A DNA stretch of 48,217 nt from NCBI RefSeq assembly GCF_002087085.1, contig NZ_MWQY01000027.1:1-48217 (forward strand). Direction: 5' to 3'. Position numbers and translations under genes: made by a program. The first letter of the stretch is position 1, and the number at the start of each line of letters is the position of its first letter. The notes beneath the pieces are model-generated. The model saw only the letters and a program-made list of their open reading frames with translations, had not been told where the DNA came from and did no database searches. Below are positions 1 through 48,217 of this stretch, one piece after another.

Positions 1-23
1 TAACCTATAGCACATGTAAATTT

Positions 24-55
24 AAAAAGGGACTGCCTACTTAATAGACAGCCCC
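24..55 (-). terminator. Rho-independent terminator of ilvBN
   Basis: Minus-strand RNA GGGGCUGUCUA-UUAAG-UAGGCAGUCCC-UUUUU forms an 11-bp stem (two G-U pairs) with a U-tract, just after the ilvN stop. Confidence 0.85.
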
Positions 56-77
56 CCGGATGAAAATGCTCAGCAGC

Positions 78-590
78 TCAGGTGATTCTTGAACCCTTGG
101 CCATGAGGATCTTTCCGGAGCGCACCATCTCCACGACACCGTAATGGCTGCAGATATTGTGGACCGTGTCCAGCTTTTCCGAATCCCCGGAGATCTCGAA
201 AGTGATTGTAGAATCACTGAGATCGACGATTTCTCCGTTGAAGGCGGAGGCCACCTGGAGAATTTCCGTTCTCTTTTCAGGAGGGCACTCCAGTTTGATC
301 AGCAGAAGTTCCTTCTGGATTACATTTTCGCTGGTATTGTCGGTGGCATGGACAACATCCACCAGTTTGTTCAGCTGCTTGAGAATCTGGTCCAGGGTTT
401 TTGCGTCCCCGGAAGCGACGATATTCATCTGGGAGAATTTCGGATCGTGCGCACCGGATACAACCAGGCTGTCAATGTTGTAGCCACGGCGGGCGAAGAC
501 CAGGGAGACCCTTATGAGCACCCCCGGTTTGTTGGCGACATAGAGACTGATTGTATGCTGGCGATAATCCTGTTGGGCTGCTGTGCTCAT
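78..590 (-). CDS. ilvN: Acetolactate synthase small (regulatory) subunit
   Basis: ACT domain HTISLYVANKPGVLIRVSLVFARRGYNIDSL; KQLNKLVDV and EMVRSG motifs; 1-nt overlap with the ilvB stop; GGAGG RBS. Confidence 0.96.
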   Translation of the reverse strand: MSTAAQQDYRQHTISLYVANKPGVLIRVSLVFARRGYNIDSLVVSGAHDPKFSQMNIVASGDAKTLDQILKQLNKLVDVVHATDNTSENVIQKELLLIKLECPPEKRTEILQVASAFNGEIVDLSDSTITFEISGDSEKLDTVHNICSHYGVVEMVRSGKILMAKGSRIT

Positions 591-2308
591 TAGGTACCTC
601 CTGTGGGTTTGGCGAGTTTGCCGGTTTTCGGCACTTCCAGCAGCATCGCGCTGTAAGGCGCACCGGAGGGAATCATGGGAAAGACGTTGTCCTCTTTTTC
701 CACCTCTGCATCGATTACGCAGGGGCCGTCGTTGTATTCCAGGGCATTCCTGAGGACCCGGCGGACGTCCGCGGAGCGTTTAATCCGGAAGGCCTTGCAT
801 CCGTAACTCTCGGCGAGCTTTACGAAATTGGGGTTTCCTTCCATGTCTACCCCGGAAAGGCGGTTGTCGTAGAACATGTTCTGCCACTGCCGAACCATTC
901 CCAGGTAGTTGTTGTTGATGATGAGGATCTTGAGGGGAAGCTTGTGGATGACCGCGGTGGCCAGTTCGTTCAGGGTCATCTGGAAACCGCCGTCTCCGAC
1001 GATGGCAATTACGGTCTTATCCGGTTCCCCCAGGGCGGCGCCGATGGCCGCGGGAAATCCGAAACCCATGGTGCCGGCTCCACCGGAGGAAATCCACTGA
1101 TAGCGGTGCTTGATCAGGTAGTACTGGGCCGCCCACATCTGGTGCTGCCCGACGTCGGTGGTGACCACCGCTTCGCCGTTGGTAAGCTTGTATATCTCGT
1201 CAATTACATGCTCCGCCTTCAGTTTGCCTTCCTTGCGGTATTTCAGGGGGAACTTGCGGCGGAAGCGGCGGATATCCTGCATCCAGGCGGAGGTGTCTCC
1301 CGGCTCGACAACAGCGGCGATGGCTTCGACAACGTGCCGGGCGTCTCCGATGATGGCGCAGTCCACGGGGACCGACTTGTTGATCTCCGAGGGATCAATA
1401 TCGATGTGGATTTTTACCGCTCCTGCACAGAACTCGTCGAGTTTTCCGGTGATCCTGTCGTCCCACCGGGAACCGATGGACATGATGAGGTCGCAGTGTT
1501 CCACCGCCTTGTTGGCGTAGGCCGTACCGTGCATGCCGAGCATACCCAGGTTGAGTTCGTGGGTCTCGGGTACGCAGCCTTTGCCCAGGAGAGTGTTGAC
1601 CACCGGAACCTGGAGTTTCTCCGCCAGGTAGGTAATCGCTTTACCGGCATCGGATATGACCGCGCCGTGACCGACCAGCAGAAGGGGGCGTGATGCACGG
1701 CTGAGCATCTCCGCCGCGGTTTCGATATCCTCGATGTTTCCCTCCCTGGGAATCCTGTATCCCGGAAGGTGAAAATCCTCGCTGACTGCGGGATCGATAA
1801 GGGCGCTTGAAACGTCCTTCGGCAGGTCGATAAGAACAGGGCCCGGGCGGCCGGTGACTGCCAGATGGAAAGCTTCACGGACAATCCGGGGAATGTCCTG
1901 GGGCTCCTTTATGAGATAGGAGTGTTTTACCACCGGGTAGGATATTCCCGATACGTCCGCCTCCTGAAAGGCGTCGAGCCCCAGGTTTCCCGTGAGCTGC
2001 TGACCGCAGATGATTACCATGGGAACTGAATCCATGTGGGCTGTCATGATTCCCGTAATGGTGTTTGTCGCCCCGGGACCGGAGGTGACCAGAACGACTC
2101 CTGGTTTTCCTGTGGCCCGGGCAAAACCGTCGGCCATGTGGGTGGCACCCTGCTCATGCCGGGTGAGAATCAGCTTGATCGGGGAATCCACCAGGGCATC
2201 GAATACCGGGATGGCGTTTCCACCGGGATAGCCAAAAAGGTATTCGACTCCCTGCTGCTGGATGATATCCACCAGTACTTCGGCGCCGGTACGGAGGTTC
2301 TTTGTCAT
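590..2308 (-). CDS. ilvB: Acetolactate synthase large subunit
   Basis: [34 protein letters not shown], ThDP motif GDGGFQM...NN, GMVRQWQ. Confidence 0.97.
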
Positions 2309-2380
2309 ATTCTGTCTCCAATGTAACTGTATTTGCTGTTATCTTCCCCTGAAGGCACGGATAACAACCGGCATTGAAGA

Positions 2381-2410
2381 ACTATAGGCCTGTCTGTTGG
2401 GGGTTGTCAA
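2381..2410 (-). promoter_or_regulatory. Sigma70-type promoter of ilvBN
   Basis: Minus strand TTGACA-N18-TATAGT about 70 nt upstream of the ilvB ATG. Confidence 0.75.
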
Positions 2411-2611
2411 TAGAAAACTAACGAAAAAACAGCTAAGTTCAATGAAAAACATAAAAATGCTAATAAAAATAACCAATAAATAAACAAATATCGGTAAAAA
2501 GAGCCAAATACCAAATAATTTTAACTAAAATAACGATAAACAAGTAGTGATTTTCGGATTGTGCTTCAGAAAAGTAAAAATACACACCTTTCCGTTAGTC
2601 TCTGTCCTGAG

Positions 2612-2640
2612 TTGACAATTTTTGAAGCTGTCTCTACAGT
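2612..2640 (+). promoter_or_regulatory. Sigma70-type promoter of the EIIA-antiporter operon (near-leaderless)
   Basis: TTGACA-N17-TACAGT ending 8 nt before ATG 2649; no Shine-Dalgarno in between. Confidence 0.75.
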
Positions 2641-2648
2641 CTTTACCC

Positions 2649-3095
2649 ATGAACCTACGTAAAGTGTTGAGCCCCGAGCTCATCTCTCTGGGCCTGAAGG
2701 CTTCCACAAAACAGGAAGCTGTCGAAGAACTTGTCGATCTGCTTATGCAGGGAGGCAGGATTAATGACCGGGATGCCGCCCTTCAGGCAGTGCTGGAACG
2801 GGAATCCAAGATGTCCACGGGCATTCAGCACGGTGTTGCCATCCCCCACGGCAAGACCAGTGCGGTGAATGATCTTGTCGCCTGTGTGGCGGTAAAGCCC
2901 GAGGGAATTGATTTCGAATCTCTGGACGGAGAGCCGAGCACGATTTTTATCATGACTCTTTCTCCTCTGAACAAAACAGGACCCCATGTTCAGTTTCTGG
3001 CGGAGATAAGCCGTCTTTTGAAGACCGCAGAATCCCGGGAACGCATTCTGAAGGTTAGCTCAAAGCAGGAACTGCTTTCCGTTCTGCTGGAGTAA
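2649..3095 (+). CDS. Stand-alone PTS EIIA component (Fru/Ntr family)
   Basis: ERE..STGI..GVAIPHGK (phospho-His motif), GIDFESLDG, HVQFLAEISRLL. Start moved to ATG 2649 because TTG 2622 lies inside the promoter. Confidence 0.9.
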   Translation: MNLRKVLSPELISLGLKASTKQEAVEELVDLLMQGGRINDRDAALQAVLERESKMSTGIQHGVAIPHGKTSAVNDLVACVAVKPEGIDFESLDGEPSTIFIMTLSPLNKTGPHVQFLAEISRLLKTAESRERILKVSSKQELLSVLLE

Positions 3096-3100
3096 ACTCT

Positions 3101-4720
3101 ATGAACCATATTATGACTCGCCTCATGCTGCAGCTGGCGGTGGTAATCATCAGCTCCAAGATTCTGGGCCACCTGTTCTCCCGGGTTTTACGTCAGCCCC
3201 GGGTTCTTGGAGAGCTGGTTGCCGGTATGATTATCGGTCCCTATGCCCTGGGAGCGATTTCCATCCCCTTCCTGCACGGCCCCCTTTTTCCCATCTTCGA
3301 CGGGGTACTGCCCATTCAGCCGGAACTCTACGGCTTTGCAGTCCACGCCTCCATAATCCTCCTGTTTCTCTCGGGACTCGAGACTGATCTACCCACCTTT
3401 CTGCGCTTTTCGGGCCTCGGGTCCGTAATAGGCATCGGAGGCGTGGTGGTCTCCTTCCTTTTCGGCGATCTGGTGGCTGTGCTGATGCTCCCGGGGGTTT
3501 CCTCCTTTACCGATCCGGCGGCCCTGTTTCTCGGGACCCTCTCGACGGCAACCTCCGTAGGTATTACCGCCAGGATTTTATCGGAAAAGCACAAGATGTC
3601 CTCCCCCGAGGGAGTCACCATCCTGGCCGCCGCGGTACTGGACGATGTTCTGGGAATTATTCTGCTGGCCGTTGTGGTGGGCATCTCGAAGGCCTCCGGC
3701 AGTGCCCCCCTGGACTGGGGAGGAATCGGGATTATCGCCGCCAAGGCCTTCGGTTTCTGGCTGGTCTGTACGGTTATCGGAATTCTGGTCGCCCCGAAGC
3801 TGACCAGGGGACTCAAGCAGTTTCAGGGCATGGATACCATCGCTGGAATAGCCTTCGGCATCGCCCTTATCCTGGCAGGCCTCTCGGAGACTGTCGGTCT
3901 TGCCATGATCATCGGGGCCTATGTGACGGGACTCTCCCTCTCCCAGACCGATATCGCCCATGAAATACGGGAGAACCTGTCGGGGCTCTACTCCTTCTTT
4001 GTACCTATCTTTTTCTGCGTCATGGGGATGATGGTGGATTTCAGCTCCCTGATTCCCGTCCTGGGTTTCGGGCTTGTCTTCTCCGCCACTGCAATTGCAG
4101 GCAAGATGATCGGCTGCGGACTGCCGAGCCTGCTGACCGGTTTCAACCTTCGAGGGGCATTCCGTATCGGTGCGGGGATGCTCCCCCGGGGAGAGGTTAC
4201 CCTGATTGTCGCCGGCATAGGTCTCTCCTCGGGAGTCATCGGAAAGGACCTTTTCGGCGTGGCCATCATGACCCTCCTGGTTGCCAGCATCACCGCTCCG
4301 CCCCTGCTCATCCGCAGTTTCAACGGAGGCAGCGGATATACCAGGCGCAGAAGAGGAGAAAAACCCGAGGCTCCCCAGCAGTCCTTTGATCTTGAGTTTC
4401 CTTCCCAGCGTATGACCGATTTTATCCGCCAGGAGATGCTCAAGGCCTTCAAGGATGAGGAGTTCTTTATCCACCGGGTGGATTCCTCCCAGGACCGGCT
4501 GTATCACATACGCAAGGATGAGATCCTGATCACCCTGGTACAGAAGGACAATACCATCTCCGTCAGGACCGCCCCTGAACACGAGCAGCTCGTCCGGCTT
4601 CTGCTTCTCGAGGAGGTCCTGGAGTTAAAGGATCTTCTCAAATCCATGGAGAGCATGAAGGACCCGGATAAGATGGGGGCGAACCTGCTGATGGGACTCT
4701 TTTCGGAAGAGGGCGTTTGA
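3101..4720 (+). CDS. Cation:proton antiporter (CPA2, NapA/GerN-like) with a C-terminal soluble extension
   Basis: Many hydrophobic helices; ATSVGIT, AAVLDD and GMLPRGEV motifs; about 130-aa hydrophilic tail. Confidence 0.9.
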   Translation: MNHIMTRLMLQLAVVIISSKILGHLFSRVLRQPRVLGELVAGMIIGPYALGAISIPFLHGPLFPIFDGVLPIQPELYGFAVHASIILLFLSGLETDLPTFLRFSGLGSVIGIGGVVVSFLFGDLVAVLMLPGVSSFTDPAALFLGTLSTATSVGITARILSEKHKMSSPEGVTILAAAVLDDVLGIILLAVVVGISKASGSAPLDWGGIGIIAAKAFGFWLVCTVIGILVAPKLTRGLKQFQGMDTIAGIAFGIALILAGLSETVGLAMIIGAYVTGLSLSQTDIAHEIRENLSGLYSFFVPIFFCVMGMMVDFSSLIPVLGFGLVFSATAIAGKMIGCGLPSLLTGFNLRGAFRIGAGMLPRGEVTLIVAGIGLSSGVIGKDLFGVAIMTLLVASITAPPLLIRSFNGGSGYTRRRRGEKPEAPQQSFDLEFPSQRMTDFIRQEMLKAFKDEEFFIHRVDSSQDRLYHIRKDEILITLVQKDNTISVRTAPEHEQLVRLLLLEEVLELKDLLKSMESMKDPDKMGANLLMGLFSEEGV

Positions 4721-4737
4721 CTGGAGCCTTCAGGTTC

Positions 4738-7700
4738 TCATTCGCAGGCGGAGAAATACTCCTCCTGCAGACGGATCACCAGATTACTCAGGGCATCAAG
4801 CTGCTGCAGGAATTCCCCCCCCGGAAGCCCGACGCAGCGCTGTGACAGTGCTTCAAGCTGTTCCGGGTCCCGGGGCAGGGTGTGGATCTGCCGGTCCTCG
4901 TAGAGCTGCAGAAAATGTTCAATACGCCTGAAAAAGCGGTAAGCCTCGTTCAGGCTTCTCAGGTCCCGGGGCTTCATTATCTCCATCTCCCCCAGAAGAG
5001 CCAGGGTTTGCAGGGTATTCCCGCAGACAAGACCGGGATGCTCCGGTCCCTGTATCAGCTGCAGCCCCTGTACGAGGAATTCGATATCCCGGATACCCCC
5101 GGGGCCGTTCTTTATCTCCCGTAAACCCCGCTGAAGGTCCCTGTTTGTACGCAGGGCCGACTGCCGGTTATTCCTGATGGCAGTAATAATTTCCTTCGCT
5201 TCCCGCCGTTCCAGAAGGAGGGGCCGCAGACGATCTTCGAAAGCAGCAAGGGTACGGGGATCGGGATCAAGAAGCCGGAGTTTCAACAGGGCCTGCAGTT
5301 CCCAGGGGGCTGCCGTGTTCCGGTAATATTCTTCCAGAGCGGCAAGACTGACGGTAAGATCCCCGGAACGGCCGAAGGGCCGCAGACGGTAGTCCACCCG
5401 GTATCCTGCACCCACAGGGGAAGAAACCGCCAGAAGCTCCCGTGTGCGTTCCATCAGTTTACGCCCCTCTTCCTTGTCCAGGCCCCGATTCTCCGGACTC
5501 TCCCGGAGAATACCGATAAGGTCCAGATCGGAAGAGTAGTTCAGCTCCAGTCCTCCCAGTTTTCCGAAGGCCGCGATTACTACCGGAACCGTGCCTTTTC
5601 CCCCTGTCTCAAGCCATGCGTAGTTCAGGGCTTCCCTGATCTGGCTCTCCGCTGTGAGGGACAGTTCCAGGGTGATCTCCTCCAGGGGGGCCCCGTAGCA
5701 GATGTCCCGGGTCCCGATACGCAGAATCTCCCGTTTCTTTGTCCAGCGCAGGGCCGCGATAAAACGTTTTCTGTAGGGGGCCTTTTCCGTTTCCGCCGCC
5801 AGGCGCCGGCGGAACTCATCGCGGGTGAAGGGACGATGGATAAGAGCGGGATCAGTGATCTCGTTAAAGAGATCCGGTTCCCGGGCGAGGATATCGCTAA
5901 GGAACTGACTGCCGGAAAAAAGCCGCATCAGCAGGTTAATCCGGGTGGGCTGGGAAAGCATCTGCGCCGTAAGTTCCCCGCCGTTTCTGGCGGCGGCTGC
6001 AAAGCGTTCCCAGTTGTTCAAGGCCATATCCGGATCGCTCCGTCGCATCAGCTCCTGGACGGCCAGGATCGCGACGGAAACAAAGGCTTCCCGGTTCCCG
6101 GATTCCCGGGCGAGACTCTCGAAATTATGGATTCCCCGTTTCGGATTCTTGAAACCGTAGCGCCGGAGAATCTCTGTTCTCAATTCCAGGGATCTCTCCG
6201 GAAAGAGAATAAGGTCGGCAACGGTCTCTGTCCCCCGGAAGGGAAGGGCCTCTCGTCCCAGATAATGTTCAACAAAACCACGTACCCTGGCGGTGCGTTC
6301 CTCGAATTCAGTCTTGAGCTGTTCCCCGGGAAGCATATCCTGCTTTCCCTTGTAGCCCATTCGCCGGGCAAGATGGGTATACTCGTCGGATTCAAAATCG
6401 GGGAGGTAAAGGTCCCGGGCGGAACCCCGGAGCATGCGCAGGGCATTGATAAGGCGCCGCAGAAAACGGTAGGCCCAGATTATCTCCTGGGCCTCGGTGG
6501 ACAGGATAATCCCAAGACGGGACAGCTCCTCCAGGGCCTGGTGAATGCTGGGGGTACGGAGACTCAGGTACTCCCTGCCGTGTTCCGCCTGAAGGATCTG
6601 GACGGTATACTCCACGTCCACCAGAGCGCCGGTTGAAAACTTGGCATTGAAGCTTCCCGGTCTGTTTTTTTCCTCCAGCTGCCGCTGACGCAGGTTTCGC
6701 AGTTCCTTCAGGTCAAGGGAACCGTCGACGTAGAGAATCTCGTCCCGGATTATTTCAACGCGCCGGCCAAGCTCCCCGTCGCCGGCTACTCTCCTCAGGC
6801 GCACCAGGGCCAGGCGTTCAAAGGAACGGGCTGTTTCGCGGTAATAGGATGTAAAGCGTTCAAGGCTCGATGCGTGAGGGCCGGCGCTCCCGTGGGGCCT
6901 CAGGCGCAGATCCACACGGAAAATCCCCTCCTGTTTTGTCCGGATGATCCCGGCGGCCTCCTTGACCAGACGGTCGAAGAACTCCGGGTTGGGAATCTGC
7001 TGCTCCCCGTCGGTAGTGCCGTTATCGGAGTAGACGCAGATCAGCTCGATGTCCGAGGCATAACCCAGGGCCTGGCCCCCGAATTTCCCCAGACCCAGAA
7101 CAGCCCAGGGTACCTCAAGTCCGGCGACGGTACGGGGTCTGCCGTAGCGATTCTTCAGCTCTTCCTCCGCCAGCATGAAGGCGGTGGAGACAACGGCTTC
7201 CGCCAGACGGGTCAGATGGTGGCTGAAGCGTAGAAAATCTTCCTCGGGGGCGAGGATCTGCCGCAGATCGAGCTTGAAGATTTCATCATCCTTGAACCTG
7301 TTCAGACCCTCGATCTTTTCCTCATACCCGGACAACCTGGACAGGGCGACCTGAAGCCGGTATTCAAAATCTTCCCGGCTTACGGGTGCCTCGAAAATCG
7401 CTCCCGATGTTCGCGGAGCAGCACCCAGAAGAGGTATGATGTTTTCGTACTGCAGACGGATAAAATCCTCCCACAGAAAATCGCTCATACCCAGCAGCTT
7501 TGCCAGTTCCCTGAGAACTTCCGGGTTGTCCAGCAGGTCCTTCCACTGTTCCTGGTCCGGGGAGCGGGAGAGTTCTTCCAGCAGGGACTCAAAGCGGGTT
7601 ATCGCGGCATAGGGAGACGGCGCCTCCCCGAGAAAAAAGGTGAACTGCTTCGTCAGAAGAATCGAGAAGCGCAGCAGATTCAGGGCCTTCTGGTCATCGA

Positions 7701-8358
7701 TCTTTTTTCCTTCCATGTCCAGAAGACCGATGCGGTCATGGATTCTTCCGCTGACGGTGTTTATCTCCACCCGTTCCACCGACAGTCCCTGGAGGGTCAG
7801 GGCGGTGGCCACTGAATAGAGGAAGAAGGGGCTGTCCTGGGCAGTCAGTTCTATCCAGGTGTAATCGGGAAGGTCCTTGTGCAGTACCAGGTCCACCGGC
7901 AGCAGGGTCGTTTTCCCGGCGCTTTCCAGTCGTGCCACAGCCGCTGCAACCCACTCGTTCACTCTTCTCCGGGCCGCTGCCGCCCGGTCCGGTCCTGTGC
8001 TGCTCAGCAGGGGAGGAATCAGCTCGGCAAGACGTTCGTTAACCCGTTTCTGAAAAGAGGAGGACGTTTCATCTCTGCCGATTCTGCCGGAAAAACTGTC
8101 CATGATCCCCCGGCCAGGAAGGGGAGGGGTTTTCTTCCTCCTTCCAGGAGCGGATGATTCCGGCAGAACAAGGGTGTTTATCCGGGCGGAGGAAATCTCC
8201 ATGCCCAGGGAAGAGAGAACCCCGGTCAAAAGCGAGAAGATGGAGGGGAGGTCGTAGGTGGCGATGCTGACCTCGAGTATTCCGGATACGGCATCCCGGG
8301 TTTCGGTAATGAATGGGTCTGAGGGACTAAGTGCTCTAATCAGTCGTTCGCCGGTCAC
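4738..8358 (-). CDS. glnE: Glutamine synthetase adenylyltransferase/removase with N-terminal tandem ACT domains
   Basis: Two nucleotidyltransferase motifs (GKFGGQALGYASDIE and GKLGGLELNYSSDLD), two RVDxRLRPxG motifs, GGIRDIEF. Start set at GTG 8358 behind a GAGGT RBS; the ORF track starts at 8427. Confidence 0.9.
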   Translation of the reverse strand: MTGERLIRALSPSDPFITETRDAVSGILEVSIATYDLPSIFSLLTGVLSSLGMEISSARINTLVLPESSAPGRRKKTPPLPGRGIMDSFSGRIGRDETSSSFQKRVNERLAELIPPLLSSTGPDRAAAARRRVNEWVAAAVARLESAGKTTLLPVDLVLHKDLPDYTWIELTAQDSPFFLYSVATALTLQGLSVERVEINTVSGRIHDRIGLLDMEGKKIDDQKALNLLRFSILLTKQFTFFLGEAPSPYAAITRFESLLEELSRSPDQEQWKDLLDNPEVLRELAKLLGMSDFLWEDFIRLQYENIIPLLGAAPRTSGAIFEAPVSREDFEYRLQVALSRLSGYEEKIEGLNRFKDDEIFKLDLRQILAPEEDFLRFSHHLTRLAEAVVSTAFMLAEEELKNRYGRPRTVAGLEVPWAVLGLGKFGGQALGYASDIELICVYSDNGTTDGEQQIPNPEFFDRLVKEAAGIIRTKQEGIFRVDLRLRPHGSAGPHASSLERFTSYYRETARSFERLALVRLRRVAGDGELGRRVEIIRDEILYVDGSLDLKELRNLRQRQLEEKNRPGSFNAKFSTGALVDVEYTVQILQAEHGREYLSLRTPSIHQALEELSRLGIILSTEAQEIIWAYRFLRRLINALRMLRGSARDLYLPDFESDEYTHLARRMGYKGKQDMLPGEQLKTEFEERTARVRGFVEHYLGREALPFRGTETVADLILFPERSLELRTEILRRYGFKNPKRGIHNFESLARESGNREAFVSVAILAVQELMRRSDPDMALNNWERFAAAARNGGELTAQMLSQPTRINLLMRLFSGSQFLSDILAREPDLFNEITDPALIHRPFTRDEFRRRLAAETEKAPYRKRFIAALRWTKKREILRIGTRDICYGAPLEEITLELSLTAESQIREALNYAWLETGGKGTVPVVIAAFGKLGGLELNYSSDLDLIGILRESPENRGLDKEEGRKLMERTRELLAVSSPVGAGYRVDYRLRPFGRSGDLTVSLAALEEYYRNTAAPWELQALLKLRLLDPDPRTLAAFEDRLRPLLLERREAKEIITAIRNNRQSALRTNRDLQRGLREIKNGPGGIRDIEFLVQGLQLIQGPEHPGLVCGNTLQTLALLGEMEIMKPRDLRSLNEAYRFFRRIEHFLQLYEDRQIHTLPRDPEQLEALSQRCVGLPGGEFLQQLDALSNLVIRLQEEYFSACE

Positions 8359-8449
8359 TGTGAATACCTCTGTGCCGCAGGCGCAGCATGCATTATTCCA
8401 TGTAGTCGATTGTAGCCCCGGTTTCAACCCGGTGAAAAGCGGGAAGAAT

Positions 8450-8496
8450 AAAAAAAGTTCCGCCCTCTCCCCCGGAGGTAAGGAAAGAGGGCGGAA
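8450..8496 (-). terminator. Rho-independent terminator between glnA and glnE
   Basis: TTCCGCCCTCT...AGAGGGCGGAA inverted repeat followed on the minus strand by a U-tract. Confidence 0.8.
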
Positions 8497-8513
8497 TATG
8501 ATGGAGTCTATCC

Positions 8514-9938
8514 TTAAATATCGTAGTACAGGGCAAACTCCCAGGGATGGGGCCGGAGATCAAGGGCCTTGACCTCATGTTCCATCTTGTAATCGATCCA
8601 TGTGTCCACCACATCCTGGGTAAAGACGTCCCCTTTGAGCAGGAACTCATGATCCGCCTCCAGGGCTTCCAGGGCTGCCCGCAGGGATCCGGGAGTTTTG
8701 GGAACCATGGCAAGTTCCTCAGGGGGCAGATCGTAGATGTCCTTGTCCAGGGGGCTGCCGGGATCGATCTTGTTCGCGATACCATCGATGGCGGCCATGC
8801 ACATGGCGGAAAATGCAAGGTAAGGATTGCTGGAAGGATCGGGGCAGCGGAATTCGAAGCGTTTGGCTTTCTCGGAGGAGGAGTACATGGGAATCCTCAC
8901 CGAGGCTGAGCGGTTCCGGCTTGAGTAGGCCAGGTTGACCGGCGCTTCGAAGCCGGGGACGAGCCTCTTGTAGCTGTTGGTGGTGGGATTCGTAAAGGCC
9001 AGCAGCGCAGGAGCGTGCTTCAGAATGCCCCCGATGGCCCACATGGCTTCCTGGGAGAGCCCCGCATAGCCGTCGCCGGCAAAGAGGTTTTTGCCGCTCT
9101 TCCAGAAGGACATATGCACATGCATACCCGACCCGTTGTCGTTGAACAGGGGCTTCGGCATGAAGGTCACCGTCCGGTTGTACTTCTTGGCGGTGTTCTT
9201 GATGATGTACTTGTACTTGAGGACGTTGTCCGCCATCTCCACCAGGGGAGCAAAGCGCATATCGATTTCGCACTGTCCCCCCGTGGCTACCTCGTGGTGC
9301 TGGGCTTCGATGGGGATTCCGATTCTCTCCATGACCAGCATCATTTCGCTGCGGATATCCTGCAGACTGTCCGTCGGCGGTACGGGAAAGTATCCCTCCT
9401 TGTACCTCGGCTTGTAGGCCAGGTTGGGATTTTCAATGCGTCCGGTATTCCAGCGTCCCTCGATGGAGTTCAGGTGGTAATACCCTTCGTGTTCATTCTG
9501 GTCAAAGCGGACGTCATCGAAGATGAAGAATTCCGCTTCGGGACCGATAAACACCGTATCCGCAATCCCGGAGGCCTGCAGATACGAAACGGTTTTACGG
9601 GCGATATTCCGGGGATCCTTGGGGTAATCCTCGCCGGTAATGGGATCGCAGATGTTGCATACCATGACCAGGGTTTTGTGCTGAAAGAACGGATCGATAA
9701 AGGCGGAGTCGGCCACCGGTTTGACCAGCATGTCCGATTCGTTTATCGCCTGCCAGCCCCGGATACTGGAGCCGTCGAATCCGAGGCCCTCGGTAAAGGT
9801 CTCCTCGTCGATTTCATGGGCGGGTACGGAAAAGTGCTGCCACAGTCCCGGGAAATCCATGAAACGGAGGTCCACCACTTCAACGCTTTCCCGTTTCATA
9901 AGATCCAGCACGTCTTTCGGGGTCTTGATTTCATTCAT
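8514..9938 (-). CDS. glnA: Glutamine synthetase type I (beta, adenylylatable)
   Basis: [45 protein letters not shown]; adenylylation loop DIYDLPPEE. Confidence 0.97.
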
Positions 9939-10043
9939 ACTACTTCCTCCTGGGGTAATAGTGTTTGCAACAGGCCGCTCATTACGCGGCGAATATTTAC
10001 AGGGGGCCCGTCAAGGGCGCCCCGTATTGCCTGATAACTGTTT

Positions 10044-12167
10044 TTATAGCCTGAATAGAAGGTCCTCATAGGTCGGGAAGGGCCAGTAGTTCCTGGCGAC
10101 CATGGTTTCCAGGGCGTCTCCGTGGGATCTGACTTCCTGCATTTTCTCGAAGACCCTGAATCTGAAGGCTTTGCCCATCTCGAAGGGATCGGAACCCCCT
10201 TTGGCAGTCTCAATCTCCTTTTCCAGCTCATCGGTTCTGCTCTTCAGGCCCCGAATTTCCGTCGAGATCTTCTTGAGAACCTCGGCCTGGGCTGATGCGT
10301 CTCCGCCGGCGTTTTTAATGGCAGCTGCCGAATCGGCCAGAACCTTCGCATAGGCGGTCGCCGCCGGAAAGATCTGCAGGTTGGACATCTGGACCATGAT
10401 GCTGGCTTCTATGTTGAGCTGCATGCAGTATTTTTCCAGATAGACCTCATAACGTGATTCCAGCTCTTCCCTGGTAAATACCTTGTGTTTTTCAAACAGG
10501 GCGACGGATTCCGGAGAAATCAGCTCCGCGATGGCCTCTACGGTGGTCTTGATGTTGGGCAGACCCCGTTTTTCGGCTTCGGCAATCCATTCGTCGGAGT
10601 ATCCGTTGCCGTTGAATATGACCCGCTTGTGGTCTTTCCAGGTCTTTTTTACCAGTTTCTGGATTACGGCGATTTTGTCCTCTCCCTTCTCCAGCTCATC
10701 CGCGAACTCCGCAAGGACCTCCGCCACCGCTGTATTCAGAACCACATTGGGACCGGCGATCGACTCCGAGGAGGGGACCATCCGGAACTCGAATTTATTG
10801 CCGGTAAAGGCAAAGGGGCTTGTCCGGTTACGGTCGGTTATGTCCTTGGGAAGCTTCGGCAGGGTGCTTACGCCGAGTTCGATTTTTTCTCCCCCGTTGC
10901 GTTCAGAGGGACTGCCTCCTGCGAGTTTTTCCAGGATGTTCTGAAGCTGATCTCCCAGAAAGATCGAGATGATGGCGGGAGGAGCTTCGTTGGCACCCAG
11001 GCGGTGATCGTTGCCGGCGTTGGATGCTGCCATGCGGAGAATCTTCGCGTACTTGTCCACCGCCTTTATGGTGGCCGCCACAAAGAGCATGAACTGTGCG
11101 TTGTCCTGGGGATTGTCTCCCGGTTCAAGAAGGTTCTGTCCGTCATCTGTTCCGATGGACCAGTTGTTGTGCTTGCCCGATCCGTTTACCCCCGCATAGG
11201 GTTTCTCGTGAAGCAGGCAGACCAGCTTATGCCGGCTGGCAACCTTCTTCATGGTTTCCATAACTAGCTGGTTTGTATCGGTGGCGACGTTGGAGGAGTT
11301 GAAGATGGTTGCCAGTTCAAACTGACTTGGAGCGACCTCGTTATGCTGGGTTTTGGCGGAAATTCCGAGTTTCCAGAGTTCAAAATTCAGCTCCCGCATG
11401 AAGTCTGCCACCCGCTCCTTGATGGAGCCGAAGTAGTGGTCGTCCATCTCCTGTCCCTTGGCGGGCATGGAGCCGAAGACGGTCCTCCCGGTAAGCATCA
11501 GGTCTGGGCGCCTGTTGAAGTACTCCGCGTCCACAAGGAAGTATTCCTGCTCCGGTCCGACGGTGGTAATGGCCCGTTTGCTGGTTTCATTTCCCAAAGC
11601 CCGGAGAACCCTGATGGTCTGCCGGTTGATCGCCTCCATGGAGCGCAGAAGGGGAACCTTCTTGTCCAGGGCCTCGCCGTGGTAGGAGATAAAGGCAGTG
11701 GGGATATAGAGGGTAACGCCGGTATTGTCCTCCTTCAGAAAGGCGGGGGAGGTGGTATCCCAGGCGGTATAACCCCGGGCTTCAAAGGTGGCCCGAAGTC
11801 CTCCGGAGGGAAAACTCGAGGCGTCCGGTTCGCCCTGTATCAGTTCCTTGCCGGAGAATTCCATAATGACCCTTCCCTCCGGCGTGGGAGAAATAAAGGA
11901 GTCATGCTTTTCTGCTGTCAGACCTGTGAGAGGCTGAAACCAGTGGGTATAGTGGGTTGCCCCTTTTTCTATGGCCCAGTCCTTCATGGCGTTTGCGACA
12001 ACCTCGGCCACTTCAAGGCTGAGTTCGGCTTCGCCTGCCTGAACCTGTTTCACACTTTTATAGATGCTCTTGGGAACCCGTTCCCGCATAACCGCGTCAT
12101 TGAAACAATTACAGCCGTACAGTTCGGTCAGGGGGTTGCTGGTAAAATCAATCTGCGTGCGCTCCAC
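10044..12167 (-). CDS. Glutamine synthetase type III (copy A, sigma54-linked)
   Basis: [87 protein letters not shown] start with AAGGAG RBS. Confidence 0.96.
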
Positions 12168-12203
12168 GTTACGCTCCTTGGTGAATTATTACGTAAATAA
12201 AAT

Positions 12204-12219
12204 TGCAATATTCATGCCA
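12204..12219 (-). promoter_or_regulatory. Sigma54 (-24/-12) promoter of the GSIII-A/glnA unit
   Basis: Minus strand TGGCATGAATATTGCA is a close match to TGGCACG-N4-TTGCW, with correct GG-N10-GC spacing. Confidence 0.85.
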
Positions 12220-12303
12220 TGTATGGGGCCGTGGATCTAAATGTTTTCAGGATGGTAAGTTATGAAATTGCGCTTAAAAGGGGACGAAAAAAGAGCCTCC
12301 GTA

Positions 12304-12326
12304 TTTGCCACGAAAATGTAGGCAAA
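12304..12326. promoter_or_regulatory. Candidate enhancer (UAS) for an NtrC-like sigma54 activator
   Basis: Palindrome TTTGCC-ACGAAAATGTA-GGCAAA about 85-105 bp upstream of the sigma54 site. Confidence 0.45.
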
Positions 12327-12359
12327 AAAAACCGGAGCCACCAAAAGGTAGCATCCGGT
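12324..12359 (-). terminator. Rho-independent terminator after GSIII copy B
   Basis: Minus strand ACCGGAUGCUACC-UUUU-GGUGGCUCCGGU followed by a U-tract. Confidence 0.8.
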
Positions 12360-12388
12360 CGTTTCTGCGATACCGTCTGGGTTCGTCT

Positions 12389-14515
12389 CTACAAACGGAA
12401 AAGGAGCTCCTCGTAGGAGGGAAAGGGCCACAATTCCCGGGGAACAAGGGATTCCAGCCTGTCCGCGTGGACCCTGAGTTCCTGCATGGCGGGAAAAACA
12501 AACTCGTGACAGGCCCTGGCGTTCGCCCCGTATTCAGCGATTCCGTGAGCCCTGGCAAGGGCCGCAGCCAGTTTGTCGCAGCAGGATTTCAGGGCGCAGG
12601 TTTCGTCGTTGATGTCCGTCAGCAGCGCGAGGTGTTCTTTCGTATCCAGGGAGGCGGAAACGCTCTGCAGGGCGCTGATGCTTCCGGAAAGGCGCCGGAT
12701 GTACTCCATCGCGGCAGGATATATCTCGGTACGGGCCATCTCCAGGGAGATACTGCCCTCGATATTGATCTGCTTCGCGTAGCGTTCAAGATAAATTTCA
12801 CAGCGGGAATGAAGCTCCTCGGACCTGAATACACCATGCCTGGTGAAAAGCTCTATGGACGCATTGCTTACAAGCTCGGGGATTGCATCCACGGTGGCGG
12901 TAATGTTGGGCAGACCCCGCCGGACGGCTTCGGCGACCCACTCTTCGCTGTAGCCGTTGCCGTTGAAGATTATCCTCTTGTGCCGGCGATAAGTTTCGGC
13001 TATCAGGAATGAGACCTTCTTCTGGGGGTCCTCCGACTGCTCCAGTTCGTCTGCAAAGCGCCGCAGGATTTCCGCCATGGCCGTGTTCAGTACCACGTTT
13101 GGTCCGGCCACCGATTCGGATGACGGTACCATCCGGAATTCGAACTTGTTGCCGGTGAAGGCGAAGGGGCTTGTTCTGTTCCGGTCGGTAAGGTCCCGGG
13201 GAAGCTTCGGGAGGGCCGCCACGCCTGTTTCCAGAAGGGTCAGAATATCCTTCTGTTTTTTCCTGGAATCATCCGCCAGCTCCTCCAGCACCTCCGTGAG
13301 CTGGTCTCCCAGAAAGATGGAGATGATCGCCGGGGGGGCTTCGTTCGCTCCCAGACGGTGGTCGTTGCCGGCATTGGCGGCTGACATGCGCAGTATCGGG
13401 GCGTACTCATCCACAGCCCGGATGGCAGCGGCCAGAAAGAGCAGAAACCGTGCATTCTGGCGGGGATTGTCCCCGGGTTCCAGCAGATTGATACCGTCAT
13501 CCGTGGCTATGGACCAGTTGTTGTGTTTTCCCGATCCGTTTACCCCGGCAAAGGGTTTTTCGTGGAGCAGGGCAACCAGGTTGTGCCGCAGGGCGACCCG
13601 TCCCAGGGTCTCCATAACCAGCTGATTGGTATCGGACGCCACGTTGGAGGTATCGAAGATACAGGCTATTTCGAACTGATTCGGCGCCACCTCGTTGTGC
13701 TGGGTCTTGGCGGATATTCCAAGCTTCCAGAGTTCAAGGTTGAGTTCCCGCATAAAGGCGGAGACCCGTTCCTTCAGGGCGCCGAAGTAATGGTCTTCCA
13801 TCTCCTGTCCCTTGGCGGGAAGGCAGCCGAAGACCGTTCGTCCGGTGAGCATCAGGTCTGAGCGCCTGTCGGCGTAGCGCCTGTCCACGAGGAAGTATTC
13901 CTGTTCCGCCCCCACCGTGGTTATGATCCGTGTGCTGCTGGTGTTCCCCAGGATCCGGAGTATCCTCATGGCCTGTCTGTTGATGGCCTCCATGGAGCGC
14001 AGCAGGGGCACCTTCTTGTCCAGGGCCTCGCCGTGGTAGGAGACAAAGGCAGTGGGAATGTAGAGGGTGACTCCCGTACTGTCCTCTTTCAGAAAGGCGG
14101 GCGATGTGGTGTCCCAGGCGGTGTAGCCCCGGGCTTCAAAAGTGGCCCGAAGTCCTCCGGAGGGAAAACTCGATGCGTCGGGTTCACCCTTGATCAACTC
14201 CTTGCCGGAAAACTCCATCATGACCCGTCCGTCCCCGATGGGGGAGATAAAGGAGTCGTGCTTTTCCGCTGTCAGACCCGTGAGGGGCTGAAACCAGTGG
14301 GTATAGTGGGTCGCACCCCGTTCTATGGCCCAGTCCTTCATGGCGTTCGCCACAACCTCGGCAACTTCCAGGGTGAGTTCCGCCTTGCCTTCCTGAACAT
14401 CCTTGATGGCTTTATAGATGCTCCTGGGCAGACGCTGCTTCATGACGGCATCGCTGAAGGCGTTTATTCCGTATAACTCAGGTATCGCTTTTTCCGACAA
14501 ATCCGGAGGGGTCAT
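12389..14515 (-). CDS. Glutamine synthetase type III (copy B)
   Basis: Same GSIII signature motifs as copy A and colinear with it; AAGGAG RBS. Confidence 0.96.
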   Translation of the reverse strand: MTPPDLSEKAIPELYGINAFSDAVMKQRLPRSIYKAIKDVQEGKAELTLEVAEVVANAMKDWAIERGATHYTHWFQPLTGLTAEKHDSFISPIGDGRVMMEFSGKELIKGEPDASSFPSGGLRATFEARGYTAWDTTSPAFLKEDSTGVTLYIPTAFVSYHGEALDKKVPLLRSMEAINRQAMRILRILGNTSSTRIITTVGAEQEYFLVDRRYADRRSDLMLTGRTVFGCLPAKGQEMEDHYFGALKERVSAFMRELNLELWKLGISAKTQHNEVAPNQFEIACIFDTSNVASDTNQLVMETLGRVALRHNLVALLHEKPFAGVNGSGKHNNWSIATDDGINLLEPGDNPRQNARFLLFLAAAIRAVDEYAPILRMSAANAGNDHRLGANEAPPAIISIFLGDQLTEVLEELADDSRKKQKDILTLLETGVAALPKLPRDLTDRNRTSPFAFTGNKFEFRMVPSSESVAGPNVVLNTAMAEILRRFADELEQSEDPQKKVSFLIAETYRRHKRIIFNGNGYSEEWVAEAVRRGLPNITATVDAIPELVSNASIELFTRHGVFRSEELHSRCEIYLERYAKQINIEGSISLEMARTEIYPAAMEYIRRLSGSISALQSVSASLDTKEHLALLTDINDETCALKSCCDKLAAALARAHGIAEYGANARACHEFVFPAMQELRVHADRLESLVPRELWPFPSYEELLFRL

Positions 14516-14537
14516 ATATCTGCTCCTTTGTATTGTG

Positions 14538-14567
14538 AATATACCCCGGATTTTCCCTCAATGTTAA
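14538..14567 (-). promoter_or_regulatory. Possible sigma70 promoter of GSIII copy B
   Basis: Minus strand TTAACA-N18-TATATT upstream of the RBS. Confidence 0.5.
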
Positions 14568-14628
14568 TACATGACGGGTATGGGAGCCCTGCAGGACACA
14601 GGGCTCGGGGGTTTTGAGGGATCCGGGT

Positions 14629-15525
14629 CTATTCCTGGGGACAGGGGCAGGACGGATCGATATAAACCCGGAACTTCTTGACAAATCCCGTTGGCCGATA
14701 CGTCATCTTCGCCTGCCGGAGCCCCGGATCTCCCAGGTCCTGTTCCCGGTTGATGAAGGAAATGCTGTTGGGAAGAATGGAGGCGAAGGCCTTGTTTATA
14801 AACTGGTATATGCCTTTGTAGTTACCTACGGCTTTTTCGAAATGCACCACGAAACCTTTTCCCCGGGCGATGGGTTCCCCCAGAACGTAGGCCGCGGGGA
14901 CACCGTCCACATAGTAGAGATATCCGCAGAGGTCCAGAACCTCCTTCAGTTCCAGCGCCTCGATGGCCGCTTCGGTGTCTCCGGGATCATCCTTTCCTTC
15001 CGCCCACTGCCTGGCGACGGAGAAGGCGTCCTGAATATTTTCAGGATCGATTCTGACTTCGGAATACTCATAATTGTTCAGGAACTGTTTTACCAGGTTT
15101 CTTTTCTTGTGGTATTTCTTTCCCGGAAGATGGGCCAGATCCTTTGTGAGGTAGAGGTAGTCAAAATTGTCCCGGTCTTCGATAACGCAAAAGCCTTTTC
15201 GTTCCAGATCGATCTGTCCGGCCACGGCGTAGGGCTCTGCCAGGTTTTTCAGGTACATGTGTTCGGAAAACAGGCTGATCAGGGTCTCATCGTCCGGGAG
15301 TCCGAAGGGGAGCATAGCGAAGTTCTCGCCGTCCTTTGTTCCCGAAATCACGATTCCACCGTCGTCGAAGCGGCTCAGCCGATAGTTATAGGTTTTACGG
15401 AAAAGGAACAGATTTGCAAAGGTAAACTCCGAGATGCCGAACTTGATGGATGATAATCGGGGATGAAGCTCATCCCGCATCTCGAGATCTACTGGTGCGA
15501 ATTCAGGATAGCCGGGTATCTGCAT
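14629..15525 (-). CDS. DUF2156 family protein (GNAT-like, related to the aminoacyl-PG synthase C-terminal domain)
   Basis: SEFTFANLF, DRDNFDYLY, GKKYHKKRN, HFEKA, INREQDLGDPGLRQAKMTYRP. Start set at ATG 15525, 6 nt after a -10 box. Confidence 0.85.
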   Translation of the reverse strand: MQIPGYPEFAPVDLEMRDELHPRLSSIKFGISEFTFANLFLFRKTYNYRLSRFDDGGIVISGTKDGENFAMLPFGLPDDETLISLFSEHMYLKNLAEPYAVAGQIDLERKGFCVIEDRDNFDYLYLTKDLAHLPGKKYHKKRNLVKQFLNNYEYSEVRIDPENIQDAFSVARQWAEGKDDPGDTEAAIEALELKEVLDLCGYLYYVDGVPAAYVLGEPIARGKGFVVHFEKAVGNYKGIYQFINKAFASILPNSISFINREQDLGDPGLRQAKMTYRPTGFVKKFRVYIDPSCPCPQE

Positions 15526-15531
15526 GGCATC

Positions 15532-15576
15532 AATATAGATAATCACCTACTAAAAAGCAACTGATCATGATATACT
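15532..15576. promoter_or_regulatory. Closely packed divergent sigma70 promoters (DUF2156 and pepT)
   Basis: Minus strand: TTGCTT-N17-TATATT (15560 to 15532). Plus strand: extended -10 TGnTATACT (15568-15576). Confidence 0.6.
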
Positions 15577-15585
15577 CGCTTCACA

Positions 15586-16848
15586 ATGAAACAGACTGAA
15601 CGGATTCTTCCGGAAAAACTTCTCGAACGCTTTATTCGTTATGCAAAAATCTGGACTACCTCGGATCCCCACAGCGCAGACTCTCCAACCACTGAAAGGC
15701 AGTGGGAACTTCTTCGCTTACTCTCAGCTGAACTGGAGGATCTCGGGGTTCCCGCTGAACTGGATGAAAACGGTTTTCTTATCGGCCGACTGCCTGCCCG
15801 GGGGGTCGGTCCTCAGGTTCCCACCGTCGGTTTCATGGCCCATGTGGATACTTCTCCGGATGTCTCCGGCGAGGGGGTGAGTCCCAGGATACATCGGAGA
15901 TGGCAGGGAGATGCGATTGTACTCAGGGATGATGTGGTTCTGGACCCGGTACAGATGCCGGAGCTGGCTGCACGGAAGGGAGATACGATCATCACCTCCG
16001 ATGGTACAACCCTGCTTGGGGCTGACGACAAGGCGGGGATCGCCGAGATAATGGCGGCGGTGGAGTATCTGCAGTCCAATCCGGACCTTCCCCACGGCCC
16101 TCTGGAAATCATCTTTACCCCCGACGAAGAAACCGGCAAGGGGATGGACCGTTTTCCCCTGGAGAGGATCCAGAGCCGCTGCTGCTATACCCTGGACGGC
16201 GATGAGCTGGGAACCCTCGAAGCGGAATGTTTCAATGCCTACCGGGCGGACATCGGCTTTTTCGGCGTATCCGCCCATCCGGGACGTGCCAGGGGCAGGC
16301 TGATCAACGCCATAAGCATGCTGGGGAGCTTCCTGGAGATGCTGCCGGGCAGTGAGAGTCCCGAGGCCACCGACGGCCGTTACGGATTCTATCATAGTGT
16401 GGAAGTCTCGGGGCATACGGAAAAGGCGGAGCTGACCCTGATCCTGAGGGATTTTGAACGGAACGAGGTAGAGCGCCGGGTAAAGGCCCTGCAGGCTTTC
16501 GCCTCCGCCGTCGAGGCCGCCTATCCCGGAGGAAAGGTAAAAGTCTCGTGGGTAAAACAGTATTTGAACATGCGGGAAGCCTTCAGCGAAGATCCCCTGG
16601 TCGTAGAACTTGCTCAGAAGGCGATTGCATCCCTGGGAATCAGCCCGGTACTGACCTCCATCCGCGGAGGAACCGACGGCGCCCGGCTCTCGGAACTTGG
16701 AATCCCCTCCCCGAATCTCTTCGCCGGGGGCCATAACTTTCACAGCCTTACCGAATGGGCATCCCTGGAGGTTATGACCTGTGCCGCCGAAACTGTACTT
16801 GCCCTGGCCCTCTTATGGGGGGAATTTGAAAGCCCGGCCCCAGCGTGA
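15586..16848 (+). CDS. pepT: Peptidase T (tripeptide aminopeptidase, M20B)
   Basis: AHVDTS, DGTTLLGADDKAG, FTPDEE, YTLDG, IRGGTDG, NFHS. Confidence 0.95.
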   Translation: MKQTERILPEKLLERFIRYAKIWTTSDPHSADSPTTERQWELLRLLSAELEDLGVPAELDENGFLIGRLPARGVGPQVPTVGFMAHVDTSPDVSGEGVSPRIHRRWQGDAIVLRDDVVLDPVQMPELAARKGDTIITSDGTTLLGADDKAGIAEIMAAVEYLQSNPDLPHGPLEIIFTPDEETGKGMDRFPLERIQSRCCYTLDGDELGTLEAECFNAYRADIGFFGVSAHPGRARGRLINAISMLGSFLEMLPGSESPEATDGRYGFYHSVEVSGHTEKAELTLILRDFERNEVERRVKALQAFASAVEAAYPGGKVKVSWVKQYLNMREAFSEDPLVVELAQKAIASLGISPVLTSIRGGTDGARLSELGIPSPNLFAGGHNFHSLTEWASLEVMTCAAETVLALALLWGEFESPAPA

Positions 16849-16860
16849 TAAAATTCAGCT

Positions 16861-17240
16861 GAGGGACGGCTTGGCCGGCCCCGAACGAGGCAGAGCGGAG
16901 TCGAAGGACATGAGTCCTTCGGCGACCGAGAAAAGCGAAGGGACGGCTTTGCCGACCCTGAACGAGGCAGAGCGGAGTCGAAGGGCGAAAAGACCGACGG
17001 CGACCGAGAAAAGTGAAGGGACGGCTTTGCCGGTCCTGAACGAAGCAGAGCGGAGTCGAAGGACATGAGTCCTTCGGCGACCGAGAAAAGCGAAGGGACG
17101 GCTTTGCCGACCCTGAACGAAGCAGATCGGAGTCGAAGGCCATGAGTCCTTCGGCGACCGAGAAAAGCGAAGGGACGGCTTTGCCGGCCCTGAACGAGGC
17201 AGAGCGGAGTCGAAGGACTTGAGTCCTTCGGCGACCGAGA
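16861..17240. repeat. Tandem array of five ~77-bp palindromic (REP/BIME-like) units
   Basis: Units start at about 16861, 16937, 17015, 17092 and 17169. Consensus GAAGGGACGGCTTTGCCGACCCTGAACGAGGCAGAGCGGAGTCGAAGGACATGAGTCCTTCGGCGACCGAGAAAAGC, with two hairpins per unit. Confidence 0.95.
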
Positions 17241-17255
17241 ATAAGGAGACAGGTA

Positions 17256-18401
17256 ATGAAGTCTTTCTCTGGTGTTCCGAGGAAAAACGCAGCTTTTTTT
17301 GTAGTGGTACTCCTGCTTTGCATAAGTCCCCTTCTGGTCTTCGCCCAGGAGGTCGGCAGAATCGAGTACCTGGACGGGATTGTGGATATTCACCGGGGGG
17401 GCGAGATCGTCGAACTTTTTCCTTCAGATATCGGGTTTTCCCTGGAAGCCCTTGATACCATTCAGACGGGCCCGGACGGTACGGTACAGTTCTCCATCTC
17501 GACCCAGAAACGCCGGGGAACCAGCGTAAGCGTGGGCAACAATACCACCTTTCTGGTGGAGGCCAGCCTGGACCCCGGAGGAACAAAGACAAGAATCGAG
17601 GTCTTTACCGGTTCTCTGAGTCTCAAGGTGGCCCGGCTGACCGGCCGGGAGGAACTCTCCGTCAGAACAGAGAGCGCCGTAATGGGAGTACGGGGAACGG
17701 AATTCGAGGTTATCACCGCTCCCGACGGCGGCGTGCTCGTGCTCTGTGAGGACGGCAGCGTAAGCTGTCAGGACCAGAATCAGCGGGAGATGATCGCAGT
17801 TCCCGGTACCGGGGTAGAGAAGGTCCCCGGACAGAGCATCAGTTCCGTGAACGTTGATCCTGAAGAGTACGGGGATTTCAGACAAAAATGGCGGGAAACC
17901 AGGATGGAGATCTTTCGTTCCGGGGCCCCGGTTTTTTTTCGTGCCTACATTCAGCAGTTCCGGCGGACTGAACCCCGATTTTCAGAGGCCTACGCCGAGC
18001 TGGAAGGCTTCGATACCAGGCTGAAAGACTATGCCCGCCGCAGCAGTGAAGGGCCTTCATCCATCGGAAGCGGAGAGCTTTACCGCTTTCGGGCCGAAAT
18101 TTCCCCCTCCCTTGCCCGGATGCGCAGTATTATCCCCCTGTACCGGCAGACCTTCTTCCGTCTTGCAGAGCTGTTGCGCTATTATCAGGAATCCGGTATC
18201 GCCGGGGATGAGGTCATCGACGGCGTGAAGGTATCGAATTTCTTCAGGAATTTTCAGCAGAGTCTGCGCGGGGAGAGACTGCGGATCGCCCGGGTGGAAA
18301 ACTGGTTCAAGCTCTATCGGGGCCTCGGCGGCGAAGGACAGGAGAGCCTGATGGATGAATTTTTCGGTCCCGGAGAGGGCAGCCTGCTGGATGAATTTTA
18401 A
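17256..18401 (+). CDS. Exported FecR-domain protein with a helical C-terminal domain
   Basis: Signal peptide ending VFA-QE; FecR-type DTIQTGPDG and TESAVMGVRGTEFEV; AAGGAG RBS. Confidence 0.8.
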   Translation: MKSFSGVPRKNAAFFVVVLLLCISPLLVFAQEVGRIEYLDGIVDIHRGGEIVELFPSDIGFSLEALDTIQTGPDGTVQFSISTQKRRGTSVSVGNNTTFLVEASLDPGGTKTRIEVFTGSLSLKVARLTGREELSVRTESAVMGVRGTEFEVITAPDGGVLVLCEDGSVSCQDQNQREMIAVPGTGVEKVPGQSISSVNVDPEEYGDFRQKWRETRMEIFRSGAPVFFRAYIQQFRRTEPRFSEAYAELEGFDTRLKDYARRSSEGPSSIGSGELYRFRAEISPSLARMRSIIPLYRQTFFRLAELLRYYQESGIAGDEVIDGVKVSNFFRNFQQSLRGERLRIARVENWFKLYRGLGGEGQESLMDEFFGPGEGSLLDEF

Positions 18402-18609
18402 TCCTCGTCCTGAGATAGGGACACCACTGAAAACTACTCTTTTCCCCATATCCGGCGTCGTCAGGATTTCCCGCGGTCCTCAACTCTTGTTTCCACAAGA
18501 GTTTGCGGGCGCTACAAAATCTTTCCTCCTTGACTGTGGAAAATATACCACGTTTTTTGAAGTGCCCGTAGTATATTTACAGAAGGGATAGAGGGGATCC
18601 TTCGGAATC

Positions 18610-20448
18610 ATGAAAGAGCGTCTAAAACCTGCAGGCGTATTCTCTATTGTCCTGACCCTGATGTTTGTCGTCCTCCTTTGCGGATGCGGTGAATCGGGGC
18701 TGATGGATATATATGCCGTTTCCAGCGCTGTCCGGCTCAGTACGATACCCGCAGGTTCGGTGATAAATCCCGGAGATCAGATTCCCCTTTCCCTGACAGT
18801 GGATTCAGGTTCCGCATTGCCGGAGATTCTGGGGGTACGGATTTACCGGGACGGGAATTCCCTTGTTTCAACCATGGACCACGAGGTGGAATCCTCGATA
18901 GTACTGGTTGAGACTGATGATCTGGTTCCGGGCTTTTACAGGATCACTGCGTTTTCCGGAATTTCAGAGGATCCTGAAACAGAGCTGGAACTTCCCTTTT
19001 TTATCTCCTCCGGTGCAGGCGGCATACAACGGATAAGTGCTTATCCTTCCACGGTACTTCCCGGGGAGGGGATGGTGTTGTTTGCAGACCTGGCTGAGGC
19101 CCCGGCGGATGATCCGTATATCCGTTGGAAAGCGGGCGGACGGACAATTGGCGCCGGACGCGTGGCCGAGGGAGCCCAGCTGGCAAACTGGCAGGTGCCG
19201 GAAACACCGGGAATCTACCCGGTTACTGCGGAGTACTTTCCCTTTCCTCCCCCGGGAAACGGAGATTTTCCCTTTGCGGGAGCTGAAAAGCGCAGTGAGG
19301 CTTTCGTCTCCACGGAACAGCGCACGCCCCGGGGCGAGCTGGGGCCCGCTGAATCCTACAGTTCCCTGTTCCATTTTCGGGGAACCTTTCAGTCCAACGG
19401 GTTTTCAGTGCTGCCGGATCCCCGTATCCAGGGCAGTCCGGTACTTGCCCTGGAGGATGAAATATTCGGGTACAGCTTCTCGGAAAAGGACGTCCTTGCC
19501 TTCGATACCAGCCTGATTCCCGTCAGGAACGGAAGCCCCGAAGCCTTCGTTCTGGAGATGAAGGGAATCTTTTCCCGGAACGGTCCTATCCTTTCCATCC
19601 GGGACCAGCGTGACGTTCAGGTATTGTCCCTTCAGCGGAGCGATGAGGGTTTTCTCCTGGCGGGGGGCAATTTTCAGATCTCCCTGTCTCTTCCTCCGAG
19701 TTTTACCCTGAGGGAAACCGGTTCGCCACTCTACCTTGCGATTGCTGTCGAGCCCGGATCACCATCGGGACGGCTTCGCTGGTATGTTGACGGGGTGTAC
19801 CAGGGGAGCGCCGTACTGCCCGGTATCCCTGGGTTTTCCGGAACAGGATTCAGTACTCTCATCGGGGGCGGTTTTCACGGACTCCTCGATGAGCTGGGAA
19901 TCCGGAGCCTGGAAGCGGCCCGGGACGGAGGAATTTTCGGCTTCGCCATGCGGGAGCGCTATGGCAGATCTCTGGTGCTGGCTGAAGGATTTGATGCTCC
20001 CTGGCCCGATGAACTTCTTCTGCCGGGAAGCACCGGTCGCGGTGAAGGCAGTGAGGAGAGTGTACTGCTCATTGAAAAAGGCGGAAAGGCGGGTTTTGCT
20101 GTCCCCCTGCAGGGGATAGAAGGAAGGATAATCCTCACCTTTAAGGAGCCGGCGGCCGGGGCCGCAGTACGATTCAGGCTCGGCGGGGAGGAGTCCGACA
20201 CCGCAAACCTGATCACCAGGGCCGACGGAAGGGCGACCCTGTTTATTCTCCGCAGGGAGCGAAACCTTCGCATCAGTCAGAACGAAAATCTCCTTGCCTC
20301 CTTTTCCGCTGATGAAAGCGGTGGGGACCTTCAGCTCTGGATAGAGGCTGCGGATGAATCCCTCCGGCTGGATTCGATTCTGGTGAGCAGGGGGGAGGAG
20401 CGTTTACGCGTGCAGGCCCCCGGAGCGGAGGCTTCTCCTGAGGTCTGA
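18610..20448 (+). CDS. Putative lipoprotein with Ig-like and LamG/ConA-like beta-sandwich domains
   Basis: Lipobox VLLCG-C; LRWYVDG...IGGGFHGLLDELGI resembles the LamG-3 signature. Confidence 0.65.
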   Translation: MKERLKPAGVFSIVLTLMFVVLLCGCGESGLMDIYAVSSAVRLSTIPAGSVINPGDQIPLSLTVDSGSALPEILGVRIYRDGNSLVSTMDHEVESSIVLVETDDLVPGFYRITAFSGISEDPETELELPFFISSGAGGIQRISAYPSTVLPGEGMVLFADLAEAPADDPYIRWKAGGRTIGAGRVAEGAQLANWQVPETPGIYPVTAEYFPFPPPGNGDFPFAGAEKRSEAFVSTEQRTPRGELGPAESYSSLFHFRGTFQSNGFSVLPDPRIQGSPVLALEDEIFGYSFSEKDVLAFDTSLIPVRNGSPEAFVLEMKGIFSRNGPILSIRDQRDVQVLSLQRSDEGFLLAGGNFQISLSLPPSFTLRETGSPLYLAIAVEPGSPSGRLRWYVDGVYQGSAVLPGIPGFSGTGFSTLIGGGFHGLLDELGIRSLEAARDGGIFGFAMRERYGRSLVLAEGFDAPWPDELLLPGSTGRGEGSEESVLLIEKGGKAGFAVPLQGIEGRIILTFKEPAAGAAVRFRLGGEESDTANLITRADGRATLFILRRERNLRISQNENLLASFSADESGGDLQLWIEAADESLRLDSILVSRGEERLRVQAPGAEASPEV

Positions 20449-21211
20449 GTGTTCTGATATAAACAGAAGCCTGATCCTCCTTGCGGTAATATTTCTCTTT
20501 CTGCTGACAAATTCTTCTTTTGCGGCTGAAAAAGAGGGAGAGTCTCCTGTTGTCCTTCAGGTCCGGGAAGCGTCGATTGTTTTTTCTGTTGCCCCGGGTA
20601 TGGATCTGAAACCGGGGGATGAATTAACCGGCACTTCGAAAAACGGGGAGCCGCTGCTTGTAAGGATTACGGAACGGTATCCGGAAGCCGGGATCGCCCG
20701 GATCATCTACGGCAACCCGCAGATTGAGGACGTCCTGGCTGTCCGTCCGGCCCTGGGGCTGGATGTACAGGGATATCTAGGCGGAACAATCACCTTTTCC
20801 GGGACTTTTAAAACAGTTCCGGGTATACGGATTATCGGGATCCGGGGCTTCTCCGGATTGTTCCCCGTCGTCGGGATTGAATTTCCTCTCTCCTCCGCTG
20901 GTCCCGAGGGGGTCCCGCTTTTTCCCTATGCGGGAATGCAGCTGCAGTGGGACATCGGAAGGTTCCAGATACTGCCTTCCGGAGTTCTCGGGTTGGGAAT
21001 TTATCTTCCCCCCGGCGGCGACGGCTCGTATTCCGCGGATTACCTGGGAGGGATCGGCGAGATCGGTATAAGCTGGCTTGTTCACGATTCCTGGAGAATT
21101 CTGCTGGGGCTGGGTTACAGCTCCTGGGTGGGAAGGTCCGGGCTTGAAGAGGACGATCGTTACGGTTATAACGGAATAACCCTGAGAGGGGGATTAGTCT
21201 GGAAGATGTAA
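20438..21211 (+). CDS. Putative exported, outer-membrane beta-barrel-like protein (probable CTG start)
   Basis: The frame is open from 20387. A signal peptide RSLILLAVIFLFLLTNSSFA-AE lies upstream of the first ATG (20600). GGAGG sits 6 nt before CTG 20438. The C-terminal half has amphipathic beta-strands ending GGLVWKM. Confidence 0.7.
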   Translation: MRSECSDINRSLILLAVIFLFLLTNSSFAAEKEGESPVVLQVREASIVFSVAPGMDLKPGDELTGTSKNGEPLLVRITERYPEAGIARIIYGNPQIEDVLAVRPALGLDVQGYLGGTITFSGTFKTVPGIRIIGIRGFSGLFPVVGIEFPLSSAGPEGVPLFPYAGMQLQWDIGRFQILPSGVLGLGIYLPPGGDGSYSADYLGGIGEIGISWLVHDSWRILLGLGYSSWVGRSGLEEDDRYGYNGITLRGGLVWKM

Positions 21212-21252
21212 TACTGTGAGCGCTGCTCGCATCAAGGAGTTCTGAATATACA

Positions 21253-22668
21253 ATGGCGCCTGGAAAATTCGTATCGCGGCAGGTGTTGCCGGTTCTGGCA
21301 ACGGTTTTTATCCTCTCCTGTACAAGCCTTGAGCAAAGTGCTCCACCGATTCCCGGGGAAGAACATACGGCGGTTTCACGAGAAATCCCTGCCCCTCTGG
21401 TCTTTGGACGGGGCCTGGGTGCGACCGGAGAAGAAGCCGTGGATGCTGCCCTGCGGGACGGCGCGCGTAAAGTCGCGGAAGCCCTTCTTGGGCCGGGAGC
21501 TGCCTTGAATAACCAGGACCTCCTGGACCGGCTCTTTTCTTCATCCATTTATACTGTCAGGGAAGCATATTACGGGGACAGCATTGAAATTCTGGGTACC
21601 GAAAAGTCGGCAGAATCTGAGGACACCGGCGCAGTTGTCCGTGGAAGAGTCAATGTTTCCGTCCTCATCAGCAGAATGCGAGAGGCGGGAATCCCGGAAA
21701 ATCTGCTTCCCGAAAATCCTGAATCCGTCGGGCTCGCCGATGAAGCTGTACCCGGGTATGCAGACGCCTACCTTACAGGCAGGGCGGAGCTGCAGAAAAC
21801 TGAACCCGATCCCTTGGTTCAGGGTGTACACGAAACTGCCGCCCTTGATATCGAAGACCTGGGGAGACTTAAGCTCAATGAAACCGAAAAAGAGCGGCTC
21901 GCCAGGTTTCTGAGCAGTCTCAGTTTCATGATACTTTCATCCCCCTCGGGTGAAGAGGACAGTTTCTACAGGCGGGAAGCTGCCTTCGAGTTATCCAGAG
22001 TCCTGAGCCGCTACGGTTATACCTGTCATTATCCCGATCAGGTTGATGGTATTCTTGCCGGACAGCAGGAGACCTACCGTGAAGAAACAGGAGGAGACAT
22101 CCCGCTGCTGCAGTGGACGGCAAAAAAGCTCGGGGCAGATATCTACGCCCAGGTGAATACGCAGACGGATGTACGCCGGGATTCCGGGGGATTTTACGCA
22201 AGTGCTTCCGTCAGAATCGATCTGCTGGATACCCGGAGCTGGGAAAAGGCCGCTTCCATCACCTCCCGGGAGTCGCCCCCCGCCTTCAGCAGCGTCTCGG
22301 AACAGGAAGCCGTCAGTTTCGCCCTGCGGAGTGTAATGCTTGAACTGGCCCCTGATGTTGTCTCTTCAGCCAGAGAGGCCTACAGCGGCACTCTGATAAA
22401 AGGTCTTCCCTACGAACTGATTCTGCTGAGTCCGCCTGAACAGGGAGAATTGAAGCGGTTTCTGGATTTGCTGGAAGATGAAGTCCGCAGAATCCGCAGG
22501 ATCTCCTCTTCTTCTGAAGAAGAGAGGTTCGAATTGAGGTTTCTCGGCAGCCTGGAAGAGCTGGAATCTCTGCTCTACGATGTTGCCGGGAGTATCGATG
22601 GCATGGAGGATTTCTCACCTGCCTATCAACGGGGAAACACTCTCGCTTTTTATACCGGACTCTTCTGA
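21253..22668 (+). CDS. Putative lipoprotein (FlgT-N/LPP20-like N-domain; CsgG/TolB-N-like middle domain)
   Basis: Spirochaetal-type lipobox VFILS-C; GRGLGATGEEAVDAALRDG; AKKLGADIYAQV followed by a beta-hairpin. Domain calls are by eye. Confidence 0.6.
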   Translation: MAPGKFVSRQVLPVLATVFILSCTSLEQSAPPIPGEEHTAVSREIPAPLVFGRGLGATGEEAVDAALRDGARKVAEALLGPGAALNNQDLLDRLFSSSIYTVREAYYGDSIEILGTEKSAESEDTGAVVRGRVNVSVLISRMREAGIPENLLPENPESVGLADEAVPGYADAYLTGRAELQKTEPDPLVQGVHETAALDIEDLGRLKLNETEKERLARFLSSLSFMILSSPSGEEDSFYRREAAFELSRVLSRYGYTCHYPDQVDGILAGQQETYREETGGDIPLLQWTAKKLGADIYAQVNTQTDVRRDSGGFYASASVRIDLLDTRSWEKAASITSRESPPAFSSVSEQEAVSFALRSVMLELAPDVVSSAREAYSGTLIKGLPYELILLSPPEQGELKRFLDLLEDEVRRIRRISSSSEEERFELRFLGSLEELESLLYDVAGSIDGMEDFSPAYQRGNTLAFYTGLF

Positions 22669-22692
22669 TTCCCTGGAATGAGGTAGCCGCCG

Positions 22693-23868
22693 ATGGATCG
22701 CAGGATTACCCGCTGCTGTTTACTTCTGACCATTCTCGTTATCGGTCCTGTCTGGTTTTCAGGATGCGTCTCCTCCCCCGATCCCGGGGCTGCTTCAGCC
22801 TATCGGCCGGATCGCTATGCGTCCGCTGATTCCGTCGAATCCCATACCCTCGCGGGCAAGGATGAGAGCCTTGCTTCCGCTGAAGCGGAAGGTGACCTCC
22901 TCATGGCTGAGGGGCGCCCGTATCAGGCCCTGCGAATATACCTGGAGGCTCTGGGTATCGAAAGGGTCCTGTCTCCGGCTGAAGAAGAGCAGCAGAGGAT
23001 GATTCTGGAAAAGAGCCGCAGAATTGTGGAAAAGATCAGGATCGAGCCCCTGACTGCCGGAATGACGGTAGAGCTGGGGCGGCCTTTTGTCTCCCCCTTC
23101 AGGGCTCAGGTCACCTTCAACGGAAAGGAGACAGGGCTCCCGGGGGTGCGGCTGCTGGTTCGACATAAAATTCCCGGGGCTTCCGCTTCCGGAGGCGAAT
23201 CGGTACTGCGTTATGTATCCGACGGGTCTGGCGCGCTGTCCTACAAACCTTCGGTTCCTTTCTTACCGGGGAACGGTGCTGTCTACATATCCCTTGACCT
23301 TGAGGGGGAACTTGCGCAGATTGACGAGCGGGCTTTTTCCGGATCCGCTGTGGCTGAGGAGTATCGTGCCCTCAGGCGTTCGATCAACTCCGTGCAGGCG
23401 GTTTTTCCCTACCGGGTGGAAGAGACCGGGGACAGGGTACTTGTGGCTGTCCTGGTCTTTGATCGGGACAGTGCAGGAAACCCGACGGGCGGGGGCTTTA
23501 CGGCTTCCGGTTTGGCCGGAGTTTTCGATACCTCCCTTTTCGATGTACGGATTCTCGAGGCGGACAGGGAACGCCCGGATGAGCTTCCCCGGGAGATTGC
23601 CCGGCGATTCGCGGAGAGTCATGGACGTTCCGGCTGGTTAATCCACGGCAATGCCAGGATATCGGAGTACGAGGAAAAAGACGGGCGGGTCTATGTTACC
23701 GTCATCGGTTCTGCCCGGGCTGTTAACCTGGCCTCGGTGGGTCCCGGCCCTGCAACGGGAGAAATGAAAAAATCGGTTATCGGCAGCAATTCCCGGAACA
23801 CCGTATTATCGGCGTACCGGCAGCTGGGAAAAATACTGGGTGCTGAACTGATTAATCAGCTCAGGTAA
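22693..23868 (+). CDS. Putative lipoprotein of unknown function
   Basis: Lipobox WFSG-C; GAGG RBS; short TPR-like helix pair, Ig-like middle and alpha/beta C-terminal domain. Confidence 0.65.
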   Translation: MDRRITRCCLLLTILVIGPVWFSGCVSSPDPGAASAYRPDRYASADSVESHTLAGKDESLASAEAEGDLLMAEGRPYQALRIYLEALGIERVLSPAEEEQQRMILEKSRRIVEKIRIEPLTAGMTVELGRPFVSPFRAQVTFNGKETGLPGVRLLVRHKIPGASASGGESVLRYVSDGSGALSYKPSVPFLPGNGAVYISLDLEGELAQIDERAFSGSAVAEEYRALRRSINSVQAVFPYRVEETGDRVLVAVLVFDRDSAGNPTGGGFTASGLAGVFDTSLFDVRILEADRERPDELPREIARRFAESHGRSGWLIHGNARISEYEEKDGRVYVTVIGSARAVNLASVGPGPATGEMKKSVIGSNSRNTVLSAYRQLGKILGAELINQLR

Positions 23869-24598
23869 AAAGATCCTCAGGACGGTTGGAAATGATTCCC
23901 GTCGCCCCGGCGTCTATGCAGCGTCTGGCTTCCCCGGGGGAATCCACCGTCCAGCAGAGGACAGTTTCCCCGGGACGGACGCTTTTTCCGACCATGTTCG
24001 CGGCGGGTTTGCGGAAATCAGCTCTGCTGTAACGGCATGCCGCAGTAAGAGGCAGCCAGGAGGGCAGGGATCTCCTGTCGTATATGAGTCCCGCCGGGAC
24101 CCGGGGAAGCACCCGTTTTGCCGTGCGGACAATCCGCGGATCAAAGCTCGATACTGCCGCCCTGTACAGGGTTCCGGTTTCTTCCAGCAGTCCCCCCAGA
24201 AGGCGGGGAATTTCCAGGGACTCACGGAAGCGGTAGTACTTGATCTCTATGTCGAAAATGATAGATCCTCCGAAGGCTTCAAGGACCTGTCGCAGGGAAG
24301 GTATGCCGCTGCCGGTATACTGTGCTCCCTTCCAGGCCCCCGCTTCCATGGCCTGAAGTTCCTTCATGGAGAAATCCCCGATGCTTCCCGGCACACCGCA
24401 GATCCGTTCGAGTTTTTCATCATGAAACACCGCCAGTTCGCCGTCGGCGCTGAGCTGCACATCCAGTTCGATGCCGGGAATACCCTCTTTTTTCGCCAGT
24501 TCAAAAGCAGGCATGGTATTTTCCGGTGCACGGTGGGAGCATCCCCGGTGGGCAAACAGAAGAGGTCTGGAAATTTCGGGAAAGAACCTTGTCTTCAT
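23861..24598 (-). CDS. Glycerophosphodiester phosphodiesterase (UgpQ/GlpQ family)
   Basis: FAHRG, PENT, IELDV, VFHD, IEIK, SSFD, WTVD, GIISNRP. Start set at ATG 24598, 7 nt after TATACT. Confidence 0.92.
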   Translation of the reverse strand: MKTRFFPEISRPLLFAHRGCSHRAPENTMPAFELAKKEGIPGIELDVQLSADGELAVFHDEKLERICGVPGSIGDFSMKELQAMEAGAWKGAQYTGSGIPSLRQVLEAFGGSIIFDIEIKYYRFRESLEIPRLLGGLLEETGTLYRAAVSSFDPRIVRTAKRVLPRVPAGLIYDRRSLPSWLPLTAACRYSRADFRKPAANMVGKSVRPGETVLCWTVDSPGEARRCIDAGATGIISNRPEDLFT

Positions 24599-24665
24599 GT
24601 TCCGCAGTATAGAGGATTTTATCCCCTTGCGGGAAGTTCGCCGAAAAGGGTATGCTGTTGCACTT

Positions 24666-26024
24666 ATGAAATCCATCTCCTACGATACCAGTGAACCCAT
24701 AATCGCCCTGGCAAGTGCCTGGGGCGAAAGCGCTGTCGCGGTACTGCGGGCCTCAGGTCATGGCTGTATTCCCCTGCTGGCGGACTGTTTCTCCCGTTCC
24801 GAGGCTCTCCTGAAGGCTCCGAGCCATACCATGGTTCACGGTGTGCTGATCGATCCGGCCACGGGCGATGCAGTGGACGAGGTGGTGTGTGCCGTTTACC
24901 GGGACGGCCGGGGGTACACCGGAGAGGAAGCGGTGGAGATATTCTCCCATGGCAGCATGCCGGGAATCCAGCTCATCCTTGAGACCCTCCGTGCCCGGGG
25001 TTTCCGGGACGCCCGGCCGGGGGAGTTCACCCTCAGGGCCTTTCTCAACGGAAAGATTGATCTTACCCGGGCAGAGGCCGTGGGGGAGATTATCTCCTCC
25101 AGGAGCAGGGCTGCCCACGCCATGGCCCTCCACCGTCTCGAAGGCAGTATCTTTCGCAGGATCGACAGTTTCAAGGAGGGGCTGAAAAAACTTCTGGCTG
25201 TGGTGGAAATTCAGCTGGACTATCCGGAGGATGAGGTTTCCGCGGAAGATCTGATAGCCGAAGACGATATCCTTCAATTAAAGGGGGAGCTCGAAACCCT
25301 GGCAGCTACATTTTCCACCGGACGGCTCTACCAGGAGGGGGCCAGAGTGGCCCTGAGCGGGCGGACCAATGCGGGTAAATCCTCGCTTTTCAATTTGTTT
25401 GTGCGGGAAGATCGCTCCATTGTCTCGGATATTCATGGGACTACCCGGGATTTTGTGCATGAACAGCTGAGTATTCGCGGTATTCCCGTAACCCTCTATG
25501 ATACAGCAGGCCTGCGGCACGGCGAAACAGGCGATACGGTGGAACGGGAAGGAATCCGCCGCAGCGGTCTCGTTACCCGGGAAGCGGACCTGGTTCTGTA
25601 TCTGGTGGACGGGAGTACCGGGGTCCGGACAGGTGAACTTGAGGGGCTTGATCCGGGGAAGACTCTCCTCCTCTGGAATAAGGCCGATATTGCCAATGGC
25701 CCTGCTCCGGAAGGATTTCTTTCCGTCAGTGCGGTAACGGGAGAGGGATTCGCACTGCTTGAGGAGGAGATCTGCCGGAGACTATCCGGTGTAAAGATCG
25801 GAGCCGACGAGGCTGTCATCGATTCCCTCCGTCAGCGGGATCTTCTTGTCCGTTCAGCGGAATCCCTTGCACAGGTTCTTGAGGGGCTGGATGCGGGGAT
25901 GCCCCTGGATGCCGTGACGGTGGACCTGCGGGACGCCATGGATGCTCTGGGAGAGATTACCGGAGAGGTAACAAGCGCAGAGGTCCTGGAGGACATGTTC
26001 TCCAGGTTCTGTGTAGGCAAGTGA
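24666..26024 (+). CDS. mnmE: tRNA modification GTPase
   Basis: YTGE, GEFTLRAFLNGKIDL, GRTNAGKSS, GTTRD, DTAG, NKAD, C-terminal FCVGK. Start set at ATG 24666. Confidence 0.96.
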   Translation: MKSISYDTSEPIIALASAWGESAVAVLRASGHGCIPLLADCFSRSEALLKAPSHTMVHGVLIDPATGDAVDEVVCAVYRDGRGYTGEEAVEIFSHGSMPGIQLILETLRARGFRDARPGEFTLRAFLNGKIDLTRAEAVGEIISSRSRAAHAMALHRLEGSIFRRIDSFKEGLKKLLAVVEIQLDYPEDEVSAEDLIAEDDILQLKGELETLAATFSTGRLYQEGARVALSGRTNAGKSSLFNLFVREDRSIVSDIHGTTRDFVHEQLSIRGIPVTLYDTAGLRHGETGDTVEREGIRRSGLVTREADLVLYLVDGSTGVRTGELEGLDPGKTLLLWNKADIANGPAPEGFLSVSAVTGEGFALLEEEICRRLSGVKIGADEAVIDSLRQRDLLVRSAESLAQVLEGLDAGMPLDAVTVDLRDAMDALGEITGEVTSAEVLEDMFSRFCVGK

Positions 26025-26032
26025 GGAGTCCT

Positions 26033-27895
26033 ATGGACCACGAGATAATTGTTGTCGGCGGGGGACACGCCGGAATTGAAGCTGCCCTGGCCTGCGCCAG
26101 GCTGGGGTTCAGGACCCTTATGATCACCCAGCATCTGGATGCCATCGGAAGGCTCTCCTGTAATCCTGCTGTGGGAGGACTTTCCAAGGGAAACATCGTC
26201 CGGGAGGTGGATGCCCTGGGGGGTGAAATGGGCCTTTTAATCGATGCCAGCATGATTCAGTTCCGCATTCTCAACCGGCGCCGGGGACCTGCGGTACAGG
26301 CCCCAAGGGCCCAGGCCGACAAGTATCTCTACGCCCGGCTGGCAAAGGAACATCTCGAGATGCAGAAGGATCTGGATCTATTCCAGGATACCGTTACCGG
26401 GCTGGTCTACGACGGTCCCGGTACGCCCGTCAGAGGAGTGCTGACCGAAAGGGGACGCCGTTTCGAAGCGAAGGCTGTTGTGCTCACCACCGGAACCTTC
26501 ATGGAAGGGAAGATTTTTATCGGGCCTTACACTGCTTCCGGAGGCCGGCTGGGGGAACCCGCCGCTGTGGGACTGGGGAGCTATCTGCGTTCAGCGGGCT
26601 TCAGCGTCAGCCGGCTGAAAACCGGTACCCCCGCCAGGGTCGCCCGCTCGAGTATCGACTTCAGCAAGGTCGAGGAACAGCCCGGAGACGAGGAAATGCT
26701 TCCCTTTTCCTTCCGCAACGCCTCCGTCTCCAGGCCCTCCGAATCCTGCTATATTACCTATACCAACCGGCGGACCCATGAGCTCATTCAGAAGAACATG
26801 GAGTTCTCGCCCCTCTATTCCGGCAAGATAGTCGGGGTCGGACCCCGGTATTGCCCTTCCATCGAGGACAAGGTGGTACGCTTTCCCGACCGTGAACGGC
26901 ATCAGATATTCATCGAGCCCGAAGGGTACATGAGCGAAGAGATGTATCTGAACGGGATTTCCTCCTCCCTGCCGGAGACGGTTCAGGAGGAATTCCTGCG
27001 TACCCTGCCGGGGCTGGAGAATGTACGGGTAATGCGTCCCGGCTACGCGGTGGAATACGATTTTCTCGATCCCAGGCAGCTTTTTCCGAGCCTGGAAGCC
27101 AAAGCGGCCCCGGGACTCTTTATCGCCGGACAGACCAACGGTACCTCCGGCTACGAGGAGGCGGCCTGCCAGGGACTGGTGGCGGGAATAAACGCGGCCC
27201 GGAAGCTCCAGGGCAGGGAACCGATTGTTCTCTCCCGGGCGGACGCCTATACCGGGGTTCTGATTGACGATCTTGTGACCCTGGGGACCGAAGAACCGTA
27301 CCGGATGTTCACCTCCCGGGCGGAGTACCGCCTGTCTCTGAGGCACGACAATGTGGATCTGCGCCTGGCGGATACGGCGGTGGAAATCGGACTCCTGGGA
27401 CCTGACGCCCTGGAGCGGCTTGAAGAGAAGCGACATGGAATAGACGAGATCAAGGAGCTGCTCCGTAAGAGGCGTCTGGATGAATCCATGCTCACTGCCC
27501 CGGACTCTCCCCTGGCGCAGCATATCGGAAAGAGCCTTTTCGCGCTTATGAAGACCCCCGAAGGGGACCCCGGGCTGCTCCAGTCCATGGAACTGAAGGA
27601 AGCCGGGCGGGGATACTATCCCCGGGAGTGGCTCAGCATCGCCGCCCTGGATATCAAATATGAGGGCTATATCCAGAGACAGGAGCGGCAGGTAGCCCGT
27701 TTTCGGAAGATGGAGAACATCCGGATCCCGGATAGTTTCGATTACGCGGCGGTGGAAGGCATATCCACCGAATCCAGGCAGAAGCTGTTGCAGATCAAGC
27801 CCCTCAGTGTGGGGCAGGCCTCCAGGATTTCCGGGGTCAGAAACAGCGATATTGCCGTGCTGCTGGTATATCTAGGACGGAGAAAAGAACCATAA
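26033..27895 (+). CDS. mnmG: tRNA uridine 5-carboxymethylaminomethyl modification enzyme
   Basis: GGGHAG, SCNPAVGG, RLKTGTP, GPRYCPSIEDK, GQTNGTSGYEEAA, EPYRMFTSRAEYRL; GAGGAG RBS before ATG 26033. Confidence 0.97.
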   Translation: MDHEIIVVGGGHAGIEAALACARLGFRTLMITQHLDAIGRLSCNPAVGGLSKGNIVREVDALGGEMGLLIDASMIQFRILNRRRGPAVQAPRAQADKYLYARLAKEHLEMQKDLDLFQDTVTGLVYDGPGTPVRGVLTERGRRFEAKAVVLTTGTFMEGKIFIGPYTASGGRLGEPAAVGLGSYLRSAGFSVSRLKTGTPARVARSSIDFSKVEEQPGDEEMLPFSFRNASVSRPSESCYITYTNRRTHELIQKNMEFSPLYSGKIVGVGPRYCPSIEDKVVRFPDRERHQIFIEPEGYMSEEMYLNGISSSLPETVQEEFLRTLPGLENVRVMRPGYAVEYDFLDPRQLFPSLEAKAAPGLFIAGQTNGTSGYEEAACQGLVAGINAARKLQGREPIVLSRADAYTGVLIDDLVTLGTEEPYRMFTSRAEYRLSLRHDNVDLRLADTAVEIGLLGPDALERLEEKRHGIDEIKELLRKRRLDESMLTAPDSPLAQHIGKSLFALMKTPEGDPGLLQSMELKEAGRGYYPREWLSIAALDIKYEGYIQRQERQVARFRKMENIRIPDSFDYAAVEGISTESRQKLLQIKPLSVGQASRISGVRNSDIAVLLVYLGRRKEP

Positions 27896-28539
27896 TGGAC
27901 CATAGAGAACTTCTGGCGGAGGGACTTGTTTCCCTGGGTCTCGAATACCGGGAAGAGGAACTTGAGGCTCTGCTCGCGTACATCAGGGAGCTGCTGTTCT
28001 GGAACAGACGTTTTAACCTGATCCGGAGTCAGGAGTCCGAACTGGTTCGCAGGCATATTATCGATGCCCTGGCGGCGGTTCCGATCATACGCCGTTCCGT
28101 GGACCGGAAGGCCCGCTTTGCTGATGTCGGTTCCGGTGCCGGTATCCCCGGAATACCCCTGGCGATCTTTCTTCCCGAGGCGGAGCTGCTGCTTATTGAA
28201 CGTTCGGGAAAACGGGCGGGATTCCTCCGCAGTGCCCTGGTGGCAGCGGGCCTTGCCAGGCGCTCAGAGGTAATTCACAGCGATGTACGCTCCTGCGGGG
28301 TAGAGGCCGATGCGGTGGTCATGCGGGCCTTTAAACCCCTCCCCGAGGCTCTTCCCCTGGTTCTTCCCCTTATGAGACCCGGGGGAAGCCTCTTCGCCTT
28401 TCACGGACGCCGGGAGACGATTCAGAAGGAGCTCGAGGATCCCCTGGTACGGGAATTCCACTGGATCCTCCATTCTCTGCCGCCGGGACCTGAGGGCGAA
28501 GAGCGGCATCTGCTTCAGGGAAGCTACAATTCCACCTGA
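27895..28539 (+). CDS. rsmG: 16S rRNA m7G527 methyltransferase
   Basis: WNRRFNL, RHIIDAL, DVGSGAGIPGIPLAI; canonical position after mnmG. Confidence 0.93.
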   Translation: MDHRELLAEGLVSLGLEYREEELEALLAYIRELLFWNRRFNLIRSQESELVRRHIIDALAAVPIIRRSVDRKARFADVGSGAGIPGIPLAIFLPEAELLLIERSGKRAGFLRSALVAAGLARRSEVIHSDVRSCGVEADAVVMRAFKPLPEALPLVLPLMRPGGSLFAFHGRRETIQKELEDPLVREFHWILHSLPPGPEGEERHLLQGSYNST

Positions 28540-28542
28540 TTT

Positions 28543-29007
28543 CTAAAACCCCGCAGGACTGAATCTCTCCGCTGCAAGCAGTGCTGCTGCCATTGTCCCT
28601 ATTCCGATAAAGGGACCGAAGGGTACCCGGAACCGTCGCCCGATGCGTCCGCTGATCAGCAGGGGAATAAAGACGAGCAGGGCGGAAAGGGAGGCTATGG
28701 ACAAGGCCGGAAGCCACTGGAGACCCGGCAGCAGGGCCCCGCTGGACGCAGCGAACTTGACGTCCCCGAGGCCTATACTGCGGGATGTCAGTGCCCGCAG
28801 GAGCAGAAGAAAACCCGAGGCCGCCGCAGCGCTCACCAGCGAAGGAAGCCATGGACGGCAGCCCGTGATGATCATCAGGGCAATAAGACTCAGCAGGCAG
28901 CCAAAGGAGAATACATCCGGGATTCTCCGGCGGGTAATATCGAACCAGGATACCGGCAACAGCCAGAGACTGTAGAGGATTAATCCCCGGACAAAGCAGT
29001 CCTCCAT
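28543..29007 (-). CDS. A24 family (prepilin-type) aspartic peptidase, short form
   Basis: WFD..RRIPD, GLGDVK and VPFGPF motifs; hydrophobic throughout. Confidence 0.85.
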   Translation of the reverse strand: MEDCFVRGLILYSLWLLPVSWFDITRRRIPDVFSFGCLLSLIALMIITGCRPWLPSLVSAAAASGFLLLLRALTSRSIGLGDVKFAASSGALLPGLQWLPALSIASLSALLVFIPLLISGRIGRRFRVPFGPFIGIGTMAAALLAAERFSPAGF

Positions 29008-29024
29008 CAGGGTCGTTCGCCCTT

Positions 29025-30398
29025 TCAGGTGGCGCTGCGGGAGTGCCCCACCTGGTTCATGCGCTTCATGAGATCCTCTTTTTCTATCAGGTCAATCAGC
29101 CGTGCTTCAACAAACTGATGAGCACCATCGGAGAAATCCCCGGCGCTTAGGCAGAATCCCCTTCCGGCCTTTACCTCCTTGCTGCGGGAGTAGAGGTCCC
29201 TGAGAACGAGTTCCCCCACAGTGTTGGTAGTACGCACAAAGCGGAAGAGGACCAGGTCCTCCCATTTTGATGTGCTGACCTCTGCCAGGATGTCGGCGTA
29301 TTCGCTCTTCTGAACCGAGACGTCTACAATCTTGACCTTCGCCTTGGGAAAAAAGGTGCTGACCACCTTGCGGCAGAGGGTGACAAAATCCGAAGTGCCC
29401 GCAATCAGGTAGGTCTGCAGATTCTGGTTTCCGTGGAGTTCACGATACTTGCGCAGCAGGTTGGGAACATCCCGGTACACCGGCTGAACGGAGTGGATCT
29501 CCTCCAGGAGTCTCAGAGCCGAGCCGATTTCCTGCTGCCGTATGTAAGCCGAAGCCAGGCGGTATTTCAGTTCCAGGAGGGTCTTCTCCGGGATGTTCTG
29601 ATGCCGCAGTCCTATTTCGAAGTCCAGCATGGCCTTGTCGTACTGGTGCTGGTTCATGCGAATGCTGCCCGCGAACAGGGCCGCGCTGGGGCCCAGGGCG
29701 GGATCTGCCCGCAGATGGGTGAAAATCTTGATGGCGTTGTCGTTCTGCCCCAGCTCATGATAGCACTGGGCAATGGCAAAGAGGGATTCCTTGTCGTCGG
29801 GTTCCAGATCGATGGTCTTGCGGAGAATGCCCACCGCCTCGTTGAACTTGTTCATTCGAAAGAGACTGTGCCCCAGGTAACGAAGGGTGGGAACATGTTC
29901 TCCCTTCTCCTTGCGTGCGTTGGTCAGAAGCTGGACGGCTTTTTCATAGTTCTTCTTAAGGTATTCCAGGTATCCCAGGTTGTAATTGACCTCGAATACA
30001 TCGGGATTCATGGTTCGCGCGATTACAAGACTCTTGTAGGCCTCTTCGTAATGCTTCAGGCGAAGGGCCGACAGGGCGTACTTCAGGGTAATATCAAACT
30101 CGTCGAGCTGTTTATTTGTGGCGCAAAGATCGATCAGCACCTCGAAGGTCCGCATGGCCTTGTCGAATACCTGTTCCGAGAAGTAGAGTTCTCCCAGGGC
30201 CAGCAGGGCATCGGCGTCCTTCGGATTCTGGGCCAGCCGCCGGTTGGAGTCCTTGATGATCTGGTTTCTGTCTTTGTTCCTGATCTTCCGTCCGGACTGC
30301 CGTTTTTCCGCCTTACCGTCGCTTTTGGAAAGGACCAGAAGGATTCCGGCACCGAATACAACAATAGTAAAGGGTATCAAAAAAACAAGGACATCCAT
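29025..30398 (-). CDS. Membrane-anchored TPR protein with a C-terminal Mrr-like (restriction endonuclease fold) domain
   Basis: N-terminal TM helix; multiple TPRs; C-terminal DILA...VGELVLRDLY...AGRGFCLSAGDFSDGA...IDLI. Start set at ATG 30398. Confidence 0.8.
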   Translation of the reverse strand: MDVLVFLIPFTIVVFGAGILLVLSKSDGKAEKRQSGRKIRNKDRNQIIKDSNRRLAQNPKDADALLALGELYFSEQVFDKAMRTFEVLIDLCATNKQLDEFDITLKYALSALRLKHYEEAYKSLVIARTMNPDVFEVNYNLGYLEYLKKNYEKAVQLLTNARKEKGEHVPTLRYLGHSLFRMNKFNEAVGILRKTIDLEPDDKESLFAIAQCYHELGQNDNAIKIFTHLRADPALGPSAALFAGSIRMNQHQYDKAMLDFEIGLRHQNIPEKTLLELKYRLASAYIRQQEIGSALRLLEEIHSVQPVYRDVPNLLRKYRELHGNQNLQTYLIAGTSDFVTLCRKVVSTFFPKAKVKIVDVSVQKSEYADILAEVSTSKWEDLVLFRFVRTTNTVGELVLRDLYSRSKEVKAGRGFCLSAGDFSDGAHQFVEARLIDLIEKEDLMKRMNQVGHSRSAT

Positions 30399-30407
30399 AG
30401 TAGCCCC

Positions 30408-30479
30408 AGTATGTATTGACCTGTCCGGGATGTCAAGAAATGAAAAACGATTGACAAAACACCCCGCTGCGGCTACGCT
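30408..30479. promoter_or_regulatory. Back-to-back divergent sigma70 promoters
   Basis: Minus strand: TTGACA-N17-CATACT (30436 to 30408). Plus strand: TTGACA-N17-TACGCT (30451-30479). The ATGs follow at 9 and 7 nt. Confidence 0.75.
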
Positions 30480-30486
30480 TTTAGCC

Positions 30487-31398
30487 ATGAGTTCCGTAAG
30501 TGATACAACTACCGGTACAATCGGGATTAAAGTCGCTGATGGCGCGTATTATCCAATACTGCAGGAGGGAAGTTCGGCTAAGAAACGGCTTGTACTTACC
30601 ACTGTCAAGGACAATCAGCCCAGTGTGCAGATCGACCTGTACAAGGGGCGGGGTGACGAAATAGAGGACGCTGTCTATATCGGCAGTCTTGTGATTGAGG
30701 ACATTGAACCGGCAGCCGCCGGTGATCCGGAAATAGAGCTGACCCTTGGCCTGGACAGCGAAAATAATCTGTCCGCCACCGCCGGAGACAAATCAACCGG
30801 AGATACCCAGTCGCTGAGCGTCAGTCTTGAATCCCTGGATAATCTGGGGATTTACGATATTCCGGAGTTTGATCTGGAAGAAGAGTTCAGCCCCGACGAT
30901 GTTCTGTCCAGGGAGGAAGAGACCCGTCTGCGGGACGACTATCCCGAGGATGAACCCCGCAGGCTGCCCAGGGAGCGGCGAAGCCGCCTGCGCATACTGG
31001 CCATGATTCTCCTGTTTATCGGACTTGCCATGCTGGCGGCTTTTCTTCTGTACAGCTATTTTGAGACCCGGAACACCGGGGCTGGTATTGTTCCTTCACC
31101 GGCAGCCGGGGAACCCGCCGCCGAAGCCCCACCCGCACCGGTTTCTCCTCCCCTGGTGGAAAAGGAGGCCCCCAGGGAGGTTCCGCCGGACCCTCCTAAA
31201 GCTCCCCGGGAGCCCGCTGCTGTTCCCGGAGAGGGAGTATGGTATCAGCTTCAGTGGGGGGATACCCTCTGGGACCTCTCTTCCAGCTTTTATCGCGATC
31301 CCTTCCGCTACGGTCAGATCGCCGCTGAAAACGAGATCGAAAACCCTGACCTGATCTTTGCCGGGCGGGATATCTACATACCCGATCCCCGCCGATAA
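30487..31398 (+). CDS. Hsp70 substrate-binding-like domain, TM helix and LysM protein
   Basis: IGIKVADG...TTVKDNQPSVQIDLYKG...IEPAAAGDPEIELT resembles the DnaK SBD-beta; then an acidic linker, a TM helix, a Pro/Ala linker and LysM (YQLQWGDTLWDLS...IENPDLIFAG). Confidence 0.85.
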   Translation: MSSVSDTTTGTIGIKVADGAYYPILQEGSSAKKRLVLTTVKDNQPSVQIDLYKGRGDEIEDAVYIGSLVIEDIEPAAAGDPEIELTLGLDSENNLSATAGDKSTGDTQSLSVSLESLDNLGIYDIPEFDLEEEFSPDDVLSREEETRLRDDYPEDEPRRLPRERRSRLRILAMILLFIGLAMLAAFLLYSYFETRNTGAGIVPSPAAGEPAAEAPPAPVSPPLVEKEAPREVPPDPPKAPREPAAVPGEGVWYQLQWGDTLWDLSSSFYRDPFRYGQIAAENEIENPDLIFAGRDIYIPDPRR

Positions 31399-31435
31399 TC
31401 AGCCCCCTTTAATCTTCCGTTTATTCGAGTACCCT

Positions 31436-33595
31436 GTGATACCCGCCATCAGTTCTGTAAAGAAAGTTCCCTTGCCTCTGTTCAGCCTGCTCATTCCCCT
31501 GTTCATGCTCTGTATCTCCTGCTGTGGTTCTCCCACAATCTGGGGCTACCCTGAACAGGATTTCCGCAGCCGTCTTGTCTCCGGTACTCTTCCCCAGCTG
31601 CATGAAGAGGACATCTCCCGGCTTTCTTTTTCCGAACTGAATCAGCTGGGACCCGGCGCCCCCCTGTTTCTCTCCTACTTTCCCTTTGCGGATGCCGGGG
31701 CCCCCTTGCGGCTGCGTCTGTACCAGGCGGAACTGGGGGAGGAGCCCTACGCATCCTTCGCACTTGAGCTTCTGATCCGCGACCTGCTTGCTTCGGAGGA
31801 TTATCGCCTCATTCAGGATCTCGAGGATGAAATTCCCCCCCGCTACCATGAGTTTTACCCCTGGCGACGATCACGGGTGAGCGCAGCCTACTGGCTGCGG
31901 CAGGACGAAGAGGCGGCGGAAATGCTGGATGAGCTGGTCAGGGACTTTCCCGAACAGGTTGAGGCTGACCGGGAACTGGTGCTCATGAAGACCGTTCTGG
32001 AACAACGTACCGGCAGGGAAGACTGGCGTAACTCCTTTGTGTCTTTTTTTCGGGATTTCCCCGCCGGGCCCCACCATGTGCGTGCCTGGGACTACCTGAG
32101 AATCGAGGGGCTGCTGGACGGATTCGGCCCGGAGGAGCAGCGCCTTTTGCGGGGAGTGGACCTGGTGGCCCGGGGCGAAAAGGTTCGGGGCTTTGAGCTT
32201 CTGCAGGGTCTTTTTGACGGAGCGAGGACGGAAGAATTCCTCTCCTCCGGTACCCTGCAGACCATTGCCATGGCGGCGGATACCCCCGGCAGGACAGGGG
32301 AAGTCCTGGAGCTCTATGGTCGTATTTCCGAAGAGCTTCCCGGGTTCAGCAGGGAGATCAGGGAGCTGTCTGCCTTCCTGCTGCGAAGAATCGGCCGTCA
32401 TCGTGAGGCCCACACTCTTTTCAAGAGCCTTGTACAGGAGGGGGATCAGCGTTTCCTCTGGTACGCCTTTTCGTCCCTGGTTCGCTCTGATACCGCAGCT
32501 GCCCTGGGAGAACTCCCTTTTCTTGTGTCTGAAATGGAAGAGCCTTCCTACTTCTCCGATGTGCTGGCTGAACTCTGCCAGCGGATGGCACGCTACCGGA
32601 ACTGGACAGGAATTGTCAGGGCTTACCGCATTCTCGATGGTTCGGTGGCGGCGGGTGTATTGAGTCCCTACGCCTATATTTCCGCCCGGGCAGCAATGAC
32701 AGGGCTCAGCGATTTACCCATGGATCTGCCTCCTGCGGATATTCTCCAGCGCCTCGGCCGGGGTGAGTATCCCGGGAGCGGCGGGGATGTCGCCCCGGAG
32801 GGCTCCTCCGATTCCTACTATCGTTTACTGGCGGCGGTCCTGAGCGCTTATAATCCAGAGCCGGAGTCCCGGCCTTCTGTGCCGGAAGTTGAAGCCGGGA
32901 GACTCGATCCCCTGGTTCTCGGACTGCTGAGTTTCGGTCTGACGGATGAGGCCCTGGAGATTACGAACAATGGAGACAGCGGGACTTCAAGCTCCGCAGC
33001 TGCAGCTGTTGTGGAAGCCCTGTATGGAGAAGATCGCTACGAGGAGGGGCTTCGCCTGCTCCTTCGCAGAGCGATCCCCATGGAGGAACGCTTTTTTTAT
33101 CCCCGGGCTTTTGAAAAGGAGACGGAAAACCTTGCGGAGGAGCAGGCGGTACCGGCATGGCTTCTCTTTTCCCTGGTCCGGCAGGAGAGTCTTTTCAATC
33201 CCGCGGCACTCTCCCACGCCGGGGCAGTCGGCCTTACCCAGCTGATGCCCTCCACGGCAGGGGATGCGGCCCGGCGACTGGGTATGGAATCCCCTGGAGA
33301 TCTCTCTGATCCGGAGGTCAACCTGCGCCTTGGTGCCTGGTATCTGGGCCACATGATGGAACGTACCGACAGCCTGGCGGATGCCCTCGCCGCCTATAAT
33401 GCCGGCATTACCCGCCTTCGCCGGTGGCGAAGGCAGGCGGGCGGGCTCCCGGATGATCTTTTCATTGAGACCATCCCCTTTGAGGAGACCAGGGATTATG
33501 TAAAGCGGCTGCTTGTGTCATCCTGGAATTACGGGTATCTTTACTACCGCCTTGGCGGGAACGAGCTCGTGAGCCGCTATTTTCCCCGCTTATAA
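31436..33595 (+). CDS. Lytic murein transglycosylase (Slt70-like), probable lipoprotein; exact start uncertain
   Basis: C-terminal SLT motifs VRQES, GAVGLTQLMP, AAYNAG and ETRDYV; helical N-region; CISC-type lipobox. Confidence 0.88.
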   Translation: MIPAISSVKKVPLPLFSLLIPLFMLCISCCGSPTIWGYPEQDFRSRLVSGTLPQLHEEDISRLSFSELNQLGPGAPLFLSYFPFADAGAPLRLRLYQAELGEEPYASFALELLIRDLLASEDYRLIQDLEDEIPPRYHEFYPWRRSRVSAAYWLRQDEEAAEMLDELVRDFPEQVEADRELVLMKTVLEQRTGREDWRNSFVSFFRDFPAGPHHVRAWDYLRIEGLLDGFGPEEQRLLRGVDLVARGEKVRGFELLQGLFDGARTEEFLSSGTLQTIAMAADTPGRTGEVLELYGRISEELPGFSREIRELSAFLLRRIGRHREAHTLFKSLVQEGDQRFLWYAFSSLVRSDTAAALGELPFLVSEMEEPSYFSDVLAELCQRMARYRNWTGIVRAYRILDGSVAAGVLSPYAYISARAAMTGLSDLPMDLPPADILQRLGRGEYPGSGGDVAPEGSSDSYYRLLAAVLSAYNPEPESRPSVPEVEAGRLDPLVLGLLSFGLTDEALEITNNGDSGTSSSAAAAVVEALYGEDRYEEGLRLLLRRAIPMEERFFYPRAFEKETENLAEEQAVPAWLLFSLVRQESLFNPAALSHAGAVGLTQLMPSTAGDAARRLGMESPGDLSDPEVNLRLGAWYLGHMMERTDSLADALAAYNAGITRLRRWRRQAGGLPDDLFIETIPFEETRDYVKRLLVSSWNYGYLYYRLGGNELVSRYFPRL

Positions 33596-33615
33596 CCAGG
33601 TCCAAGGAGCTGCCT

Positions 33616-34404
33616 GTGACATTTTTCGAAGCCGTTTTTCTGGGATTTCTGCAGGGGATTACCGAATTCCTTCCCGTATCCAGTTCGGGGCATCTGGTCA
33701 TTGCCCGGCAATTCCTCGAAATCCGGGACATCCCGGTCCTTTTTGATGTTCTTCTTCATATCTCCACCCTTCTTGTGGTGTGCCTGGTATTCAGAAAAAC
33801 CCTCCTGCGTCTTGTAACAAGCTTTGTGCGGCTTCTGGGAGCAAAGAAGGTTGATGCCGACGACAGGGGCAGCATCCTGGCGATTATCGTTGCGACCTTC
33901 GTTACCGCGGTACTGGGCCTGGGGATCGAATCCCTCTCCCCAGGAGAGAACCCTGTTCTTGTTGCGGTACTTTTTCTTGTCACCGGTATTATACTGTTTC
34001 TGCCGCGGATTTTTTCCTGGGGGGGAGAAGACAGAACTCCGGGGATAAAAACGGGCCTGATTGTGGGGGCGGCCCAGGGACTGGGGGTTTTCCCCGGTAT
34101 TTCCCGTTCCGGTATAACCATAACAGCCTCCCTGGGAGCCGGTCTGTCCAGGGAACGGGCAGGGGAGTTCGCCTTTATCATCTCCATCCCGGCAATTCTG
34201 GGGGCCCTCGTCCTTACCCTGCGGGACCTGGAAAGTCTCAGCGGCAGAATCGATCTTCTGAGCCTGGCGGGGGGAATGCTTGCATCCTTCCTGGTGGGTT
34301 ATGTCAGTCTCAGACTCCTCCTGCGCCTTGTAAGGGGGGGGAATCTGCACTATTTCAGCTTCTACCTGGTCCCCTTGAGCCTGATCAGTCTGCTGATACT
34401 CTGA
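33616..34404 (+). CDS. uppP: Undecaprenyl-diphosphate phosphatase
   Basis: QGITEFLPVSSSGHL and PGISRSG motifs; GTG start with AAGGAG RBS. Confidence 0.95.
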   Translation: MTFFEAVFLGFLQGITEFLPVSSSGHLVIARQFLEIRDIPVLFDVLLHISTLLVVCLVFRKTLLRLVTSFVRLLGAKKVDADDRGSILAIIVATFVTAVLGLGIESLSPGENPVLVAVLFLVTGIILFLPRIFSWGGEDRTPGIKTGLIVGAAQGLGVFPGISRSGITITASLGAGLSRERAGEFAFIISIPAILGALVLTLRDLESLSGRIDLLSLAGGMLASFLVGYVSLRLLLRLVRGGNLHYFSFYLVPLSLISLLIL

Positions 34405-34522
34405 AGATCAGTCCAAATATCGACAACGCTGTATGGGCTAAAAAGAGTGGTTTTTACAGTCGCCCCTGGTAAATATCCGTCCTTGTCAGGCCGATAGTAT
34501 AAAGCAGAGGAGGTCTCTCGTT

Positions 34523-37300
34523 TTGGGAAAGCGGATTGTTTCCGGCATCCTGGGATTTATTCTCATTTTTGCCGCTTCATGGATCGTGGTTTCTGTTTCT
34601 CTCTATGCCCTGAAGGGTGGAGCGGCCCCGGGGTTTCTGCTCGTTCCCGGTGCCTTCCTGTACGAGCGCTTCCTCCATGCTTCCTACTATCTGGGAGTAT
34701 ATCTCCTGGTTCTTGCCTACCTGAGCTTTTCCAGGGATTTCCAGACCCAGTCAATCCTGTTCCTTCTCTATACCCTGATTCCCTTTGTGACGGCGGCGGT
34801 TCTGTTTCACGTCGCCATAAACCCCGAACCCAATACCATCATAGAGTTTTTTATCCTGGGATTCGGCGGCAGGCGTCCCGGGTCCCTTATCCTGCTCCTC
34901 TTTCTGATCGTGGAAATCCTTCTGGGATACCGGATTACCATGGCTGGGGACAGCGGCACAGTGTCCGCTGAAACCGACGAAGACGATCAGGCGGCTCATG
35001 CGTCGGCAGGTAAGGATGTCCTGGATGACGGTCTTTTCCCCGAACGGCACCACGAAGTCTTCGGGAATCAGGAGGCCCCGGAGGTTGAAGAACTACCTGC
35101 TCTGGCGGAGACGGAGGAGGATACTCTTCTTCTCGATCGTGATTCCCGGGGCAGGCTGCGTTTTTCCGTGGGCACAGGTGCACAGGAAGAAGAGGAAACT
35201 CCCTCCGACGATCTGGAAGATGAAGAAACACGAGACAGCTGGAATCCGGAGCCTGTGGAAGGGGCCGCTCTCTACGAGCTTCCCCTGGAGCACGATACAC
35301 GCCCGAAGACAGGTAAAAAACCTTCAGTCTCCGGTACCCCGGATGGGGAAGGCGCAGAAATCGTACCCGAGGGAGAGCCCGGCAGCTTCGATAAACTCTA
35401 CGTGAATGACGATGACGATCCCTCCATCCGCGGGATGGTCAGGGACATTCTGGACGCCGAGGTCGGCGCTCCATTGCCCGGCCCGGAACCCGCCGAGGAC
35501 GAGGAGATCCCGGAACTGCCCGAAGAGCTTGACCTGGAAGAGATCGAACTGGCGGAAGAAGAACTGGAGGAGGAAGAACCGCCGCTCCTCTCCGGGGAGG
35601 AAGACGAAGTCCCGGACCTGGAAGACGAGACTGACGAGGTCGAAAGCGTGTCCTTCGATTTTCCCGAGGAAGAGACCTGGGAGGATGACCAGCTCGCTCT
35701 GCTGGAAGAAAAGTACGGAGACGACGATACCTACCCCTCGGATCCTGTTCCGGTGGACCCTGAAGAAGAACTTCAGGATGAACCTGAATTCCCCGAGGAC
35801 CCGGGGGAAGCAAAAAAAAAATCCCCCGAATCCGGGCCAAAAACCCCTCATAAAAAGCCCGTAAAGAGCTATTCAGTACCCGTCGACGATCTTCTCGACC
35901 ATTATGGCGATCATGCCTACTGGGTTGTGGACGATGAGACCCGGCATGCCGGAGAGGTCCTGCGGAAGACCCTGGAGGAGTTCAAGATCGAAGCGGAAGT
36001 TACAGGTATCCGCAAGGGGCCGGTTATCACCATGTTCGAGATACTCCCCGCCCCGGGAGTCAAGCTCTCGAAGATTACCAATCTGGCGGACAACATCGCA
36101 CTGCGTCTTGCGGCTTCCAGTGTCCGTATCGTTGCCCCCATTCCAGGGAAGCACGCCGTCGGAATCGAGGTGCCCAACCATAAACGGGCCATTGTCTCAT
36201 TTCACGAGATGATTTCCCACGAGACCTTTCAGAAGAAGCATTTCGAAATCCCCGTAATCCTGGGCAAGGACATCGCCGGCGAAGCACAGCTCGTCGATCT
36301 GATCAACACCCCGCACCTGCTGATTGCCGGCGCCACGGGGTCCGGAAAATCGGTCAGTGTAAACTCCCTCATCTGTTCGATCCTCTGCAAAAAGACCCCC
36401 GAGGAGGTCCGGATGCTGCTGATCGACCCGAAAATTGTGGAACTCAAGCTATATAACGATATTCCTCACCTCCTTACCCCGGTTATCACCGAACCGAAGC
36501 GGGCCTTTCAGGCCCTGCAGTACTGTCTCAGCGAGATGGAACAGCGCTATGCCCTGCTGGACAGCCAGGGAGTCAGGGATATACGGTCCTACAACAGAAA
36601 GGTCAAAGAACGCAGGCTTGCCACCAGACCGCTGCCGTATATCGTGATAATCGTCGATGAGTTCGCCGACCTGATGGCCTCCACCGGAAAAGAACTGGAG
36701 TCCACCCTGGCCCGCCTGGCGGCCATGTCCAGGGCTGTGGGACTGCACCTTGTGCTGGCGACCCAGCGCCCCTCCATCGACGTAATAACCGGACTGATAA
36801 AGGCGAACATCCCCTCCAGAATCGCCTTCATGGTGGCGGGAAAAACGGATTCCCGCATTATCATCGATACCGTCGGGGCGGAGAAGCTCCTGGGCAAGGG
36901 GGATATGCTCTTTACCTCCGCCTGGGACCCGAATCCGGTACGCATACAGGGTGCTTTTCTCTCCGAGGACGAGGTGGGGAATATCGTTTCCCACGTAAAG
37001 ACCCTGGGGGAACCGGACTACATAGACGACGAGATATTCTTCGACGACGACGAGGAGGCCTCGGGACTCTTTGATGAGGGAGGGGAAGACCCTCTCATGA
37101 ACAAGGCCCTGGAGATTGTCTCCCAGGCGGGCAAGGCCTCCGCCTCCTACCTGCAGCGCCGGTTGAAGATCGGCTATAACAGGGCCGCCCGGCTCGTGGA
37201 AGAGATGGAATACCGCGGTATTGTGGGACCCCAGAACGGCAGCAAGCCCAGGGAAATCCTCCATGTTCCCGACAGAATAGAACAGACCGTGGAAGGCTGA
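34523..37300 (+). CDS. ftsK: DNA translocase FtsK/SpoIIIE
   Basis: N-terminal TM helices, very acidic linker, PHLLIAGATGSGKS, IIVDEFADLM, ATQRPS, gamma domain LQRRLKIGYNRAAR; TTG start with GAGGAGG RBS. Confidence 0.96.
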   Translation: MGKRIVSGILGFILIFAASWIVVSVSLYALKGGAAPGFLLVPGAFLYERFLHASYYLGVYLLVLAYLSFSRDFQTQSILFLLYTLIPFVTAAVLFHVAINPEPNTIIEFFILGFGGRRPGSLILLLFLIVEILLGYRITMAGDSGTVSAETDEDDQAAHASAGKDVLDDGLFPERHHEVFGNQEAPEVEELPALAETEEDTLLLDRDSRGRLRFSVGTGAQEEEETPSDDLEDEETRDSWNPEPVEGAALYELPLEHDTRPKTGKKPSVSGTPDGEGAEIVPEGEPGSFDKLYVNDDDDPSIRGMVRDILDAEVGAPLPGPEPAEDEEIPELPEELDLEEIELAEEELEEEEPPLLSGEEDEVPDLEDETDEVESVSFDFPEEETWEDDQLALLEEKYGDDDTYPSDPVPVDPEEELQDEPEFPEDPGEAKKKSPESGPKTPHKKPVKSYSVPVDDLLDHYGDHAYWVVDDETRHAGEVLRKTLEEFKIEAEVTGIRKGPVITMFEILPAPGVKLSKITNLADNIALRLAASSVRIVAPIPGKHAVGIEVPNHKRAIVSFHEMISHETFQKKHFEIPVILGKDIAGEAQLVDLINTPHLLIAGATGSGKSVSVNSLICSILCKKTPEEVRMLLIDPKIVELKLYNDIPHLLTPVITEPKRAFQALQYCLSEMEQRYALLDSQGVRDIRSYNRKVKERRLATRPLPYIVIIVDEFADLMASTGKELESTLARLAAMSRAVGLHLVLATQRPSIDVITGLIKANIPSRIAFMVAGKTDSRIIIDTVGAEKLLGKGDMLFTSAWDPNPVRIQGAFLSEDEVGNIVSHVKTLGEPDYIDDEIFFDDDEEASGLFDEGGEDPLMNKALEIVSQAGKASASYLQRRLKIGYNRAARLVEEMEYRGIVGPQNGSKPREILHVPDRIEQTVEG

Positions 37301-37307
37301 GACAGGT

Positions 37308-38060
37308 ATGGATATGCTAGAGCTCGATTACATCGCCTCCAGGCTCGAGGCCCTGGAGGAGACGATTATCTTTGTCCTGATAGAGCGCATCCAGTTCATG
37401 CTGAACCCTTCCTGCTACCTTCCGGGGAAGAGCGGGTTTAACGGAAAGAACGCTGAGAGCCTCTTTTCTATGCGGCTGAAGGCCCAGGAGGAGATGGATG
37501 CCAGGTTCGGCCGCTTTCTTACCCCGGAAGAGCGTCCGGTAAACAGGGAGCTTCCGCCATCAGAGCGTAAGCTTCAGGTCAGTCCCCGGGGACTCAATAT
37601 CGTCGACTATGACCTGGTCAATCTGAGCGGGGAGATTGCCGGCGCCTATCTGCAGCTGCTTCCGCGGATCTGTACGGAAGGAGACGACGGCCAGTACGGT
37701 TCCAGCATTGAGCGGGATGTAATCTGCATCCAGGCCCTGGCCAGACGGGTACATTTTGCCTCTTTCTATGTTGCGGAAAGCAAATACAGGATGAACCCGG
37801 AATCCTACGATCTCCTCATTCGGGAAGGAAAAACGGAAGATATCGGAGCTCAACTGACCCGCCCTGAGGTGGAGGCTCGTATTCTTGACAGGGTCCGGAC
37901 CAAGTCACAGCGTCTTCAGGAGATCAGCGATTTTTCTCTGCGCAGGGTTCTCGATCCCGAGGCGGTAACCGCACTCTACCGGGACGTCATTATTCCTCTC
38001 ACCAAAGAGGGGGAGGTGCGCTACATGATGACCCGCTCTACCCGGCCTCTTCCGGATTAA
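37308..38060 (+). CDS. Chorismate mutase, eukaryote (ARO7/AroQ-beta) type
   Basis: Motif order matches the yeast and plant enzymes: LEETIIF.LIER..F, GRF..PEERP, YGS...RD..C.QAL.RRVH, VAESKY, VE.RIL.R...K, IIPLTKE.EV.Y. Confidence 0.88.
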
Positions 38061-38439
38061 AACGCAGAGACACCGAGTTGATGCAGTAGCGAAGACCCGT
38101 CGGCTCGGGTCCGTCGGAGAAAACATGACCCAGATGGCTTTTGCAGTTCGAACAGATCACCTCCGTGCGCAGCATACCGTGGGAGGTGTCACGGTGTTCA
38201 TCCACAGCATCGGTGCTGACGGGTTGAAAGTAACTTGGCCAGCCGGAGCCTGATTCGTATTTGGCCTCGGAACTGAAGAGTTCCTGCCCGCAGGCGCGGC
38301 AGTAGTATCTGCCCCTGCGCTTTTCGGTGTAGAGCTTTCCGCTGAAGGCCCGTTCCGTTCCCTTTTCTCTCAGTACATGATATTCCAGGGGACTCAGGGT
38401 TTCCCGCCATTTTTCTTCCGAAGCTTCTTTTCTTTCCAT
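38038..38439 (-). CDS. msrB: Peptide-methionine (R)-S-oxide reductase
   Basis: GTERAF, two CxxC, GSGWPSY, HLGHVF.DGP, RYCINS. Confidence 0.96.
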
Positions 38440-38598
38440 AGCAGGTAGAATATAATCATTCTAATCAGAAAAACAAAAAGCTCTTCTCCCCGAGGGGCTG
38501 ATGGTGTATACTGGCCGACAATAAACGGTAGCAGCAAAAAAAGTCCCTGCGGCACAAGGCCGTACTCTTTTTATATGTACATCTGGTGAGAGGACGAC

Positions 38599-39525
38599 AT
38601 GCTGGAACCTGCTCTGAAGAACCGAAAAATCGAACTCCTGGCGCAGAATTTTCGTCCCGATGAGATTGATGAAATCGGGCGGCTTCTGTTCAAAAAATAC
38701 AACAGTCACCTGCTTACAGGTACGGAGACCCACTTTACCCTGTCCCCCCGCAAATGCGCAGCAGCCCTGGTTGACGAGTGTATCGAAAAGGATCGGGTGG
38801 AAAAGCTTATTGAGCTTATTGTGAGCCTGGATGATCAGACTATCCTCGGGCGTCAGGTCAGAATCGAAGGTCTCGAGGAGTTTCTCAACAACCTGGCCCA
38901 CACGGGAACGGTCTATGATTTTCGTAAACGTAGGCTCGTCAAAGCCCGCAAGGAGCTGGACCTGCAGCCCGGCTGGGGGTCTCTGAACGAAGGAAAACGC
39001 TACTCCATTACCGTCATGAGTCTCGATGTGGCCGGTAATTCCGCCCTTGTCTCAAAATACGGCAACCGGGTCATGGAAAAGGTCTATTTTCACCTGCGGA
39101 GATTTCTCGAAAACCGGATCTACCGCTACGACGGACGTATCTGGAACTTCGCCGGCGACGGGGGAATCGTCGCTTTTACCTTCAGAGGCCACCAGGACAG
39201 GGGAGTGCTCTGTGCACTGGAAATTCAGCGATCCCTGCCGATTTTCCACCTGCAGATGGAATCTTCCCTGAAAGAGTCTATCGCCCTCAGAATCGGACTG
39301 GATACGGGAAAGCTCAAGTTCAGCAATCAGACCGGTAATATCGTTTCCGAGGTTATAAATTACGCCAGTCATCTTGAAAAGCAGAACACCTCCGCCGGAG
39401 GGGTCTCAATTTCCGGGAATCTCCACGGCGAAATCAGTTCCAGAATAGCTTCAGTTTTTGAATGCACGGGGGAATTCGAAGGGCGCCCGGCCTACTGCAT
39501 GCCGAACCGACTCGACCTGTTGTAA
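38599..39525 (+). CDS. Class III nucleotidyl (adenylate/guanylate) cyclase-domain protein with a small N-terminal helical domain
   Basis: SLDVAGNS and AGDG metal-binding aspartates, LRIGLDTG, VINYASHLEK. Confidence 0.85.
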   Translation: MLEPALKNRKIELLAQNFRPDEIDEIGRLLFKKYNSHLLTGTETHFTLSPRKCAAALVDECIEKDRVEKLIELIVSLDDQTILGRQVRIEGLEEFLNNLAHTGTVYDFRKRRLVKARKELDLQPGWGSLNEGKRYSITVMSLDVAGNSALVSKYGNRVMEKVYFHLRRFLENRIYRYDGRIWNFAGDGGIVAFTFRGHQDRGVLCALEIQRSLPIFHLQMESSLKESIALRIGLDTGKLKFSNQTGNIVSEVINYASHLEKQNTSAGGVSISGNLHGEISSRIASVFECTGEFEGRPAYCMPNRLDLL

Positions 39526-39580
39526 AGAAATAAAATATTTCCAAAAAAATGTAACTTCTGAACCGGTTTGGGGTTAGAAA

Positions 39581-39659
39581 TATTGAGAGAGTTTTCTTTT
39601 TCATTGACCTCCTTTGGCCCCCCGGGTTTTACTCCTTTTACCGGGGGGTCGCTTTTTTT
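39581..39659 (+). ncRNA. Candidate small RNA with two anti-Shine-Dalgarno motifs and an intrinsic terminator
   Basis: UUUUCUUUUUCAUUGACCUCCUUU precedes a GC-rich hairpin (39615-39651) whose loop contains ACUCCUUU, followed by U7. The 5' end is approximate. Confidence 0.55.
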
Positions 39660-39669
39660 ACCGGCCCTG

Positions 39670-40149
39670 TCATCCGGCCGGCGGAAGTCGTCGCGCCCCA
39701 AGGTAGCGGTCCCTGTAATAGGGGGAATCAAGGGATGAGATTATGATTCCCTGTCTGTTTTCCCCCGAGGCGGCATGGATAAAGCGTCTGTCCCCCAGGT
39801 AAATACCTACGTGGCTTGCGGTCCATCCTTCGGTGTTAAAAAAGACCAGGTCCCCGGGCAGCTCCTCTCCCGTTGTAACTGCGCTGCCGAAACGGTACTG
39901 GTCGATTGATCTTCGGGGAAGGTCCGGAACCCTGTCGGAATAGATCATATAGACGAAACCCGAACAGTCCATCCCTTTCAGGTTGGCCCCTCCCCAGAGG
40001 TAGGGAATGCCTTTCAGGGATACCGATTCCAGTACTACGGCCAGAGAAAGTTCCTCTTCCCCGGGCTCGGCGGACCAGGCGGCATGAAAAGACGGGAGTA
40101 TCGGAAACAGAAGTACCAGGAATATGGAAATTCTTGCGGCTGCCCTCAT
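39670..40149 (-). CDS. NlpC/P60 (C40) cell-wall peptidase
   Basis: Signal peptide; PYLWGG, DCSGF, GDLVFF, HVGIY, FIHA. Confidence 0.93.
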   Translation of the reverse strand: MRAAARISIFLVLLFPILPSFHAAWSAEPGEEELSLAVVLESVSLKGIPYLWGGANLKGMDCSGFVYMIYSDRVPDLPRRSIDQYRFGSAVTTGEELPGDLVFFNTEGWTASHVGIYLGDRRFIHAASGENRQGIIISSLDSPYYRDRYLGARRLPPAG

Positions 40150-40183
40150 ACATCAGTATTATCGGCAGCCGCGAAGCCCGGTT

Positions 40184-41782
40184 TTACAGCTTAAGAAGCC
40201 GGGCGTAGGTGTCCAGGAGATCTCCCCGTTTTTCCGCTGCCCCCAGCACCTGACTGGTGAGGATCTTTCCCAGCTGTACTCCTTCCTGGTCAAAGGAGTT
40301 GATGTTCCAGATAAAGCCCTGGAACATGACCTTGTTCTCGAAATGCGCCAGCAGAGCCCCCAGGGCTTCCGGGTTGAGCTGTTCCCCGTATATCAGGCTC
40401 GAAGGACGGCCTCCGGGAAAATTTTTGTTCAGGTTGCTGTTTTTCTTCCCCGCGGCGAAGGCTACAATCTGGGCTGTCAGGTTGGCTTTGAGCTTCTGCT
40501 GACTCGTCGAGTTCTCGTATTCGGTGTCATAGCCGGTCTGGGACTTGACGAAGCCGATAAACTGCAGGGGAACGATGTCCGTACCCTGATGCAGAAGCTG
40601 GTAGAAGGAGTGCTGTCCGTTGGTTCCGGGTTCACCGAAGATTACCGGACCCGTGGAGTACGCCACAGCGCTGCCCTCCCGGTTTACCTGTTTGCCGTTG
40701 GATTCCATATCCAGCTGTTGAAGATGGGCGGGAAAACGGTGCAGCCCCTGGCTGTAGGGCAGGATGGCCGAGACGGGATATCCGCAGATGTTGCGTTCCC
40801 ACACCCCGATAAGGGCATCCATAAGGGCCGCATTGCGCCGTACATCCCCTTCCATGGCAGCTTTATCTGCCTGGTGGGCCCCTGCAAGCAGACGCTCAAA
40901 GATCTCCGGCCCGAAGGCAAGGCTCAGTACCACGCCTCCAACGGCGCTGGTTGAGGAGTAACGGCCGCCGATATAGTCATCGATAAAAAAGGAGTCCAGA
41001 AAGCCCGGAGCACCGGCAAGGGGGCTGGTCTCGGAGGTAACAGCCACAAAGTGCCGTTCCGGATCCAGCCCCGGGATTCCCGCCGAACGCATCATTCCGG
41101 CAACCAGAGCGCGATTGGTGAGGGTCTCCTGGGTAGTACCGCTCTTGGAGACCAGGATAAACAGTGTGCGTTCAAAATCGAGGCTGCTCAGGACTTCTTC
41201 CGCGTCGTCGGGGTCCACATTTGAGATAAAGCGTGCCTCCAGCAGGGGGGACTTGAGCTCAGTGCGGCACCAGTTTTTCAGGGCCAGATACAAAGCCCGG
41301 GGACCAAGGTCTGAGCCGCCGATTCCGATCTGGACAACCGTGGAGAAACTCTTGCCCGTCGATCCGGTGATCTCTCCCGCCCGCAGCCTGCGGCTGAAAT
41401 CGGCTATCCGTTTCTGCTGCTCCCGGTAAAATGCTCCGAGATCACGGTCTTTTTCCGTAACAGGGCCCGCAAGCTCTCCCCGGGTCAGATGGTGCAGTAC
41501 CCGGCGGTCCTCGCCGGTGTTCATCCTCTCGCCGCCGGCAAGAGCACGATATTTTTCTATACATTCTGTCTCGGCGGCCAGGTCGCTCAGGAGCCGGAGG
41601 ACCTTTTCGTTGACCTCTTTGGCGGCATAATTGTAGGTAAGTCCGCCCCCGGCGGCTATGCTGCAGCTCCTGATTCTTTCCGCGGAAAGAAGATCCGGCA
41701 GGGAAAGTCGCTCTTTTCCGGAGGAGTATTCTTCCTTCAACTTCCCATATGCGTCGGTTCTGTCCAGATTAAGATATTTCAC
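40184..41782 (-). CDS. pgi: Glucose-6-phosphate isomerase
   Basis: IGIGGSDLG, SKSGTTQET, GGRYS, QQLDMESNGK, GTNGQH, FDQEGVQLGK. Confidence 0.96.
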   Translation of the reverse strand: MKYLNLDRTDAYGKLKEEYSSGKERLSLPDLLSAERIRSCSIAAGGGLTYNYAAKEVNEKVLRLLSDLAAETECIEKYRALAGGERMNTGEDRRVLHHLTRGELAGPVTEKDRDLGAFYREQQKRIADFSRRLRAGEITGSTGKSFSTVVQIGIGGSDLGPRALYLALKNWCRTELKSPLLEARFISNVDPDDAEEVLSSLDFERTLFILVSKSGTTQETLTNRALVAGMMRSAGIPGLDPERHFVAVTSETSPLAGAPGFLDSFFIDDYIGGRYSSTSAVGGVVLSLAFGPEIFERLLAGAHQADKAAMEGDVRRNAALMDALIGVWERNICGYPVSAILPYSQGLHRFPAHLQQLDMESNGKQVNREGSAVAYSTGPVIFGEPGTNGQHSFYQLLHQGTDIVPLQFIGFVKSQTGYDTEYENSTSQQKLKANLTAQIVAFAAGKKNSNLNKNFPGGRPSSLIYGEQLNPEALGALLAHFENKVMFQGFIWNINSFDQEGVQLGKILTSQVLGAAEKRGDLLDTYARLLKL

Positions 41783-41800
41783 CGGGGGCTCCTTATCTAT

Positions 41801-41847
41801 GGACGCCTCTAAAAACTGCGTAAAATACCGCGTTTTTAGAGCCGCCC
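41801..41847. repeat. Long intergenic imperfect palindrome (REP/MITE-like)
   Basis: GGACGCCTCTAAAAACTGCG...CGCGTTTTTAGAGCCGCCC between argG and pgi; no adjacent long U-tract on the transcribed strand. Confidence 0.6.
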
Positions 41848-41850
41848 GTT

Positions 41851-43131
41851 TTATTTGTCGTGGAAGGTGGCGGCCACGTGTTTCATCTCCGGGGCCTGTC
41901 CCTCCTCGGCATCTATTCTCTTATGTACCATAGCCTCAACACCGGTGGCAAGTCCGTAGAGATTGATGAATCCCGTGGCGTCGGTGTGGTCATAGGAGGA
42001 CTCCCCGAAGGATGCCAGATCCTCAAGATAGAGGGAATAGGGGGATTTTCTGCCGGCGATGATTACGTTGCCCTTGTAGAGAACCAGGCGTACCGAACCG
42101 GTTACGTACTGGTATGCCTTGTCCATGAAGGCGTCCATGGACTCACGGAAGGTGGTGTACCACTTGCCGGCGTAGACTATGTCGGCGTACTGCTGGCTCA
42201 TTTTGCGTTTAAAGCTCAGAGTGTTGAAGTCCATGGTCATCATCTCCAGTTCCGCCAGTGCCGTAAGGAGGATTTCTCCCGCCGGAGTTTCGTAGACTCC
42301 GCGGCTCTTCATGCCGACGACCCTGGTTTCCACCATGTCCGCCCTTCCGATGCCGTTTTCCGCTCCCAGCTTGTTCAATCGGGAAAGAAGCTCCACCGCG
42401 CCCAGGCGTTTGCCGTCTATTCCCACGGGGAATCCCTTCTCAAAGTCGATGGTGATCTCTGTCTCTTTATCCGGTGCTTCCTGGGGCGATTTGGTCAACT
42501 GGAACATCTCGTTCTTCGGTCTGTTCCAGGGATCTTCCAGGTCTCCGCCCTCGTGGCTCATGTGCCATATGTTCCAGTCCCGGGAGTAGATGTTTTTTTT
42601 GCTGATATTTCCCAGGGGAATACCCCGCTCCTGGGCGTATTCGATGGCGTCTTCCCGGCTGCTGATGTCCCAGACTCTCCAGGGGGCGATAACCTCGAGC
42701 TGGGGAGCCAGGGCTTTGTAGGTCAGTTCAAAGCGGACCTGGTCGTTGCCTTTTCCGGTACAGCCGTGGGCCACCGCGTTGGCATTCTCCTGAAGGGCGA
42801 CCTCTACCTGGCACTTGGCCTGCAGGGGCCTGGCGATGGAGGTACCAAGCAGATATTTTCCCTCATAGCGGGCCCCGGCCCGTACTATGCGGAACAGGAA
42901 ATCCCTGGCAAATTCCTCCCGTATGTCACGAATGTAAAGCTTGGAAGCCCCCGAGGCCAGGGCCTTCTTTTCCATTCCGTCCCAGTCCTCATCCTGACCT
43001 ACATTGGTACAGATTCCGACGATCTCGGCACCGTCGTAGTTTTCCTTGAGCCAGGGGATGATGATGGAAGTGTCCAGTCCGCCGGAATAGGCGAGTACGA
43101 TTTTCTTGATTTCTCTCTTGTGTTGTTTCAT
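41851..43131 (-). CDS. argG: Argininosuccinate synthase
   Basis: LAYSGGLDTS, YLLGTSIARP, HGCTGKGNDQVRFE, KSRGVYETP. Confidence 0.97.
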   Translation of the reverse strand: MKQHKREIKKIVLAYSGGLDTSIIIPWLKENYDGAEIVGICTNVGQDEDWDGMEKKALASGASKLYIRDIREEFARDFLFRIVRAGARYEGKYLLGTSIARPLQAKCQVEVALQENANAVAHGCTGKGNDQVRFELTYKALAPQLEVIAPWRVWDISSREDAIEYAQERGIPLGNISKKNIYSRDWNIWHMSHEGGDLEDPWNRPKNEMFQLTKSPQEAPDKETEITIDFEKGFPVGIDGKRLGAVELLSRLNKLGAENGIGRADMVETRVVGMKSRGVYETPAGEILLTALAELEMMTMDFNTLSFKRKMSQQYADIVYAGKWYTTFRESMDAFMDKAYQYVTGSVRLVLYKGNVIIAGRKSPYSLYLEDLASFGESSYDHTDATGFINLYGLATGVEAMVHKRIDAEEGQAPEMKHVAATFHDK

Positions 43132-43149
43132 CTTTGTCTCCTTGAGTCC

Positions 43150-44385
43150 TTACTCGGTTTCTTCTGCCAAAACGGAGGCGATAATCTCACAGCCTTCGTC
43201 GATTTGTTCATTCTCGATAATCAGCGGGGGGGCGATCCGCAGGATGTTTGTCCCGGACCGCAGAGCCAGGAGTCCCCTCTCCTGCATCTTTTCAATGAGA
43301 TTCCCCATCCGCGACTTTGCATCCTTTTCCGGATATCCGACGGCAATACCGGCGAGGAGGCCGCGTCCGCGGACCTCTCTGGCCAGGGGGACTCTGTCGC
43401 AGATATCCTGGAGCCGTTCATGCAGATATTCTCCTGCTTCCCGGACCCGTCTGATAAAGGCGGCGTCGCAGATAATATCCAGTACGGCCCCCGCAACGGC
43501 GGTTGTTACCGGTCCTCCGCCAAAGGTGGATGCGTGTTCTCCCACCTTGATCTGCCTGTTGATTCTTTCCGGTACCAGAACAGCCGACAGGGGGAGTCCT
43601 CCCGCCAGGGGCTTCGCCAGTGTGACCAGGTCGGGATTCAGTCCCGCCCAGCTGGAGGCCAGGATCTCCCCGGTCCGTCCCAGGCCGGTCTGGACCTCAT
43701 CGGCGATCAGAACAATGTCTTTTTCCCGGCAGATCCGGTTCAGTGCTTCCGCGAACCCGGGGCTTACAGAGCGTAATCCGCCCTCTCCCTGGAGGGGTTC
43801 CACGATAACCGCGGCAAAGCTGTCATCCAGGGTTCTCTCCAGAGCCTCTATATCGTTATAGGGCAGTGCCTGAAAGCCGGGGACCAGGGGACGGAAGGGG
43901 TCCTGGTAGGCAGGAGTAGGAGTTGCCGAAAGGGCCCCCATGGTTCTTCCATGAAAAGCGCCGGAGAAACTGGCGATCCGGTGGTGTCCTTCGCCTCTGG
44001 TACGCAGGGCGTACAGGCGCGCGAACTTCAGTGCCGCCTCCACCGCCTCGGTGCCGGAATTTCCGAAGTAGACGGCATCGAAATTGCCCAGATGCATCAG
44101 ACGTCCCGCACACTGGATTGCCGCTTCGGTGGTGTAGAGATTGGATACGTGAATGATCTTCTTCATCTGTTCCGCAGCAATCTCCGCCAGATCTTCCCTG
44201 CCGTGTCCGAGGGCATTGACGGCAATTCCTGACCCGAAATCCAGGTAACGCCTGCCGTCGGCATCAAAAAGCCAGCAGCCCTCGCCGTGATCAAGCAGAA
44301 GCAGGGTGCGGGCATAGTTATTTGCAAAGGGCGGATTGTGAACAAGCCTGAAGGTCTTGTTTTTCTGGTAATCCTGTTTGTACAT
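43150..44385 (-). CDS. argD: Acetylornithine aminotransferase
   Basis: GIAVNALGH, NSGTEA, FHGRT, EPLQGEGG, DEVQTGLGRTG, AKPLAGG, HASTFGG; arg operon context. Confidence 0.93.
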   Translation of the reverse strand: MYKQDYQKNKTFRLVHNPPFANNYARTLLLLDHGEGCWLFDADGRRYLDFGSGIAVNALGHGREDLAEIAAEQMKKIIHVSNLYTTEAAIQCAGRLMHLGNFDAVYFGNSGTEAVEAALKFARLYALRTRGEGHHRIASFSGAFHGRTMGALSATPTPAYQDPFRPLVPGFQALPYNDIEALERTLDDSFAAVIVEPLQGEGGLRSVSPGFAEALNRICREKDIVLIADEVQTGLGRTGEILASSWAGLNPDLVTLAKPLAGGLPLSAVLVPERINRQIKVGEHASTFGGGPVTTAVAGAVLDIICDAAFIRRVREAGEYLHERLQDICDRVPLAREVRGRGLLAGIAVGYPEKDAKSRMGNLIEKMQERGLLALRSGTNILRIAPPLIIENEQIDEGCEIIASVLAEETE

Positions 44386-44414
44386 GGTTTTCTCTCCTTG
44401 GACCTTTTAATGAA

Positions 44415-45179
44415 CTAGTGCAGACGCAGGTGGGTTCCTGAACCCTGCAGGAGCGACTGCAGGTCTCCCTCTTTGTCGCAGCCTCCGATTATTATCTCCC
44501 CTATCCCCCGGGAGAGACCCCGGAAGGAGGAGCGTACCTTGGGGATCATACCGCCTGCGATCTCCCCTGAGGTGATCTTTTTCTCCGCTTCTTCAGGTCC
44601 GAGAACCGGAACGACCTGCTTATCCAGAAGGATTCCCGGAACATCGGAGAGGTAAACCAGCCGGGCGGCACTGACGCCGGCGGCGATCTCCAGGGCAGCC
44701 TCGTCGGCGTTGATATTCAGGGCCTCGCCGCTGCTGTCCATGGCCACGGATGAACAGACCGGCATGTATCCCCCCTGTATCAGGTCTGTAATCAGCGTTC
44801 CGTCGGTACTGACGATCCTGCCGGTACGGCTCCGGGGCGCGGCAGCTTCCGCAATGAGCATCCCGGCATCACAGCCGGAGAGTCCCACGGCCCGCATTCC
44901 CCGGACTGCAAGGGAGCGGACGAGCAGGGTATTCATTCTGCCCGCCAGGACCATCTCGACAACGGCCATCTCTTCTTCGCTGGTACTTCGCAGTCCGTCG
45001 ACAAATACCGGTTCCAGGCCGAAGATCCGGGATATCCGGCTTACCTCGCTGCCTCCTCCGTGAATCACCGCCACCGGGGTCTGCCGGCTTATCTTCTCCA
45101 GCTCTCCGCAGAGTACCTTCAGGCTTTCCGGGTCCGCCAGGGGGCGTCCGCCGATCTTGATAATACAGATCTCCGCCAT
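44415..45179 (-). CDS. argB: Acetylglutamate kinase
   Basis: IKIGG, HGGG, GLRST, NINAD, SDVPG, GGMIPK. Confidence 0.95.
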   Translation of the reverse strand: MAEICIIKIGGRPLADPESLKVLCGELEKISRQTPVAVIHGGGSEVSRISRIFGLEPVFVDGLRSTSEEEMAVVEMVLAGRMNTLLVRSLAVRGMRAVGLSGCDAGMLIAEAAAPRSRTGRIVSTDGTLITDLIQGGYMPVCSSVAMDSSGEALNINADEAALEIAAGVSAARLVYLSDVPGILLDKQVVPVLGPEEAEKKITSGEIAGGMIPKVRSSFRGLSRGIGEIIIGGCDKEGDLQSLLQGSGTHLRLH

Positions 45180-45181
45180 GG

Positions 45182-46201
45182 CTACACCATTCCCGACAGG
45201 GCAAGGCCCGCTGCAGCATCAAAGCCCAGGCGGATGTTCATGTTCTGTACCGCCTGGCCGGAAGCGCCCTTTACCAGGTTGTCGATACAGGAGAAAAGGT
45301 AAAGCCGGTCCTCCTGAAGCCGAAAGGCTATATCGCAGCGGTTCGAACCCCATACCTCCCGGGTCTGGGGCAGCCTGCCTTCCAGGAGCCGGATAAAGGG
45401 CTTCCCTGCATAGGCCTCATCGTAAGCCTTCCGGATTGCGTCCTCCGTTAGCCCCGGTTTTATGGTCAGGGTTGTCGTTACCGCCATTCCCCGGCGCAAA
45501 GGGGCCAGATGGGGGGTAAAATAGAGCTCTCCGCCAAGTCTGTTCACCCTGAGCTGGTCGGTCATCTCCGCCCAGTGGCGATGACTCCTTCCCGGACTGT
45601 AGGCCCCGGCATTCTCGCTCCGTTCGCAGAAGAGGTAATTCTCCTGGCTCTTTTTTCCCGCCCCGGATATTCCGGAGATTGCGTTTACGATAACCGGCCC
45701 TTCGGCGAGATTCCCTTTCAGAACAGGCAGCAGAGGGAGCAGGGTTGCCGTGGGATAGCAGCCGGGATTGGCGATGAGGTCCGCCTTCCTTATTTCATCT
45801 TCGTAGATCTCGCAGAGACCGTAGACCGGGGGTACCGCTGCCTCGGGAGCCGGCGCACCGTAGGCGGAGGCGAAGAGCTGTCTGTCCGTAAGGCGGAAAT
45901 CCGCGGAAAGATCGATGACCAGGCTTTTCCCGATAAAGGGGGCGCATACCCTGGCCGAAGCCAAGTGGGGAAGCCCTGCAAAGACCACATCCGGTTTATG
46001 AGCGCTCATCTCTTCCAGGCTGAGGTATTCGGAACTGACGAGCTTGTCGGTCTCCGCAAAACCGTTGTCCCCGGCCTGAATCGCTGTTCCGGCCTTCGAT
46101 GAGGATACGGGCAGGATTTTTTCCACTCCGGGGTGACCGGCGAGAAGTCTGGCGAGTAACATTCCGGTATATCCGGTTGACCCGAGTATAGCTGCTTTCA
46201 T
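45182..46201 (-). CDS. argC: N-acetyl-gamma-glutamyl-phosphate reductase
   Basis: GSTGYTG, DLSADFR, ANPGCYPT, SGISGAG, IDNLVKGASGQAVQNMN. Confidence 0.96.
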   Translation of the reverse strand: MKAAILGSTGYTGMLLARLLAGHPGVEKILPVSSSKAGTAIQAGDNGFAETDKLVSSEYLSLEEMSAHKPDVVFAGLPHLASARVCAPFIGKSLVIDLSADFRLTDRQLFASAYGAPAPEAAVPPVYGLCEIYEDEIRKADLIANPGCYPTATLLPLLPVLKGNLAEGPVIVNAISGISGAGKKSQENYLFCERSENAGAYSPGRSHRHWAEMTDQLRVNRLGGELYFTPHLAPLRRGMAVTTTLTIKPGLTEDAIRKAYDEAYAGKPFIRLLEGRLPQTREVWGSNRCDIAFRLQEDRLYLFSCIDNLVKGASGQAVQNMNIRLGFDAAAGLALSGMV

Positions 46202-46215
46202 AGTCTGTGCTTCCT

Positions 46216-46686
46216 TTACAGTTCGAGGTCAGGCATAAAACTGCTTAAAAGGTTTATAAGGTCTTCGGGGCTGTTCTCTTCTTTCAATACGAGAAAGATC
46301 GTGTCGTCCCCGGCGATTGTTCCGAGAATACAGTCCAGGTTGAACCTGTCGATGGCGAAGGCTACGCTGTCCGCGTGGCCCTGGAGGGTTTTGATGACTC
46401 CGATTTTGCCGGAGAAGTCCAGGGACAGAAATCCCCTCTGCAGGTCCTGGATGTAGGTGCGCTGGATATCCGGAGGTACGTCTGATTCAGGAAGTGTATA
46501 ATAGTAGCCGTTCCAGCCGTCGGAGACCTTTCCCACCTTGAGGAGTTTCAGATCCCTGGAAAGGGTGGCCTGGGTAACACTGATTCCCTGTTTTTCCAGT
46601 TCCCCAAGGAGGCCCTCCTGGCTGGATATGCGATTCTCTTTGATAATTCGCATGATTAATCGAAGTCTGTCATCCCGCAGTTTCAT
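46216..46686 (-). CDS. argR: Arginine repressor
   Basis: VTQATLSRDL helix-turn-helix; GTIAGDDT arginine-binding motif. Confidence 0.96.
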   Translation of the reverse strand: MKLRDDRLRLIMRIIKENRISSQEGLLGELEKQGISVTQATLSRDLKLLKVGKVSDGWNGYYYTLPESDVPPDIQRTYIQDLQRGFLSLDFSGKIGVIKTLQGHADSVAFAIDRFNLDCILGTIAGDDTIFLVLKEENSPEDLINLLSSFMPDLEL

Positions 46687-46698
46687 TCCATATATCTC

Positions 46699-46747
46699 GC
46701 TGTATATTTATTCCGTATAGGCGTATAAAATTGCATAAAAATAGAAT
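46699..46747. promoter_or_regulatory. ARG boxes (ArgR operator)
   Basis: Cores TGTAT-ATTT-ATTCC (46701-46714) and CGTAT-AAAA-TTGCA (46722-46735) give two 18-mers 3 bp apart. A third overlapping core TGCAT-AAAA-ATAGA lies at 46732-46745. All are directly upstream of argR. Confidence 0.7.
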
Positions 46748-46808
46748 TCTTGCAAGCAGAAAGGGCTAAATTCCTGAAAAACTGACATTTTTTGCATATA
46801 CAGCCGAT

Positions 46809-48146
46809 ATGGATACTATGGGTGAGCGAAACCGGGATGCCCGTATAATGATTACTCTTCGTGAGGACGAGATGGAGGCCCTGGGAACCCTGTATCCCGC
46901 TCTGGGTGAAGGGCGGCCTCTGGGAGTGGAAGATATCCAGGGGGAGCTTGAAGCCGCCGGCGTCGTTGCGGGCATTCTGCAGGAAACACTGAAACAGCTG
47001 CCGGACAAAACGGATCCTGCAGGAAAAGCTGTCTCCTGTGTGCTGGCCCGGGGAACCCCGGCGGAGGACGCCGACCCCGCCTATCTCAAACTGTCCCAGA
47101 AACTTTTTGATCTCAGACTCTACGGAAAAGAGAAGGGCGGTCGGGTCGACTTTCGGGAAGCCCGCCCCTTTGTGGTTGTCCGGAAAGGTGAAGCCCTGGG
47201 GAGGTATCTGCCCCCTGGTCCGGGAACGCCGGGGATTACTGTGACGGGGAGGATTCTTGAACCGGGGATAAAAAAACGTATTCCCTTTGAACCCGGAGAG
47301 AACACCTTTCGCGAAGGCGATTATATCCGCGCCGCAATCTCCGGACGCTTTGTGCTCCAGAGGCTGCGCTTCTCTGTAAGCGAGGTGCTTGAGCTCGGGG
47401 GAGTCGATTTTCACAGCGGTAATATCCGCTATCCCGGGGATGTAATCCTTAGGGGTGAGATCTGCGACGGGTTCAGCCTCAGCTGCGGAGGTGATCTCCA
47501 CTCGGCGGTCCCCCTGGACGCGACAGAGGTCAAGGTAAAGGGAGATCTCAGCGTAGAGGGGGGGATTATTGGTAGGGAACCAGGAATACTCAAGGTCGGG
47601 GGTGCTGTGCAGGCCCGGTTTATCGAAAACCTGGAGCTGGAATGCCGCGGTTCGATACGGCTGGATGGGGTAATCCTGCAGAGCAGAATCTCCACCCTGG
47701 GCTTTCTCCAGTGCGGAGAAAAGGGGCGCATCTTCAATTCCACCGTGCAGGCTGTGGAGGGCATAGAGACCTGGCAGCTCGGCCATCCCGCCGGCAGGAA
47801 AACCCTGGTACGCTGCGGTTCCGACTTTCGAAAGCTGAAACTCTACGGGGAGCTTAAAAGTAGAGAAGATGATCTTCAGCGTCAGCTTGGAAAAAGACCT
47901 TCGGAAGCAGATGCTGAGACCCTGCTGCAACTGCGCCGGGAACTTGAAGAGCTGCGGGATTCCGCCGCAGCTCTTCTGCGGGAACTGAACCCCCGTCCCG
48001 ACGCCCGTGTTACCGTAAGGGATACGATATATCCCGGGGTCACCATTGAGATCTGCCAGGTGCTGTACCGGGTGGAGACCGCCATTCCCCGGGGAAGCTT
48101 TTACCTGGACCCTGAATCCGGAGAGATTAAGGTGACCGGGACCTGA
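46809..48146 (+). CDS. FapA/DUF342 family protein
   Basis: LARGTP, GRVDFRE, G.PGITVTG, VDFHSGNIRYPGDV, beta-helix repeats, coiled coil, IYPGVTIEI. The start may be 46818. Confidence 0.85.
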   Translation: MDTMGERNRDARIMITLREDEMEALGTLYPALGEGRPLGVEDIQGELEAAGVVAGILQETLKQLPDKTDPAGKAVSCVLARGTPAEDADPAYLKLSQKLFDLRLYGKEKGGRVDFREARPFVVVRKGEALGRYLPPGPGTPGITVTGRILEPGIKKRIPFEPGENTFREGDYIRAAISGRFVLQRLRFSVSEVLELGGVDFHSGNIRYPGDVILRGEICDGFSLSCGGDLHSAVPLDATEVKVKGDLSVEGGIIGREPGILKVGGAVQARFIENLELECRGSIRLDGVILQSRISTLGFLQCGEKGRIFNSTVQAVEGIETWQLGHPAGRKTLVRCGSDFRKLKLYGELKSREDDLQRQLGKRPSEADAETLLQLRRELEELRDSAAALLRELNPRPDARVTVRDTIYPGVTIEICQVLYRVETAIPRGSFYLDPESGEIKVTGT

Positions 48147-48147
48147 A

Positions 48148-48176
48148 TTGCGTGCACCTCCTAAAACTGATATGAT
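48148..48176 (+). promoter_or_regulatory. Sigma70 promoter for a gene beyond the window
   Basis: TTGCGT-N17-TATGAT with an extended -10 TG. Confidence 0.55.
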
Positions 48177-48217
48177 GTGACCTTTGTCAAGGTTTATTTT
48201 TCTTTCACGAAACAAAA

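Follow-up and report, generated by a model that had tools for sequence, protein, structure and literature searches.

A predicted small RNA with two anti-Shine-Dalgarno motifs and an ECF-type promoter, conserved across the class Spirochaetia

Results

Organisation of the locus

The window, i.e. the whole stretch of DNA that was analysed, comprises 48,217 nucleotides of contig NZ_MWQY01000027.1 (assembly GCF_002087085.1). The element described here occupies the gap between a plus-strand gene and a convergent NlpC/P60 gene, the stop codon of which lies 10 nt past the U-tract of the element, and pgi follows on the minus strand (Table 1). The upstream gene had been called a cyclase, but it gives only a sub-threshold Pfam match to Guanylate_cyc (E = 0.11, 12.5 bits for a cut-off of 21.9) and the name was not retained. 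By inspection of the sequence, every plus-strand element of the original prediction was found in its place, and the stretch 39592-39615 reads TTTTCTTTTTCATTGACCTCCTTT on that strand. The arrangement of CU-rich motifs, hairpin and promoter at 39585-39659 (plus strand) is real and more than the product of chance. This interval contains no plus-strand ORF of at least 30 aa lying wholly inside it.

Table 1. Features of the locus (positions in the window)
Feature	Position	Strand	Basis or remark
Upstream gene, 308 aa	38599..39525	+	no Pfam family at E<=0.01
56-codon ORF, judged not a gene	39434..39604	-	frame not conserved
A-rich tract, UP-element-like, just 5' of the -35 box	39544..39549	+	sequence
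-35-like box TGTAAC of the ECF-type promoter	39550..39555	+	sequence and comparison
-10-like element GTT(A), with a 17-nt spacer to the -35 box	39573..39576	+	GTT itself at 39573-39575
Predicted transcription start	39582..39585	+	from a conserved G and purine run
Whole predicted sRNA	39585..39659	+	~75 nt; homologues 74-146 nt, median 88
Predicted 5' hairpin GAGAGAG / UUUU loop / CUUUUUC	39585..39602	+	minimum-energy folds; A-U and G-U pairs
Predicted single-stranded seed AUUGACCUCCUUU	39603..39615	+	core ACCUCCUUU at 39607-39615
Terminator hairpin, 11-bp G+C-rich stem, 15-nt loop	39615..39651	+	fold and covariation
Second anti-SD motif ACUCCUUUU in the terminator loop	39631..39639	+	alignment
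U7 tract of the intrinsic terminator	39653..39659	+	T7 in sequence
Convergent NlpC/P60 gene	39670..40149	-	PF00877, E = 4e-27
pgi (phosphoglucose isomerase)	40184..41782	-	PF00342

Predicted structure and strand of the RNA

The plus-strand fold has an energy of -30.1 kcal/mol (z = -3.3) and was equalled by 2 of 200 shuffled sequences, whereas the minus-strand fold is no different from its own shuffles (z = 0.05, 93 of 200). The terminator arms (39615-39625 and 39641-39651) enclose the 15-nt loop GUUUUACUCCUUUUA (39626-39640), and the 11-bp stem that they form on the plus strand includes G-U pairs. In an alignment of 28 distinct sequences, 91.4% of the cells of this stem pair and in 8 of 10 pairs both partners vary; the observed values were reached by none of 500 shuffles, and controls slid along the alignment gave 71% and 67%. 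Nine G-U or U-G cells of the alignment would become A-C mismatches if read on the other strand, and a T-rich tract follows the stem in 29/29 homologues. The claim of a plus-strand hairpin with strand-specific G-U pairs is thus upheld by the energies and by the covariation of the stem. At the 5' end a second, weak hairpin is predicted; in most of the 29 homologues it joins a purine-rich arm to the U-run, which is mostly paired (P unpaired 0.35). Locus L021, with GAAGAGGUGA/UCACCUCUUC, provides one clear compensatory case for this predicted 5' hairpin.

The core of the first CU-rich motif, ACCUCCUUU, is identical to 9 nt of the 3' tail of the 16S rRNA of the source genome itself, the 16S 3' end on contig C47 being GGATCACCTCCTTTCT. 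A CCTCCT core was located in 29/29 homologues, and ACCTCC is invariant in alignments of eight and of six sequences. The mean probability of being unpaired over the 29 homologues was 0.73 for the first motif (0.99 in the window) and 0.95 for the motif of the terminator loop, for 0.51 over the whole RNA. The loop motif is ACUCCUUUU in this genus, with one C fewer, and ACCUCCUUUU in most other families. Two CU-rich anti-SD motifs had been proposed from the sequence; both are conserved and, according to the folding model, both should be exposed. A Pfam match to Hfq is absent from the source genome (97% complete), which fits the chaperone-independent C-rich sRNAs.

On the minus strand the sequence is AAAGGAGGTCAATGAAAAAG, with an ATG kept in 26/29 homologues. 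The conserved element might then supply the ribosome-binding site and the start codon of a small protein; alternatively, it might serve as a CsrA-type leader or sponge, its two GGA motifs lying in the hairpin loop and at the SD. CsrA is encoded in the genome, and a loop GGA combined with an SD GGA resembles CsrA-regulated leaders as generally known. The equivalent frames, however, range from 0 to 56 codons in the 29 homologues (6, 6, 27, 37 and 56 codons within the genus), 3/29 have no start codon, and protein conservation beyond MKK was not detected in any of the 29, the MKK itself being shared because the DNA there is conserved. In addition to the shuffle-like fold, the plus strand is favoured by the G-U pairs, by the U-tract and by the promoter, the promoter has the same orientation as in the ECF genes relative to their coding sequence, and a spacing of 3 nt between SD and ATG is poor. 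A minus-strand element is accordingly very improbable, and the idea that the motif is simply the RBS of the 56-codon ORF fails on the same counts of codons.

Distribution and genomic context

A DNA search with a query of 361 nt revealed that only positions 39586-39660 are conserved in 5/5 other genomes of the genus and in three other families. With the covariance model R1, homologues were matched at E<=0.01 in 100 of the 151 genomes of the class Spirochaetia (78/120 of good quality, 58/87 genera), and 62 matches reached E<=1e-6. The single-contig genomes of family f34, of 2.7-2.8 Mb, carry a homologue at E about 1e-7. The conservation in relatives that the anti-SD motifs were expected to have is therefore present. 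At the gathering score, Rfam 15 gave no match in the whole window or in 15 homologous loci, in agreement with an unlisted family, and an E-value scan of 39300-39900 returned five weak matches at E<=10, none of them at the gathering score. In the literature searched on spirochete, Treponema and anti-SD sRNAs, no description of this RNA was found. The family is thus new and previously unannotated, yet of a known kind.

In 29 orthologous loci, which lie in several gene contexts and have varying neighbours in at least 7 cases, the promoter has been kept along with the body and the terminator, and this co-conservation argues for the separate plus-strand sRNA of ~75-90 nt that had been proposed. A paralogous sRNA was detected with the covariance model on contig C12 of the source genome; several genomes contain paralogues and tandem copies, and the paralogues having the same loop sit elsewhere. 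An exact-pattern scan of 185,579 species genomes yielded 48 matching stretches; for 41 the record title names a spirochete. The remaining seven (Nitrospirota, Methanosarcinales, Solobacterium, Chromatiaceae, Lachnospiraceae, Saprospirales and one bacterium) are indistinguishable from chance, for which about 3 matches were estimated. In sediment metatranscriptomes, a fraction of 0.08-0.23 of the words of 38600-40150 was present. Four metatranscriptomes gave ten short contig pieces of depth 1-7 on the flanking genes, with 39484-39640 uncovered, in standard libraries that are uninformative for an RNA of 75 nt.

A strong hairpin followed by U7, 90 nt past the upstream stop codon, might simply be the intrinsic terminator of the upstream gene, next to which the CU-rich motifs and the promoter-like box would have arisen by chance. 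This reading is contradicted by the comparative data and hardly credible: conservation within and just ahead of the hairpin far exceeds that of the flanking genes, the element is also found behind unrelated upstream genes, the promoter box is kept at a fixed distance, and the element is single-copy in the genome, as a generic terminator would not be.

In its usual position the sRNA has pfk on one side and a convergent pgi on the other, PGI being downstream in most of the 29 loci, and this order is kept across many families. The RNA could then act mainly in cis, as antisense to the convergent transcript (that of pgi, or of the NlpC/P60 gene here), which would read into the sRNA, the outcome for upper glycolysis being either cleavage of the duplex or interference with transcription. 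At L018, L023, L034 and L008 the stop codon of the convergent gene touches or runs into the 3' end of the sRNA, and in the window it is 10 nt away. As no U-tract follows the hairpin on the minus strand, convergent transcripts may run through it. Such a role is nevertheless improbable. The gap to pgi varies from 0 to about 280 nt, the sRNA occurs without pgi at L021, L029, L030, L031, L032, L033 and L037, the paralogues bearing the same loop are located elsewhere, and an antisense RNA would have no need of two conserved anti-SD motifs.

Promoter and link with an ECF sigma factor

The proposed promoter, TGTAAC-N17-GTT, was compared between homologues after alignment of the rows at the last TGT(A/T)AC. 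This box is present in 29/29 aligned sRNA promoters, one row (L031) being placed on the wrong box; GTT ends in T in 29/29 (position 25), and its G and its first T are each found in 23/29. The 12 positions before TGTAAC (-12 to -1) are A/T-rich in the column counts of the 29 homologues. A G lies 9 nt past GTT in 21/29 sequences and is followed by a purine run, on which the predicted start site is based. The motif TGT(A/T)AC-N16-18-GTT precedes 29/29 sRNA orthologues at a fixed distance, L008 having an insert of ~65 nt. For 15 of 27 weaker model matches in other families the motif was also found within 90 nt, for a chance expectation of ~0.1. Since the RNA appears to have its own conserved promoter, the other origin envisaged in the original prediction, by processing of a 3'UTR, is unlikely.

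The source genome contains eight sigma-70-family genes. In their 400-nt upstream regions, TGTAACC-N17-GTT was found only before a gene for an ECF sigma factor of 175 aa (contig C11, 5420-4893), where it ends 6 nt 5' of the ATG. This gene is accompanied by that of a membrane anti-sigma factor with an HxxxCxxC motif and, by prediction, a single membrane segment. An orthologue of the sigma factor (39-97% identity) was detected in 126/151 class genomes, and its operon with the anti-sigma factor carries the same motif in 29/30 orthologue loci, with GTT at N16-18 and the start codon ~6 nt 3' of GTT in 29/30. When a promoter matrix trained on other genera alone was run over the 4.2-Mb genome, this sRNA ranked 1st, the C12 paralogue 3rd and the ECF gene 4th. 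The orthologue is found in 96/100 sRNA-positive genomes versus 30/51 sRNA-negative ones, related genomes in these counts not being independent. These comparisons give good support to an ECF-type promoter for the sRNA, as initially supposed from its likeness to such promoters. The same motif could also be bound by a transcription factor rather than by the ECF sigma factor itself.

The sigma factor is assigned by NCBIfam to the general ECF superfamily only. The regulon of T. pallidum TP0092 (RpoE), reportedly described by Giacani in 2013, has a motif that could bear on this assignment. A TGTAAC -35 box is documented for the promoters of the ECF16 group (PMC8315932, PMC3420878). As described in these reports, the ECF16 factors SigF, EcfF and BcrS resemble the present system in the -35 element tGTAACc, in a spacer of 16-17 nt and in the autoregulation of the sigma operon, but their -10 element is CGAA, whereas the sRNA and ECF promoters studied here have GTT(T/A). 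Membership of the ECF16 promoter class, as given there by the consensus (T/C)GTAAC-N16-17-CGAA, was rejected, the -35 box fitting and the -10 element not.

Predicted targets

The seed had been described as the perfect complement of an SD followed by a start codon. This holds for the letters and not for the geometry, as the gap between GGAGG and AUG is 3 nt in the seed complement for about 5-7 nt at example real starts; moreover, the contiguous recognition of SD, AUG and Lys-Lys fits no real gene start in the genome. A genome-wide search with the 19-nt seed complement gave 18 sites at <=4 mismatches and, at <=2 mismatches, the locus itself only; the two sites with 3/19 mismatches correspond to a 21-codon frame and to a frame with a GTG start. 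The best seed duplex was predicted at -27.7 kcal/mol, versus -47.5 for the perfect complement, and the mean over starts at -14.1 versus -13.1 for shuffled seeds. The gene calls used were crude (ORFs of >=100 codons), and the statistics that involve the SD are biased because the starts were chosen by SD score.

Signal-peptide-like starts account for 39 of the top 100 duplexes, for a background of 24% and for 9-26 with shuffled seeds. The proposed action on mRNAs of exported proteins thus retains a modest enrichment, which is partly circular because the A-rich Lys codons themselves favour pairing. Among the 3538 called starts, 34 carry AAGGAGGT or AAAGGAGG, and 17 of these long-SD starts have a hydrophobic N-terminus (background 24%, p = 9e-4). 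Annotation of 20 of the 34 genes, picked with a preference for hydrophobic N-termini, revealed six periplasmic solute-binding proteins and seven more transporter components. The genes at C11:30341 and C13:54849 of the source genome are examples of long-SD genes for solute-binding proteins. As specific targets, pgi (duplex rank 1590 of 3538 starts), the anti-sigma gene (1452), the third gene of its operon (498), NlpC/P60 (2627) and pfk, for which none of the N-termini inspected begins with MKK, were considered and none stands out. The target prediction is weak and points loosely toward long-SD mRNAs, mostly those of transporters.

The failure to find a convincing single mRNA target among the genome starts and with the seed complement would also be expected if the RNA, instead of pairing with mRNAs, imitated the 16S 3' tail so as to sequester a protein or to affect the ribosome; the partner might be a nuclease of rRNA maturation, an initiation factor or some other protein that binds CU-rich RNA. 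In favour of this, ACCUCCUUU occurs twice and matches 9 nt of that tail exactly, and 5' of the first copy lie a hairpin and the sequence AU(C/U)(G)A, which bears a loose resemblance to the GGAUCA located ahead of the 16S tail. The likeness beyond the 9-nt core, however, requires a 1-nt insertion, no candidate protein partner was identified, and characterised sRNAs with exposed CU-rich motifs act on SD regions, as described for LhrC (PMC4132741) and as known for others. Mimicry of this kind is a doubtful explanation, and pairing with mRNAs is preferred.

Discussion

Taken together, the interval 39585-39659 (plus strand) probably encodes a trans-acting, SD-masking sRNA driven by an ECF sigma factor, as part of a hitherto unannotated family found in much of the Spirochaetia. 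The comparison of genomes argues for the anatomy of the gene, its conservation, its strand and a promoter in common with the ECF operon. In the mechanism that we propose, a conserved ECF sigma factor recognises the sRNA's own promoter TGTAAC-N17-GTT, and the sigma gene would be under the same promoter and apparently leaderless. The RNA would consist of three parts, namely a weak 5' hairpin, an exposed ACCUCCUUU and a Rho-independent terminator with a second copy of the motif in its loop. Once the sigma factor is activated by some signal, not necessarily the envelope stress of the original prediction, the sRNA would base-pair with mRNAs at their Shine-Dalgarno regions and so block 30S binding. 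Action by SD pairing is likewise known for RsaE/RoxS and for the anti-SD sRNAs of alpha-proteobacteria. The messages with the longest SD, here mostly those of transporters and periplasmic solute-binding proteins, would be bound best. Transcription, sigma dependence, SD occlusion and which mRNAs are targeted are the parts of this scheme that we infer.

A broader and rather unlikely proposal sees in this sigma factor and its sRNAs a class-wide switch of translational selectivity, which would act chiefly by imitating the mRNA-docking site of the ribosome. The sigma mRNA would need no SD because its start codon lies ~6 nt after the -10 GTT, making it leaderless, and the main conserved outputs of the regulon would be sRNAs displaying copies of the 16S anti-SD tail. 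These would compete with the 30S subunit for the strongest SDs, so that the abundant SD-led synthesis of transporters and envelope proteins would drop as a class, while leaderless or SD-poor messages, that of the sigma factor included, would stay translated.

To our knowledge, few regulatory RNAs have been described in spirochetes outside Borrelia. If confirmed, the present one would define a class-wide sRNA family with a defined regulator, the conserved ECF sigma/anti-sigma pair, within an ECF regulon that apparently consists largely of sRNAs, and with a testable action, the masking of Shine-Dalgarno sites by copies of the 16S tail. It would make stress signalling and post-transcriptional control of free-living spirochetes directly accessible to experiment, and would add a further independent case of the arrangement in which a sigma factor activates and its sRNAs repress, as for the enterobacterial sigma-E.

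In that system MicA, RybB and MicL constitute the repressing arm of the ECF sigma-E regulon, through which abundant exported proteins are made in smaller amounts. Similarly, the ECF motif described here precedes two sRNAs and the sigma operon, i.e. three of the four best sites of the genome. The sigma-E sRNAs possess 5' seeds specific to omp or lpp mRNAs and need Hfq, whereas the seed here is a generic anti-SD and Hfq is absent by Pfam; the MicA, RybB and MicL families were not among the five weak Rfam matches (E<=10) in 39300-39900. RsaE/RoxS of Firmicutes and Yfr1 of cyanobacteria are short Hfq-independent RNAs that are conserved throughout a class or phylum and keep a C-rich motif unpaired, either between two hairpins or within a loop. 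They differ from the spirochete sRNA in sequence, regulators and taxa, and no Rfam match to them was obtained at this locus.

The alpha-proteobacterial anti-SD sRNAs target mRNAs of transporters and solute-binding proteins. According to the descriptions in PMC4615179, PMC8034643 and 10.1101/2025.11.14.688489, cuckoo/alpha-r14, NfeR1, CcsR1-4 and AbcR1/2 present several exposed CCUCC-type motifs in loops or linkers, are induced by stress and are often multicopy. Their anti-SD motif is CCUCCUCCC, their promoters and structures are unlike those of the spirochete sRNA, and no Rfam match was found here.

The closest layout is that of LhrC1-5 of Listeria monocytogenes (RF00616), which provides an experimental precedent: redundant CU-rich sites, placed in a single-stranded stretch and in the terminator loop, block the SD (PMC4132741). 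Homology is not indicated, since the RF00616 model gives 19.5 bits for a gathering score of 110 (E = 2.4). In the account of PMC4132741, the LhrC motif is UCCC, which is also that of the RsaE/RoxS-type sRNAs of Firmicutes, whereas the spirochete motif ACCUCCUUU is the full core of the 16S tail; LhrC is controlled by the LisRK two-component system and the spirochete sRNA is placed under an ECF sigma promoter, in another phylum. As reported there, binding of any one LhrC site to the G-rich SD of a target can prevent translation, and the RNAs are induced by a regulator of cell-envelope stress. The spirochete family shares this layout, including the paralogues and tandem copies found in several genomes.

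The predicted sRNA is widely conserved in the class

Inspection of the window confirmed that all the sequence elements of the original prediction, an anti-SD motif followed by a terminator and preceded by an ECF-like promoter, are present as described (see table). The element occurs as a single copy in its own 4.2-Mb genome. The plus-strand RNA folds with -30.1 kcal/mol (z = -3.3 against shuffles) into a terminator stem of 11 bp preceded by a weak 5' hairpin; the fold of the minus strand equals that of shuffles (z = 0.05). When a 361-nt query was compared with the DNA of 40 relatives, only the part matching 39586-39660, and not its flanks, was found to be retained in 5/5 other genomes of the genus and in three further families. 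Conservation in relatives, to which the prediction had pointed as a check, is present across the class: a covariance model built from eight sequences matched 100 of 151 genomes sampled from Spirochaetia at E<=0.01 (78/120 good-quality genomes, 58/87 genera) and 62 genomes, as counted from the table of matches, at E<=1e-6. No match was obtained in families f3 (0/6), f5 (0/3) and f26 (0/6). In a sample of the phylum, 28/151 genomes were matched at E<=1e-4, and five families belonging to other classes contain weaker relatives. When one genome of each species was scanned for the exact pattern, 48 stretches emerged, 41 of them in records titled Sediminispirochaeta, Marispirochaeta, Spirochaetaceae, Spirochaetales, Spirochaetia, Spirochaetes or Spirochaetota. 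The window, the sRNA region and 15 homologous loci gave no match to any Rfam 15 family.

Positions of the sRNA, its elements and related features (plain coordinates refer to the window, C and G numbers to contigs and genomes)
Feature	Position	Strand	Basis or remark
Upstream gene	38599-39525	+	308 aa; sub-threshold Guanylate_cyc match
The sRNA	39585-39659	+	matrix site 1, score 22.1
TGTAAC box	39550-39555	+	sequence
GTT, 17 nt after TGTAAC	39573-39575	+	sequence
TTTTCTTTTTCATTGACCTCCTTT	39592-39615	+	sequence
Hairpin, loop GUUUUACUCCUUUUA	arms 39615-39625 and 39641-39651	+	sequence
T7 tract after hairpin	39653-39659	+	sequence
TGAAAC-N17-GTTTAT, 47 nt upstream of LacI-like regulator gene	C22:22108	+	matrix site 2, score 22.0
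Second sRNA candidate	C12, about 161030-160866	-	matrix site 3, score 20.4
ECF sigma gene, 175 aa	C11:5420-4893	-	sole sigma-70-family gene with motif; matrix site 4, score 20.1
Tandem members	G112:C8:21600-21850		
Tandem members	G033:C9:197179-197510		
Tandem members	G101:C95:20628-20876		
Tandem members	G142:C4:54993-55225		
Tandem members	G021:C108:7468-7668		

For the anatomy, 29 orthologues were aligned to the covariance model. A U-run followed by CAU(C/U)GACCUCCUUUU is little changed among them (CAU in 26/29), and so is the terminator loop motif (A)CCUCCUUU(U), which reads ACUCC in all five rows that belong to the window's genus. The stretch ACCUCCUUU equals 9 nt of the 3' end of the genome's own 16S rRNA (GGATCACCTCCTTTCT, contig C47). 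In the terminator stem, 91.4% of cells pair and 8/10 pairs have changed on both sides (at one position C-G 15 times and U-A 11 times, for example), values reached by 0/500 shuffles; slid registers lower the pairing to 71% and 67%. Nine stem cells are G-U or U-G, compatible with the plus strand only, and a T-rich tract lies 3' of the stem in 29/29. Folded from its predicted start, each orthologue gives an RNA of 74-146 nt (median 88). The mean predicted unpaired probability is 0.73 for motif 1, the anti-SD before the terminator, 0.95 for motif 2, its second copy in the loop, and 0.35 for the U-run, against 0.51 overall; the U-run, as 3' arm of the 5' hairpin, is therefore usually paired with a purine-rich 5' arm (GAAAGAG or GAGAGAG). 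An additional small stem, CAUCGA...UUGAUG, places motif 1 in a loop in some families.

A complementary ATG opens a frame on the minus strand, and the motif could be merely the RBS of the 56-codon ORF found there (39434-39604). Across the 29 loci, this frame extends over 0-56 codons and is devoid of a start codon in three; within the genus it counts 6, 6, 27, 37 and 56 codons, and only MKK is conserved among the loci compared. On these grounds, the ORF is not regarded as a gene, nor the motif as its RBS. The finding as a whole is real, and the predicted sRNA gene very likely exists.

Genomic context

At most of the 29 loci, the sRNA lies between pfk on the same strand and a convergent pgi, an order observed across many families (L018, L022-L028, L034-L036, L038, L039, L041, L042); other neighbours occur at at least 7 of the loci. 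Among the 46 of 56 flanking ORFs scanned with Pfam (ten were left out), 15 are PFK and 19 PGI. Throughout the genus of the window, the place of pfk is taken by an uncharacterised gene (product of 308 aa in the window, 311 aa for the genus), and a convergent NlpC/P60 gene separates the sRNA from pgi. The 'cyclase' label of the upstream gene was not upheld, its only Pfam match, Guanylate_cyc, having an E of 0.11, below the cut-off. The distance between the sRNA 3' end and the convergent stop codon varies from 0 to about 280 nt. At four loci (L018, L023, L034, L008) the stop codon of pgi adjoins this end or lies within it, and pgi transcripts may therefore run antisense through the sRNA.

Promoter and ECF sigma factor

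The claim of an ECF-like promoter is supported by the motif TGT(A/T)AC(C/T)(T/A)TT...G..GTT(T/A), found 5' of 29/29 orthologues with a spacer of ~17 nt, an A/T-rich upstream region and a conserved G ~9 nt past GTT. Among the eight sigma-70-family genes of the genome, this motif precedes only one, coding for an ECF sigma factor, as TGTAACC-N17-GTT, with TAAGAG between it and the ATG. The next gene overlaps the sigma gene (region C11:5452-4364, minus strand). Its 180-aa product, with HxxxCxxC and one hydrophobic segment, shows weak matches to anti-sigma entries of NCBIfam.

ECF orthologues (39-97% identity), set clearly apart from paralogues (34% identity or less), were identified in 126/151 genomes of the class, namely in 96/100 sRNA-positive vs 30/51 sRNA-negative genomes, related genomes not being independent. 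None was found in f3, f10, f26 or the listed genomes of f38 and f42, which are likewise without convincing sRNA matches. The motif stands directly 5' of the ECF orthologue in 29/30 loci (L119-L148), with the start codon ~6 nt past GTT. Such an arrangement of the sequence implies that the ECF gene would be autoregulated, and its mRNA is probably leaderless. In genus g28 of family f27, all four ECF-orthologue matches (G060, G127, G032, G084) carry one in-frame TAG, which could reflect a disrupted gene, a pair of genes or recoding; an sRNA match is present in only 1/6 genomes of this family.

A weight matrix was trained solely on 19 sRNA and 13 ECF promoters from other genera; its four best sites in the own genome are those of the table. 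The LacI-like gene may be another regulon member, or its site may be due to chance. The ECF link of the sRNA is considered likely, and the family is very probably under the control of an autoregulated ECF sigma factor. A tGTAACc -35 box is on record for ECF16 sigma factors (PMC8315932, PMC3420878), with CGAA as the -10 element in place of the GTT found here.

Paralogues and distant relatives

A paralogous sRNA candidate of ~125 nt was detected outside the window, on contig C12 of the same genome. It shares the promoter (TGTAACC-N17-GTTTAT) and the terminator loop (UUUUACCUCCUUU) of the sRNA and ends in U8; its body differs by an extra hairpin and by the absence of the first anti-SD motif. It is kept in the genus (L109, L110). 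The weaker model matches in other families are C12-like paralogues, often in tandem, with the promoter motif within 90 nt of 15/27. Tandem members occur as pairs 80-190 nt apart, most with their own TGTAAC promoter, and L101 perhaps carries a triplet.

In the A/T-rich family f60 of another class (L149, L150), the 5' hairpin is followed by UUUUUCAUAAACCUCCUUAUCA and by a terminator without the loop motif; the core of the related RNA is UUUUUCAUAAACCUCCUU and the promoter is sigma-70-like (TTGACT-N17-TATAAT). In f76, a TGTAAC box precedes UUUUUUUCAUGAACCUCCUU. Both relatives lie outside the class. The core U-run-CAU-N3-ACCUCCUU therefore predates the promoter type, and the f60 arrangement suggests that the family exchanged its promoter in the course of evolution.

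Putative targets and mode of action

The seed was screened against 3538 crudely called gene starts. The best duplex reached -27.7 kcal/mol vs -47.5 for a perfect match, and the mean was -14.1 vs -13.1 kcal/mol for shuffled seeds. Besides the locus itself, no genome site lies within 2/19 mismatches of the seed complement, and the two sites with 3/19 correspond to a 21-codon frame and a GTG-start frame. Real starts have a longer SD-to-AUG spacing than the 3 nt implied here. Recognition of 'SD-AUG-Lys-Lys', as originally proposed, would thus be, at most, a bulged pairing in two parts.

Hydrophobic N-termini are encoded by 39 of the top 100 starts vs 24% overall (p = 5e-4; 9-26 with 20 shuffled seeds) and by 17 of the 34 starts with AAGGAGGT or AAAGGAGG, the longest SDs in the genome (p = 9e-4). 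Twenty of these 34 genes were annotated, hydrophobic N-termini being preferred in the choice; six code for periplasmic solute-binding proteins and seven for other transporter parts (DctM twice, TctA, CstA, SBF and two ABC ATPases). The longest SDs are largely those of TRAP, ABC and TTT transporter genes, above all of their periplasmic binding proteins. Exported or transporter proteins are rather doubtful as targets. The duplex ranking gave no prominent place to pgi, the anti-sigma gene, the third operon gene or NlpC/P60. Hfq was not found in the genome by Pfam; CsrA is encoded.

The sRNA represents a new, widely conserved family built like known anti-SD repressors. For LhrC of Listeria, experiments have shown that each CU-rich site is able to pair with the SD region of the lapB mRNA and so prevent translation (PMC4132741). 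Because the sRNA has the layout of LhrC, with a weak 5' hairpin, an exposed CU-rich motif and a repeat of this motif in the terminator loop, SD occlusion would be its most plausible action, and a fairly probable one.
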